A stretch of DNA of 64,000 nucleotides, taken from Mustelus asterias. Taxonomy: Eukaryota. The DNA is taken from contig NC_135810.1 of the NCBI RefSeq assembly GCF_964213995.1, positions 86,056,001 through 86,120,000 of the forward strand. Reading direction: 5' to 3'. The notes under the pieces were generated by a model. That model was not told the origin of the DNA and made no database searches. It worked only from the letters and a program-made list of their open reading frames with translations. Both the position numbers and the translations under genes were made by a program. This document shows, in pieces, positions 1 to 64,000 of the stretch; positions within the stretch are counted from its first letter, which is position 1; each line of letters opens with the position of its first letter.

Positions 1-644
1 TCACTTCCCTATAGTAAACAACTCACACGTCATGAAACCCATAGCCATAAAACCACCATTTAAAAATTTTTAACCCCCCCAATTCCAACTGCCTCCCTTC
101 CATGGTAAGGTGGGTGGGAGAAGGTTTAATATTAAAGCTAATCTTTACTTTTGATTTGTAGTATGGATCTGAGTTTATATGCACTCCTTTTGTGGCTGCT
201 CCTCTTCCAGTGTCAATCCCACTCACTATGCAAGACTCATAAAATGATTACAGCACAGCAGGTCATTCAGCCTGTATTATCTGTCGCAGCTCTCTGTAAG
301 AGCAATTGAGCTAGTTCCACACCCCTGCCTTTACTCAGTAGCCCTGTAAAATATTTCTCCGTTGCTGTTCTGAGATCTGCTGGTGTCCATGCCCAACCCT
401 GCTCCTTTTTCACCCTGTTTGAGTCCCAGTTATCTTTAATCACTCATCTGTTCCCAGCCCCATTCCCTGGTCTGCCTTTCTTCTTCCTCAGAGTCATCAT
501 CCTCCTCCGATTTCCAACTGCACTCCAGCTAATGACAAGCTCAGAGTAAAGGGTTGTAAATACTGTTTAAAATGAATGGAGTATAACCAATTTGTAGTTA
601 ACTACACAAGGGCGCACTCTGCTGGGAAATTTAAATCACTGATC

Positions 645-1438
645 ATGGACTTCAACCCAGATAAATGCGTAGTGGTCCATTTTGGCAGGTCAAATGGGAT
701 GAAGGAGTGCAATATTAAGGGAAAGATTCTTAGTACTGTAGAGGATCAGAAGGACCTTGGGGTCCGGGTCCATAGGACTCTAAAATCGGCCCCGCAGGTG
801 GAGGAGGTGGTTAAGAAGGCGTATGGTGTGCTGGCCTTTATCAATCGAGGGATTGAGTTTAGGAGTCCGGGGATAATGATGCAGCTATATAAGACCCTCG
901 TCAGACCCCACTTGGAGTACTGTGCTCAGTTCTGGTCGCCTCATTACAGGAAGGATGTGGAAAAGATTGAAAGGGTGCAGAGGAGATTTACAAGGATGTT
1001 GCCTGGATTGAGTGGCGTGCCTTATGAGGATAGGCTGAGGGAGCTCGGTCTTTTCTCCTTGGAGAGACGTAGGATGAGAGGAGACCTAATAGAGGTATAC
1101 AAGATGTTGAGAGGCATAGATCGGGTGGACTCTCAGAGGCTTTTTCCCAGGGCGGAAATGTCTGCTACGAGAGGACACAGGTTTAAGGTGCTGGGGGGTA
1201 GGTACAGAGGAAAGGTTAGGGGGAAGTTTTTCACACAGAGGGTGGTGGGCGAGTGGAATCGGCCGCCGTCAGTGGTGGTGGAGGCAAACTCAATAGGGTC
1301 TTTTAAGAGACTCCTGGATGAGTACATGGGACTTAATAGGATGGAGGGTTATAGGTAGGCCTAGAAGGTAGGGATATGTTCGGCACAACTTGTGGGGCTG
1401 AAGGGCCTGTTTGTGCTGTAGTTTTTCTATGTTTCTAT
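645..1438 (+). mobile_element. 5'-truncated young CR1 LINE (ORF2 C-terminus, 3' UTR, TTCTATG-type tail)
   Basis: Open frame FNPDKC...LVRPHLEYCAQFWSP...RRMRGDLIEVYK to the stop at 1358, then GAAGGGCCTG...TTTCTATGTTTCTAT. Confidence 0.93.
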
Positions 1439-1497
1439 CTCCCAGGTTGCTGTAGAGAGAGGTTGGGAGAGGAATTACTCATTTCGGAATCTCCAGG

Positions 1498-1546
1498 GTG
1501 TGGGGGTGGGGGGGGGGGGGGGGGGGGGGGCGGGGTGGTGGGGGGA
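1498..1546. repeat. Poly-G / G-rich tract
   Basis: Run of more than 20 G with flanking GGGT units. Confidence 0.85.
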
Positions 1547-1559
1547 GCATTGTGAAGAC

Positions 1560-2410
1560 ACCTGTCCTGCAGTAAGACATCCCTACTTCTGAACTCAAAT
1601 CCTTTTGCAATGAAAGCCAACATACCATTTGCTTTCCTAAATGCTTGCTGCACCTGCCTCTCCACTTTCATTGGCTGGTGTACAAAGACAACCAGATCCA
1701 CACTTCCCAATATATGACCATTTAAATAAGATTCTTCCTTTCTGCTTTTCACACCAAAGTGAATACCTTCACATTTAGCTATGTTGTACTACATATCCAT
1801 GTGTTTGTCCATTCACTCAACTTGTCTAAATCATCTTGAAGACTCCTTTCATACTCCTCACAATTCCACCTAGTTTTGTGTCATCAGCAAACTTAGAAAT
1901 GTTACATTTTGTTCCCTCATCCAGGTTATTTATATATATATCATGAACAATTGGGGCCCAAGCACTTATTCCTGTGGTACTCCACTAGTCACTGCCTGCC
2001 ACTTGGAAAAATACTCATTTATTCCTACTCTCTGCTTCCTGTCTTGCCATGATGTGGAGATGCCGGTGTTGGACTGGGGTAAATACAGTAAGAAGTCTCA
2101 CAACACCAGGTTAAAGTACAACAGGTTTATTTGGTAGCAAAAGCCACTAGTAAAAGAAAACTCGTAAAAGAAAGCTAGTGGCTTTTGCTACCAAATAAAC
2201 CTGTTGGACTTTAACCTGGTGTTGTGAGACTTCTTACCCTGTCTTGCCACCCAATTCTCAATTCATGCCAATACATTACTCCCAATCTCACATGCTTTAA
2301 ATTGCCCACTAACCTCTTCATTCCAGTAGATTTGTTAAGCATGATTTGGCTTTCATAAACCCATGCTGGCTTTGTCCAATCTCATTAATGCTTTCCAAAT
2401 GTTATCAATT
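1560..2410 (-). mobile_element. Degenerate CR1 RT fragment, interrupted by a Penelope-derived insertion
   Basis: Minus strand encodes VTSGVPQ, KFADDTKLGG and KANGMLAFIAKGFEF motifs with frameshifts. Confidence 0.85.
2050..2237 (-). mobile_element. Penelope-derived short fold-back insertion with 12-bp TSD
   Basis: TSD CCTGTCTTGCCA at 2038-2049 and 2238-2249; inverted arms 2088-2150 / 2175-2237; sequence matches the 3' end of the Penelope copy at 4749-5235. Confidence 0.85.
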
Positions 2411-2898
2411 CTGCCACTTCTCTGCTTGATTTGGACCTTCCACATGTTTGAAACACTCGCTTCCTCCAGTCACTCGCCTCTTGGTGTATTTCCCGTCATG
2501 TTTTCCACAGTTACGTCTGTTGTCATCATTGTGGTTAGATGAGGTTATCCTTAGTCTGGATTGATTGGAGGGAAGGCTGTTGCTAAGCTTAGCCTTTTAT
2601 TGAACATTCTGCTGACGATATACAGTACAAGACTTAACATGAGGCTTCACAAAGAACAACCTCCCAGCCTACTCTGTTGTCATATGCTCTTACATTATTG
2701 ATGATGTAGACTGTTCATTTAAATAACAAGCATTAACTCTTTATACTATATACATTACCTCAAGATTCCAGCACCAGTTTCCTCATTAGTGGAAAGGATA
2801 AATGGAATGGGATATATATTCCTCAGAATACACTCTCGGAGTGAGAGCAGGTAAGCTCTTTCTTTCTTTTTCTTGTTGTATCAAGTTATCTAGAGGGG

Positions 2899-3786
2899 AT
2901 GGAAGTGAAGGCAGTGCAATGTTCCTCCTGTAGAATGTTTGAGGTGAGGGACATCATCAGTGTCCCTGCTGATTTCACCTGTGGGAAGTGCACCCATCTG
3001 CAGCTCGTCAAAAACCGCGTTAGGGAACTGGAGCTGGAGCTGGATGAACTTCGGATCATTCGGGAGGCAGAGGAGTACATATGTAGAAGCTTCAGGGATG
3101 GAGTTACTCCAAGGAATGAAGATAGATGGGTGACGGTGAGAGGGGCTGGGAGGAAGCAGTCAGTGCAGGGATCCCCTATGGTCGTTCCCCTTGGCAACAA
3201 GTATACCGCTTTGGGTACAGTTGACGGGGACGACCTACCAGTGGTAAGCCACGGTGACCGGATCTCCAGCACTGAGTCTGTCCCTGTGGCTCAGAAGGGA
3301 AATGGGGAGAGCAGGAGAGCGATAGTTATTGGGGACTCGTTAGTTAGAGGGACAGATAGGAGCTTCTGTAGCAGCGAAAGAGACTCACGGATGGTATGCT
3401 GCCTCCTGGGTGCCAGGGTCCGTGACGTCTCAGACCGTGTTTTCAGGATCCTTAAGGGGGCGGGGGAACAGTCACAAGTCATGGTAACCATCGGTACCAA
3501 CGACATAGGTAAGAGAAGGGACGGGGATTTAAAACAGGAATTTAGGGAGCTAGGGTGGAAGCTGAGAGCCAAGACAAACCATGTTGTCATCTCTGGTTTG
3601 TTGCCGGTGCCACGTGATAGCGAGTTGAGGAATAGGGAGAGAGTGCAGATAAACACGTGGCTGCAGGGATGGTGTAGGAGGGAGGGTTTCAGTTACGTGG
3701 ATAATTGGAGCACATTCTGGGGAAGGTGGAACCTGTACAAACAGGACAGGTTGCACCTGAACCAGAGGGGCACCAATATCCTGTGA
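2899..3786 (+). pseudogene. CR1 ORF1p (zinc finger, leucine zipper, SGNH/GDSL esterase), slightly truncated
   Basis: CxxC...CxxC, then heptad leucines (LELELDEL), then esterase blocks VIGDSLVRG, IGTND and DRLHL. Confidence 0.88.
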
Positions 3787-4748
3787 GGGAAATTTGCTAC
3801 GGCTCTTCGGGGGGGGGGGGGGTTTAAACTAATTTGTCAGGGGGATGGGAAAAGGAGCTGTAGTCCAGAAGCCAGTGTTGAGTGTAGTGAGGTACTGAGG
3901 AAGGTATCAAGGTCGCAGGAGTGTACCGGCAGGCAGGAAGGTGGGTTGAAGAGTGTCTACTTCAATGCAAGGAGCATCCGGAATAAGGTAGGTGAACTTG
4001 GAGCGTGGATTGGTACTTGGTACTTCGATGTTGTGGCCATTACGGAGACATGGTTAGAACAGGAACAGGAATGGTTGTTGGAGGTTCAGGGTTATAGATG
4101 TTTCAGTAAGAGTAGGGAAGGTGGTAAAAGAGGTGGAGGAGTAACAACTATCCTTGTTAATCAAGGATAGTTTAACAGCTGCAGAAAGGCAGTTCGAGGG
4201 GGATCTGCACACTGAGGTAATATGGGCTGAAGTTAGAAATAGGAAAGGAGCGGTCACGTTGTTAGGAGTTTTCTATAGGCCCCCAAATAGTAATAGAGAT
4301 GTGGAGGAAGAAATTGCAAAGCAGATTATGGATAGGTGTGGAGGTCACAGGGTAGTTGTCATGGGTGACTTTAACTTTCCAAATATTGATTGGAACCTTT
4401 ATAGGTCGAATAGTTCGGATGGGGCAGTTTTTGTACGGTGTGTGCAGGAGGGTTTCCTGACACAATATGTGGATAGGCTGACAAGAGGTGGGGCCACATT
4501 GGATTTGGTACTGGGTAATGAACCGGGCCAAGTCTTAGATTTGGTTGTGGGAGAGCACTTTGGAGATAGTGACCACAATTCGGTGTCTTTCATTATTGCA
4601 ATGGAGAGGGATAGGGCCTTGCGGCAAGGCCACGTTTATAATTGGGGGAGGGGCAATTATGATGCGATTCGGCAAGAATTAGGGAGCATAAGATGGCAAC
4701 AGAAACTGTCAGGGAAGGGCACAAATGAAATATCAGTTTCTGCTCAGT

Positions 4749-5235
4749 GATTCAGCCTCTGATCTTCAGGTAAGCATTCTCCAAGGCGGCCTTCACGACA
4801 CACAACGCAGAGTCGCTGAGCAGAAACTGATAGCCAAGCTCCGCACACATGAGGACGGCCTCAACCGGGATCTTGGGTTCATGTCACACTATCAGTAACC
4901 CCCATGACTTGCCTGGACTTGCAAAATCTCACTAACTTTCCTGTCTGGAAACAATCCACATCTTTTAACCGGTGCCTAATGCTCTCTCCACTCACATTGT
5001 CTGTATCTTTAAGACTTGATTAGCTGTAAAGACTCACATTCCAATAATTATTCATGTAAATTGAGTTTGTGTCTTTGTGCCCTGTTTGTGATCAGAACTC
5101 CCACCCACCTGACGCAGGAACAGCATTCCGAAAGCTAGTGGCTTTTGCTACCAAATAACCCTGTTGGACTTTAACCTGGTGTTGTTAGACTTCTTACTGT
5201 GTTTACCCCAGTCCAACGCCAGCATCTCCACATCA
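4749..5235 (+). mobile_element. Penelope-like element 3' fragment (GIY-YIG C-terminus and pLTR with degenerate hammerhead)
   Basis: Encodes ...RRVAEQKLIAKLRTHEDGLNRDLGFMSHYQ*; hammerhead-like CTGACGCA-GGAA..TTCC-GAAA at 5105-5141; homologous to 32521-33015. Confidence 0.85.
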
Positions 5236-7482
5236 TATCTCATAGAAGACAGAGGGTGGTGGTGGATGGAAAATTTTCAGACTGGAGACCAGTTACCAGC
5301 GGAGTACCACAGGGATCAGTGCTGGGTCCTCTGCTATTTGTGATTTTTATCAATGACTTGGAGGAGGGGGCTGAAGGGTGGATCAGTAAATTTGCTGATG
5401 ACACCAAGATTGGTGGAGTAGTGGATGAGGTGGAGGGCTGTTGTAGGCTGCAAAGAGACATTGATAGGATGCAGAGCTGGGCCGAAAAATGGCAGATGGA
5501 TTTTAACCCTGATAAGTGCGAGGTGATTCATTTTGGTAGGACAAATTTGAATGCGGAATACAGGGTCAACGGTAGGGTTCTGAGGAATGTGGAGGAATAG
5601 AGAGATCTTGGGGTTCATATCCACAGATCTCTGAAGGTTGCCACTCAAGTGGATAGAGCCGTGAAGAAGGCCTATAGTGTGTTTGCATTTATTAACAGGG
5701 GGTTTGAGTTTAAGAGCCGTGGGGTAATGCTGCAACTGTACAGGACCTTGGTGAGACCACATTTGGAATATTGTGTGCAGTTCTGGTCACCTCACTATAA
5801 GAAGGATGTGGAAGCATTGGAGTGAGTGCAAAGGAGATTTACCAGGATGCTGCCTGGTTTGGAGGGTAGGTCTTATGAGGAAAGGTTGAGGGAGCCAGGG
5901 CTTTTCTCTTTAGAGCGGAGGAGGATGAGAGGCGACTTAATAGAGGTTTATAAGATGATGAGGGGGATAGATAGAGTGGACGTTCAGAGACTATTTCCTC
6001 GGGTGGATGTAGCTGTTACTAGGGGGCATAACTATAAGGTTCATGGTGGGAGATATAGGAGGGATGTCCGAGGTAGGTTCTTTACTCGGAGAGTGGTTGC
6101 GGTGTGGAATGGACTGCCTGCTATGATAGTGGAGTCAGACACTTTAGGAACTTTCAAGCAGTTATTGGATAGGCACGTGGAGCACACCAGAATGATAGGG
6201 AGTGGGATAGCTTGATCTTGGTTTTGGTCAAAGCTCGGCACAACATTGTAGGCCGAAGGGCCTGTACTGTGCTGTACTGTTCTATGTTTCTATGTTTACA
6301 CAACATTTAGTTGACTGTCTGGTAAACTCATTATATTTCTTTTAGATCAGTAAGCATTAATTATACTAATTTGGATTCACTATGTTGGTTTAAATCCTAT
6401 TTAAGTCAGCTTACCACATACAAGCTGAAGATCATTAATAACCGTTATTTTACTACAATCTCTTTACTTCTTATTGCCTGGCATGTCAGGCTGCATGAAT
6501 GATAATTTGGTATCTTATTTTAGATGGCAGGTTTAGATTCCTGTAATAATTATCCCTGTTTTAGCTTGAATGTTTATATTTCGTCCATTAGAATATAATG
6601 AAGAACTTGCAGTTATTTGTACTTTTTAATACCTAGCTGTTCAGTTGGTACTGATAGCATTTCATTGTATTTCTCAAAGAAGTTGTCTAAATCAACAGAT
6701 ATTTTGTAAACAAATTGGCATCAAATGTCTCCAGGGCTCGGGGCAGACCCCTGATGGAAAAGGACTGGTGGGGAGGAGGGAGCTGGAATTGGCAGGCCTC
6801 TGTCCTGCAAATGTAACTGGGATTTCCAATGGGGAATGGAAATTATCTGCACCCTATTAATGATAAGCAGAATGTTATCACCCACTGGAGCTTTGCCTCA
6901 GTTGCACTGAGAAATTTGGATATTAACAAAATATTGGTGTCCAGGTTCGTGAATTGACAAAAGTGGGGCCCACTGAGGAGTCCAGGTCAAAGTCAAAGCC
7001 CAGAGGTGACTCGAGTCACCTTCAATTTTAAGAAACCAATTCTCATAGAGGGGGCCGATTAGCTGCAGCACTTTAACGCAAACCCGTCAACAACATCCTC
7101 ATCTGAAACTGCACAGCTTGGTTCTCTCTTCTTCTGCTTGAACAGTCACCCAATGTGTGCTCATTTGGCAGAAGTGTTTGCTGAAATTATTTAGATAATT
7201 TGAACATGTTCTGGCCTGGATTCAGAATACAATTCATCAGCAGATTGCTGTTTCTGCTCCACTATATGGTACAATGGGAATATAAATTTTTACTCTCTCT
7301 ACTAAGGCCCTTTGTGGGTGTACTGCTTCACTCTTTTCCATGTCATCAGAGCAGATGAGATAAGCATTTGGAATCTCAGCAGCAGAATCACATTGCAGTT
7401 GATCTAGTCATTTATGATGGACCTACACTGCCATGGAATTGGAGTGGGCGAGAAGCGGACAATGGAAATGTCCATTGATCTC

Positions 7483-7566
7483 GGGCGGGAATTTCCAGTC
7501 TTGCTCGAGCGGTTCGCACCCCTATGATTCCCATGGCAGCCGGCCATCGGAAAATTCCCCCCCCCC
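7483..7566. mobile_element. Degenerate short MITE with GGGCGG-type termini
   Basis: GGGCGGGAATTTCC ... GGAAAATTCCCCC inverted ends, similar to 26551-26687. Confidence 0.45.
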
Positions 7567-8002
7567 TTATGGCCAACATCAAAGGAGCTTACACAGCACA
7601 CCCTCGTCTTGTTATCACACCTTGTGAGTTATAAAATCATATGCCCAAATTTTCGCAGAGATGGGAGTGCTCTGTGCCTTAACTAAAATAGTGCCAGGGC
7701 TCTGATTTTAGGAGTCCTGCCCCCAGATCTGACACCTGGGTGGGGGGCGGGGTGGGGTTGTCATGGAGGGTGTATGGATAAAGAGTGGTGGGTGGGAAGG
7801 GCATGGTTTGGCATGTATTTAAAATAAATTGGCATGGGGCAAGGCCATTGGAATGAGTTTGGAGAGTGGGTTTGCTTAGTAAAGGGGCTATAAAGAGCCA
7901 TGAAGGGGGGGGGGGGTCATGGGTTGACATGGAGAGTGAGGGGCCATGGCAAGGTAGGTAGAGGGACATGGGTTAGCATAGAAGCTATGGGGTCTGGTGC
8001 TG

Positions 8003-8745
8003 TGTCCAAAATAAAATTGGACATTTGAAAATTGACATTAATAGGGTGCAGAATTGGGCACTCTAAATTAAACTACAGTCAGTTCCAGCAATTAGCCTGC
8101 AGAAAATCAGAGCTGGCCAAAGTTCAAATATACGGAACCCAGACAGGCTGCCGGGGCATGTCTGGATTCGCCCTATCGATAACCCATCAAGTGATCATCG
8201 CTCCTATTTGCTATGCACCAGCCTATTTTCCGCAGCCTAGATGGGGCCAGACTCCAAGGTGCCCGGGGCGGGCTCAGGTGTCCTGTCAACATGACATCAA
8301 CTAGACCACTGGGTGCTGAGACCCTCCCCTCCCGAGGCCCCATTGGCAGAAGGCCAAGGGCAGGTGGAAAATGCAGGAGGTCACAGGGGGATAAAATAGG
8401 CATTCCGGATACCTTGGGAATGAAGACTCGAGGCAGGAGACAATCGAGACCAGACCAGAGAAGGGAGGAAGGAAGCAAGCAAGAAACAGTCTGCGAGAAT
8501 CACCTTCGCGAAGACGAACCAGAGGCACTCATGGACCGGATCTACAGCCTACCAAGCCACCTTTACGGCTAGTATAGCCGAATCATGGATGTTTCTTGTA
8601 TACATAGAGGGTAATTTACGGGTTAACTGTATTTAATAAAGTTTGTTGCATTATATATCCGTGTCCGTACTTTGTTCTTCTTATAAGTAAAGGCACCTGG
8701 GTAAAACTTAGATTAAGAAGCTGGTTGAAGTATTTGAATTGGACA
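8003..8745 (+). mobile_element. LTR-like segment inserted in a G-rich non-autonomous repeat
   Basis: TGTCCAA...TTGGACA inverted ends, TATA-like GATAAAA near 8390 and AATAAA at 8635; no clear TSD. Confidence 0.4.
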
Positions 8746-8904
8746 GATACAACAGAGAGGCCATGAGTTGGTATGGAGAATATGAGGGCCATGGGGGTGG
8801 GTAGAGCATGTGTTGGTAGGGATGGGGTATGGGGAGTGTGTGTGTGGGAGGGGTGAGGATTGGAGAGCCTTACTGTTTTTATTGAAGGTCTAAAACTGCA
8901 GCGG

Positions 8905-9465
8905 TCAGACCCCATTTGCAGTATTGTGAGCAGTTGTGGGCCCCATATCTAAGGAAGGATGTGCTGGCCTTGGAAAGGTTCAGAAGAGGTTCACAAGAAT
9001 GACCTCTGGAATGAAGAGCTTGTCGTATGAGGAACGGTTGAGGACTCTGGGTCTGTACTCATTGGAGTTTAGAAGGATGAGGGAGGATCTTATTGAAACT
9101 TACAGGATACCGCGAGACCTGGATAGGGTGGATATGGAGAGGATGTTTCCACTAGTAGCAAAAACTAGAACCAGAGGGCACAACTTCAGGCTAAAGGAAC
9201 GATCCTTTAAAGCAGAGATGAGGAGGAATTTCTTCAGCCAGAGAGTGGCGAATCTGTGGAACTCTTTGCCACAGAAGGTTGTGGAGGCCAGGTCATTGTG
9301 TGTCTTTAAGATAGAGAAAGATATGTTCTTGATTAATAAGGGGATCAGGGGTTATGGGGAAAAGGCAGGAGAATGGGGATGAGAAAAAAATCAGCCATGA
9401 TTGAATGGCGGAACAGACTCGATGGGCCGAGTGGCCTAATTCTGCTCCTATGTCTTATGGTCTTA
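8905..9465 (+). mobile_element. 5'-truncated CR1 LINE
   Basis: VQKRFTRM...YEERLRTLGLYSLEFRRMR..LIETY...WNSLP, followed by 3' UTR hairpin and CTTATG tail. Confidence 0.9.
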
Positions 9466-11364
9466 ATAGCCTGTCTTGCCATTCAGCAGCCTCAGTGACT
9501 GCCTCCGCACTGTTTCCAGAGGTGGCAGGCTCGACTCCAGCATCTCCCATCCCAGAAACAAAAATCCGGCTGGTCGGGAAAGTTTCTCCCAAGTTGGGTT
9601 TCTTTCGTCGGGAAATTTCCCAACTCTGCGTACCTGACTTGGGAATGAAAATTCGGGCCATAATATCCGACTGGGTATCCCTGATAATTTGTTCATATCT
9701 GCTTTGATCCACACTCCCTGGCAGCCTTTTAACTCACTGGCAGCTTTTCTACCTATGAAAAAGAATACATCATCAAGCTCCTCTTTAATGCGAACTCACA
9801 TTCCTCTAACAGATCAATCACACTCACAGCTACTCCAGAACCTCCTCACCTTGTACCTTGTTCCCAGCAGAGTGTCTCCTTTAGCAGCCATCTTTGTGGT
9901 TCAAGGTTGTGGGCTAGAGCCTATGATGCACACGGTATAAAGCACACTTGATGGTGCATCACCAGGCCTGACCATTTCATGCTGCACCATCTCTCCAGCC
10001 AAATCTTCCATCTCTCCAGCCAATTATTATAGAGACATCCTGAGGGCAAGGATAACCTGAAAATTCACTTCACATCATGAACAAGCTCTTCAAAAGATCT
10101 TCTCCAGCCAATTGACTGTATATGTGAAGCTCAAGGATACCTTTGTTTCCCAATTGAAGCCATCTGGAGGCCTCTGCCCCCTCCCCTTCCTAACTCCTAT
10201 CAACTCGAACCTTTCCCTAAGCCCACCTGAGTTTTCGCCACATTCATTTTTTCCACCTTTCTGTTTGCTTGATTTTTCCACTCAAGCAATTTATTCTTGG
10301 ATTTATGTTTGTTGTCATTGCCAATCTTTCCAATGCCTCAGGTAAGTTAACCCTCCCCACTTCCAGTCTGGTTCAGTGCAAAGTGACAGCCATTTCCACA
10401 GCCATTCTGGTTATATGGGTTGGTATGGAAAGTCTTTCAAATTGCATCAAAAAGTTTACATCGGACACCTAAATTTACAGGTGAAAAACTGCTGAACAAA
10501 ATTAGTAAAGAAGGTTAACACATTAAAAATGTAATTTACTTCAGGAAAAAGTGACATTAGAGGATCCACAAGCTGCCTGAAGGTGAAATGTATTTGTAAA
10601 ATGCACATTGCGAATATGGTTAAGGAGTGAACCTGTCTGGAATTTTGGCACATGTCCTTAGATGTACTGATGGTAATTACTTTGCCTCTTGTACTTTAGT
10701 ATTCCTTAACTATTAATACACTGTAATAGTTTTAACTTTCATTGTTTTGAAGAAGCAACAGATACTGAAAATATCATGACATGGCCCTATTTTGAGAACT
10801 AGATGTTTCAAACTGAGTGTTTGCCAAACAGCAGCTTGTTGCTTTTCAGAAAATAGAACATTTTTCGAAGTTATCTATAAAGCTCCAGCATTAAATTGAA
10901 TCACCTATCCAATTTGCAGTTTGTCTTTATTTCAAGACAACCAATACAATCTAATGAAAACTGTTATATCCTTTCTGACTGGGTTAAAGTTTGTTCAAAT
11001 TGGAATAATTTCACATGCTCATTGATATGGATGATTTGAAAAAAGGTCAGGTACTATATCAGTTACTAATCCAATTCATACAGCCTTGCTTTCAATGAAC
11101 TGTCCATCAGTTACAGGGATATATTTGTTTAAAGGTTCAATCTCATTTTTCTTTCTTGCAGGTTGTCCCAGAGGAAGGCCTATAACGCTGATAATTCCAT
11201 TTAGAAACTGTTGACTGAGTGAACGAGTTTGAATTTTTACTGATTGGAATGTCAAGTCGAAGTGTTGTTGAACCAACTTAACACTTCAGTTCTCGAATAA
11301 CCTTCTTTACTATCTGCAACTAATATTGCTCTACTGTAAGTTTCATTTCACTCAATATTTTTTA

Positions 11365-11585
11365 ATCGCTCAGGGCATGTGGGCGTCAGTGGCTGGGCCA
11401 GCATTTTATTACTCATCCTTTCCTTGATTTCCAAGGGCATTTTAGAGTTAACCACATTGCTGCGGATTTGGAGTTACATGTAAGCCAGACCAGGTAAGGA
11501 TGGCAGATTTCTCTCCCTAAAGATTTCACCATCTGCCACGGTGGGATTTGAACAGGTGTCCCTGGATCTTGTTCTGGGTCTCTGG
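11365..11585 (-). mobile_element. Deu-domain SINE (SacSINE1-like), internally deleted
   Basis: Minus strand has GAAATCTGCCATCCTTACCTGGTCTGG...ACATGT..CTCC, the Deu core, plus a tail shared with the CR1-like LINE at 33060-33150. Confidence 0.65.
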
Positions 11586-11862
11586 AAGACAATATAAACA
11601 GAATTCCATCTGCATTCAGATAGCCCAGGACCATGATTACTTACAATGAATGCTGACTAATACTTCTGCAAACAGATGCAAGGTAGCTAGCATGAATTAC
11701 ACTCCACCTGTACAGGGATCAAGATCAGAATAATCTACTAAATACAGTTCCAAACAAGCTGAACATTCTCATTTACCGACTTGCTTCTGTTAATATTGAA
11801 ATGCTTCAGTGACTAGAGTCTGGCAATTACATATCATGCCACAAGCATGACAGTAAATATTT

Positions 11863-12076
11863 TAAGAAGTTTAACAACACCAGGTTAAAGTCCAACAGGT
11901 TTATTTGGTAGCAAAAGCCACACAAGCTTTCGGAGCTCCAAGCCCCTTCTTCAGGTGAGTCAGGAGCTCCGAAAGCTTGTGTGGCTTTTGCTACCAAATA
12001 AACCTGTTGGACTTTAACCTGGTGTTGTTAAACTTCTTACTGTGTTTACCCCAGTCCAACGCCGGCATCTCCACAT
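11863..12076 (+). mobile_element. Penelope-derived fold-back insertion with ~13-15-bp TSD
   Basis: TSD CAGTAAATATTTT(AA) at 11851 and 12077; perfect 77-bp inverted arms 11863-11939 / 11963-12039 with a 23-nt loop. Confidence 0.88.
11920..11957 (-). ncRNA. Minimal type I hammerhead ribozyme motif (Penelope type)
   Basis: Minus strand: CAC-CUGAAGA-A-GGGGC uugga GCUCC-GAAA-GC-UU-GUG. Confidence 0.65.
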
Positions 12077-12207
12077 CAGTAAATATTTTAACAACAATTG
12101 GATAAAAGGAATAATTGTTGCTCCCTTGGTGTGCTAAGAAAATGCTTGTATTGGTCAGGCGTGTTCTGACACACAGTAAATTAAAACACAGATTTCACAA
12201 GCCAAAC

Positions 12208-12213
12208 TTTATT
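12208..12213 (-). terminator. Probable MICU2 polyadenylation signal (AATAAA), giving a ~1 kb 3' UTR
   Basis: TTTATT on plus, followed on minus by GU/U-rich TGTGAAATCTGTGTTTTAATTTACTGTGTGT. Other AATAAA copies lie at 12838-12843 and 13043-13048. Confidence 0.6.
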
Positions 12214-13236
12214 AATGCGAGAGAAACAGTCCAGATTTAATACAGATACAGCTCCAGAATTTGATGAAATTATCGTATTCCTTAAATATTCCGAACATCT
12301 AAAAAGTAGTTAGGGTTGAAGATGCACAAGCCGGATAAATTACCTCCAACGTTATAATGTATTGTAGAATTTTACACCTCAGACGAATTGATCATTTTAA
12401 AAAAGTAATATTTTTGTCTTAGATTTTTAAAGTATATTTGTACACAATAAATTGAAATAACATTCAAAGAAGTCCCTGAATATTTTGTTGCATTGCATTG
12501 AAGCAGTGCAGATTAAATATTTTCTGGGAGAAAGGTTTGTTTGTGTAATGCCACTTCTGGTGGTCCTAGAACTTAGACCTATGTCGATTCCTGGGGACAA
12601 GCAACATTATGGGCCACTCTCGAGCATCCTTCTTTGAATGATATCAATGAAGAACATTGTCCAGGTAGAGGCATGTGGTCTTGCTTACCCCGAGGAACAG
12701 AAGTAAGTCTGTGCACTGGAAGCAGCGCTATGCAAACACATTTCTCACTTTGCCTTACTTATGAGCATTTCTGAATAATTGTAACCAAAAAACACAACAT
12801 GTAATTGATTAAAAGGATCGAATTTTAATAACATTATTTTATTCAGTGCATTGCCTTCAGAAAAAGTGCTGGATAAAACTCTTTGGTGGAACAAAAAGGC
12901 AAGATACCATTTTCAGAATTATGTCACAGATAAGTGATATGACAGTATGTTGTGAAGTGTCCAAATCATTGCATTACAGTATAAGCATGTAAATAAATGA
13001 GAAAAGACTTGTCAACATTCATTTTCATGAAGGCAATGTTGCTTTATTTTTGTCGAAATACACTTTGTATATGTAAAGAGGACATATTTATGACATTTCG
13101 TTAAATTCTGGACACTTTCTAACCCTAGATATTTTGCAGTTTAAAAAAAAATCCACTGTGACAAAATTTCCCCAACGAGCTATCTCTTGTAAAGCATTGG
13201 ATGATTTTATGTACGAAGACCTTGTGCTCAGTAGTA

Positions 13237-13341
13237 TTAACAAGGGCTGCTTCCGGTCTGCTTCCAGGCTTCATGAACTCCAACAATAGTCTCCTTCTTC
13301 ACACATTTAAAAAAGCCATTGAAACCATGTTGTGTTGGTGC
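13237..13341 (-). CDS. MICU2: MICU2 terminal coding exon (C-terminal helix and stop), 105 bp
   Basis: tttcaacag|GCA CCA...TGT TAA; encodes APTQHGFNGFFKCVKKETIVGVHEAWKQTGSSPC*, similar to human VPQHQSIQEYWKCVKKESIKGVKEVWKQAGKGLF. The KCVKKE cysteine used for the MICU1 disulfide is conserved. Confidence 0.95.
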   Translation of the reverse strand, partial: APTQHGFNGFFKCVKKETIVGVHEAWKQTGSSPC

Positions 13342-13387
13342 CTGTTGAAACCAAAGTATTGAGTCTCTGTTACTGTGAATAGACATA

Positions 13388-14640
13388 GGGGCCGATTTTA
13401 CCAAATCGGCTCTCAGTGTCGGGTGCGATCGTAAATCAGATCCGCGCCCAGCAGCCGCGCTCCAGCACCCCCATACGCCTTTTTTCGGCGCGGGTCCAGT
13501 GGACGGGGCCTAGCGCATTTGCATCTGTCAGAGCACTGAACTGCGCATGCTCAGTTCGGAGCCGACAGCACAGCGCGCACAGGTGCGAAAGTCAAAGGCA
13601 GCGCTGACAGCACTGCTGTCTGCGCTGCCTTTGACTTTCCCTGGTGTGGGGGGGGGGGGGGGGGGGGGAGAATGTGACGGCTCTTCCCTGAGTGGGGGGG
13701 GGGGGGGAATCTGACGTCTCTTCCCTGAGGGGGGGGGGGTGGGTGGGATGTGACGTCTCTTCCCTGAGGGGGGGGGATGTGACGGCTCTTCCCTGGGGGG
13801 GGGGGATGTGACGGCTCTTCCCTGGGGGGGTGGGGGGTGGGATGTGACGGCTCTTCCCTGGGGGGAGGGGGATGTGACGTCTCTTCCCTGAGGGAGGGGT
13901 AGTGGGGGGGAAGTGATGTCTCTTCCCTGGGGGGGAGGGGGGGGGGGTGGGGGGGGATGTGACGTCTCTTCCCTGAGGTGGGGGGGGGGGAATGTGACGT
14001 CTCCGCTCCCCCCCCCAGGGGCAGAGACGTCACATCTCCCCCTACCCCCCCCCCCCCCTCAGGGAAGAGGCATCACATCCCCCCCCCCACCCCTCAGGGA
14101 AGAGATGTCACATCCCCCCTAACCCCCCCCCCCCCCCTCAGGGACGAGATGTCACATCCCCCCTACCCGCCCCCCCCTCAGGGAAGAGATGTTACATTCC
14201 CCCGCCCGCCCCCCCGCAGTGAAGAGACGTCATCCTACACAAGGCCAGGATCCAGGATCGCAAGATGCTTTCGACGGACACCAGCGATCAAGGTAGGTCG
14301 GGGGCCCAGGGGGGTCTGTTCCCAGGGGGGGGGGGCGTTGCTGGAGGGGCCTGCGTCCCAGGGTGGTCCGATCCGGGGCGGGGGGGGGCTGCCGGGGTGG
14401 TTCGTGGGGGCGGTCCGCGAAGGGTGGTCGGGGGTGATTCGGGCGGTTCGGACTTGAATTCAGCAACACTGTAAATGCGCGGGCGCTGATCGGATCAGAG
14501 CCTCGTAAAGTGGGAATCCTTGGGTAAGTTGGGCGCGGGCTTCATTATGCCGATTTAAATGCATGCAAATGCATTTAAATCGGCCCGCTGGCCGATTCGG
14601 GCGCCGCCGGATTGACGCCCGGATCTTTTCCATTCCTTAA
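13388..14640. mobile_element. GC-rich non-autonomous DNA element (Harbinger-like GGG terminus) carrying an inverted minisatellite
   Basis: Left end GGGGCCGATTTTACCAAA resembles the reverse complement of the right end of 42678-43721; CpG-rich; right terminus not found. Confidence 0.5.
13670..14233. repeat. Head-to-head minisatellite: ATGTGACG(T/G)CTCTTCCCTG separated by G-runs, then inverted copies separated by C-runs
   Basis: About 10 forward units (13672-14003) and 6 inverted units (14016-14233). Confidence 0.92.
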
Positions 14641-14663
14641 CTATTTTGCACACTGTTGGAAGT

Positions 14664-14990
14664 GGGCGGCACGGTGGCACAGTGATTAGCACTGCTGCCT
14701 CACAGCGCCAGGGACCCGGGTTCAATTCCCGGCTTGGGTCACTGTCAGTGTGGAGTTGCACATTCTCCCCGTATCTGCGTGGGTTTCCTCTGGGTGCTCC
14801 GGTTTCCTCCCACAATCCAAAGATGTGTGCGGGTTAGGTGGATTGGCCGTGCTAAATTGCCCCTTAGTGTCAGGGGGACTAGCTAGGGTAAATACATGGG
14901 GTTATGGGGATAGTGCCTGGGTGGGATTGTGGTTGGTGTGGACTCGATGGGCCGAATGGCCTCCTTCTGCACCGCAGGGATTCTGTGATT
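14664..14990 (+). mobile_element. HE1-like SINE with CR1-type tail
   Basis: tRNA-like head with A box TGGCACAGTGA and B box GGTTCAATTCC; tail GGGCCGAATGGCCTCCTTCTGCAC...GATTCT. Confidence 0.9.
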
Positions 14991-15023
14991 GCTGAAATGC
15001 CCAAATTATCTGATCTGAGACGA

Positions 15024-15775
15024 GGGGAGCAATTCTCCAAAAATATGGGTAAGTGCCACCTCTGGTGGGAAACGCGGTGCGATTCCCGCTGGGTCGATCG
15101 GCGCAATCCTGATTGCAATCCTCCCCCACTTAGTCATTTTATTGGAGGGGTAGTGATTTACGCTGTGAATGAGAGAGGTGGAGCTTAAAGACACTAGCAT
15201 GGCTTCATCCTCAAAGATTGTGGCACCCTGTTTCAAAAGGAGGTTAAAGACTGCCGCCTCATCCATGTCTGGCATCAGACCCTCAACCCCCAAATGCCAA
15301 TATCAGCAGCCCTCCCCCCAATGTGAGCGAGACCTCACTATGATGTCACCAAAGACCCGGCCCCACTTCAGGCCCATCCCTTCAGGTCAGGTTGGCACTG
15401 CAAGGGGGCAGTGCCAGGGCATTGCCCAGCAACGTCCCTGACCACCTGGGGGTACAACTGCCTCCGAGTTCCCGACGTGGGTCATCATGTCTGGTCTCAG
15501 TTTGTGGAGACCAGCAGTAATTCCCACCAGCGCAATTCCACGAGCCGGGTGAATCTGGCTTAAAACAGATTCTGCAGATTTAAGTCGAGTTTTAAATATG
15601 TTAATCTGGTTCACTCCCTCACTGGCCATGAACCAGATTATGTTGTTAGCCGGGGGTGGTGAGAATCTCAAATGAGTCCTCCCCAGCGTAAGTCACATTA
15701 TTGCCCCTCTCACGAGAGTCTCCGGCCATTATGGAGGACTTGCGCCTGCGCAAGTGGGGCTGGAGAATCATCCCC
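15024..15775. mobile_element. Non-autonomous TIR element (Harbinger-like)
   Basis: Ends GGGGAGCAATTCTCCA / TGGAGAATCATCCCC; interior related in reverse to 42678-43721. Confidence 0.6.
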
Positions 15776-15969
15776 TCGGGATCAGCCTCGTGGCATTTCT
15801 TTGCACTCTTTCCAGTGCTTGAATATCTCCCTCATGTCCTGGTGACCAAAACTGGATATAAATGCAAAGTGCTGCATAGCCAAACTAATTTAAATGTTGA
15901 ATCAAGATTTCCTCTGACTTGCATTCCACTGTTTTGCTTATGTATTTAACATTCTATTGGTTGCGTAAC

Positions 15970-16225
15970 TAGGGGCCATGAATATAAGATAGTCAATAAT
16001 AAATTAAGTAATTAATTCAGGAGTAACTTCATTACCCTAGAGAGTGATTAGAATGTGGAACCGAACACAAAACGGTTAAAGTGAAAAGTATTGATGCATT
16101 TAAATTACATAAATGCAGGAGAAAGGAATATGTTGATAGAGTTAGATGAACTAGGTTCATATTGAATATAAACATCAGCATTGGTCTTTTGGGTTGAATG
16201 GCCTTTTTCTGTTCTCTATATTTGA
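15970..16225 (+). mobile_element. Old CR1 3' fragment
   Basis: ACTAGGGGCCAT...AGAATGTGGAAC...GGTTGAATGGCCT...TCTGT terminal motif. Confidence 0.6.
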
Positions 16226-16322
16226 TATAATTCAGTATTTAGTGTCAGCTTTGGCTCAGTTAGTAGCATACTAAGTTAATATGCCTTGGAGTCATAAGGT
16301 TCAAGTCCCATTAGTGCTCAGA

Positions 16323-16664
16323 CATAAGAACATAAGAACTAGGAGCAGGAGTAGGCCATCTGGCCCCTCGAGCCTGCTCTGCCATTCAATAAGATCATGG
16401 CTGATCTTTTCGTGGACTCAGCTCCACTTACCCGCCCACTCATCATAACCCTTAATTCCTTTACTGTTCAAAAAGTTATCTATCCTTGCCTTAAAAACAT
16501 TCAATGAGGTAGCCTCGACTGCTTCACTGGGCAGAGAATTCCACAGATTCACAACCCTTTGGGTGAAGAAATTCCTCCTTAACTGAGTCCTAAATCTGCT
16601 CCCCCTTATTTTGAGGCCATGCCCCCTAGTTCTAGTTTCACCTGCCAGTGGAAATGACCTCTCT
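16323..16664 (-). mobile_element. CR1 3' end
   Basis: Minus strand encodes TRTRGHGLKIRG..RRNFFTQRVVNLWNSLP, with a (TTCTTATG)n tail. Confidence 0.9.
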
Positions 16665-16746
16665 TTTTGACACGCTACACTTGGTCCCCAACTCCAAATC
16701 ATCTATGTAAACCATTGCTTTGGAAAATGCAGCAACCTTATTTTAC

Positions 16747-16904
16747 CTTCAAGCCACGATGGAGCCTGGTCATGATCACTCCAAGGAACTCTTGTTTGCT
16801 TAGACAGCCATCTCCATCCAAATCAAAAATGTTGAAGACTGTACCAAGAACATTATCTGATAGTTCTTGCCCTGTTGCAACTTTCACAGCTCTCTTGAAG
16901 TGTC
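16747..16904 (-). CDS. MICU2: MICU2 coding exon (equivalent to human exon 11, canonical EF-hand 4), 158 bp
   Basis: acaaag|GA CAC...TTG AAG|gtaaaa; encodes HFKRAVKVATGQELSDNVLGTVFNIFDLDGDGCLSKQEFLGVIMTRLHRGLK with Ca2+-binding loop DLDGDGCLSKQE. Confidence 0.97.
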
Positions 16905-17497
16905 CTTTGTTTAACATGAAAAACATGCACAAAATTAACACCAAGTTGGTCCAATATCATTGGAAGCATCAGGACATAGACAATATTTTTCCCCACACAA
17001 GTAACATGCTGTTTGAAAGGCTACCATAGATTTATGCAGCATTCATTTTTTCATCCACTTAGAGTATGCTAAATGGATATACAGGATAAAATTGAACGTA
17101 TTTCATATTTTAATTGCCTTAAATCATCTGCTCTTGTTGTGATGCAGATGTTTGTAGCCCAACCAATACAAGTTGGGGCCCATCAAGTTTCAATTCTGAA
17201 TGATGCCATTGCTCCATGGATGCAATATCATCATTAAAGACCTGTTTTATAGATGCATTGCTATTTACTATTTGGTATTTCTCTTAAAACTATATTTATT
17301 TGCAATGGGAATGAGTGTGTGGTATTACTATGTTGGTTTTGCTTTCATGGGCTTCACTGGTAGAATATGCATTGTTCTGGGAATTCCTTGTACCTGCAGG
17401 AGGTTAGAAGGTGAAGAGAGGCTGAAAATAAATTAGAGGGACTTTGCATCCACCTGAGATGTGTTGCATGGATCTAAATTGCAGTCCATAGAATCAG

Positions 17498-17769
17498 CTA
17501 GGTGGCACAGTGGTTAGCACTGCTGCCTCACTGTGCCAGGGTCTCCCTGTGTCTGCTTGGGTTTCCTCCAGGTGCTCCGGTTTCCTCCCATACTCCAAAG
17601 ATGTGTAGGTTAAGTTGATTGGCCATGCTAAATTACACCTTTGTGTCAGGGAATTAGCAGGGTAAATACGTGGGATTACCGGAATAGAGATTGGGTGGGA
17701 TTGATGTCGGTGCAGGCTTGATGGGCCAAATGGCCTTCTTCTGCACTGTAGGGATTCTATGATTCTATG
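17498..17769 (+). mobile_element. HE1-like SINE with internal deletion, CR1-type tail
   Basis: GGTGGCACAGTGGTTAGCACTGCTGCCTCAC head and GATTCTATGATTCTATGA tail. Confidence 0.85.
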
Positions 17770-18361
17770 ACACTTAGGCACATTTTTTGTGACATGTGCA
17801 TGCTTCCTATGCGTCACAAAGGATGCTTTTCTACAGGCCAGATTAGGTCTATATGCTTTGCAGTTGAAAAATAGGCTTCGGTGCATAAAAAATTCAATTA
17901 GCCCATCTGGATGCATAACCTGGGTGTTACTAAGTGACTACACAATGTACAGCTAGACTGATTCTCAAAGTCATGAAAGTCGTGCCTGAAAGTTCAATAC
18001 ATGATGTTGTGATCCTAATGAATACAAGGGCACATTATTCAAGTTAATGTAACACCAAAAAGGTTAACTTTCTCTTTTCGGACAACATACAAATGGATCT
18101 TTTCGAAGCAGAGTATTACTCAATAGGTAGTATTGTGTCCACTTGTTTTCTCACTTTCCCTCATCGCTTCTAAGCTTTCTGATGCTTCATCCATTGTCTT
18201 GTCTGGAGTTGAGCCTGAGTAGTGAACACTAGAAGACTCTTTGACTAATGGGACAAAAGTCACCCACATCTCAGCTCACCAAGGATCCACACACCTGAAC
18301 TTCCAGCCAGCTATAAAAACTGTTGTGGTAGAATCGCCTGCTCACTATTTATTGTCTAGGG

Positions 18362-18465
18362 CCACACATGGGCAGAATGTGCAGACTCCGCACAGTGACC
18401 CGAGGCCGGAATTGTCCCTAGCGTGGTGGGGCAGCAGTGCTGACCACTGGGCCACCGTGCTGCCC
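18362..18465 (-). mobile_element. HE1-like SINE head fragment
   Basis: Reverse complement of GGCAGCACGGTGGCCCAGTGGTCAGCACTGCTGCC. Confidence 0.65.
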
Positions 18466-18711
18466 AAGAGCAATGATTTACTGGACAAGGTACTAGAGGA
18501 TGTACACTTGCACATTCAGGACAGCAGGATGAAGACATTGGAATGATTAGAGTGGGTAAAATCAGCACAGTGATCATAATGCAAATTTGGATCTTGAGAT
18601 GATCTGACTAGCACATTCTCTCATTTTTGATACTGTTGGAATGAAAAATACCTTCTCAATCAAAATACCTTTCCGGTTTCAGAATAATATGTAATGTTGC
18701 ACCATACATAC

Positions 18712-18820
18712 CTATTCCAACAGGACGATTGGCTGCAGTGAACATATTCATGGTGAAAGCAAAATCCTCAAGACGATTCATAAAATGACAAAAAGCCCTG
18801 AATTCTTCAAAGGAAATGCT
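18712..18820 (-). CDS. MICU2: MICU2 coding exon (equivalent to human exon 10, EF-hand 3 region), 109 bp
   Basis: ttccag|AGC ATT...GGA ATA G|gtatgt; encodes SISFEEFRAFCHFMNRLEDFAFTMNMFTAANRPVGI, similar to human SISLDEFKSFCHFTTHLEDFAIAMQMFSLAHRPV. Phases 0/1 fit both neighbours. Confidence 0.96.
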
Positions 18821-18869
18821 CTGGAACATGATGGAAAACTAGTTAATATTGAAGGATAGATTCCATGTC

Positions 18870-18945
18870 AGAGAGAGAGAGAGAGAGAGAGGAACAGACA
18901 GGAGAGAGAACAAAAGAGGAAGAAAGAGAGGGAGGGAAAGAGAGA
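18870..18945. repeat. (GA)n microsatellite and purine tract in MICU2 intron
   Basis: AGAGAGAG run followed by degenerate GA-rich sequence. Confidence 0.8.
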
Positions 18946-19744
18946 TTGACTGATATTATACTATGATATTGGATATTCAGAGTAACTGCTTTCTGGTCTA
19001 AGTGCGGAAAAATAACTGCCAGGAACTTCCAACACTGATTCTGGTTGGTGTTTTAGGTCAAAGGAATGTTCCATATTTTCATCATGGCAGTCCTCTGTGC
19101 TATGGGAGACAAATATTGGGTACCTGCCTGCCAGGAAAGCTATATATTGCGACACAGTGATTGGCGTGGAACTCACACCAGACATACCACTACCAAGGGT
19201 ACGTCTGATCCCATTGAAGTTCTACATCATAGGAGCTCCCACACAAAGTATATTTCTAACCCATCCCCACCCTTCTTGCACTACTGGCTATCTGTGGGGT
19301 GGGCTAAAGCTCCAGAACCACAATACAATTCAGAAATTAGAGCTCAAGGCGGGAACATTGTTTATCCAGGTCTCGGCCTAGTTTACAACTATTCTGGTAG
19401 ATGTTCGCTGACATTATAGCAGTGCATCAAAATGGGTGCAGATCCTAAGTTCCTATCGGTGTAAAAAGAATTGATATGAAATGGAAACAAACATATTTGG
19501 AACAGTAGGCCAATCAGTAGCCACCAATTAAATAATACAAGAAAACAACAGCAACTGTAAATAAACAACCCCATTTCATCTTACATCTATCTGGAGATTG
19601 TGCATTGTAGCATCTATCCAGGGATGAGTTGTAACATGTCTCAATATGTCAGCAGGAGAGAGGAGGTAAACATTAAATTAGTATTTGGTAAGAATTATAG
19701 AAAGAAAGTTAATTTTCTAGCCAACACCTTCCATGATATTAAAG

Positions 19745-20033
19745 TTAAAGTTTTACAGTTCATTTATTAGTCTCAAGCAGGCTTGCATCAACACTGCGAT
19801 GAAGTTACTGTGAAAATCCCCTAGTCGCCACACTCTGGCATCTGTTTGGGAACACTGAGGGAGGATTTTAGCATGGCCAATTCATCCAACCAGCATGTCT
19901 TTAGGAGCACCTGGAGGAAACTCATGCAGACACGGGGAGAACGTGCAAACTCCACATAGACAGTGACCCAAGCCAGGAATCGAACTCGGGTCCCTGGCGC
20001 TGTGAGGCAGCAGTGCTAACCACTGTGCCGCCC
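19745..20033 (-). mobile_element. HE1-like SINE with alternative (type B) tail
   Basis: HE1 head at ~20033; minus-strand tail GTGTGGCGACTAGGGGATTTTCACAGTAACTTCAT. Confidence 0.85.
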
Positions 20034-22165
20034 CTTACATATGATTTGGTCTAACTAACTAGCCTACCTTCTCTGTTCTGACTACATATCAATAATACTG
20101 TTATAAGACATAATCATCTACACATATGGCTATGATGATTTTCAGATTGTTTAAAACTGCACAATGGACATTAATTCCACATACATAGGTTTCAAATTCA
20201 AACACCGGATGAAGAAAACACACTGAGTGGTCAGGGAATGGTGCGGAGGATAACTAAAGAGTTAACGTAGCTCTAAAATGATAACGAGTCAGATATAGGT
20301 ATAAATCTATATCACCTATAGAACAAGAGTAAAGATTGGAAGTTGTAACAAGTTAGTAGGGCAAGGGAAAGAAACTGATATGAAGTTATTTGATTAAATA
20401 AAAAATAAATTGGGGTTACTTGATAAGTTGCAGGGATGAGAGTGACCGGAGGCAAATGGTCTGAAAATTAATGTAAGATAATAAAGTCTGAAATTTCTGT
20501 GTGAGAAGGAATCGTGTAATCACAGTACGTCTTATGATCTTTAGTCAAATGCTTTGAAGCTTCTTCAACTGGCTGAAATTATTAGATTTCAAACGGGTAG
20601 AACCATTAGTTTTCATTTTGTTTACCTTCCATTACCATCAAGACTGTAGACCAATGCTTTTTCACAGTAACTTCATTGCAGTGTGAATGTAAGCCTACTT
20701 GTGACACACTAATAATTAAACTTAAACTACCAAAGTAACCTCTGCATTTCGTGCACATCATACGGGATGAAGTCCATACCAACAACAGAACTGGATTATA
20801 TATATGCAAAGTGAAGCAAAGGACTGCGGCAGTGCTTCACAAACTATTTTCCGACGTGATCCCATTTTAACTCACCACTGGCTTCTCAAGGGCAATTACG
20901 AATGAGCAACAAAAGCTGGCCTAGCCAGTGATGCCCACATCCCAGGAACAAATATATATAAAATAAACTCTTGAAGATTAACGTGACCCCAAACAGCAGC
21001 GAAAACTAAACAGCAGTAAAGCAGTATAGTAACATTTGATGTATTATTATTAAAGTTTACATATTATAGATAAATATATAATACATAATATAAATACGAA
21101 AATCTCTATTTTTAAATTGCTTTGTAAAAATGCTCTTATTTTACGTACTCATGTAGGATTCAGCCAAACTTCATATTCCATGGTGACAGAAGGCATCCTA
21201 CTTGGTAGCCTCCTCCCTCCCCAGGCCTTGACTCTGCTCCCCCGCCAAGCTCCACAGAGCCACTCCTTCGGCTCCCACTCGGATTTGCTCCCTCCCGCCC
21301 CCAGCCCTGTTCCCTCCCAACATACCCCGGCCTTACATCCTCCCACCACCATCCCCACCCCCACTCACTCCCAGCTCTAGGCCACTCAGCCCCATTTCCT
21401 CTTGCCTGCTCCCCACAGACCCACACCTTGGCCTCACTATGACCACCCCGTTCCTTCATGCCCCTGTTCTGCTCCTTCAAGCTCCTCTCCCAGTTCCTTG
21501 CCATCTGCCCAGGCCCTCTCCCACTTCCTCCTATGCTCCCCTCCTCTCTTCCTGGCCAACCTGGCTCCCACGTGCTCAACCCCGGCCACTCTTTCCATCA
21601 CTCCTCCTACCCCCGGGAAGAACTGAACAGAACTGGAATTAGAAGAATAAATTAGGAGGAAAGGAGGAAAACAAAACAAAAGTTGAATAATTATAGTTAA
21701 AATGTATTTTTGTAGCACCTACAGTAAGTTACCGTCACTATACAATCAGGAAAGTCTCACATTTAATCCCAGGTCGCTGCTGAGTTAGTTAAGCTCAGCC
21801 ATAGTGTTTGGGCTTTCCAACTGGCCTAAACAATACTTGGTTTGGCAGATTTTATTCTCTTTCCCTGATCACCTAAATGCTCCATAATTGATCCTTGTTG
21901 GATGTCTAAGTGTGGGGGGAAGAATGGGATTGGAATTAATACCCTCTGTGATTGTTTGCTGAGTTTTCCTTTGTCAATGAGCATGAAAGTACTTGAAAAT
22001 TCATTTCAATGTGAAAACCTCGCAATTCTCCAGATTTGACTGTCTACAATCTTTAAACTCTTTTAGTGGCGATATTGGGCATCCTTTCAGTATGTTATGG
22101 AACAAGAAGGAATGCTTCCTTCCATGACAACCTAATAATATCCTAACATTTGACTAAGAGATAAT

Positions 22166-22466
22166 AGCACAGTGGCACAGTGGTTAGCACTGCTGCCTCA
22201 GAGCACCAGAGATCTGGGTTCGATTCCCGGCTTAGGTCACTGTCTGTGCGGAGTCTGCATGTTCTTCGCGTGTCTGCTTGGGTTTCCTCCAGGTGCTCCG
22301 GTTTCCTCCCACAGTCCTAAAGATGTGATGATTAGGTGCATTGGCCGTGCTAAATTCTCCCTCAGTGTACCCGAACGGGTGCCAGAGAGGGGCGACTAGG
22401 GGATTTTCACAGTAACTTAATTGCAGTTTTAACGTAAGCCTACTTGTGACACCAGTAAATAAACTT
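22166..22466 (+). mobile_element. HE1-like SINE with type B tail
   Basis: Head with GGTTCGATTCC B box; tail CTCAGTGTACCCGAAC...TTTTCACAGTAACTT...GCCTACTTGTGACA. Confidence 0.88.
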
Positions 22467-22762
22467 AATGTAAGAAGAAAAAAAAATTGACCATTATAAC
22501 ATATCTGGCACGATTATGAAACTCCTGTTGTAAATTTCTCTTATCGTGGATGGCGATGTTACAAGTTCCTATTACAAAGAAGGATATTTATATGCATTTC
22601 TTTTATAAATTGTGATGCACTGAGTATAACATTATTTCATAGAGATATGGGTAAAATCAGCTGAATGGATAATTCAGATTGATAGAAATGGTACATATAA
22701 ATATTGCCATTTAGTCAAGGATCCAGCGTGAGAGATTATCTTGACATTAAATAAATACTAAC

Positions 22763-22931
22763 CTCTCCAGGTGGAATTTGCCTCACTTTTTTCCAGTAAA
22801 GGTCACGGTTTTGCTCATCAGTGAAGTGCAGCAGCCATGCTGCAAACTCCTCTCTCCTCATGGTTTTCATACCCCGAGAGAACTCTCGAAATTCAATCTC
22901 TTGCACCTCTGTTTGGAGGTCTTCCATAAAT
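22763..22931 (-). CDS. MICU2: MICU2 coding exon (equivalent to human exon 9), 169 bp
   Basis: ttttattag|A TTT ATG...GGA GAG|gttagt; encodes FMEDLQTEVQEIEFREFSRGMKTMRREEFAAWLLHFTDEQNRDLYWKKVRQIPPGE, similar to human FMENLQTEIQEMEFLQFSKG...WLLFFT. Confidence 0.96.
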
Positions 22932-23396
22932 CTAATAAAAAAAGCAGGACACACCAGAGATCAAAGCTGTTAAGAAGTCAAAGTCCAGCCCAAGAGCCTG
23001 TTCAAAGATATTGTTACCTCAATCAAAGTCCTTTCATTCTTATCTTCAGCACGTGTTAAAAATCTGAAAATGGGGTTGAAACCTCGGCACATATGGTTTA
23101 GCTCATGTGACATTACAGCTCCAGTTCTGAGTCTACAGCTGGTGAGGTGCTTCATGTGTGGCCCCAAGGCTGCCTTTTACAAATGTGGTGTCGGACACTT
23201 GCTTGTTACACGTCTTCACTGCTGACTATCCGATGTTGCAGATTTCCCCCCTGGAAAAGCTGAAAGGTTCCAGTAACACAAAAGCTTCATGCTTTGGTGA
23301 TCTATACTACAGCAGGAAGAAGTTGGCCCCCCTTTAGATATTTCATGCAGCAGGTAGTAGAACTAAATATGGTGAAAAGAGGTCTGTTCTGATATC

Positions 23397-23710
23397 ATAG
23401 AATCACAGAATCCATACAGTGTAGGAGGCAGCCATTTAGCCTATTGAGTCTGCACCGACTCTCGGCCCACCTCCTTACACATTCATTCCTCTAATTCCCC
23501 TCAACCTACACATCTTTGAATGCTAAGAGGCAATTTAGCATGGCCAATTCACCTAACCCGCACATCTTTGTGGAGCGTGGGAGGAAACCGGAGCACCCGG
23601 AGGAAACCCATGCAGACACGTGGAGAATGTGCAAACTCTTCACAGACAATCACCCAAGTCCAGAATCGAACCAGGTTCCTTGGAGTTGTGAGGCAGCAGT
23701 GTGCCACTGT
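23397..23710 (-). mobile_element. HE1-like SINE with CR1-type tail
   Basis: Plus strand ATAGAATC...GAAACCGGAGCACCCGGAGGAAACCCA...TGTGAGGCAGCAGT. Confidence 0.85.
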
Positions 23711-24814
23711 GGCATTCAAATGTTCAGACACATGCAGGGATGTAAAATTGGGAAGACCTGGGGTCGTGCCAGGTGTCGACAAGACGACACAGGTGTTTTT
23801 GCATCTACATTTGTTGGCTCCTCACGAACTAGAACTTTAAAGCATTTGCTGAGATATTTGTGGATTATGGCATCTATACAAAAACAAACATAGCAGGAAA
23901 GATTGGGATTTGAAATTCATTTTTGAAAAAAAAAGACTTGGTTTTCATATCATTAATTAATAAAAAATATTAAAAATTGAAAGCTTTGTTTCACAGCAAA
24001 AGACTGGAAAACATTCCTTGATGGAAAATAAAAGATTAAGCATGTCAATAGCTTGCATGCTATCTGTATTTATTATGTAAGGAATGGAAACTAAACCACA
24101 GGGTATGTTATTAAAGCTGTTGATGGATTTACCTGCACAAAATGTTGTCAAGGGGGGGGGTCAGAGTTTGCATTTTGTTCTTTTTCTCAGTGTAAGCTGA
24201 GACTAAGCTGAGACTGTCCTATTCATAAGTTAATAAAACACGTTTAACAACTGACGGAATAGACTGCCACCTAGCACAATGAATGCAAATTGGACTGAAG
24301 TAAATTTGAGATAGATCCTTCTTTTAACATTGCTTTTATATCGTGCCTTTTATGTGAGAAAAGGTCCATTTTGCAGGACTAGTGATTATTGAGCAGGAAG
24401 GAGGTAATAGAAGAGACGAACAAAGGCATGATCAAAGACATACGTTTTGTGGAAGCTTTTGAAGAAGTAAACAGAGATAGTAAAGTGAATAGTTTAGGAA
24501 GTAAATTGCAGAGTATAAGAGCATGTTTCTTAAAAGCCTTGCTATCAATGGTTCCCAAAGGGATTAGAAGGATTTGGGCACAGCTTGGTGCAAGTGCCTT
24601 CCATATACAGATCTAAATGACAAGGTCAACAATGTGCTCAAATGGCCTTTTCTGGTTTGTGTTGTCTTATGCCTTACCATGCCCTTTGCCTCACTTGTGT
24701 TTGCATTGCATTACACATCTTGGGATGTTTAAAAATATTATTTCATTTGGCAATTTGTATCATGTTTTAGCATTTTTCACATTCCACCCTCTGGAACCAT
24801 GAGGTCATCCAAAG

Positions 24815-25150
24815 TTCTGCTGCCTGTGTCCTTACTTGCAACAAATCCCATTCACCCATCGCTCCTGTGCTCGCTGACAGACATTGGCTCCCTGTTAAAC
24901 AACACTTCTATTTTAAAATGCTTGTCCTTGTCTTCAAATCCCTCCATGGCTTCACTCCTCCGTCTTCGGAATCTCCTCCAGCCCCATAATCCTTCAAGAA
25001 ATTTGTATTCTTCTAATTCTGGCCCCTTGAGCATCCCTGATTTTAATCACTCCATCACTGGTGGCTGTGCCCTCAGCTGCCTAGGCAGCTCTCTAAACCT
25101 CGCCACTTCTGTTTGCTCTTTTAGAACACGCCTTTAAAATAGCTCTTTGA
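24815..25150 (+). mobile_element. L2 LINE 3' fragment
   Basis: Degenerate ITP.L..LHWLPV..R..FK...LVFK..P.R.L.S signature. Confidence 0.65.
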
Positions 25151-25169
25151 CAAAGTTTTAGTCCACCCT

Positions 25170-25500
25170 GTCAGGAGGTCTTGTGGCGCAATGGGTATTA
25201 TCCCCGCTTCTGAGCTCCGGGTTCAAGTTCCACCCTACTTGATGGCCAAGGAAGGTGCGTTCATAACCCGGCCAAATTGGTTGAGTGTCAACCTGCAAAT
25301 CCTTCTAAACACACCAATGGTCGGTGTAAAGAGTGGGAGAGACTTCCGGTTAGCCACGCTTGATGTGGAATGGTGCCCTCTCAAAGCTATAACCCTCCAG
25401 CAACAGACTAGCGACCTGTTCCAGGAATAATTAGCTATGGAAACAGATGAAAGTCTGCCTTAGTCCGCCACTAGGTGCAGGAAGAGAATTGGAATTGGTT
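25170..25500 (+). mobile_element. tRNA-headed SINE distinct from HE1
   Basis: A box TGGCGCAATGG and B box GGTTCAAGTTCC; GAATTGGAATTG tail; CACCCT repeated at both flanks. Confidence 0.5.
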
Positions 25501-26550
25501 CACCCTAATATTGCCTTCTGTGGCTCTGTGTTACATGTTGCCTTAGAAGACTTATGTGAAATACCTTGGGAGGTTAATATGTTAAAGGCACTTTATAAGT
25601 CTAGGTTGTTCTTGTTTCTGGAGCTGATTCTACATTTATTTTTTGTGTTATTGTTAAAGAGCTCAGCAGTGGCAGCGAGACATACTAATGAACAGAAACA
25701 ATGTCAGCACTTCGAAATATATTGAGAAGCTTGGAAAAAGGAGTCAAGGTATTAAAAATCTACCAAGGAAGTCAAGAGGGCTCAGGAAGAAAGCTGTGTG
25801 TAAAAGACAATAATATACAAAGATTCTACATTGTCTTTGACCTAGTTTGCAGATGATTACATTCCATCAACCATCACAAATTAGTTTGCTTTTTTCAGAT
25901 ACATCATAGTGGAGCTGATACAAATAGGGTAAATGCGTGGGGTTATGGGGACAGGGCTTGGGTGGGATTGTGGTCAGTACAGACTTGATGGGCCGAGTGC
26001 ATTGTAGGATTTTATGATTCCAAATATCATTACAGTTTGCATTTTGAAAGGATAAAACTACAAGAATAAGACATAAATTCCATGTTTGGTTCTCTAATGG
26101 TTGGTAATATTCATTTGATACTTTGATAGTTGCAAATTGGATAATCGTATTGCCTTGTGTGCCTCTCAAACTCCAATGTCCTCTTTCTCTTGGCTTGGAG
26201 AAATCGACAAATTTCAGTCATACCCACACTCAACAGCCACAGTTCAGGAAGTGATGGTCAACTGTACATTTGAAAGTCTTCATACAGGATCTATGTAATA
26301 CTATCTGGGCAAGTGACTGTCAAGCAACAAAGTAACATCAATGCTGGTATTGTTTGGATTGAGACAAAGTACAATGCTGAAGCTACAGTAACTCAATTTA
26401 ATGACATAAATATTCGGGATTGCATTGCGTACTAACACGATTTGCATTGTTGCTTCTACAAAAGACTGGCTGGTGGGAACTGAAATTCCTGTCCAAGTAA
26501 ATGGACGTTTGGCTGCCTTTCTGAATTTTCTGTCCAACCAGCAAAAATCT

Positions 26551-26687
26551 GGGCGCGATCTTACTGGCTGTTCAAGCCCTGCTGCCACTGCAAGCGAGGA
26601 TGGAGAATTTGGCGCTTAGCCAAATCTCCGTTCACTGCTGTGGGACCAGAAAATCCCGCCGGCGTGAACAGCCGGAAGATTCCGCCC
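26551..26687. mobile_element. 137-bp MITE (PIF/Harbinger-like)
   Basis: ~27-bp imperfect TIRs GGGCGCGATCTTACTGGCTGTTCAAGCC / GGCGTGAACAGCCGGAAGATTCCGCCC; central hairpin; flanks TCT and TAT. Confidence 0.75.
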
Positions 26688-27294
26688 TATGTTTAGCTAT
26701 ATGCACTCTGGCAGGCAGCGGGATCATCTTCATCAAATTGTTAGGTTCTGAATTGCGCAGAATCCAAAAGCAATCTGTCAAACAGAACTAAATTATTCAA
26801 TCATATTGCTGGATGGATTGCATTTGCTGGCAGAGATAAAGAGGTCTGCCATTTTGTATCAGTCATTCTAATAGTTTGATAGAGATTCTCAAAAGTGCTG
26901 TCCAGGGTATTTGAGCTCGGGTGATATTCCAGATTGCTGCTTGAGTCCAAGTGCTCAGAAAAATACTTAAAATACTCACAAGAAAGACTTTGATACCTCT
27001 TGGTGAATTGAAAAAATATGTGTCTTGGTGGATTGAACTCTGGTATATTCTGGTACCAATTGCTTATAACCCAGGAATGCTTTGTTTGCAGTTTCTTTGT
27101 ACCCAAAGCTTATATTCCTGGCAGTGAAGTCACAGGAAATTATTCAGATTCCTTCATGGATCATCGGAGTAGCCATGTCTCTGCCCACGTTTTCATCAAA
27201 TTCCATTCTTCTGGACTCTCACTCCAATTCATCATTTATCTTTATTTTATTTTGACTTCAAACAGGCAAAGAATTGGGGTTTGGGGAGAGATGT

Positions 27295-27630
27295 CTAGTA
27301 ATAGTCACCTTGCCAGTTACTGGCAATGCATGCCTGTCTGGTCCTTCCCTGTGAACCCAGGTGGCTGCAGGTATCCTGCAGTGCAAGTCTGAATCTCTTG
27401 AGGCACTAGTGCTCAGACACATCAGAAGAGCTGATCCACTGCCTATAAACCCTCTTTTGGGGGCCATGCCACCCCTTTTCCCCTTTGTCCTGTGAAACAG
27501 CATCTACCTGAGGAGAAGGCAGCTGGTGCTGCTGCTGGTGTTGCTCCTGCTGCAGTTGGTGTTGGTATTGCTGCTCCTCCTGTTCCTCATCAGAAATACA
27601 AGGTTGAGTTGCAAAGGTTGCTCCCATGCC
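27295..27630 (-). pseudogene. PIF/Harbinger (HARBI1-like) transposase N-terminal remnant
   Basis: Minus strand reads MGA..polyQ..KRVYRQWISSSDVSEH*CLKRFRL, then HALPVTGKVTI, resembling Harbinger motifs RVYR.R..Y...SE..C..R.R and ALPV..KV. Confidence 0.65.
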
Positions 27631-27679
27631 ATGGTGAAGGCTGTCAGCAGATCAAAGTGAGTGAAGGGGAGACGTTAGC

Positions 27680-27830
27680 TTAATGGCAATGTCACTGCAC
27701 TAGTAATCCAGAGGCACAGGAAAATGCTCTGGGGTCATGGGTTCAAATCCCATTGTGTGACTCCAGACTCTCAGCAATGCGGTTGACTTTTAACTGCCTC
27801 CTGGAATGGCCTTACAAGCCACTCAGTCCA
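27680..27830 (+). mobile_element. Deu-domain SINE fragment
   Basis: GGTTCAAATCCC B box joined to GTGACTCCAGAC...GGTTGACT.TTAACTGCC. Confidence 0.6.
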
Positions 27831-28027
27831 GGAGCCAGCTCTCCTTGGCAGCTGAAGTACTGCCCAAAGTGACAACTTTAATTGTCAGTGACTGTTGAGC
27901 TAGAACAAAGTCTTTTCATATTCACACAATATTAAAACCCTCAGGTAAACTCCTCTTATCCTTTTATGCTTCAGTAGAAATGACCCCATTATCTCAAATC
28001 TCTTATCATACTCAGACTTGCACTGCA

Positions 28028-28352
28028 GGGCGGCACGGTGGCGCAGTGGGTAGCACTACTGCTCACAGCGCCAGGGATCTGGGTTCAATTCTGGCCTTGG
28101 ATCATTGTCTGTGTGGAGTTAGCACGTTCTCCCCGTGTCTGTGTGGGTTTCCTCCGGGTGCTCCGATTTCCTCCCACAGTCCAAAGATGTGTGGGTTAGG
28201 TTGATTGGCCATGATAAGTTGCTCCTCATGCCAGGGGGATTAGCAGGATAAATGTGTGGGGTTACAGGAAAAGGGGCTGGGTGGGATTGTGGTCAGTGCA
28301 GACGCAATGGGCCGAATGGCCTCCTTCTGGACTGTAGGGATTCTATAATTCT
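28028..28352 (+). mobile_element. HE1-like SINE with CR1-type tail
   Basis: Complete head, body and GATTCTATAATTCTA tail. Confidence 0.9.
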
Positions 28353-29042
28353 AATATAGATTTCTGTATCAGTAAGGTGAATCGTTGCAATAAACTCTAC
28401 GGTTTTAACTGTAACTTTGGATTCATCAATATTTAAGAAAATTTTAACATTACTTCTTGATTTTTGTACTCAATGCCTTTATCACAAGGTTTTCCAAACT
28501 GTTCAAGCTGCAGAATCCCTAGGGACCTCCCAAGAACATCAGGAACCCCAAACATTCTCATAATGTCAACGCCACTTTTTGCCACGAAATAGGTATGAAC
28601 ACAGAAATCAAATGTAAACAAGTCTTTTCTTGTATATATTTGCATATATTAGGGGTTAGGAAGAGGCACACAAATACATTCACCAGCTACAAGACCGCCT
28701 CACATCAACCTCTGGCCAGGCCACCCTCCCACAGCCCCTTAATATTAACCCCTGGAAGTAGTACCCACTTTAGGAGTGGGTAATCTGGTAATAATTAAAA
28801 AGTTACCTTATTAATTTACCTTATTAAAAAAATACTTAAGTCGTATCTTTCACTTTTGTTAATGAGCAGCATGATGCTGGAAAACACACACAAACACATC
28901 TCTTTTACATTCACAAGCACACCTCTCCCACACACTCACCCTGTTGCCTATTTCCTATCTTGTATTAAATCCTGGTCACCTATCACCATTGGCTAATAGT
29001 AAATTTCAGGTCTCCTTTTGTGGAAACCAGTCAAGACTGACA

Positions 29043-29252
29043 GAACCATAGAATCCCTACAATGTAGAAAGAGGCCATTTGGCCCATCAAACTTGCACTG
29101 GCTCTCTGAAAAAGCACCTTACCCAGGTCCACCCCCCTGCCCTATCCCCATAACCCTGCGTATTTGCCATAGCTAATCCACCTAACCTACACATTTTTGG
29201 ACAGTAAGGGGCAGTTTAGCATGGCCAAACCATCTAAACCTGCACATCTTTG
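29043..29252 (-). mobile_element. HE1-like SINE 3' part
   Basis: Plus strand ATAGAATCCCTACA...GGCCATTTGGCCCATC...CCTGCACATCTTTG. Confidence 0.75.
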
Positions 29253-29295
29253 AACTCAGGTCCATTCACAAATGTTGTAGCTAAATTCCCTCATT

Positions 29296-29745
29296 CCTAA
29301 AACCATTCTGGTAAATCTCCTCTGGACCCACACATCCTTCCTGAAGTGTGGTGACCAGAACTGGATGTAGTACTTTTAATGGGGGGAACCAGAGCTTTGT
29401 GGAGGTGCAGCATTGATTCCCTGCTTTTGTACTCAATAACTCTATTTAAGAAGTCCAAGATTCCACATGCTTTGCTCATCAATCTCTCAATATGTCCTGG
29501 TCAAAGACCTATTCACACATCCTCCCAGGTCCCTCTGTACCTGCACACTCTTTAAAACTGTGCCACTAAAATTATATTGTCTCTCCCTCTCCTTTCTGCC
29601 AAAATGCATCACCTCACATTTCTCTGTATTAAATTCCATCCGTCAGTTCCCTGTCCATTCTGTTAGCCTTTCTATGTCTTGTTGCAGTTGCTTTATATCA
29701 TCCTCCTGGCTTGTCACTCCTAAGTTTGGTGTGATCGGCAAATTT
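29296..29745 (-). mobile_element. Old CR1 RT fragment
   Basis: Minus strand KFADHTKLR, KACGILDFLNRVIEYKS and QFWSPH motifs. Confidence 0.75.
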
Positions 29746-32520
29746 TGAAATTATACTCTGTTCCAATATCCAACTCATTTATTGACATCAAAACATCATG
29801 GGGATATAATTCAGATGATGAAGCAGGTGATCAACTGGTAGCCTGGGTCTCAGCTGGTGATCTCCTCCCTGACGCCAAGCAACCAGGCACCTTCCATTCA
29901 TCTGGATGCAAGAAGGGCTACAATTCAGAACTGTGTTTTGTCTCCAGGAATGGTGACGGACATCTTCGCAGAAGATCCTTCCTCACTTCCCAGATAGTCA
30001 ACACTGACCGGCCTGGATCCACATAAGGGTAGAGGTAGCTCTGGTCATGTCCATTCTAAGCTCTGCTTGAATTTCTGTACAGCAAACCAAGATGGACCCA
30101 CAACTGATGTTGGACACTAATCTCAATTCTTTCCCTAAGAGCTACTGTGTGTCCTGCCAGATTCTGAAAGATGCAACTAAAAATACATTCCACATGATTT
30201 CCGCTACACACCTTGCTGAATACCTGAAACTGAGGAACTCCAACAATACAAAGCTTCTGGGGATCCAGATTTTGTCACTGAGCTCTTGGACTCTCTGGAT
30301 ATAGGTGACGGGAGATTGTAGAAGAGCTCAAATTGACTCAATCAAATAGAAACGCCAGGAATCTATCAGAAACCTTCGAGCTGCTTCACCTGCTCAACAT
30401 GAACCTTCCAAAGTATTACCTGCTCCACAACTCTAACGCTGCTTCAACTAAGGAAATTCAGGAGAAACTCTTCAAGACCATTTCAATATCTCTCAAAACA
30501 TTCCTTTATTTTTCTTCCCATTCCAGAGCTAACAGGGATAAAGGCTTTTCTAAAGCAGTAAGGCAAAAAAAGCAACAGGAATCAATGGCATCCATCCTGT
30601 ATTCATTGAAGAACTTGGGACCTAATGGATGTGACTGGTTGGCTTCTTTCTTTACTAACATCCATGCAACTGGCGTCTTTCCATCAATCTCAAGGGAGGC
30701 TAAAGTCTCAAGCCAGGGAAACCTCAACTAATTGTCAGCCCTTATCTGACCTCACTACAGCCTTGGTCCAAATATGGGGAACTGAGCTGAACTCCAGAGG
30801 TGAGATGAGAATGACTGTCCTTGACATCAAGGCAGCATTTGACCGAGTATGGCATCAAGGAGTCCTGAAGCCAGTAGAAATCAGGGGAAAACTCTCCAGT
30901 CAATGGACTGGAGTCAATGCTAGCATTAGGAAGATGGTTGTGGTTGTTGAAGGTCAATTATCTCAGTCCCAGGACATTGCTGCAGTGATTCCTCCAGTTC
31001 ATATTCTAGACCTAACCATTTTCAGCTGCTTCATCAAAGACTTTCCCTCCATCAGAGGGTCAGAAATGAGGATGTTTGCAGATGATTACACCATATTCAA
31101 CATCATTTACCACACCCCATATACCAAAGTAGTTCACATCCATATGCAGCAAGACCTGGGCAATATCCAGTCTTGGGCTGATAAGTGGCAAGTGACATTT
31201 GCACCACACAAGTGCCAGGCAATGACCATCTCTCCTTGGCATTCAATGGCATTATCATCATTGAATCACCCATTATCAACATCCTGGGGAAGTTACCATT
31301 GACTTGAAACTGAACTGGATTAGCCATATCAATACAATGGCTACAAGAGCAGGTCAGAAGCTGGGAATTCTGTAGCAAGTAACTCACTTCCTGACTCCCC
31401 AAAGTCTGTTAACCATTTACAAGGCACAAGTCAGGAGTGTGATGGAATACTCTATAATTGCCTGGAGTGTAGCTCCAACAACAGTTAAAAAGTTCAACAT
31501 CATCCAGGACAAAGCTTGACTGGCATGCCATCCGGTACTTTAAACATTAATTCCCTCCATCACCAACACACAGTGGCAATGGTGCGCCACACAAATGCCA
31601 GGCAATGACGATCACCAATAAGAGACAGTCTAACCACCACCCCTTGACATTCAATGGTGTTACCATCACTGAATCCCCCGCTGTCAACATCCTTGGGGTT
31701 ACCATTGACCAGAAACTCAACTGGACTCACTACATAAACACAGTGCTACAAGAACAGGTCAGAGGCTTGGAATACTGTGGCAAGCAACTCACCTCCTGAT
31801 TCCCCAAAGCCTATCCACCATCTACAAGGCACAAGTCAGGAGTGTGATGGAATACTCCCCACTTGCCTGGATGGTGCAGCTCCAACAACACCCAAGAAGC
31901 TTGACACCATCCAGAAAAAAGCAGCCCGCTGGATTGGCACCGCATCTACAAACATCCACTCCTTTCACCACTGACACTCAGTACCAGCAGTGTACACCAT
32001 CTACAAGGTGCACTGTAGCAATTCACCAAAGATCCTTAGACAGCACCTTCCAAACCCATGACCACTTCCATCTAGAAGGACAAGGGCAGCAGATACATGG
32101 GAACACCATCACCTGCAAGTTCCCCTCCAAGCCACTCACTTTCCTGACTTGGAAATATATTGCCGTTTCTTCGCAGTCACTGGGTCAAAATCCTGGAATT
32201 CCCTAATGGCATTGTGGGTCACCATAGGAATGGGCAACAAACTCTGGCCCAACCAGTGATGCCCACATTTCAGACCTGGTAGGAGCTTTGTTGTTGAACA
32301 ATTACTGGCGCTTATCATCCACATTGAGACTGGCTGCCAATCCATGCTCAAGACATGTGTTGCACTTGCTAACCTTTCATTAGCGTATGAAATTGTGTGA
32401 CAACATAGTTTCTTGTTGAAAGATGCCAGGCTTTTCCAATGCCTGGTTTCAATGCTGAGACCAAACAAGCTCCACAAGGTTTCTAAATGATAAACTTCCC
32501 AAGGCTCTGTATTAGCTCCA

Positions 32521-33015
32521 GACTGTTCTCGTCCTGTGGGGGAGCACTTCAGCAGTCATGGGCATTCAGCCTTGGATCTTCAGGTAAGCGTTCTCCAAGG
32601 CGGCCTTCACGACACACGACAGCGCAGAGTCGCTGAGCAGAAACTGATAGCCAAGTTCCGCACACATGAGGACGGCCTAAACCGGGATGTTGGATTTATG
32701 TCACATTATCAGTAACCCCCACAGCTTGCCCCTGGTCTTGCATAATCTCACCAGCTGTTCTGTCTGGAGACAATACACATCTCTTTAACCTGTGTTTAAT
32801 GTTCCCTCCAACCACATTATCTGTACCTTTTAAGACCTGGCTGGCTGTAGAGATTTGCATTCTAATTAGTATTCTGTAACTTGATTTCTGTGTCTGTGCA
32901 CTGTTGGAGAACAGAGACCACTCCATCTGACGAAGGAGCAGCAAGCTCCGAAAGCTTATGGTATTTGCTACCAAATAAACCTGTTGGACTTCAACCTGGT
33001 GTTGTGAGACTTCTT
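32521..33015 (+). mobile_element. Penelope-like element 3' fragment
   Basis: Encodes PVGEHFSSHGHSALDLQVSVLQGGLHDTRQRRVAEQKLIAKFRTHEDGLNRDVGFMSHYQ* (GIY-YIG C-terminus) followed by pLTR. Confidence 0.88.
32923..32961 (+). ncRNA. Minimal type I hammerhead ribozyme motif (Penelope type)
   Basis: CCAU-CUGACGA-A-GGAGC agcaa GCUCC-GAAA-GC-UU-AUGG, with perfect stems I and II and palindromic AAGCUU. Confidence 0.75.
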
Positions 33016-34309
33016 ATTGTGGGTCAACCCACAGCACAAGGACTGCAGTGATTCTTGAAGGCAGCTCACCACCACCTTCTCAAGGGCAACTAGTGATGGG
33101 CAATAAATGTTGGCCAGCCAGTGACGCCCATATTCCACAAATGAATAAAAACAATCTACAAGATTCACTGCAACAATTCACCAAGGCTAGTTCAACATCA
33201 CATTCCAAATCCACAACCTCTACTACCAAGAAGGACAAGGGCAGCCCATGCATGGGAACACCAGCACCTGCAAGTTCCCCACAAGCGACACACTGTTGTG
33301 ATTTGGAACTATATCACTGTTCCTTTACTGTCACTGGATACAAATCCTGGAACTCCCTTCCGAACAGCACTGTGGGTGTACCTACACCACGTGGATTGCA
33401 CCAGTTCAAGAAGAAGGCTCACCATAGGAATGGGCAACAAACTCTGGCCCAACCAGTGATGCCCACATTTCAGACCTGGTAGGAGCTTTGTTGTTGAACA
33501 ATCACTGGCGCTTATCATCCACATTGAGACTGGCTGCCAATCCATGCTCAAGACATGTGTTGCACTTGCTAACCTTTCATTAGCGTATGAAATTGTGTGA
33601 CAACATAGTTTCTTGTTGAAAGCTGCCAGGCTTTTCCAATGCCTGGTTTCAATGCTGAGACCAAACAAGCTCCACAAGGTTTCTAAATGATAAACTTCCC
33701 AAGGCTCTGTATTAGCTCCAATCCCCTTCAACAACATGCCTCCCACAACCTCTGGAAAGTTTACATGTGAAGATGATCCAGCCCTTGCTATCCAGGCAGC
33801 AGATCTCAGCAATACCTCGTCCGAGGACTTAGAACAGCAATGTTTCAACGACTGGCATCTCCCCTTAAATTCAACTAAGGCCATGTCACTGCTTTCCATC
33901 CCCACAACCAACTGGCTAATAGTAAACTCCAGGTGTCCTCTTCTGGAAAAGAATGATCCATATCCCAAATACCTTGGAGTGACCATGGACAGCAACCTCA
34001 TGCAGCAGGAAAACCTGAAAACCAGAGTAAACTAGCAGGCACCAGCTTGGGATCCAGTGTACACATTCTTCATACTGTTAGCCTTGTTCTTGTATACTCT
34101 TCAGCAGGATACTGCTCCTCTGTGTGGGCAGAAAGCAGCCACGCAAAACACTTGGACACTGCCAGAGACAGAATTTCATGTAGTTCCTTGATTTTCCATA
34201 ATTTTACCTTTTGTCCCAGTGAGGACATCGCAGAGATTGTGCTCCAGTCTTTGGCTTTCCTATACTTTGTTGGTATGAATGAGGCTAATTAAACAACTTG
34301 GACCAGGTT

Positions 34310-34712
34310 ATGCTAACTGCAATCGCAGGAGGTGCAACACCCTTTACCTTTTCCCTCTTCACTGTCGAAAGCCCCAAGCACTCCTTTCAGGTGAAGCAGC
34401 ATTTCACTTGTGCCTCCTTTAACTTGGTTTACTGTATTCGCTGCTCTCAATGCAATCTCCTCTACATTGGGGAGACTAAATGCAGATTGAGTGATCGCTT
34501 TGCAAAACAGCTTCGCTCAGTATGCAAGCATGATCCCAAACTTCCGGTCACTTGCCATTTTAACTCAGCACCTTGCTCTCATGCCCACATGTCTGTTCCT
34601 GGCCTGCTGCAATGTTCCAATAATGCCCGGTGCAAGCTGGAGGAGCAGCTTCCATTTGGGCACATTTCGGCTCTCAGGAATCAATGTTGAATTTGGCAAC
34701 TTTAGATTTTGA
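34310..34712 (+). mobile_element. Penelope-like element of a second family, GIY-YIG endonuclease remnant
   Basis: FTC.S.NLVYCIRCSQCNLLYIGETKCRLSDRF...PVTCHFNS...KLEEQ. Confidence 0.85.
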
Positions 34713-37700
34713 CTTTTCTTCTGCATCTTAAACCCCCCCCTTTTTTTAATATCCTATACACGCATTGCCTCAGTGCAACCACCCCCTCACACACATCTGT
34801 CTTTTGGTCATAAAGTTGCTACTTTTTGTTGCAGTTTCCTTTGTCTTATCTGCCAAAACAATCTCGTGTCCCCTTTTTGCCCTCCTGATTTCTCTCTTAA
34901 CTCTACTCTTACACCCTCTAAACTCTTCAAGGGATAGTGTGGGGTGGAGTCGATGGGAAATCCCGTTGACAGTGGTGGGACCAGAAGATCCTGCCACTGG
35001 TCAACAGCATGCTGCCTCCCGCTACGAGAAACACATCGTGGGGAATCCACGGAACCCCCCCCGGCTTCTATTCTTGTTTCGGTTTCGACTCTCCGCAGTA
35101 TTTTGCTGATACATTTTTGGGCCCTGGTTATAAATGGAGTTGCATTTGGAGGAATAAATATTGAAGATCAAATGCGCTCTGAAACACAACAGTTAATGTG
35201 CTAATTGAGGACATGACATGCCATGTGTGTCAAACCACAGGGCTGTTTTGAAAAGCAGAAGTTGTGAGATCAGCTGTCTGAGGATTTGCCTGCTAACCTC
35301 AGTGTGAGGGAATTATATTCCATAATTTTTTCACAGACTGTTTAATATATTGGGTAGAATCCGATATGTTGTGGGTTTGTGGAAGGAATCAGCATAGATT
35401 ATAGAGTAATTTTCTTTCATGCTACTCATTTCCTTATATGACATCAGTATTACAAAGTTCAAGACAACTTTAACTGAGAAATAAGTAGTGATGTTTGTGT
35501 CTCCACCTAGACAGTGGTACCTCCTCACCACAGTCAACTATAAATAGCAGATGCCATTTTACTATCTGCCTCAGATACTCACAGTAACACCACCTTCTAG
35601 ACTTAATGAAAACGTCAATAAGCAAGAAGTGACCGCAGAGAGAAAAACAATAATCACTGTATTGAACATGATTGGACCTTGAAAACATTGAATAAATCAA
35701 ACTGGACTCCATCTTTTAATTATCATTTCGAACACGTACAAAACAGCACTAGGTACTAAAAAAAACCCATCATGGTAATTTGCAAAAAACAAATACACAT
35801 TTCACTTGTTGAACAGTTCGAAACAAAATATGTACCACAGACACCCATTATATGGTGAATGTACAGCACCAGCAGAGGGTGGTAGAAGCCTTTTGATGGG
35901 ACTCAGTAAGGAATTTTACACCAACGCAATCAATAAATACCAGCGACAGCTCTGTTTAAGTGTGCATTAAACAGTATTTATTGTGGTCCTGTTTAATGTG
36001 CATAACAACAACTTGCATTTATATAGTGCCTTGAATGTAGGAAAAGGTCCCTAGGCATTTTGGTCCGTATTTATTTTGGCGCGGTTGGTAAATAGGAGAC
36101 AAATTGCGGTTTTTGGACCTACTAAATTTTAAAGAAAATAGAATCATCAATACGTGTCATATTCTGTGACATGCTGTTGCTTGAAGGCTGCAGTAAATTG
36201 TTTCATAAGATTGCAAATTTTGTTTAAGAGTTGCTTTCAAAACAAAATCACAACATAGAAAAAGGGACAATTTTAAAATTAGTGAAGTGTGACCATTAAC
36301 TTGGAGTGAGGCGGAAGAAATTCCTTCTAGTGTGCAAGCTAAGTCCAAACAGATCAATTCTGGTAGTTTACCCATAGTGCTGACCCCTCTGCTGCAATGG
36401 TTCCTCTGTGCCATCGATAACATGGTGAGCATCACAGCTGTTAGAACTCACTGAAAGGAGTTGTGGTTTCAGAGCATGGGGTGGTGGTTCTTGCCAGTTT
36501 CCCCTCACCAAGATGCAGCCATGCAGTGCTGTACTTAGCAGCTCATTGACTGAACTTGCCCAGTGAGAGCTGCCAAGCTGTAAAGCCAGTTAAAGCTAGC
36601 ATTAAAAGGATGGTTAAGCGCCCAAGGTTTCCCGATGAACAACAATGGTCGCATACCTTTTTAGCAAATGCACAGTAGTCTGGAGATTGTATTGTTGTGT
36701 CTATGTTAAACCACATGAAAACCCTGTACACAGCATTAAGAATACAATCATTTAGAGCCATATTTCAACCTTCGTAGCAAATGTAAACAGAATTTAATTT
36801 GCCGTGGCTCAGTGAAAATAAAACAGTAGCTTACCTGCTGTTCGAATTTTTTTAATACATTAAAATGGAATTGATTCTGAGTGAATAAACCTAGGATTAG
36901 AGTTATAACACTGTCACATTACAAGGGGGATTTATCCAGAACTAATGCATTATTAGGCATTTGAGAATATACTTTGTAAGCACATTCTGCAAAGCAGCAC
37001 TGAAGGATTTGTATTTATAAGAGCTTTGGAACCAATCATCAGAACACTCAGCTGGGTTTGGATGGATTAAAACTGATGCAGAACAACTGGATACTAAAAT
37101 AAGAGTTTAAAGCTTTGCTGTGGCACTTTAGTCAAAGTTTTGGGTGCAGGGGGGGGGATTATGTTTCATATTTCTAAGATAATTTTTTACCACTGGCAGG
37201 ATTGTTGTTGGATTCTGCGTGAATGTTATCTGAATAAACGTTTAGCAGAAAATGACTGAAAATGAAGTGCTATCCATATTCCTTAACCCACAACTAGGTA
37301 TGAAATTCTTGCTCATTTTGTAACCACCACTGCTCAGCCACAGTATTTAAATTTAAGCTGGACAGGGTGAACTTGTAATTTTACTCACACTGGTACGTCA
37401 GTCTGCATTATGTGACCTCCAGTTAAATTAATATTGAAAACACAATCGAAGACAAGTTTTCCAAATAGGAAACATGTTTGCCACGGGAGCAGCAAAGCAG
37501 TCTGCTATTCACAGAATTCCACCTATTGCAAATTGATACCTTAAAAGGTGAGGCCAACATGATTTGCAAAATAGCACAACACTACAATCTAACCCTATTT
37601 TCCCAGGTGCCAAAAACATTTGCATTGGCAAACTCACTGTCTGAAAGGGTGGTACATGCAGAAACCTTCATCACATTATTAAAAAATACCTGGATATGCT

Positions 37701-37972
37701 TTTAAAGTGCCATAATCTACATGACTAGGGGCTGAGAGCAGGAAAGTGAGATTAGGTGGGATTGCCCTTTATAGGTTGACACAGTCACAATGCACCAACT
37801 GGCCTCCTTCTATGCTTCTATTTCAAGCTTGAATAGGTAGATGCACCATACACATGTGGGTTTAGCTCTGGTTACACATGTGGCTTATCTCTGGTGAGTT
37901 ATTGCATTGGCATAATTACAAATGCACTTAGCCAGGCATAACTTATTCATTGCTGCTTGTTGGATCTTGCCA

Positions 37973-38276
37973 TGGGCGGCATGGTGACATAGTGGTTAGC
38001 ACTGATGCCTCACAGCGCCAGGGACCCGGGTTCGATTTCTGACTTGGGTCACTGTCTGTGTGGACTCTGCACATTCTCCCCGTGTCTGCGTGGGTTTCCT
38101 CCGGGTGCACCGGTTTCCTCGAACAGTCCAAAAGATGCACTGGTTAGGTGCATCGGTTACAGTAAATTCTCCCTCAGTGTACCCGAACAGGCGTCGGAGT
38201 GTGGCGATTAGGGGATTTTTACACCAACTTCATTGCAGTGTTAATGTAAGCCTACTTTTGACACTAATAAATAAAC
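37973..38276 (+). mobile_element. HE1-like SINE with type B tail
   Basis: HE1 head plus CTCAGTGTACCCGAACAGG...CATTGCAGTGTTAATGTAAGCCTACT..GACACTAATAAA. Confidence 0.88.
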
Positions 38277-39254
38277 AAATTGACTGTTGTGCATACCTGC
38301 ACCCTAACTCTGCAACTGAACTGGAGTGTTTTGGAATGTCCTGAGGTTGTACTTGCTGCTGTGTAAATACAAACTTTTCTTCATCTTCTTTCAAGTTGCC
38401 CACCAGACTTCAGAAAAAGAATTCTCATCTGCTTACCAGCTCAGTGCAATACATCCTAAAATAGGTATCATTTGTGTGCAGCAACTGCCAGCTGCAATGC
38501 TCGTGTCTGTCCATGCAGTCCTCCTTTACACATTTTAAAATTATTAATGGAAAATGCTAGTTCTAATTCAACATGTGTTAGGAATATGATACACAATGGG
38601 GAACAATGAGTTTATGGGAATATGTCATGAGTTTGGTCTGTAACTCATTCATGCCATGCCTGTGGCAGTCAAGTCATTAGACCCATCATCACTTTCCGCT
38701 TAATGTTCTTGTAAATCACATTTCTTACTGGGCGTCCCTTACATAATTAAAGTGAAGGTTCAAATTAAACTTTATCTGTACAAGTTGGTGTACCAGTTAC
38801 AACTCCCATTTAACTTAACAAATAGCTCCGTGTAGCATAGCTAACTTTGCAACAAGTGTTTTAATAACAAAATATAACCTTCATTTCAATTTTGCTGTGA
38901 ATGCCAACAGGCTAATCACTTATGGACAGATGCTATGCCCAACCTTAGCCTCTCCAGACATTCACATGTGCAGTTCCCACCAGGAAAAACAATAAGAAAC
39001 AGGATCCAATAGTGATTTTCTCCCCCATTCCTCGTCCAGGGTACTGAGGGCAGTCAGTACAGTGTCCTTGCTGATGCTTTAGCTGAGATTAGTCAACTCA
39101 ATACAGACTAGGAATTGAACTTTCCAGTCTGTGTGGCTCAGAGTAACATCATGCACTGTCCTTTATCCCCCAAGTTATTCTTTGCGTATACTGGAAACTT
39201 TTATTTATTTTGTTACCAAGCTTGAGTCATTGCAGTCTGATCAAAGATTAAACA

Positions 39255-39571
39255 GGGCGGCACGGTGACACAGCGGTTAGCACTGCTGCTTCACAGCGCC
39301 AGAGACCCGGGTTCAATTCCGGCCTTGGATCACTGTCTGTGTGGAGTTTGCACTTTCTCCCCATGTCTGAGAGAGTTTCCTCCGAATGCTCCGGTTTCTT
39401 CCCACAGTCCAAAGATGTGCAGGTTAGGTTGATTGGTCATGCTAAATTGCCCATTGGTGTAGGGGGGATTACGTGGGGTTATGGGGATATGGCTGGGTGG
39501 GATTATTGTCGGTGCAGGCTTGATGGGTCAAATGGCCTCCTTCTGTACTGTAGGAATTCTATAATTCTATG
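39255..39571 (+). mobile_element. HE1-like SINE with CR1-type tail
   Basis: Complete head and AATTCTATAATTCTATG tail. Confidence 0.9.
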
Positions 39572-39682
39572 AAATAAGTTTGAAAAATTAAAATTCAACA
39601 ACAAAAGGATGTTGAAAAACAAAGGAACGTAGCTCCTTGTATAACTCAAGTGTGTTTATTTAGTTAGTGGTTGAATGACACA

Positions 39683-40045
39683 AACCAGCCTCCCACCCAT
39701 TGACTCTGTCTACACTTACTGCTGCCTCGGAAAAGCAGCCAGCATAATTAAAGACCCCACGCACCCCGGACATTCTGTCTTCCACCTTGTTCCGTCGGGA
39801 AAAAGATACAAAAGTCTGAGGTCATGAGCCAACTGACTCAAGAGCAGCTTCTTCCCTGCTGCCATCAGACTTTTGAATGGACCAACCTTGCACTAAGTTG
39901 ATTTTTCTCCACACCCTAACACTACATTCTGCACTCTCTTGTTTCCTTCTCTATGAATGGCATGCTTTGTATAACACGCAAGAAGCAATACTTTTCACTG
40001 TATACTAACACATGTGACAATAATAAATCTAATCAAATCAAATCA
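39683..40045 (+). mobile_element. Rex1/Babar LINE 3' end
   Basis: Encodes CLGKAASIIKDPTHPGHSVFHLVPSGKRYKSL...LKSSFFPAAIRLLN; ends TGTGACAATAATAAA(TCAAA)n. Confidence 0.8.
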
Positions 40046-40289
40046 TATTAAGCAGGTCAGTGCTATGTTCATCCACAGTCTGTACTGAGCTAACTATTCT
40101 CAACTTGGTAGCAATAGATGTGCTAAAATTAATTCAAATGCCCCAAATTGGGGAGAAGAGGGAAGCTCAACCATTGTTCTCTTTCTTAATTATCCAGCAA
40201 TGTCTCCAGTAAATGCATGCCCAGACAGTGGGTCAACTGAAGGTTCAGTTTGACTGTGAACATAGGAATAGGAATGTCTTTGACATTCT

Positions 40290-41480
40290 TGAGGGCTGTT
40301 TGGCTAGTCAACAAGATGATGGATGATTTACGAACTACTCCATGCAATTGCCTTTGCCTGACATCCCTTAAATACCTTTGATTAACAAAAAATCCATCAA
40401 TCTCAGATTTAAAGTTCACATCTGATCTAGTATCAATTGGTGTTTGCAGAAGAGACTTCCAAACTTTTATTAGATTTGCTGTGTAAGAATCTTCCTAATT
40501 TCAGTCATAAAAAGTCTGGTTCTAATCTGGCTATGATTTTTAGAGAATGTCCCCTAAGCTTAAGGGTAAAATACCGCGGATGCTGGAATCTGAAACAAAA
40601 ACAGAAAATGCTGGAGAAACTCAGCAGATCTGACAGCATCTGTGGCGAGAGAATCGAGCCAACGTTTCGAGCCTGGATGACCCTTCGTCAGCTCTGTCCC
40701 CTAGTCTTAGATTCCCCATCCAACTGAAATTGGATATCTTGAAAACCTTGATCAAATCATTCCTTAAACTTTTAAATTCCTTGCAACCTTGGTTTAGAAC
40801 ATAGAACATTACAGCGCAGTACAGGCCCTTCGGCCCTCGATGTTGCGCCGACCTGTGAAGCCAATCTAAAGCCCATCTAACCTACACTATTATAGAACAT
40901 TTGTGTAATCTCTCTTCATAACCTTGGAGTCCTCATACCCATTAATCTAGTAATATCGGTATATATTGAGCTTTCATCTACACTGCTTATGGTGCCACTT
41001 TTATGTTGTTGGTAGAGATGGATATGTGGTGCTCTACCCCATCATCAAAATCATTAATAAATACTGTGAATAGTTAAGTCCGTAATACAACTCATTGCGG
41101 GTCATGACTAGCCACATCCTGCCACTTAGAGTACCTGCCTATTATCCCTACTCCTTCTGCTTAGACTATTTCCTAATCAGGTCAATAATCTGTCTTTAAA
41201 TTCATGAGCTTCAACTTCAATTAACATTCTTTTCCAATGGATTTTATTAAATGTCTTCCAGAGGTTCATATAAATAGAATCCATGGACATTCTTCTATCT
41301 ACTAATTACCTCTTCAAAAAATTCAACCAGGTTCATCAAGCATGATCTATCCTTATAAATCCACACTGGCTCTCTCTGATCTGCTGAACATTTTCAATGA
41401 GTTCAGTTCTTAATTATGAAGTCCAATAATTTCCTGACAAAGATGTTCGGCTAACTGGTCTATGATTCTCTGGTTTCACG
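40290..41480 (-). mobile_element. Cluster of old CR1 fragments with small nested insertions
   Basis: Minus strand NFKSEIDGF and RNDLIKVFKI motifs plus YRPVS-type RT start near 41460; a young CR1 tail at 40795-40890 is flanked by TAGAACAT. Confidence 0.65.
40565..40694 (-). mobile_element. Penelope pLTR fragment with imperfect hammerhead core
   Basis: Minus strand CUGACGA-A-GGGUC..GGCUC-GAAA-CG-UU; TGTCCCCTA repeated at 40548 and 40695 as a TSD. Confidence 0.65.
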
Positions 41481-42524
41481 CTCACTTTTCTTAACTGAAA
41501 ATTAAAAATGAACATGAAGATTTTACACTGTTGAATCTCAGATCCGAATAATGGCTACTTGGTGAGGTATCTTGTCTTAAAATTGTACCCAAGCAACAAG
41601 GAGCCAAAACCTTCAGGAGAGGAGAAAAATTAAGAAAATGATGAGCAAAAAAGTACACATCTTTTTTAGGTGACGTAGGATTATACAATTGACAAGCAAT
41701 GCCTGAGGCACTAATTTCACCTTTCAGGGCTACCACATAGTTACTATCAGTGACGCTGGAATGTTTGCTTAAGTTAGCTTTCTTCACTTATGGTGCAAAC
41801 CGTAATTTGAAATGTTCAAACATTCACCACACAGCCTTGACAAGTTGCCACAGCCATTTTATTTGTTAGCCCCAATGGGTGGCACACCCAAGTGAAAAGT
41901 CTGTTGCCATTGTCCTGTGACAGAGGGAACAGCTACTGTGGTAAGTACGGTCTGTCTTTCCATCACCAGTATTACTGAGACAACAAAATGTTCTTTCACA
42001 CCAGCCAAACATTCATCACCCAGTACAACAGATGACTCTTTCCCACTGCAAGTGAAAAGTGCAGATTAAGTACATGGCAGAAGCACAAAGGTTTACCCAA
42101 GTGGCAAGTATGATAACAGATTACCCCTGCTAATGATTTTACACCTGTCAGTTGGTTCACTTAATTTACTCTTGTTACCCTCAGTGGGGATATCCATTCC
42201 CCCTTGTTGCTTTTTCTTGTAATAAACAGGAAGAAGCTCTCATAAACAGTAGAAAAACTGCCATTTGGGAATTTAAACTGTCAGATTATCTGCAATGTAA
42301 CCAAATATTTTGAACAGCAGTATTTTAAATTAATCCCAATCCTTGGTTTATTCTGAAATATGATTTCTTCTTCACCATGTTAGTTTATTTTCCTATTAAG
42401 CATTCATTGTTCGCATCTCTTTTCTTCCTTTATTTTGCTGCAAGCATCCCTTTCCCTGCAAATTTTATTTTCTGAATTTTACAGAATTCCTTCCCGAATT
42501 GAATGAACTCCCTTCAGGTCATTG

Positions 42525-42666
42525 CGCTTAAGGGCATTTAAATGGTCATTGGATAAACATATGGATGATATTGGAATAGTGTAGGTTAGATGGGCTTTAG
42601 ATTGGTTTCACTGGTCGGCGCAACATCGAGGGCCGAAGGGCCTGTACTGTGCTGTAATGTTCTATG
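42525..42666 (+). mobile_element. Short young CR1 3' end
   Basis: GGCGCAACATCGAGGGCCGAAGGGCCTGTACTG...TTCTATG; GTCATTG repeated at both flanks. Confidence 0.8.
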
Positions 42667-42677
42667 TCATTGTCCAA

Positions 42678-43721
42678 GGGCAAAACCTTGAGCCCGTGTT
42701 TGCCATCTACAAGGTTGCCGGTGGGGGCTCAAGATCCGGAAGTCACAGTTCTCGCCGGTGAGATTTTGGATCTTCCCCGTCTCTCACTGGTGACGTCATC
42801 AGGTTGATGCCCATAATGGGTGTGAACCTGCTCTGTGTGCACCAACATGCATTTTAATACCCACCCTCTATGCTGTATCTTGATCCCCCTCCAGGTACTG
42901 ACACCACACTGATGTAATGTCATGTTGGCGCAGTTCACGACAAGTTCACAAAGATGTGAACCTGTCGTGGGGATCCCCCGGGGGTGTAAAGGTATGTATA
43001 GCCCTCGGGGTAAAGGGACATGGCCAGGCAGTGCCCTGGCAATGTCCCTTGGCACAGGTTGGCATTGCCAGGTGGGCACCATGCCACACTGGCGGTGTCA
43101 ACCTGTGCCAAGGGGCGGGTCCCAGTAGAAGCTTCAGTGGGGGGGTGGGGTGGTTAATTCTGCTGTGCTTGTTGGGCTTGAGGCCCAACAATGAGGGGAT
43201 GCCGGCTCTGACTGTGGGAGGGAAATGGCTGAGGGTTGCATTGGGATGTGGGGAAAAGAGAGAGAAAAGGCAGAGGATTGTGTGGGGATGGGGGGGAAAG
43301 AAAGAAGGGGCTGATGATCGCTGGAGGGTAGAGGGAAGCGGCCGATGATTGTGATGTGGCGGGGGGGGGGGGGGGAGGGAGAAGAGGGAGGGGGGGTCTA
43401 AGTGGATGCTGGCTCCGATTGGGGGTGTGTGGAGGGAGCCCCTAGACCTCAGTGATGGCGTCGGGTGGGGGGAGGAGGGGTTTTATTGGAGTTTTGATCG
43501 GGGCGCCCTTTAAAGATGACACCCCAGTCTTTGAGCAGCCAGGTTTTGCTGGTGTGTTTAAGCCTCATCCACCTCGATGATGGCATGATTCACGACCCCT
43601 TGACATTTGTTTTGGAAGATTCTGGTCAAATCTGGAGAAAAAACTGACCTGTTTACTGGAGAGAAACGTGTCGGTTTTCTCACCAGAAACAACGCTTCCA
43701 GTTTTTGGTAAGATTTTTCCC
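42678..43721. mobile_element. Non-autonomous PIF/Harbinger-type element with 3-bp TSD
   Basis: Ends GGGCAAAACCTT / AAGATTTTTCCC (10/12 inverted match); CAA on both sides (42675-42677, 43722-43724). Confidence 0.7.
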
Positions 43722-44740
43722 CAAGGGTTTCAAATCAGAATACAAACAGATCAATTGCAGAGGGACAAAGCATTGTGATCTTAGGTATGATTACTCTGGT
43801 TCAGGGAGTTTCTTAATGTTGCCCTTAGCATTCCCACCCCGGAAACAAATCAGTGAACAACTAGTTCTTTAACCTTTACCGCTGGTAACTAATAGCTGGA
43901 AGTTATTTTAGAAAGATGGGCCTTACAATTTGTGTCTAATAATCTCCCACAGTCCTCATGCTTAAGACTTCTTTCATTTCACAACTATCGTACCTCATGG
44001 TCTTCAGACAATATATCCTTATTGTAAAATGTCATTACTTACCTTCTGACAATTATACATGTCTGTATGGCTCATCAGTCAGCTACTTTCAAAACACACA
44101 GGCACTTTGATCAATAGCCAACAATGATTTCCTGTGTGTGGTGAAGTGTTTTGCAGAAAGATCAGATAAAATCACATTTTTCCATTAAGAAGAACTAGAA
44201 AGATGATTTGGTTGATTTACCAACAAATACAATTTGGGTGAAAAGTGATATCTGAAGCAAGGTAAAAATCACACTGACCCTTTTATCTTCTGTATAAATG
44301 TGCAAAACCAGATTTACTGCCAAGTAACAAACTTTCAAGCGGTTTTAATGGAGTGATCAAAAGCACATACCTTAACCATAAAGACAATGCACAACTCCCT
44401 CATTGTACTCAAACACCTACCAATGTTGAAAAATTATCTGCATTAGACCATAAAAACAGGACCTACAGCTTTCAACAGTCAGACGTGGGAGTCTAAGTTC
44501 AATTAAAGTTTTCTATCTCTGTGGTAGGCAGGGGAGCTCTTACCCACCAAAGTTTCTAAACACATTAATGTGCTGCCGTGTCACATCTTATTGGTCCTGC
44601 TTGTTCAAAGAGTTGCGAAACATGTCAGATAGTCGAGGTTTACATTTAAGAATAGAATGTGTAAAGCAGAGGAAACTTTGTACTGCAGGTCACGGTGTTC
44701 TAGAGAGCAGCTAATGAGCAGAATGGATGAGTTTCTTTAC

Positions 44741-44832
44741 CTGTAAAAGTCTTTGTATTGCAGCTTCAGCTCCCCTCCTTTCCCAAAGAAGTGCACCAGC
44801 AGGGTTGTGTTCATTCCTTTGCTACCTTTCTG
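44741..44832 (-). CDS. MICU2: MICU2 coding exon (equivalent to human exon 8), 92 bp
   Basis: Minus strand reads ctttgtag|CAG...TTTTACAG|gtaaag and encodes QKGSKGMNTTLLVHFFGKGGELKLQYKDFY(R), matching the MICU2/3 motif NTTL..FFGK.G..KL.Y..F.R. Ends in phase 2, compatible with the next exon. Confidence 0.93.
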
Positions 44833-45063
44833 CTACAAAGACAGAAATAGATCATTAGCCTGCTTAACTGCAGTGCTCCGAAAAGCTGGCCAATCACAGG
44901 GAACGCGTAAACAATCTCTAAAACCAAAATGCAACAGCAATTGCTGTGTTACAATTCAAAATGACAAAGCACAGCTGATGTTGCACGGTTCAAGGGCATA
45001 ATTGATAATGCTTCAATCAGTTGTGGAACACGGTTACTGAACTGATAACTTGCTGCTGTAAGA

Positions 45064-45395
45064 TAGAATCCCTCCAGTGCAGAAGGACGCCATTCAGTCT
45101 ATCAAATCTGCACCGACTTTCCAAAAGAGCATCTTACCCAGGCCCTCCACTCTGCCCTACCCCCTGTAACCCGCATTTACCATGGCTAATCCACCTAACA
45201 TGGACACTAAGGGGCAATTCAGCATAGCCAATTCACCCAACCTGCACATCTTTGGACTGTGGGAGGAAACCAGAGCACTGGGAGGAAGCTCACGCAGACA
45301 TGGGGAGAACGTGCAAACTTCACACAGACTGTCACCCAAGGCTGGAATCGAATGGCGCTGAGAGACAGCAGTGCTAACCACCCTGTCCCCGTGCC
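45064..45395 (-). mobile_element. HE1-like SINE with CR1-type tail
   Basis: Reverse-complement HE1 from TAGAATCCC to GCAGTGCTAACCAC. Confidence 0.85.
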
Positions 45396-46994
45396 ACTCC
45401 TTATGTTCTGGCCATTTTAGTTACCACTAATTAACTATAAACTGGCAATGATCAAGTTACTAATTGTCTAATATGAATGCCAACACACATCAATAACTTG
45501 CCGTGTTCTGTCAGTTGGTGTCCACAATGGTTAACTGGTCAGCATTTTTTTAGGACTTAAAGCAAGCAAAAACTTACCTTGTAGCCCCAAAAGTACACAG
45601 AATTATTCTTTTAAATGCTCAAATTTCTGGCCACAAGTAATTAATTTAAATATCATACGCTGGCAGAGAAAAAGTTAATTAATGAAAGAAACTCTTTACA
45701 ATTTGCTAAATATAAGCAAACAGCATCCATAGCTTCTGCCAAAATTCTACACATTTCAGGATGCTGCATGCTCAGAATCCTGGTGTTTTCATAAGAATTT
45801 CCCCACCATGAATGATTTGCCCAAAGTCCGTCAGTGTTGTAAACCACCATCGAACAAAAGAAAAAACTTAATTGTAGTTTTCTCTATCCTGAATATTTTA
45901 CCGACTGATTTTAAAAATAATGCGCATACGTACATTTCCTGCCCTCAAACTTTATTTCCTGATGCCACAATTTTTAGTCATTTTTAAACATCAACATTTC
46001 ACAAGCTATATATGTATTTATTTCATTCTGATGAGAACTCCCTATGTAAACAAATCCAATGACACTGTAAGCTGCAACCACTAGGTGGTGATATAGCTCC
46101 ACTGCATCCTGTAGCATTGCCTCCTCTGGAAATGCCACAGGAGATTTATTAATACTTAGAAATTGTAAGATTCCGCATGAATAAATAGTCAAAATTATTA
46201 TGCAACTGTCATGGTTACAGTCACAAGATGCTGCTGGCTCTGGTATCACTCGATGGCTAGAAAATGTATGCAGACATGTTCAGTTCTCTGGTCATTAAGC
46301 AGCACTGAAAACACTGCTTTGGCAGCTGTAATGCATTAATATCCAAACTTGTGCCACTCCTACCCCATGTTTATATTAGAGCCACAATGCAACAAAATGA
46401 TCAATTCTTACAAAGAAAACAGATCTGACTGGCAGTAACTCAAAATCGTGTTTGGAATTGGAACAAACTTGGGGAGTGCTTGTGTACCAATCGAGTTTTC
46501 ACAAAAACAGGCGAGTAATTGTGGTTTTATCTGGTGTATGATTCTTTAGAAATGTGGCCTGATCAATTACAACAAAACATTCCTCTGCAATTATGAATGA
46601 CATCTGTGTTTACTATAAAGCACATTGAAAATGTGTTCAATGTGACTGAAAACACCATTATCTCCATTGTTTGTTCTTTGCATGCAGAGCATGTCAAGTA
46701 TTAAAAAGCAGAGTGTAGAGCTTTAAGGCCCCTTACCAGACTTGTGCCTTTCCACCCAACTTGTAAACTAAATCAGATCCGTCCAGCCAGGCTTTGTGAG
46801 AACCCACTTTGGCTTCAGTTTCTATTTTCACTTTTTTTTAAGCATAGGATCCGAAATAAATTGCTTCTAATCTGATAGTACGTGTGAAAAATATTCCTAA
46901 ACATTTGAGAAAATGTAATAACTCAATAGGTGAAAGACAGAATCAAGACCATTTTTAAAGAATACAAGAGAATAGAGGACTATATTTTATTTAA

Positions 46995-47375
46995 TTTATT
47001 CTTTCGTGTGATGTGGGTGTCACAGGAAAGGCCAGCATTTGTTGCCCATCCCCAATGTCAGCCCTTGAACAGAGCGGCTTGCTAAGCCATTTCAGAAGGC
47101 TGTTAAGAATCAACCACTCTGGAGTCAAATGTAGGCCAGGCCAGGTAAGGATGGCAGGTTTTCTTCCCTACAGGACATCAGTGAACCAGATGGCTTTTTA
47201 CGACAATCGATGATGGCTTCCAGGTCACCGTTACTATGACGAGCTTTCAATTCCAGCTTTGATCAATTGAATTTTAAATTCCATCAGTTGCTGTGGTGGA
47301 ATTTGAACACATGATCCCAGAGCATTAGCCTGGGGCTCTGGATTACTGATCCAGTGACAGTAAGCCACTATCTCC
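46995..47375 (-). mobile_element. Deu-domain SINE (SacSINE1-like)
   Basis: Plus strand GTAGGCCAGGCCAGGTAAGGATGGCAG...GTGAACCAGATGG, the reverse Deu core, with a tRNA-like head at the right end. Confidence 0.7.
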
Positions 47376-47436
47376 CCAATGATGTTCAACAAAGGAAGAG
47401 GGGGCTCGAGTGGTGCATAAACATTGACACGGACTG

Positions 47437-47664
47437 TGTAATGACTTCAATCAGGCCACTGAGGTTGGCCTATTGGAGTATGAACTCACTGATTAAGGAT
47501 CCAATTGATGGGCCAATCAGGAATCTTTGCCTTGTACTTAACTGGAAGCGTCAGTCCCTCTGACACCCCTGGAGATAGACTGCCAGCACTCTGTGTACTG
47601 CTGTTAGAGTTTGTAAATAAAGGGATTTTGGTGAAGGGACTTCTGCCTCCGAAGGCTTATTAAA
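47437..47664 (+). mobile_element. 228-bp solo LTR inserted in a CR1 tail
   Basis: TGTAAT...ATTAAA ends (ATTACA expected); 5-bp TSD GACTG at 47432-47436 and 47665-47669; AATAAA at 47616. Confidence 0.75.
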
Positions 47665-50177
47665 GACTGGTTGGCCTGAAATAGCCTGTTTCTGTGTTGT
47701 ATATCCTATGTAATAAAAATCAGGACTAATAGGAATGAGTCTTTAACCAGACTTTCCAACATGTTCCAAATTAGTTCAAAATCTAACTGGCAGGATTACA
47801 AAATGTTCTGCTTTTTCAGAAATGTTGCACGAATAATAAGAACATCAATGCTGCAGGAGTCTTGAGAAATTAAAGATGGTGGCAAATTAATTTAGAAAAT
47901 GTACTGCAGTGGACATTGCTTTAAAAATAGATAGTACATGGCTGCAAAAAAGGCTGAACAAAAACAAAAGTTCATACCACTTCCAGAGGGTTTCCAAATG
48001 TATCCATAGTAGTTACAATGCTTTGTTGTGTCTTGCCTGTTGACGACAGGCTAGATGGACCAGCTGGTCTTTTCAAGTCTGTTTGTTTGTTGATGCAAAA
48101 GAGAGAGTTGCTCTAGCCTAGCAACTGAGTTCGAGAGAGAGAAAGATGAAGGATATATCAACACAACTATAGACAGTGTGTTCAAGCAAGACCTTGAGGA
48201 TGAATCTTGAAGTCCAAACGAACCCGGACAATGTAACTTATAGCGTCTGCTGACAATCTGTAAAATCTATTTTATACATTTGGTTGTAAAAAAATGTAGA
48301 CATACGCAGAAGGATAGGTATGCAGTAAAAGGCTCTGCATTAGGCCAGAGACTACCATATAAAGCAAGGTCAGTTCAGCATGTGGTAAGAATATTGTTTA
48401 AGAATAGGCATTTTCTTTTGTTCAGCAGACACAAGGAGGATTGTGTGTCTGCACTCAAATGTGTCCCCTCTGCTAAAATACTCTATTTCGTTACTATTCA
48501 ACTGAACACCAAAGGTTGCACGGAGTGTTTGAATGTCACAACCAAGGATGAATGCAAGAAAGCATTATAACTTCCCGTGTTTCCTCCTACCTGTAGCCAA
48601 GTAATGTCCTGAGAGCGGCAAAAAGCTAGATTATTTAAAAAAATACCTTTGGTAATTTCTGGGAGCTCTGATGAATGGTCACCACTTGAAATGCTAGCTC
48701 TCTTTCTCTCTCCGCAGGTGCTACCTGACTTGATGAGTGTTTCTTACTGATTTTACTTTGTGGGAATAATTTGTCCGCAGAGTGGGCCCCCTCACAAAAA
48801 GAGGTTTTTGCAGGGGTTGAGGCTTAGAATAGTATCCACTTAACTGCACACACCAACTAAAAAAGCACCAAAGATACCACAGACCTCAAATTAGGTTTCT
48901 CTCACAGTGCCAATGTCAAGCAAATTTATTACTAGCTTAGGATCGCCAGACGCTCATGAAAATAAAGAGTACCATGAAATAAAAGGCAGGCTAAGTTAGT
49001 GTCCTGTTTTATCATCAGTTCCAAATTCACACTGAAATAATATGACATACACAGTTAGATATACCAAGACATTAGACAATAAACTAGATAACCAGGCATT
49101 TTGCATTTGTACGGTTCGCAGCTACAGCTTCTATTTTTAAATGTAAGGAATTTATTCACTGGGGTTAATTAGCTAAGCACTTAGAATGTACAGTAATTTA
49201 TGGAAAGTATCTCACTGAGACTTGAAGTGCAAAACAGTCATTCAATTCTTCATGGATCAAAGAAACAGGCAACTTATTACTTGTTCATGGCAATAATACC
49301 TGTCAAAGACTGCTTAAAGGTTTATATATGTTTCAAATCAAGAATAACATGAGATTATCAACCAAACCTGATCAAAACACACTCAATTTCTTCAAAGTGG
49401 TAGCTGAATCTCTCTATCTATCTGCAAATACATGTACCATTAAATAACAGAAAACGTCTTCCATTGGTTTTGGACTCGCTTAAAGAAGATTGATTGAAGG
49501 AAGTGACTAAATCAATTTTCAGATTATATAATTTAGACGTTAAACTATGTTTCTAACAAGTGAATGAACCCATTCATACTTATTTATAGGTTCCATCAAT
49601 AGATATTCAGGATGGGGCAGACTAGAAGGAACTTTGCATGGGTCCTTAGGATACCAATATAGAAGACAACATATGATTATAACTTCATTTTAATGTGTTT
49701 GCATTATGATAGTAACACTATACTTGCATTTAAAAGATCAAATCAAACCAGTAATAAACTGCAGTGAATCTCAAATGTAATTTCATTCCACGTACACTTT
49801 AAGTAAGCACAAAGGCTTGGAATTTGTTGGGCTGAAGGGGTCTTGCCACCGGTCGCACAACAGGTCAGGAAACGTCTGCCAAAAGATGCTGGGCTAATCA
49901 GAGGCCAGTAATTCTTCATGCTGCCAACAACTGGGGAGTGGGGGGTAATGGCTGCTGCATGTGTACTCACTAGAGGCCCAGGATCATCATGGGGTCACAG
50001 GCCACAGGCGTGTGAGGGCAGGATGGGAATTGCAGGATGGGAGTCATGGAAGGTAGGGTTTTAGACGAAAGGGCAGGAGGTTTTCAGCTGTCACATTTTT
50101 CCTTATGGATTACTTTATTGTAATACTAAAGGTTATGTGCTTGGCACCTCATCCACATGCTGTTTGCTACCTTATAA

Positions 50178-50462
50178 GGCACAGTGGTTAGCACTGCTGC
50201 CTCACAGCGCCAAGGACCTGGGTTCAATTCCCGGCTTGGGTCACTGTCTGTATGGAGTCTGCACATTCTCCCCATGTCTGCGTGGGTTTCCTCCGGGTGC
50301 TCCGGTTTTCTCCCACAGTCCGAAAGATGTGCCGGTTAGGTGGATTGACCATGCTAAAATTCTCTCTCAGTGTACCCGAACAGGCACTGGAGTGTGGCGA
50401 CTAGGAGATTTTCACACTGACTTCATTGCAGTGTTAATGTAGGACAACCTGTGACTAATAAA
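50178..50462 (+). mobile_element. HE1-like SINE with type B tail
   Basis: HE1 head and body plus GTGTGGCGACTAGG.GATTTTCACA..GACTTCATTGCAGTGTTAATGT. Confidence 0.87.
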
Positions 50463-51471
50463 AAAATTATATCCTCAATTTTGTTCAATGCCCTCTTTAA
50501 CAGAAGTGTAACAAATATATTATTTCTTCCCACATCATATAGCACCACATGAATTACTATCACTGGTATTTTTAATTACCCCTCAATAATCCTGTTAAAT
50601 GACTCATTATCCTCTATTGTTCTCACATTTTCATGAGTAAGTCCCCTTAACTACAATATTGCTGTGTCTTCAAGTTTGTACATTTATTGTAGCTATCAGT
50701 TTTGTAGCTCCCTCATCTACCTTGATTATTGAACTGTACATTGTTTTTGTTCAGTGGCCCAAGACTGTTCTTTATTCCCAAGACTACCTGTGCCCAGTCT
50801 GAGATTTATAACAACAAAATTCAATTGTTGCCACTAAATTCTGATTTGGTCAGATTTCTTGAAAATTACAATTTTTCCCCCCATTTTGTTCTGCTATTTT
50901 CTGTATTCTTTCTCTGCAATTTGGCTAGAAAAGTGTGCAGACGTCTCTAACAATGCCGCCCTGACTACAATAGCCACATGATCCATTCAGGTAATGACTG
51001 CTCCTCTAATTTTGTGGGTTTCTTGATGTTGGTCAACGTCTCCCTGTGACAATAAGGCTGAGTGTGCGAAATCATCAAAGTATGAGATGCTAAATCTGCT
51101 ACTTAGTGCTGCCATAGCTTCTCAAGTTTCTTTCAAAATACTGTATCCAAACCTTTTACTCACACGTCACTGTTATCTTTTCAGTCCTTAAATATGCACA
51201 TAACAGCACTGAAACAGTCAGAGTAATGAGCTCTTTATACTACACTCTCTCAGACTATATAGTTCAATTTTCAGCTTTGATGCGCTATTTTTCAAAGTGA
51301 ATTTTGACCCTTTCATTCTGGTGCAGTTTTAGAATATTATGTCGTGTATTGGTGTCTATTTTTTCCATTATAAGTCTGCTGGCATTTGTTGAATTGTTTA
51401 GGGACAGACAAGATAGAGCCAATACTAAACCCAGAAGATAATGGCCTTTCTTGTCCAATTCTTTAGAAGTG

Positions 51472-52000
51472 GGCCTCAATTTTCAGATGGTGAGTGCCTG
51501 CCATCCTGAGAGTCGGCGGGGAATGCATCCAACTCTGATAGGCCCGCTGCCATTTTACACTCAATTGAGCAGAGATTGGCAGCAGGCAGGACTTCCTCTC
51601 TTGGACGGAACCAATCAGACAGTCCAACAACTTTCCAGCCTCTCCAGGCACAGCACTGCTGTGGCCAGATGGGTTAGTGCAGGGCCGTGCCTGAACCAAA
51701 GTCCCAGCACCACACTTCAGGTAAGTATCAGGTGTCCCAGGAGTGGGAGGACGGGGGATACCTTGGGGGGGTTGAGACAGGGGGTGCGATCTCAGTATTG
51801 GGCGGTAGGCCTCGAAGTCCTCTTCCCTCCCCCCTTCCGCCTGAGATCAAAGATGAAGACCTTTCTGTTTGGCACTCTGACCCAACCAGTGCCTGCTCAT
51901 CTAAAAATTGAGGCTGGGCAGGAAAAGGTAATTAAGTGGCCTGAAAAGGGTCATAGGTGGGCTTCCTGTCATGAAACCAGTGAAGTATAAAATTCTGGCC
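51472..52000. mobile_element. Degenerate non-autonomous TIR element
   Basis: GGCCTCAATTTT ... AAAATTCTGGCC inverted ends around a GC-rich interior. Confidence 0.45.
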
Positions 52001-52719
52001 ATGGATTCTGATCCAACACCATTTGCACGAATTGTTCTGTAGGTTAGTCTGTTGGATAGCGTTGGCTCCTTTGAAGCTTTTTAAATCATTCAAATACACC
52101 CAAGGTGTTCAAAAGAATCTTTTGACCGCTGTCATCTTCAGTCACTGCATTCCTCTTTTGCTGTTGCAATGTTGCCCTCTTGGATGTTGTTCCATTTCTG
52201 CACGCTCCATTTTTTTACCAACTATTAGGTAATAACTGTTTACCCAGTTCCAATTTTACACCATTTCAACACATGGTTTTTTGCCCTTAAACATGAGTCA
52301 TGAAGTCTGGAGTTCTACTTCTCTTGGTATGAACTCAAACTGGTGTGGAATAGCCTTCGACTGGGCATTGCTGGCCTAACTCCTTTACAATGCTCAGCCT
52401 TTTACATGAATACGTACCTAAAATTCCTTTGCATTGATGTGGTGACATTTAACCACACCCTTTATAAAGTATTTTATTTTCTGTAATTCACTCACTTCAT
52501 CATATTGAACAACAACATGTTACAAATTATTCTTAATGCATCAAGGGCAATACTGCATGGTTATTGATTACTGACCACCTACCTGTCGCTTTAAAAAGGC
52601 TTGTTTTAAGTCTCAGAGAATGTTGAAGATCTTCAAAATCAATAATGTTAACAGGAGAATGTTACTACTGACATTCCTCTTTACATGTACAGTTACTAAA
52701 ATTACTCTGCCTTTTTAAA

Positions 52720-53062
52720 ATTAATTTGTGGGGCATGTGCGTCGCTGGCTGGCCAGCATTTATTGTCCATCCAAAGTTGCCCGAGTGCAGTTGAGAGCCA
52801 CATTGCTGTGGCTCTGGAGTCACATGTAGGCCAGACCAGGTAAGGTCGGCAGATTTCTTTCCCAAAAGGGACGTTAATGAACCAGATGGGTTTTTTTGAC
52901 AATCGACAATGGTTTCATGGTCATCGGTAGATTCTTAATTCCAGATATTTGTTATTGAATTCAAATTCCACCATCTGCCGTGGCGAGATTCGAACTCCAG
53001 GTCCTCAGAACATTAGCTGAGTTTCTGGTTAAGCGATAATACCATTAGGCCATCGCCTCCCC
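52720..53062 (-). mobile_element. Deu-domain SINE (SacSINE1-like), near full length
   Basis: Minus strand head GGGGAGGCGATGGCCTAATGG...GTTCGAATC, Deu core GAAATCTGCC.ACCTTACCTGGTCTGGCCTACATGTGACTCCAG, and LINE-shared tail. Confidence 0.78.
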
Positions 53063-54679
53063 AAAGGATGAAATTAATATACTTCAATCAAATTAACAGA
53101 TGCTTTTTAAAAGCATTTGAACCTATTTCGTCTCATAACAAACATGGCCAACAGTATCAGGTTTACAATACAATATTAACTGTAGTTGTACAGAAACATT
53201 GAAAAATGAAAAGTCACTTTCACAGCTGTAATTGATGTGTACGGTATAACAGCCCAACAGTACATGAGCCACATAGTATTTTTAATTATAGTTTCTAATT
53301 TTGCTGTACACCATAAATAACAAATTAGTTTACTTTTCCATGCCTGACTTTTATATAGAATGAGTATCATGTTCTATAGTGAGTTGCATCATGTGCTAAA
53401 CAATTATTTTACCATTTATAGATTAAGTATCATGTCCTCCAACATGCTTAACTGCTATCTGACCATATGGGTATGCTGTTAACCACAAACTAAAACAATT
53501 TGGTTCAAAAACAAAACTAATACATTTGTTTTATCCAAGGACAACAAACATTGAAACTTTTAAGTGTCGATTCATCGGGATAGAGGGCAGATTAAATTTA
53601 GTCCCAAGTTATTTAATGTAATTTTAGATCTAAAGCAAAGGGTATTTTATTAAAGTCTCATATAATCCTCACTTTTATGAAGGGAAATTCCTGTACTTTG
53701 CTATCACCTCTCAGTCAAAGCTTGCTCTCCTCTTTTAGAAGTTTGTTAGAGGCAGCCGGCAAGCAAAGGTTTTATGCAGACTTGTCACTTGTCCAAAACC
53801 TTGTTACCCATGTGCTGTCCCCTGAAAATCTTCCTCGTCTAATACTTCAGTCCTTGACAATCTCTATTGGCTCCTTGGAAAAGAAAATTGGGCACAATGT
53901 ATATTTTACACCCCTTGCTACACTGCATTTCACCCGTCCTCTTTCAATATGTGGATTTTAAAATCCTTGCCCTTATCTACAAATCTTTCTAGAGTCCCAC
54001 TCCTCCTGCCTCAGGAAAGCCCCATGTTCCTGTCAGCACCTTCTGTGTTTCTAACACTTGTTTCCTTTCCATGTGTCCTCCTTGATTGCATTTATCCTAA
54101 TTCCAGTTCCACACTCAAATATTGCTGTTCCTTTACTGTTGCTGTTCTCCCTCCCTAACAGCACTGTGGGTGTACATACACCACATGGACTGCAGCAATT
54201 CAAGAAGGCAACTCACCACCACCTTCTCAAGGGCAATTAGGAATGGGCGATAAATGCTGGTCTAACTAGTGACGCCCACATCCCGTGAAGAAATAGAAAA
54301 CAAAAGTGCAAGGTGGATATAAAACTGGGTCAAATCAATCCCTGAGCCTAGCATTGATTTCAGAGCAACTGCTAATTAGTGTAGCTAATTAGTCATGAAG
54401 GAATGCAAGGACAAAGAATTCAAGGTCAGGGAACCAATTTATGTCAGGTGAGAATAGAGATGATGGGTTCACAAGATTTGGTGGTTATTGCCATTTGAAC
54501 ATTTGCTGCTTGAAGTTCACTGCTTGTAATTAGTTATGGAGTGAAAATGTCTAGTGCTGAAGGCAAAGACCAAGATCGCTTAGAAACCACCAAAAGACCT
54601 TGATGCCAAAATAACTAGTTGCCAGCTATTTATCATCACACAGCAGCAAATACACGAGTATCCATTATGTCACATCAGC

Positions 54680-55390
54680 AACATGGATGAAACGTCCGTG
54701 AATTCCAATATGCTGAGGAATCAGGCTGTGGGGTGGAAAAGTTCAAAAATAGTTCTCGTGAAAACGACAGGACACAAGGTAAGATTCATGGTGCTACTAG
54801 CCTGCATGGACGATGGAACAAAATTAAAGTCTCTGATAAGTTTCAAACATAAAACCATGCAGAAAATCAAGTTCCCTGCAGGAGTTTTTGTGCATGTCCA
54901 TCACAGTGATTGGATGGGTGAGGATAAAATGAGGCTGTGGATTGATAATATGTGGAATAGGTGTCATGGTGACCTACTCAAAGAATACAGCTTGTGGGAT
55001 TTGCAGAGATCCCATTTAAACACTGAGGTATCAGTGAAGAAATAACACCCAAAGTGCAGTTATATCAGGAGTCTTGTGTCCCTGTTCAACCTTTGCAAAA
55101 GCTGAATGGTTGACAGAGAATATATCTGCAGGAAGAGTGGAAATGTGAGTGCTACCCACCTCACTCGAAGCTTTGTGTGGTTTTGGCATCAAATCGTGGG
55201 ATCCTATTAATGCCCAAAGTACCATCAGATCATTCAAAAAATGGGGAATATCCAATTCAATGGCGGGAGAGGAATATTATCTGTTATGGAGGATTGATTC
55301 TGAACTGAACGCACCAAATCTGATCCAGAGTGGGATCCTTACAATGATGCTGTTTCCAACATGACTCACTATGAATTTGATGAACTCTTT
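54680..55390 (+). pseudogene. pogo/Tigger-type DDE transposase remnant (POGK-like)
   Basis: MDET...VKTTGH..RFMVLLACMDDGTKL...KFPAG...WM...W...W, then SW...IRSFKKWGISNS..GEE...LW; frameshifts and deletions. Confidence 0.85.
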
Positions 55391-56371
55391 GGGTGGGACT
55401 TTCCAGCCTCGCTCACCCTGAAACCGGAAAATCCCACCTGAGGTCAACGGACCTATGTATGGTCTGTGTCCCGCCCTCTACAATTCCCGTAGCGGGTGAG
55501 ATGGGACATAGGAATATAGGTTCGTAGGAATTAGGAGCAGAAGTGACAATTCAGCCCTTTATGTCAGATGCTGAAGACAGTGATTTTGATAGTTTTTACA
55601 GTGTTTGAATTAGGTTAAAGGTATCCTTGTAGAACGAATTCATTCAATAAAATGTGTCATGTTGCTTTAATTTGAATTACTGGGGTTATTTTTCTTTTCA
55701 CATTTCAAAATGGTGATCACTCACACCAACACTGGCGGTTCACATTTTATAGTCGGGATGTAAGTTTTTGGAAGGATTTTTCAAGGCTTCAAAGGTCACA
55801 ATCTATGGCATATTTCCCAAAATGATTCTGCAATTTGGACCAGTCACTTATTGTGGGGTGTGCTTTGCTGCATGCTTAGAAGATTAATTTCACTTGAATG
55901 AAGAGAACTGTAAAAGGAGAATCCTTTAAGCTAAGCAGAGATAAGGTCTATTCCAAACCCATTCTTCTCAAAGCTTAGATCTTTTCAAGATTGCATTGTT
56001 TCTATTTAAAAGTCCACCTATACAAACATTTTAATAGGATATGTTTCACATAATCTCTTATAATTAGATTAGCCATCAATGTGGCAAAGTATATAGAGTT
56101 GCAAACAGCTGTGGCTGGACAGGCATGTTGTTTTTTAATTTAAAATGATTGTGACAATGATCAAAGTACCATACTTTAAAATACTTTGCACAAGGAAGGT
56201 TTTTGAATAGTAAAAATGGCCTTTCGTTATGAGGAAAAGAAGGTGCAATTCTCTCATTTCCAAAGAATTTCAGACACATTTGTTTCTGCCAAATAGAGTT
56301 TACGATAGATGATGCATTTATTCTGTAAAGGTGTAAAAAGCCAGTTCCCATGCATTTTCTTGAAAAGCTTT

Positions 56372-56701
56372 TCTAGAATCCTAGAATCCTACAATGCAGA
56401 AGGCGGCCATTCGGTCCATCGAGTCTGCATCGACCACAATCCCACCCTGGCCCTATCCCCATAACCCCATGCATTTAGCCTAGCTGGTCCCCCTGGCACT
56501 AAGGGACTATTTAGCATGGCCAATCCACCTAACTTGCACATCTTTGGACTGTGGGAGGAAACTGGAGCACCCGGAGGAAACCCACGCAGACACAGGGAAA
56601 ATGTACAAACTCCACACAGACAGTGATTCAAGCCGGGAATTGAACCCGGATCCCTGGCGCTGTGAGGCAGCAGTGCTAACTACTGTGCTACCGTGCCGCC
56701 C
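56372..56701 (-). mobile_element. HE1-like SINE, full length, CR1-type tail
   Basis: Reverse complement of GGGCGGCACGGTAGCACAG...GGATTCTAGGATTCTAG. Confidence 0.92.
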
Positions 56702-56834
56702 ATATCTGATGTTCCACACAACTTAGTCGATCATTTTAATTCCATGGAAATTAAGGTTGATTTTAAACCTAGGTAAGGGAGGAAGATGTCATTTTCTCCC
56801 CCATTTGTTTCTGACCAATAGTTTATGAACGATG

Positions 56835-57430
56835 ATGTCCTTGAGAAGGTGGTGATGAGCCACTTTCTTGAACCTCTGCAGTTCACGATATCTAGGTACA
56901 CCCACAGTGCTTTTGTGAAAGGTGTTCAGGGATTTTGACCCAGCGACAGTGAAAAAACGGTGATATAATTTCAAATCAGGATGGTGTGGGACTTGGAGGG
57001 GAACTTGAAGGCAGTGGTGTTCCCATGCGTCTGTTGCCCTTGTCCGTCGTAGAGCTAGTAGAGGTCGTACGTTTGGAAGGTGCTGTCGAAGGAACCTTGG
57101 TGAATTACATATGGTACACACTGCAGCCACTGCTCTGGAGGGAGTGAATGCTGAAGGTGATGGATGGGGTGTCAATCAAGCAGGTTGCTTTGTCCTAGAT
57201 GGTATCAAGCTTCCCGAGTGTTGTTGGAGCTGCACTCATAGAGGCAAGTGGAGAGTATTCATTCACACTCCTGACTTGTGCCTTGTAGATGGTGTACAGG
57301 CTTTGGGGAGTTGGGAAATGAGTTACACACCACAGAATTCCTAGTTTCTGACCTGCTCTTGTCGTCACAGTATTTATCTGGCTGTTCCAGTTCAGTTTTG
57401 GTCAATGGTAACTCCTAGGATGTTGATGCT
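56835..57430 (-). mobile_element. CR1-clade LINE 3' fragment (same family as 31590-32220)
   Basis: Reverse-complement homology with CAAGGCACAAGTCAGGAGTGTG..GAATACTC and CACCACCTTCTCAAGG. Confidence 0.8.
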
Positions 57431-57586
57431 GAGCATTGTTTTTGAGTAGCCATTATTTTCTTTTAAATCCCAGAGATTTGCTAGGCCACTTCAATGAACA
57501 TTGCTATGGGATGAGGCTCCCCAGAAGTTGTTGACCCGGGCAAGATCCCTCGATTTGTCACTGTCTGCCTGGGATACCCCCCAAAT

Positions 57587-58706
57587 TGTTACAAACCCAG
57601 GTGAGGAGGGGTGACTGGGTCTGTGTCTTTATTCAGCCTACCATCTGCTGGTAGCAACAAAGGTTAAAATAACAAGGTTCCCTTTCTCTTGGATACCTTT
57701 TCCAAACCCAATAGCTATGTTTAAAAAGAGTCCAATTTAACCAGGCTTTCTGGAGTTAAGATAGAGTGAGTTTATAAACTACTAAAATGTAAGGAGAAAT
57801 GGTAAAATGCATTCATATGGAGAAAGAATTGAGTGCAATAGTAAGTAAATAAAAATAAAAAGTTATATCCAACAATCCTTGACTTGCGAGGAGTAGTTGA
57901 TGAAGTGTTGCAGCCATTACAAATTGATTCCAGTATAGTCGACTTCATAGAATCATAGAATCCTACAGCGCAGAAAGAGGCCATTCGGCCCATCAACTCT
58001 GCACCAACCACAATCCCACCCAGGCCCTATCCCCATATCCCTACATATTTACTCACTAATCCCTCTAACCTATGCATCCCGGGACACTAAGGGGCAATTT
58101 AGAATGGCCAATCAACCTAGCCCGCACATCTTTGGACTTCTGCAAGCGAGCAGTTAATTCTTCAGTTCAATAGAGATATTTTGGGTTTTTTTTGCAGCTG
58201 CGCTCCTTTTGACTTCCGCAGTCAATGAGAGAGAGAGTTTTTAGATATTCCTGCAAAAGATGGCTATTTCCCTTTTGCAGGGACACTGCTTCTGGTACTG
58301 TATTCAGTGTGGAAAACATCCAGCTGCTTTTCCTCACAGCACACATGTACAGACAGATCGGAGAGAGAGGCAGGCAGGGCTGGGAGGCTCTTTCAGCTAG
58401 TTTTTAAACCTCTTTTATATCTTCCAACTGGCAACCAAGAATACACTCGTCCATCTAGGCAATCAGACTCAGGGCCTTTGAGATGGGATAATCATTATGT
58501 TTCTTTGCCTTTACCGGAGATGGATGCTTTTAGAAGTACTTTGTCTGGAAACGGAGGGGTTCCATTGTCCCTTAGAAAGACACCCCGCAGCCATTCCAGT
58601 TAGTAGCTAACTGTACATTCTCAGCCATCTTCCATGTTTGTGTCCATTTTAAAGTCCAATATTTCTGTGCATATATTCCATGTTTTTTTTCTCTATCATC
58701 ATAACA
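57587..58706 (-). mobile_element. Probable solo LTR interrupted by an HE1 SINE tail (57947-58134, TSD GACTTC)
   Basis: TGTTA...TAACA ends; flanks AAAT and ACAT; minus-strand TATAAAAG near 58413 and AATAAA near 57628. Confidence 0.5.
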
Positions 58707-58760
58707 ACATTAAAAGTCAAAGGGTGTTGGACTATAGTCAGGTGTGAGCCAGAACCAATA

Positions 58761-58951
58761 TATAGAATCATAGAATCCCTACAGTGCAGAAAGAGGCCAT
58801 TTGGCCCATCGAGTCTGCACCGACCACAATCCCACCCAAGCCCTATCCCCATAACCCTATGTATTGACTCTACCTAGTCCCCCTGACACTAAGAAGCAAT
58901 TTAGCATGGTCAATTCACCTAACCCACACATCTTTGGTCTGTGGGAGGAAA
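58761..58951 (-). mobile_element. HE1-like SINE 3' part
   Basis: ATAGAATCATAGAATCCCTACAGTGCAGAAAGAGGCC...TGTGGGAGGAA. Confidence 0.82.
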
Positions 58952-60994
58952 AATGTAACACATCACAACATGGAATTTATTATGCCTCCATAAATCTCAT
59001 AACATTTCACTCGTGACCATTTATATGATCTTACTGCTTGCCATCCTCCATACCACACAGTGAAAATGCTGTCAAAGAAGCATATTTTCCGATGTTAGCT
59101 ACACGGAGACATGAATCGTACCTCTACAGTTCCAAAGCCATTCATAGTATAAATTATTTGATGTGATTTTGATCTCAACAGCAGTATAGAAACTGCACTA
59201 AAATGAAATTACATTTAATTTTTGTTGAATGTTTTATGTATCCTATAAACATGGAACAATATTACCCAACTCAAAGTGTTATAATAGATGGAAAGCTGTC
59301 ATGGTGGAGAGTTTACTTTCTGAGGGGTTTAACTATGAGCTCCACCTGATTTTACAAAGTTGAGTATCACTGCATTCTGCAGAAGCAATGGTCTTGAGTG
59401 TCTCATCGTCTTAACTGGGAATTATAGAACGGTATTAATAGTTTTGCACCCTTGGTGTAGATATTCCCATAGTAGTTATTTGTATAAGCTGAGTGTGTCT
59501 GTACAGTCCAATGTCTGTATACTTAATCTCAGGGTGCAACAAAAGCATCCTCGTTTGATCTGAACTGGGTTTGCGTGTCTTTCGCACATGTGCTCCTTCA
59601 ATCCTTTTGAAGATGGACTTAGAAAATATTTAGTAAGATAAGGCCAGATATGAATCATTAAACTGCTTTATTTCACACAGCTTTATTGGATTGTCTTAGC
59701 TCAAACTGTACAGCTGTGCTCACCCAATAATACAAAATAAAGAACGCACGATGTTTCTTCACATCAATGGATGAACTTTCCTGACTTAAAAACAAAAAAA
59801 CTCGCAGCTTTCTGATAGAAACTTAATTGACTGCCTCTGTCACCCTGTGTTCACAGCCAGAAGGGACTGGGGACTTCCCAACATAATGGGTGCAAAGCAT
59901 TTATGGATTACTGGGATAAACCTATGAATGGCTTATTAGTTTTAGTATATCAAGAATTAACATTAAAATTTAATTTATTACTCTATCTAATGTCTCAATT
60001 CCTTTTCCTTTTACCTTATTCAAATAGTCTTTGCTTTGTAAAAATACTATGGTTCTGCAACATTCTTGCTGAAACATGCTTCTGATAGGCTCATGAGTGG
60101 TTGAGCTGCAGTCCCTTTCTAAAATCTTAAATTTTACTAATTGGTCTTACCTGTATTTTGATCAGTGGCTTTGGAAGCCACATAGAGGGGCTTTGTGGGC
60201 CCCTATGTGACCCAAGAGCCGATGAGTGGACAAGCTTGTCTTAGAGTATTGTGGATTCGGAGGTTACGTGGTGAAGCACCCAAGGCCACAATTTGTATCA
60301 AGTGTAATACAGAGCCATAGAAACTTACGGCAGTGAAGATGGCCATTCAGTCCATCATGTCTGCACTGCTGTTTGCTATAAAATCCAAAAATAATTTCAC
60401 TACCCTGTGCCCAACCTTTGCTTCAGATAATTATCCATTTTTTCCTTAAAAGATGACTGTGTTCTGCCTCAACCACATCTCAAGACAACACCCAGGCCCA
60501 ACTTTCTAACCCTTACCTAACCAATGCTTAAGAGCAATGTTGGGAGAGATCTGGGCAGCTAGTGCACCAACAATGATAGCAATCTTACGTGACCTGTTGG
60601 TGCTACACATTAGGCAAGATATAAACAATGATAGACAAGCAAAGATCCTCTGCTTCATCCATACCGTCTCACACAATGCAAGTCATTTAATGGTGAAATT
60701 AATGTAAAATTAGAGCTGAAGTGTAAACTAATTCAGTCCATGGATTGTGTATTGCTCCTGTTGATGTTCCCGCTACAGAGCAATCAATGCAATAACAGCT
60801 TGTATTCAGCTAACACTTTCAGCAAAGCAAAACCTTTCGAGGAGTTTCACAGGAGTGTTATCCGACAAAATGTGACACTGAACCACTTAGAGATATCAGG
60901 ACAGGTAACTGAAAGCTTAGTCAAAGAGAAAAGTAAAAGGAGAGTTATATAACAAAGAGAGGGTTAGGGAGGATATTACAGGGTTTATCATAGA

Positions 60995-61751
60995 TAGAAT
61001 CTACAGTGCAGAAGGAGGCCATTTGGCCCATTGAGTCTGCATCGACAACAATTCCACCCAGGTCCCATCCTTGTAACCCCTCATATTTACAGTCCTAATC
61101 CCCCTGGCATCAAGGGGCAATTTATCATAGCCAATCAACCTAACCCGCACATTTTTAGAACATAGAAACCCTACAGTGCAGAAAGAGGCCATTTGGCCCA
61201 TCGAGTCTGCACCGACCACAATCCTACCCAGGCCCTTTCCCCATATCCCTACATATTTACCCGCTAATCCCTCTAACCTACGCATCTCAGGACTCTAAGG
61301 GGCAATTTTTTTTTAGCATAGCCAATCAACCTAACCCGCACATCTTTGGACTGTGGGAGGAAACCGGAGCACCCGGAGGAAACTCACGCAGACACGAGGA
61401 GAATGTGCAAACTCCACACAGACAGTGACCCAAGCCGGGAATCGAACCCAGGTGTGGTGGACCTCAGTTGTGCCTTTGTCCTACTTGCACCACCGTTGTG
61501 TGTTTGTTATGCCAGGGCACATTCCCTGCCGGCTCGGCTCCTCCCCTTGTCACCTAGTATAAAGGTGGCTGTCTCCTCCCCCTTGCTCAGTCCGGGTTGG
61601 TTACCTGTTGGGATGTGCTCCTGATTCTGTTATGAATAAAATCCTACAGTTGTATTGGCACACAAGTAGTCTTTTGCCTAATTGATAGTGCATCACCAGG
61701 TCCTTGGAGCTGTGAAGCAGCAGTGCTAACCACTGTGCTACCGTGCCGCCC
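60995..61751 (-). mobile_element. Full HE1-like SINE plus an adjacent second SINE tail; head interrupted by a solo LTR
   Basis: Tails at 60995-61155 and from 61157; head resumes at 61696 and ends CCGTGCCGCCC. Confidence 0.88.
61453..61695 (+). mobile_element. 243-bp solo LTR
   Basis: TG...CA ends; 5-bp TSD CCAGG at 61448-61452 and 61696-61700; TATAAA at 61558; AATAAA at 61635. Confidence 0.85.
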
Positions 61752-64000
61752 AACTGGTTTTGAACTGGTTTAGGGCCAAGGTACCAGAAAAGGTCAGAAT
61801 TGAAGGAACTTAGAGATCTTAAAGGATTGTTGGGGTGGAGGAGGTTACAGAAATAGAGAGTGGAAAAGCCATTGTCAGATCACATTCATGAAATACTAAA
61901 AATATTATTCAAAGTACGTTATCATAAACAGGGGACAACTCAGTCTTGCAAGAATTCTCTGAACAAGTTCTTAATTAAATCACTTAGGGCTGAAAATTCA
62001 AATAAGAATCTGAACAGGCATGATGTGTAATTATCACATGCCTGGTCTAGTTGAGGCAGGCAGCATGCAAACTGTGTGTAGCCTGCTCAACACGAGTGTG
62101 GTGCCCAGCACAAAATACACTGCTGACTGGCTGTACATTCAGCAGGAGGCCCAGGGGAATGTGTGGCTAGCATGATATGCTGATGGCTTGTATTTCTTAA
62201 AGGTAGCCATCATCTCTTTAAAGCGGGGGGTGGGAGGTGGGGGGGAGGGGGGGGGGGTGTGCGGGCGGTGTTGTAGTTGTATACAGGCCCAGTCCCATGG
62301 AGATGACATTAAATAGCACTGGTGGTGGTGGGAGGTGGGGAAGCATGGATAAGGTCCCTCCTGCAGCTGAAAATATGTTCAGCTGTGCATGTTTAAGGGA
62401 GGCCATTAAAGGGAGCTGCCGGGCTCAAAATGGCAGGTCAGGCAGCAAATCAGCATCAGACGCTAAGTGAGGCTACACTCTGCTGACTCTGCATGGTCAT
62501 GTGAGGCACACCCACACTCGTGCCCTTCTGAACATTGCCTGCCACATGGGTCACAAGTGCCATGCTTCACTGGTGTCAGCGTCACATCAGCAATGGTATG
62601 GAGCTGTATTTTGCAGCCTATTCGAAAAGTGTCTAATTGCAGATCCCATTAAAAACAACCAGCACAGCACTGAAAACGGCCACCAACTAAACGCCTGCTG
62701 CCTAAAATTTCTATCGTGCCTTTCTGTACAACGTAAAGAGTAAGTTAAATTATGGAGACTTAACCAATGATTTATTTTCCCAATTATGCTGGCTTGCTGC
62801 ATTAGTCTATCAGGAATGAAAGTTAAAATCAGCAGAAAACTCTCAATAATGCAAAAGAAGGTAAATCGGATGAATCCCAAAGGGGCCAAGTCTTGAACAA
62901 AATATATGACTTTGAGGAAGGTAAATACTTTCAATTCAAAGCACTTTTGCATTTCCCATCAAAGTAAGTCGCAGTTGATTTAAGAAATATGGTGGAACAC
63001 TTTTTTGTTGCATTGTTCACTCACATATACGCAGAGAGTCGACAGGGCTGATAGTCACCACTGAACTATTCCATTTAATTTATGTGGATAGGCAGCTCTT
63101 TTGTTCCTTATTGTCAATCTGAAGCCCGTGAGTTATTTTAAGGTTTGGGACTGGCTGACTAAAGTTCTTGCTTTTAACACCAAATTCATCTTAGCGGAGC
63201 CTTTGTTCTCAAATAAGCAAAATGCCTTCCAGATTTCGTAAAGATCCCCCCCCCCCCCTTCACACTTTGCCACAGTTTTCTGCAAATTTCGGTTGTGTTC
63301 GGCTCGTAAGTGCCTTCCCTACTGTGCTGGCATGACATTTCTGCTTTGCGCAGACTTCTCTGGGGCCTCCAAAGTGAGCCTGTCAAATTATAGTCTGCAC
63401 TCGTTCCATTGCAAGGATGGAATGAGAGAGCCAGCAATAAACTTCACTTTAGACCCACACCAGCTGTCAGAAAGGGATGAGATGTTCATCCTCTCTGTTT
63501 GGGCTGGATTTAAATTCAGTTCCCAAAGGCAAAAAAGGACAGTGGCTGATGCACTGTTTCACTCAAGTCTGCCTCAGCCATGCCAAGTACTAATGAACCT
63601 CTGCCTCCGTCTCTGCTGAAAAAAAAATGTAATTTATGCCTCATTCCTTACAAATTTATCTTCAGCGAAACACGCCGGGAATTCAAGCTTCACAAAAACT
63701 GGAAAAGAAATGAGCCTCTTGTACTTTACGAGGGGCACATCACAAAGCGCGTGGTTCTCTGAAGGATCCAATGGCGAGAAACAGGTTAGTGTGAACTCTC
63801 GGGATTACACATACGATTAGGTAACCTTGGATTAAAGTAGCAGTTGGAAAATCGCCACTGTATCGTTGCAGCAACCAACACTTGGGAGCTGCGTTATTAT
63901 AATGTCCACTTTCATAAACTGATTTAAAAAAAATAAAGGTAACTTGAACACTGAAGTCAAGGCTTACAGTCAAAATATATACAAAGCCCGTGTAAAGCAA

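What the first reader, a model, noticed from the sequence alone, without database searches (positions are those of the whole stretch)
11851..12091. Penelope-derived fold-back retro-insertion placing a hammerhead core just past the MICU2 poly(A) signal
Seen: a ~215-bp insertion with a 13-15-bp TSD, perfect 77-bp inverted arms and a complete minimal hammerhead core on the minus (MICU2-sense) strand, starting ~130 bp beyond the probable AATAAA. Known: Penelope pLTRs carry minimal hammerheads that may cleave as dimers, and inverted pLTR structures occur. Inference: MICU2 read-through RNA would contain either a self-cleaving motif (possible termination aid) or a long dsRNA stem that sequesters it (ADAR/Dicer substrate). 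Perfect arms suggest a very recent, possibly polymorphic insertion.
Basis: partly seen in the sequence, partly recalled or inferred. Interest (0 to 1): 0.7.

Follow-up and report, generated by a model that had tools for sequence, protein, structure and literature searches.

The report
Ordinary Penelope fold-back behind MICU2
This hairpin is a young mirror-image stub of a very common jumping gene that landed just past the MICU2 gene; its tiny ribozyme motif is predicted to be locked in the hairpin and likely does nothing for MICU2, but its junction likely records where the jumping gene's RNA begins.

Summary
In detail: 77-bp perfect inverted arms, an 11-15-bp target duplication, a minimal hammerhead motif on the MICU2-sense strand, 130 bp past an AATAAA. 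It is a head-to-head stub of a Penelope-like retroelement (RT ORF found; Neptune-type linker) with about 39,000-45,000 arms in this 3.7-Gb genome and an estimated 3,600 equally tight fold-backs, so about ten should lie this close behind some gene by chance. Two other runs (at least one a related species) carry the empty site; no empty allele was seen in one run of the species itself. A role in MICU2 termination is not supported: the upstream arm is transcribed first and is predicted to trap the hammerhead (26-36 kcal/mol), no second core is present, and spliced contigs of three studies stop near the AATAAA (weak hint). What is of interest is family-wide: short arms stop at a boundary 29 bases behind a TATA-like box and often carry an extra G there, as this copy does, which likely marks a capped RNA start copied after internal priming. 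The scan already noted that boundary elsewhere in this genome. Verdict: real, ordinary, low interest.

The parts
11851..11865 (+). Left copy of the target-site duplication (11-15 bp; holds an 8-bp palindrome)
   Evidence: single copy at the empty site in runs X6 and X14 (table 8)
11863..11960 (-). Inverted, tail-less arm: element positions +1 to +98, carrying the whole hammerhead motif and the element's AATAAA (11905-11900)
   Evidence: other copies continue past 11960 with the parent's upstream sequence (table 7)
11921..11957 (-). Minimal type I hammerhead motif (3-bp stem I, 5-bp stem II, palindromic AAGCUU in place of stem III); predicted cut between 11924 and 11923
   Evidence: compared with the consensus features in PMC4209133
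11961..11962 (-). Two junction letters (TG on the minus strand) found in neither parent position; the G is the proposed cap-copied base
11963..12039 (+). Second arm: element positions +22 to +98; holds only the 3' half of the hammerhead
12040..12078 (+). One-sided tail (37-39 bp), element positions +99 to +137, ending at the A of the parent ORF's start codon
   Evidence: tail described in PMC8557442 and PMC11167929
12077..12091 (+). Right copy of the target-site duplication
12208..12213 (-). Probable distal MICU2 poly(A) signal (AATAAA), followed by U/GU-rich sequence
   Evidence: spliced contigs stop at 12272, 12218 and 12196 (weak hint)
12190..13343 (-). MICU2 last exon: coding end 13343-13237 and 3' UTR; lower bound inferred

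Best explanation
It is a young head-to-head stub of an abundant Penelope-like retroelement, likely inert and likely sitting behind MICU2 by chance. Shown: two arms of the same element end, one with and one without a tail, inside a target duplication; both arms run through the predicted ribozyme cut, so their template was uncut RNA; family arms end at two clusters 35-40 bases apart. Inferred: the element's enzyme cut both target strands and primed one cDNA from each, at the two internal start points near the 5' end of its own mRNA; the tail-less cDNA ran off the capped start (+1), gained a C opposite the cap and one more base by snapping back; the tailed cDNA stopped at +22; the two ends were joined. 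In MICU2 read-through RNA the first arm would pair with the hammerhead's 3' half before a partner core could, so no cleavage is expected.
For: Parent ORF of 915 codons with RVT_1 (E 4e-10). 26,537 and 44,592 exact matches to two short motifs; 29 head-to-head and 0 tail-to-tail pairs among the first 100 places, 8 as tight as this one. Arm 3' ends: 167 of 334 at +96 to +106 and 151 of 334 at +133 to +139, like the two RT start sites shown in vitro for the anole element, which cuts and extends both strands and uses uncut RNA (PMC11167929). Empty site bridged by single contigs in X6 and X14. Hammerhead pairs have probability below 0.0001 in 5 of 5 read-through lengths; forcing them costs 26-36 kcal/mol, against 8 without the upstream arm and 2 for the core alone. 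A single minimal hammerhead showed no cleavage in vitro (PMC4209133). Chance expectation: about 53 genes with a sense hammerhead motif and 10 with a tight fold-back within 500 bp, assuming 20,000 genes. For the capped start: G before +1 in 802 copies against 452 for A and T together; TATA-like box at -29 in 46 of 54 copies with upstream sequence; of 85 partner arms 6 reach upstream of -2 and 72 start at +1 or later.
Against: No experiment and no raw reads. Nascent RNA across the insert was not testable. The pile-up of 5' ends at +1 is broad, not sharp: estimated true junctions 944 at -2, 1194 at -1, 975 at +1, 565 at +5, at most 354 per base from -3 to -13. G is also common at +5 (9 of 18 after three parent-like rows are set aside, 10 of 21 before), where arm microhomology supplies it. 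Letter estimates for solo copies rest on 30 loci per class from two chromosomes. The partner-arm sample was chosen for one arm near +1, allowed partners only to about -100 and may count a few loci twice. A full hairpin followed by a 16-bp central deletion gives the same junction as two joined cDNAs. Pfam did not detect the GIY-YIG domain.
Confidence: 0.82

Rival explanations
1. The hammerhead cuts MICU2 read-through RNA (alone, or as a dimer with another element RNA) and helps polymerase II terminate.
For: Complete core on the sense strand about 284 bases past the AATAAA; the core alone folds its two stems (P 0.76-0.92); element RNA is present in a spliced run of this species, so a partner in trans could exist; the anole ribozyme cuts when its protein is present.
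Against: Upstream arm is made first and traps the core; no second core in cis; monomers inactive in vitro; relatives end MICU2 contigs at about the same place and the sampled relatives lack the insert; placement expected by chance. Recalled, not checked: a 5'-OH end is a poor entry for the XRN2 torpedo.
Confidence: 0.03
2. The 77-bp duplex in read-through or alternatively polyadenylated MICU2 RNA is edited by ADAR or diced and thereby affects MICU2.
For: Perfect 77-bp stem; AATAAA inside the insert and another at 11410-11405 could end a longer 3' UTR.
Against: Spliced contigs of three studies stop at 12196-12272, before the insert (weak hint); about 3,600 like hairpins exist, so editing or dicing would not be special to this site.
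Confidence: 0.08
3. The fold-back arose by self-priming on an antisense template or by DNA hairpin repair, with no link to a capped RNA start; the extra G is microhomology or arm-derived.
For: Self-priming on an antisense template was proposed for palindromic Penelope junctions (PMC3846280); tight junctions with varied centres occur all along the element; G is frequent at +5 too.
Against: Extra G is commonest where no arm can supply it: an estimated 67% of solo copies starting at +1 against 0 of 8 at -2 and 2 of 8 at +1; partner arms respect an upstream boundary; the one-sided tail fits two priming sites. This rival concerns only the junction, not the verdict of inertness.
Confidence: 0.3

Closest known systems
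Insertions of endonuclease-positive Penelope-like elements with an inverted 5'-truncated copy, one-sided 30-40-bp tail and target duplication (PMC8557442, passages; PMC3846280, passages and Discussion)
   Same: Head-to-head arms, tail on one arm only, duplication, hammerhead in the terminal repeat, palindromic junction.
   Different: No ORF left; whole insert is 213 bp; junction carries two non-parent letters at the presumed RNA start.
PAc (Poseidon of Anolis carolinensis), internal initiation at two sites (PMC11167929, parts 1-2 of 4 read)
   Same: Two 3'-end clusters a tail apart; both target strands used; uncut RNA as template; AT-rich target.
   Different: Here the ORF starts at the end of the tail (+137), not in stem II, and the linker is of Neptune/Nematis type; nothing was tested in vitro.
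Minimal hammerheads of metazoan PLEs (PMC4209133, parts 1-2 of 4 read)
   Same: CUGANGA and GAAA boxes, extra base before stem II, G10.1-C11.1, palindrome in place of stem III; opposite-strand pairs 100-700 bp apart were already noted there.
   Different: Only one whole core here, and it lies half inside a 77-bp duplex; stem I is 3 bp.
Extra G at 5' junctions of full-length L1-mediated insertions, attributed to the mRNA cap (PMC11702581 and PMC2831318, passages)
   Same: A non-parent G before a defined first base.
   Different: Described for L1; here in a Penelope-like element and on copies only 100-140 bases long.

Membership tests
Endonuclease-positive Penelope-like element (Neptune/Nematis type) | Single ORF with reverse transcriptase in the parent element | tested here: met
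   L272 open frame of 915 codons, RVT_1 E 4e-10, upstream of the same terminal sequence
Endonuclease-positive Penelope-like element (Neptune/Nematis type) | C-terminal GIY-YIG endonuclease | tested here: inconclusive
   No Pfam hit; motif seen by eye (VYLIRC...YIGET); Atlas feature hits 0.95-0.97, PF01541 on 31% of members of one cluster set (a lead)
Endonuclease-positive Penelope-like element (Neptune/Nematis type) | CX2-5CxxC linker between RT and EN | tested here: met
   CHSNLCKTC in the parent ORF; definition from PMC8557442
Endonuclease-positive Penelope-like element (Neptune/Nematis type) | Inverted 5'-truncated copy with a 30-40-bp tail on one side, and target duplication | tested here: met
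Endonuclease-positive Penelope-like element (Neptune/Nematis type) | RT phylogeny places it in a named clade | not tested
   No reference PLE RT set was at hand; clade label rests on the linker only
Minimal type I hammerhead of PLEs | Core boxes, extra base between 9 and 10.1, G10.1-C11.1, palindrome at 15.2-16.2 | tested here: met
   against PMC4209133
Minimal type I hammerhead of PLEs | Can adopt the hammerhead fold in its transcript context | tested here: not met
   Predicted only: P below 0.0001 in read-through RNA, 26-36 kcal/mol penalty
Minimal type I hammerhead of PLEs | Self-cleavage as a dimer | not testable with these tools
   needs an in vitro assay
microRNA precursor (mir-548, mir-607 models) | Reaches the Rfam gathering score | tested here: not met
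   66 of 90 bits and 56 of 94 bits; matches reflect pairing, not sequence
Independent miniature inverted element or tandem retrozyme | Fixed internal structure copied as a unit, or tandem direct repeats | tested here: not met
   Centres and arm lengths differ from copy to copy; arms are ends of the RT element

The most novel reading that the evidence does not exclude
This family's short stubs are fossils of internal priming at the 5' end of the element's own capped mRNA: a TATA/initiator promoter starts the RNA three bases before the hammerhead, reverse transcription from both target strands runs off the cap, copies it as an extra G, and the new cDNA end snaps back or joins its twin. That would explain head-to-head Penelope palindromes without an antisense template and map the element's start site from genome sequence alone.
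Probability: 0.5. Interest if true: 0.45.

Novelty: new member of a known kind. Interest (0 to 1): 0.2.

Why it matters
The locus itself matters little: it is one of thousands. It would matter if a transposon ribozyme were recruited to end a host gene's transcript, but the evidence runs against that. The family-level junction pattern bears on an open point in Penelope biology, how head-to-head inverted ends form (PMC3846280 left this open and favoured an antisense template), and gives a cheap test: CAGE at one predicted base and a census of extra G's.

Tried and rejected
Rfam scan: no hammerhead family reached E 10; miRNA hits rejected. Sequencing runs: no RNA holder listed; runs X3, X4, X5, X9 were taken as RNA only because all four leave the window at 13343 with the same 30 letters. 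No cover of run X3 in the unique flanks 11587-11832 and 12120-12160: no evidence either way on read-through. Only contigs were available, so editing, small RNAs, strand and RNA ends could not be read. Polymorphism: no empty-site piece among the listed X1 contigs, but contigs drop rare variants, table 8 was cut and it is one sample. My first idea that the TGACTCACC centre is the family's fixed fold-back axis was rejected: it is 447 of about 38,750 copies, and its frequency in the first 30 loci came from the query. A sharp single-base peak of 5' ends at +1 was not found; the peak is broad. A pile-up of arm ends at the ribozyme cut (+38), noted by other reports of the scan, was not seen in my biased sample: 0 of 85 at +38, 4 of 85 at +39 or +40; this does not test it genome-wide. 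Pfam on the endonuclease end gave nothing. The paper on dimer cleavage of PLE hammerheads in RNA Biology (recalled) is not held and was not read. Searches for a printed account of a cap-derived G in Penelope elements and of shark Penelope hammerheads listed none that I could see from titles and abstract starts; I read none of their supplements, and subscription papers are missing, so this is no proof of absence.

Full report
Observation. The described features are all present. Perfect inverted arms of 77 bp lie at 11863-11939 and 11963-12039 around a 23-nt loop, inside a direct repeat of up to 15 bp at 11851 and 12077. Both ends of that repeat also match element sequence, so the real duplication is 11-15 bp. 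The minus strand carries a minimal hammerhead motif at 11957-11921. The nearest upstream coding exon on the minus strand matches MICU2 chains only; its 3' UTR holds AATAAA at 13048, 12843 and 12213, the last 130 bp from the insert.

What it is. The insert has close look-alikes across the genome (3.68 Gb; a shark by inference from a run label and earlier notes): 29 of 29 other loci fetched by similarity are fold-backs too, each with its own centre (this sample is circular, being chosen by the query). Position-ordered samples are not: two short motifs occur 26,537 and 44,592 times, and the first 100 places of the second form 29 head-to-head pairs, no tail-to-tail pair, 8 of them within 130 bp, which extrapolates to about 3,600 tight fold-backs. 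Longer copies run upstream into an ORF; of 9 stretches fetched, one holds a 915-codon frame with a reverse transcriptase (RVT_1, E 4e-10), a CX4CX2C linker and a GIY-YIG-like end. Pfam misses that end; the Atlas gives GIY-YIG as a lead. Inverted 5'-truncated copies with a one-sided 30-40-bp tail are the described insertion form of these elements, and the linker marks Neptune and Nematis types (PMC8557442, passages; PMC3846280, passages and Discussion). Numbering from the A three bases before stem I as +1, the inverted arm spans +1 to +98 and the other arm +22 to +137; +137 is the A of the parent's start codon.

Age. One contig of run X6 (another species, flanks 2.4% diverged) joins 11850 to 12077 and one of run X14 joins 11863 to 12093: the empty site with one copy of the target. 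So the insert is younger than those splits. In run X1 of the species itself the flank contigs pass through both duplicated sites into the insert (11524-11884, 12057-12500) and no empty-site piece is listed; this is one sample and contigs drop variants. Perfect arms are weak dating evidence: P(no change) is 0.16 for the arms and 0.06 for the whole insert even at the age of the split. Each arm also occurs letter for letter in other loci (27 and 11 hits among 279 loci, window copy and overlaps included). Young, yes; polymorphic, not shown.

Effect on MICU2. Four runs that splice out of the window at 13343 give contigs that stop at 12272 (two runs, one sample), 12218 and 12196, with no loose ends there, while DNA runs go on: a weak hint that the mRNA ends near 12190, before the insert, in this species and in two relatives. 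In read-through RNA the tailed arm comes first and pairs with the hammerhead's stem II, GAAA box and cut site. In 5 of 5 lengths tested, from the moment the core is complete, hammerhead pairs have probability below 0.0001 and forcing them costs 26-36 kcal/mol; without the upstream arm the cost is 8. These are equilibrium predictions. The motif lacks stem III and would need a second core; a single motif of this type did not cleave and dimers cleaved poorly (PMC4209133, parts 1-2 of 4), and the anole ribozyme cut only with its protein (PMC11167929, parts 1-2 of 4). With 38,751 copies of the 5' half of the motif, about 53 genes should have one in sense within 500 bp behind their end by chance, and 10 a tight fold-back (assumes 20,000 genes and even spread). 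A termination role gets about 3%, an effect through editing or dicing about 8%.

How it likely formed. Arm 3' ends in 334 sampled arms fall into two clusters, 167 at +96 to +106 and 151 at +133 to +139 (the ruler ends at +139). The anole element starts reverse transcription at two internal sites a tail apart, extends both cut strands and uses uncut RNA. Both arms here cross the predicted cut (+37/+38), so the template was uncut. I infer one cDNA from each target strand, joined head to head. Between the arms stand two letters, TG, before +1, where the parent has CC. Genome-wide, a G before +1 occurs in 802 copies (447 after T, 355 after other letters) against 452 for A and T together. In 30 loci per class, copies without an inverted arm give an estimated 273 G, 60 A and 75 T, several with short extra letters between duplication and +1 that complement the first bases of the element. 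Controls: G in 0 of 8 solo copies at -2 and 2 of 8 at +1, but 3 of 5 at +5, one of which is probably not the element. A TATA-like hexamer starts at -29 in 46 of 54 copies with upstream sequence, and +1 sits in an initiator-like context (consensus recalled). Of 85 partner arms at loci chosen for one arm near +1, 6 reach upstream of -2, 7 end at -2 or -1 and 72 start at +1 or later. An extra G from the cap is reported for full-length L1 insertions (PMC11702581, PMC2831318, passages). Together this suggests a capped start at +1, copied when priming occurs at the 5' repeat of the mRNA, with snap-back from the cap-derived base. Against: the excess of ends is broad (estimated 944, 1194, 975 and 565 at -2, -1, +1, +5; at most 354 per base from -3 to -13), samples are small, and the Drosophila element has a TATA-less internal promoter (PMC2377424, passages), whereas a TATA and initiator were noted in a rotifer element. 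I put this reading at 0.5.

Novelty. The insert is a new member of a known kind. The scan holds 208 notes fitting Penelope hammerhead terms in this genome, several with the same RNA-start reading and some with a rival trace of ribozyme cutting; none lies near this locus. I had written my reading before those look-ups. They are AI notes and count as no support. Supplements of the cited papers were not read and could bear on the claim that the cap signature is not described for Penelope elements.

Noticed in passing
window 2052-2237: Second fold-back of a related subfamily with about 20 bp of unrelated filler at its centre, no hammerhead core left and a 12-13-bp duplication, inside LINE-like sequence.
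   Followed up: no
window 4950-5235 and 32700-33021: Two longer, more diverged 5'-truncated ends of related Penelope-like families on the plus strand, with variant hammerhead motifs.
   Followed up: no
window 40665-40691 (minus): Hammerhead-like motif with a different stem II and an AACGUU palindrome, probably another Penelope-like family.
   Followed up: no
window 11905-11900 (minus): The inserted arm brings an AATAAA in MICU2-sense orientation, inside the stem.
   Followed up: partly
window 11854-11865: The target duplication holds an 8-bp palindrome; earlier notes of the scan report symmetric targets for this family.
   Followed up: partly
G000, loci L031-L309: Stem II of the hammerhead varies between subfamilies (about ten variants of positions +20 to +29) while its paired bases mostly stay compatible (seen by eye).
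   Followed up: no
L271, L273, L274 (G000:C1): Head-to-head inserts of 3-4 kb whose two arms both reach into the RT domain; arms at one locus often stop within a few bases of each other.
   Followed up: partly
window about 13650-14220: G/C-rich tandem array of roughly 35-40-bp units in the last MICU2 intron.
   Followed up: no
window about 11345-11590: Another very high-copy repeat just beyond the insert, with an AATAAA at 11410-11405 on the MICU2-sense strand.
   Followed up: no
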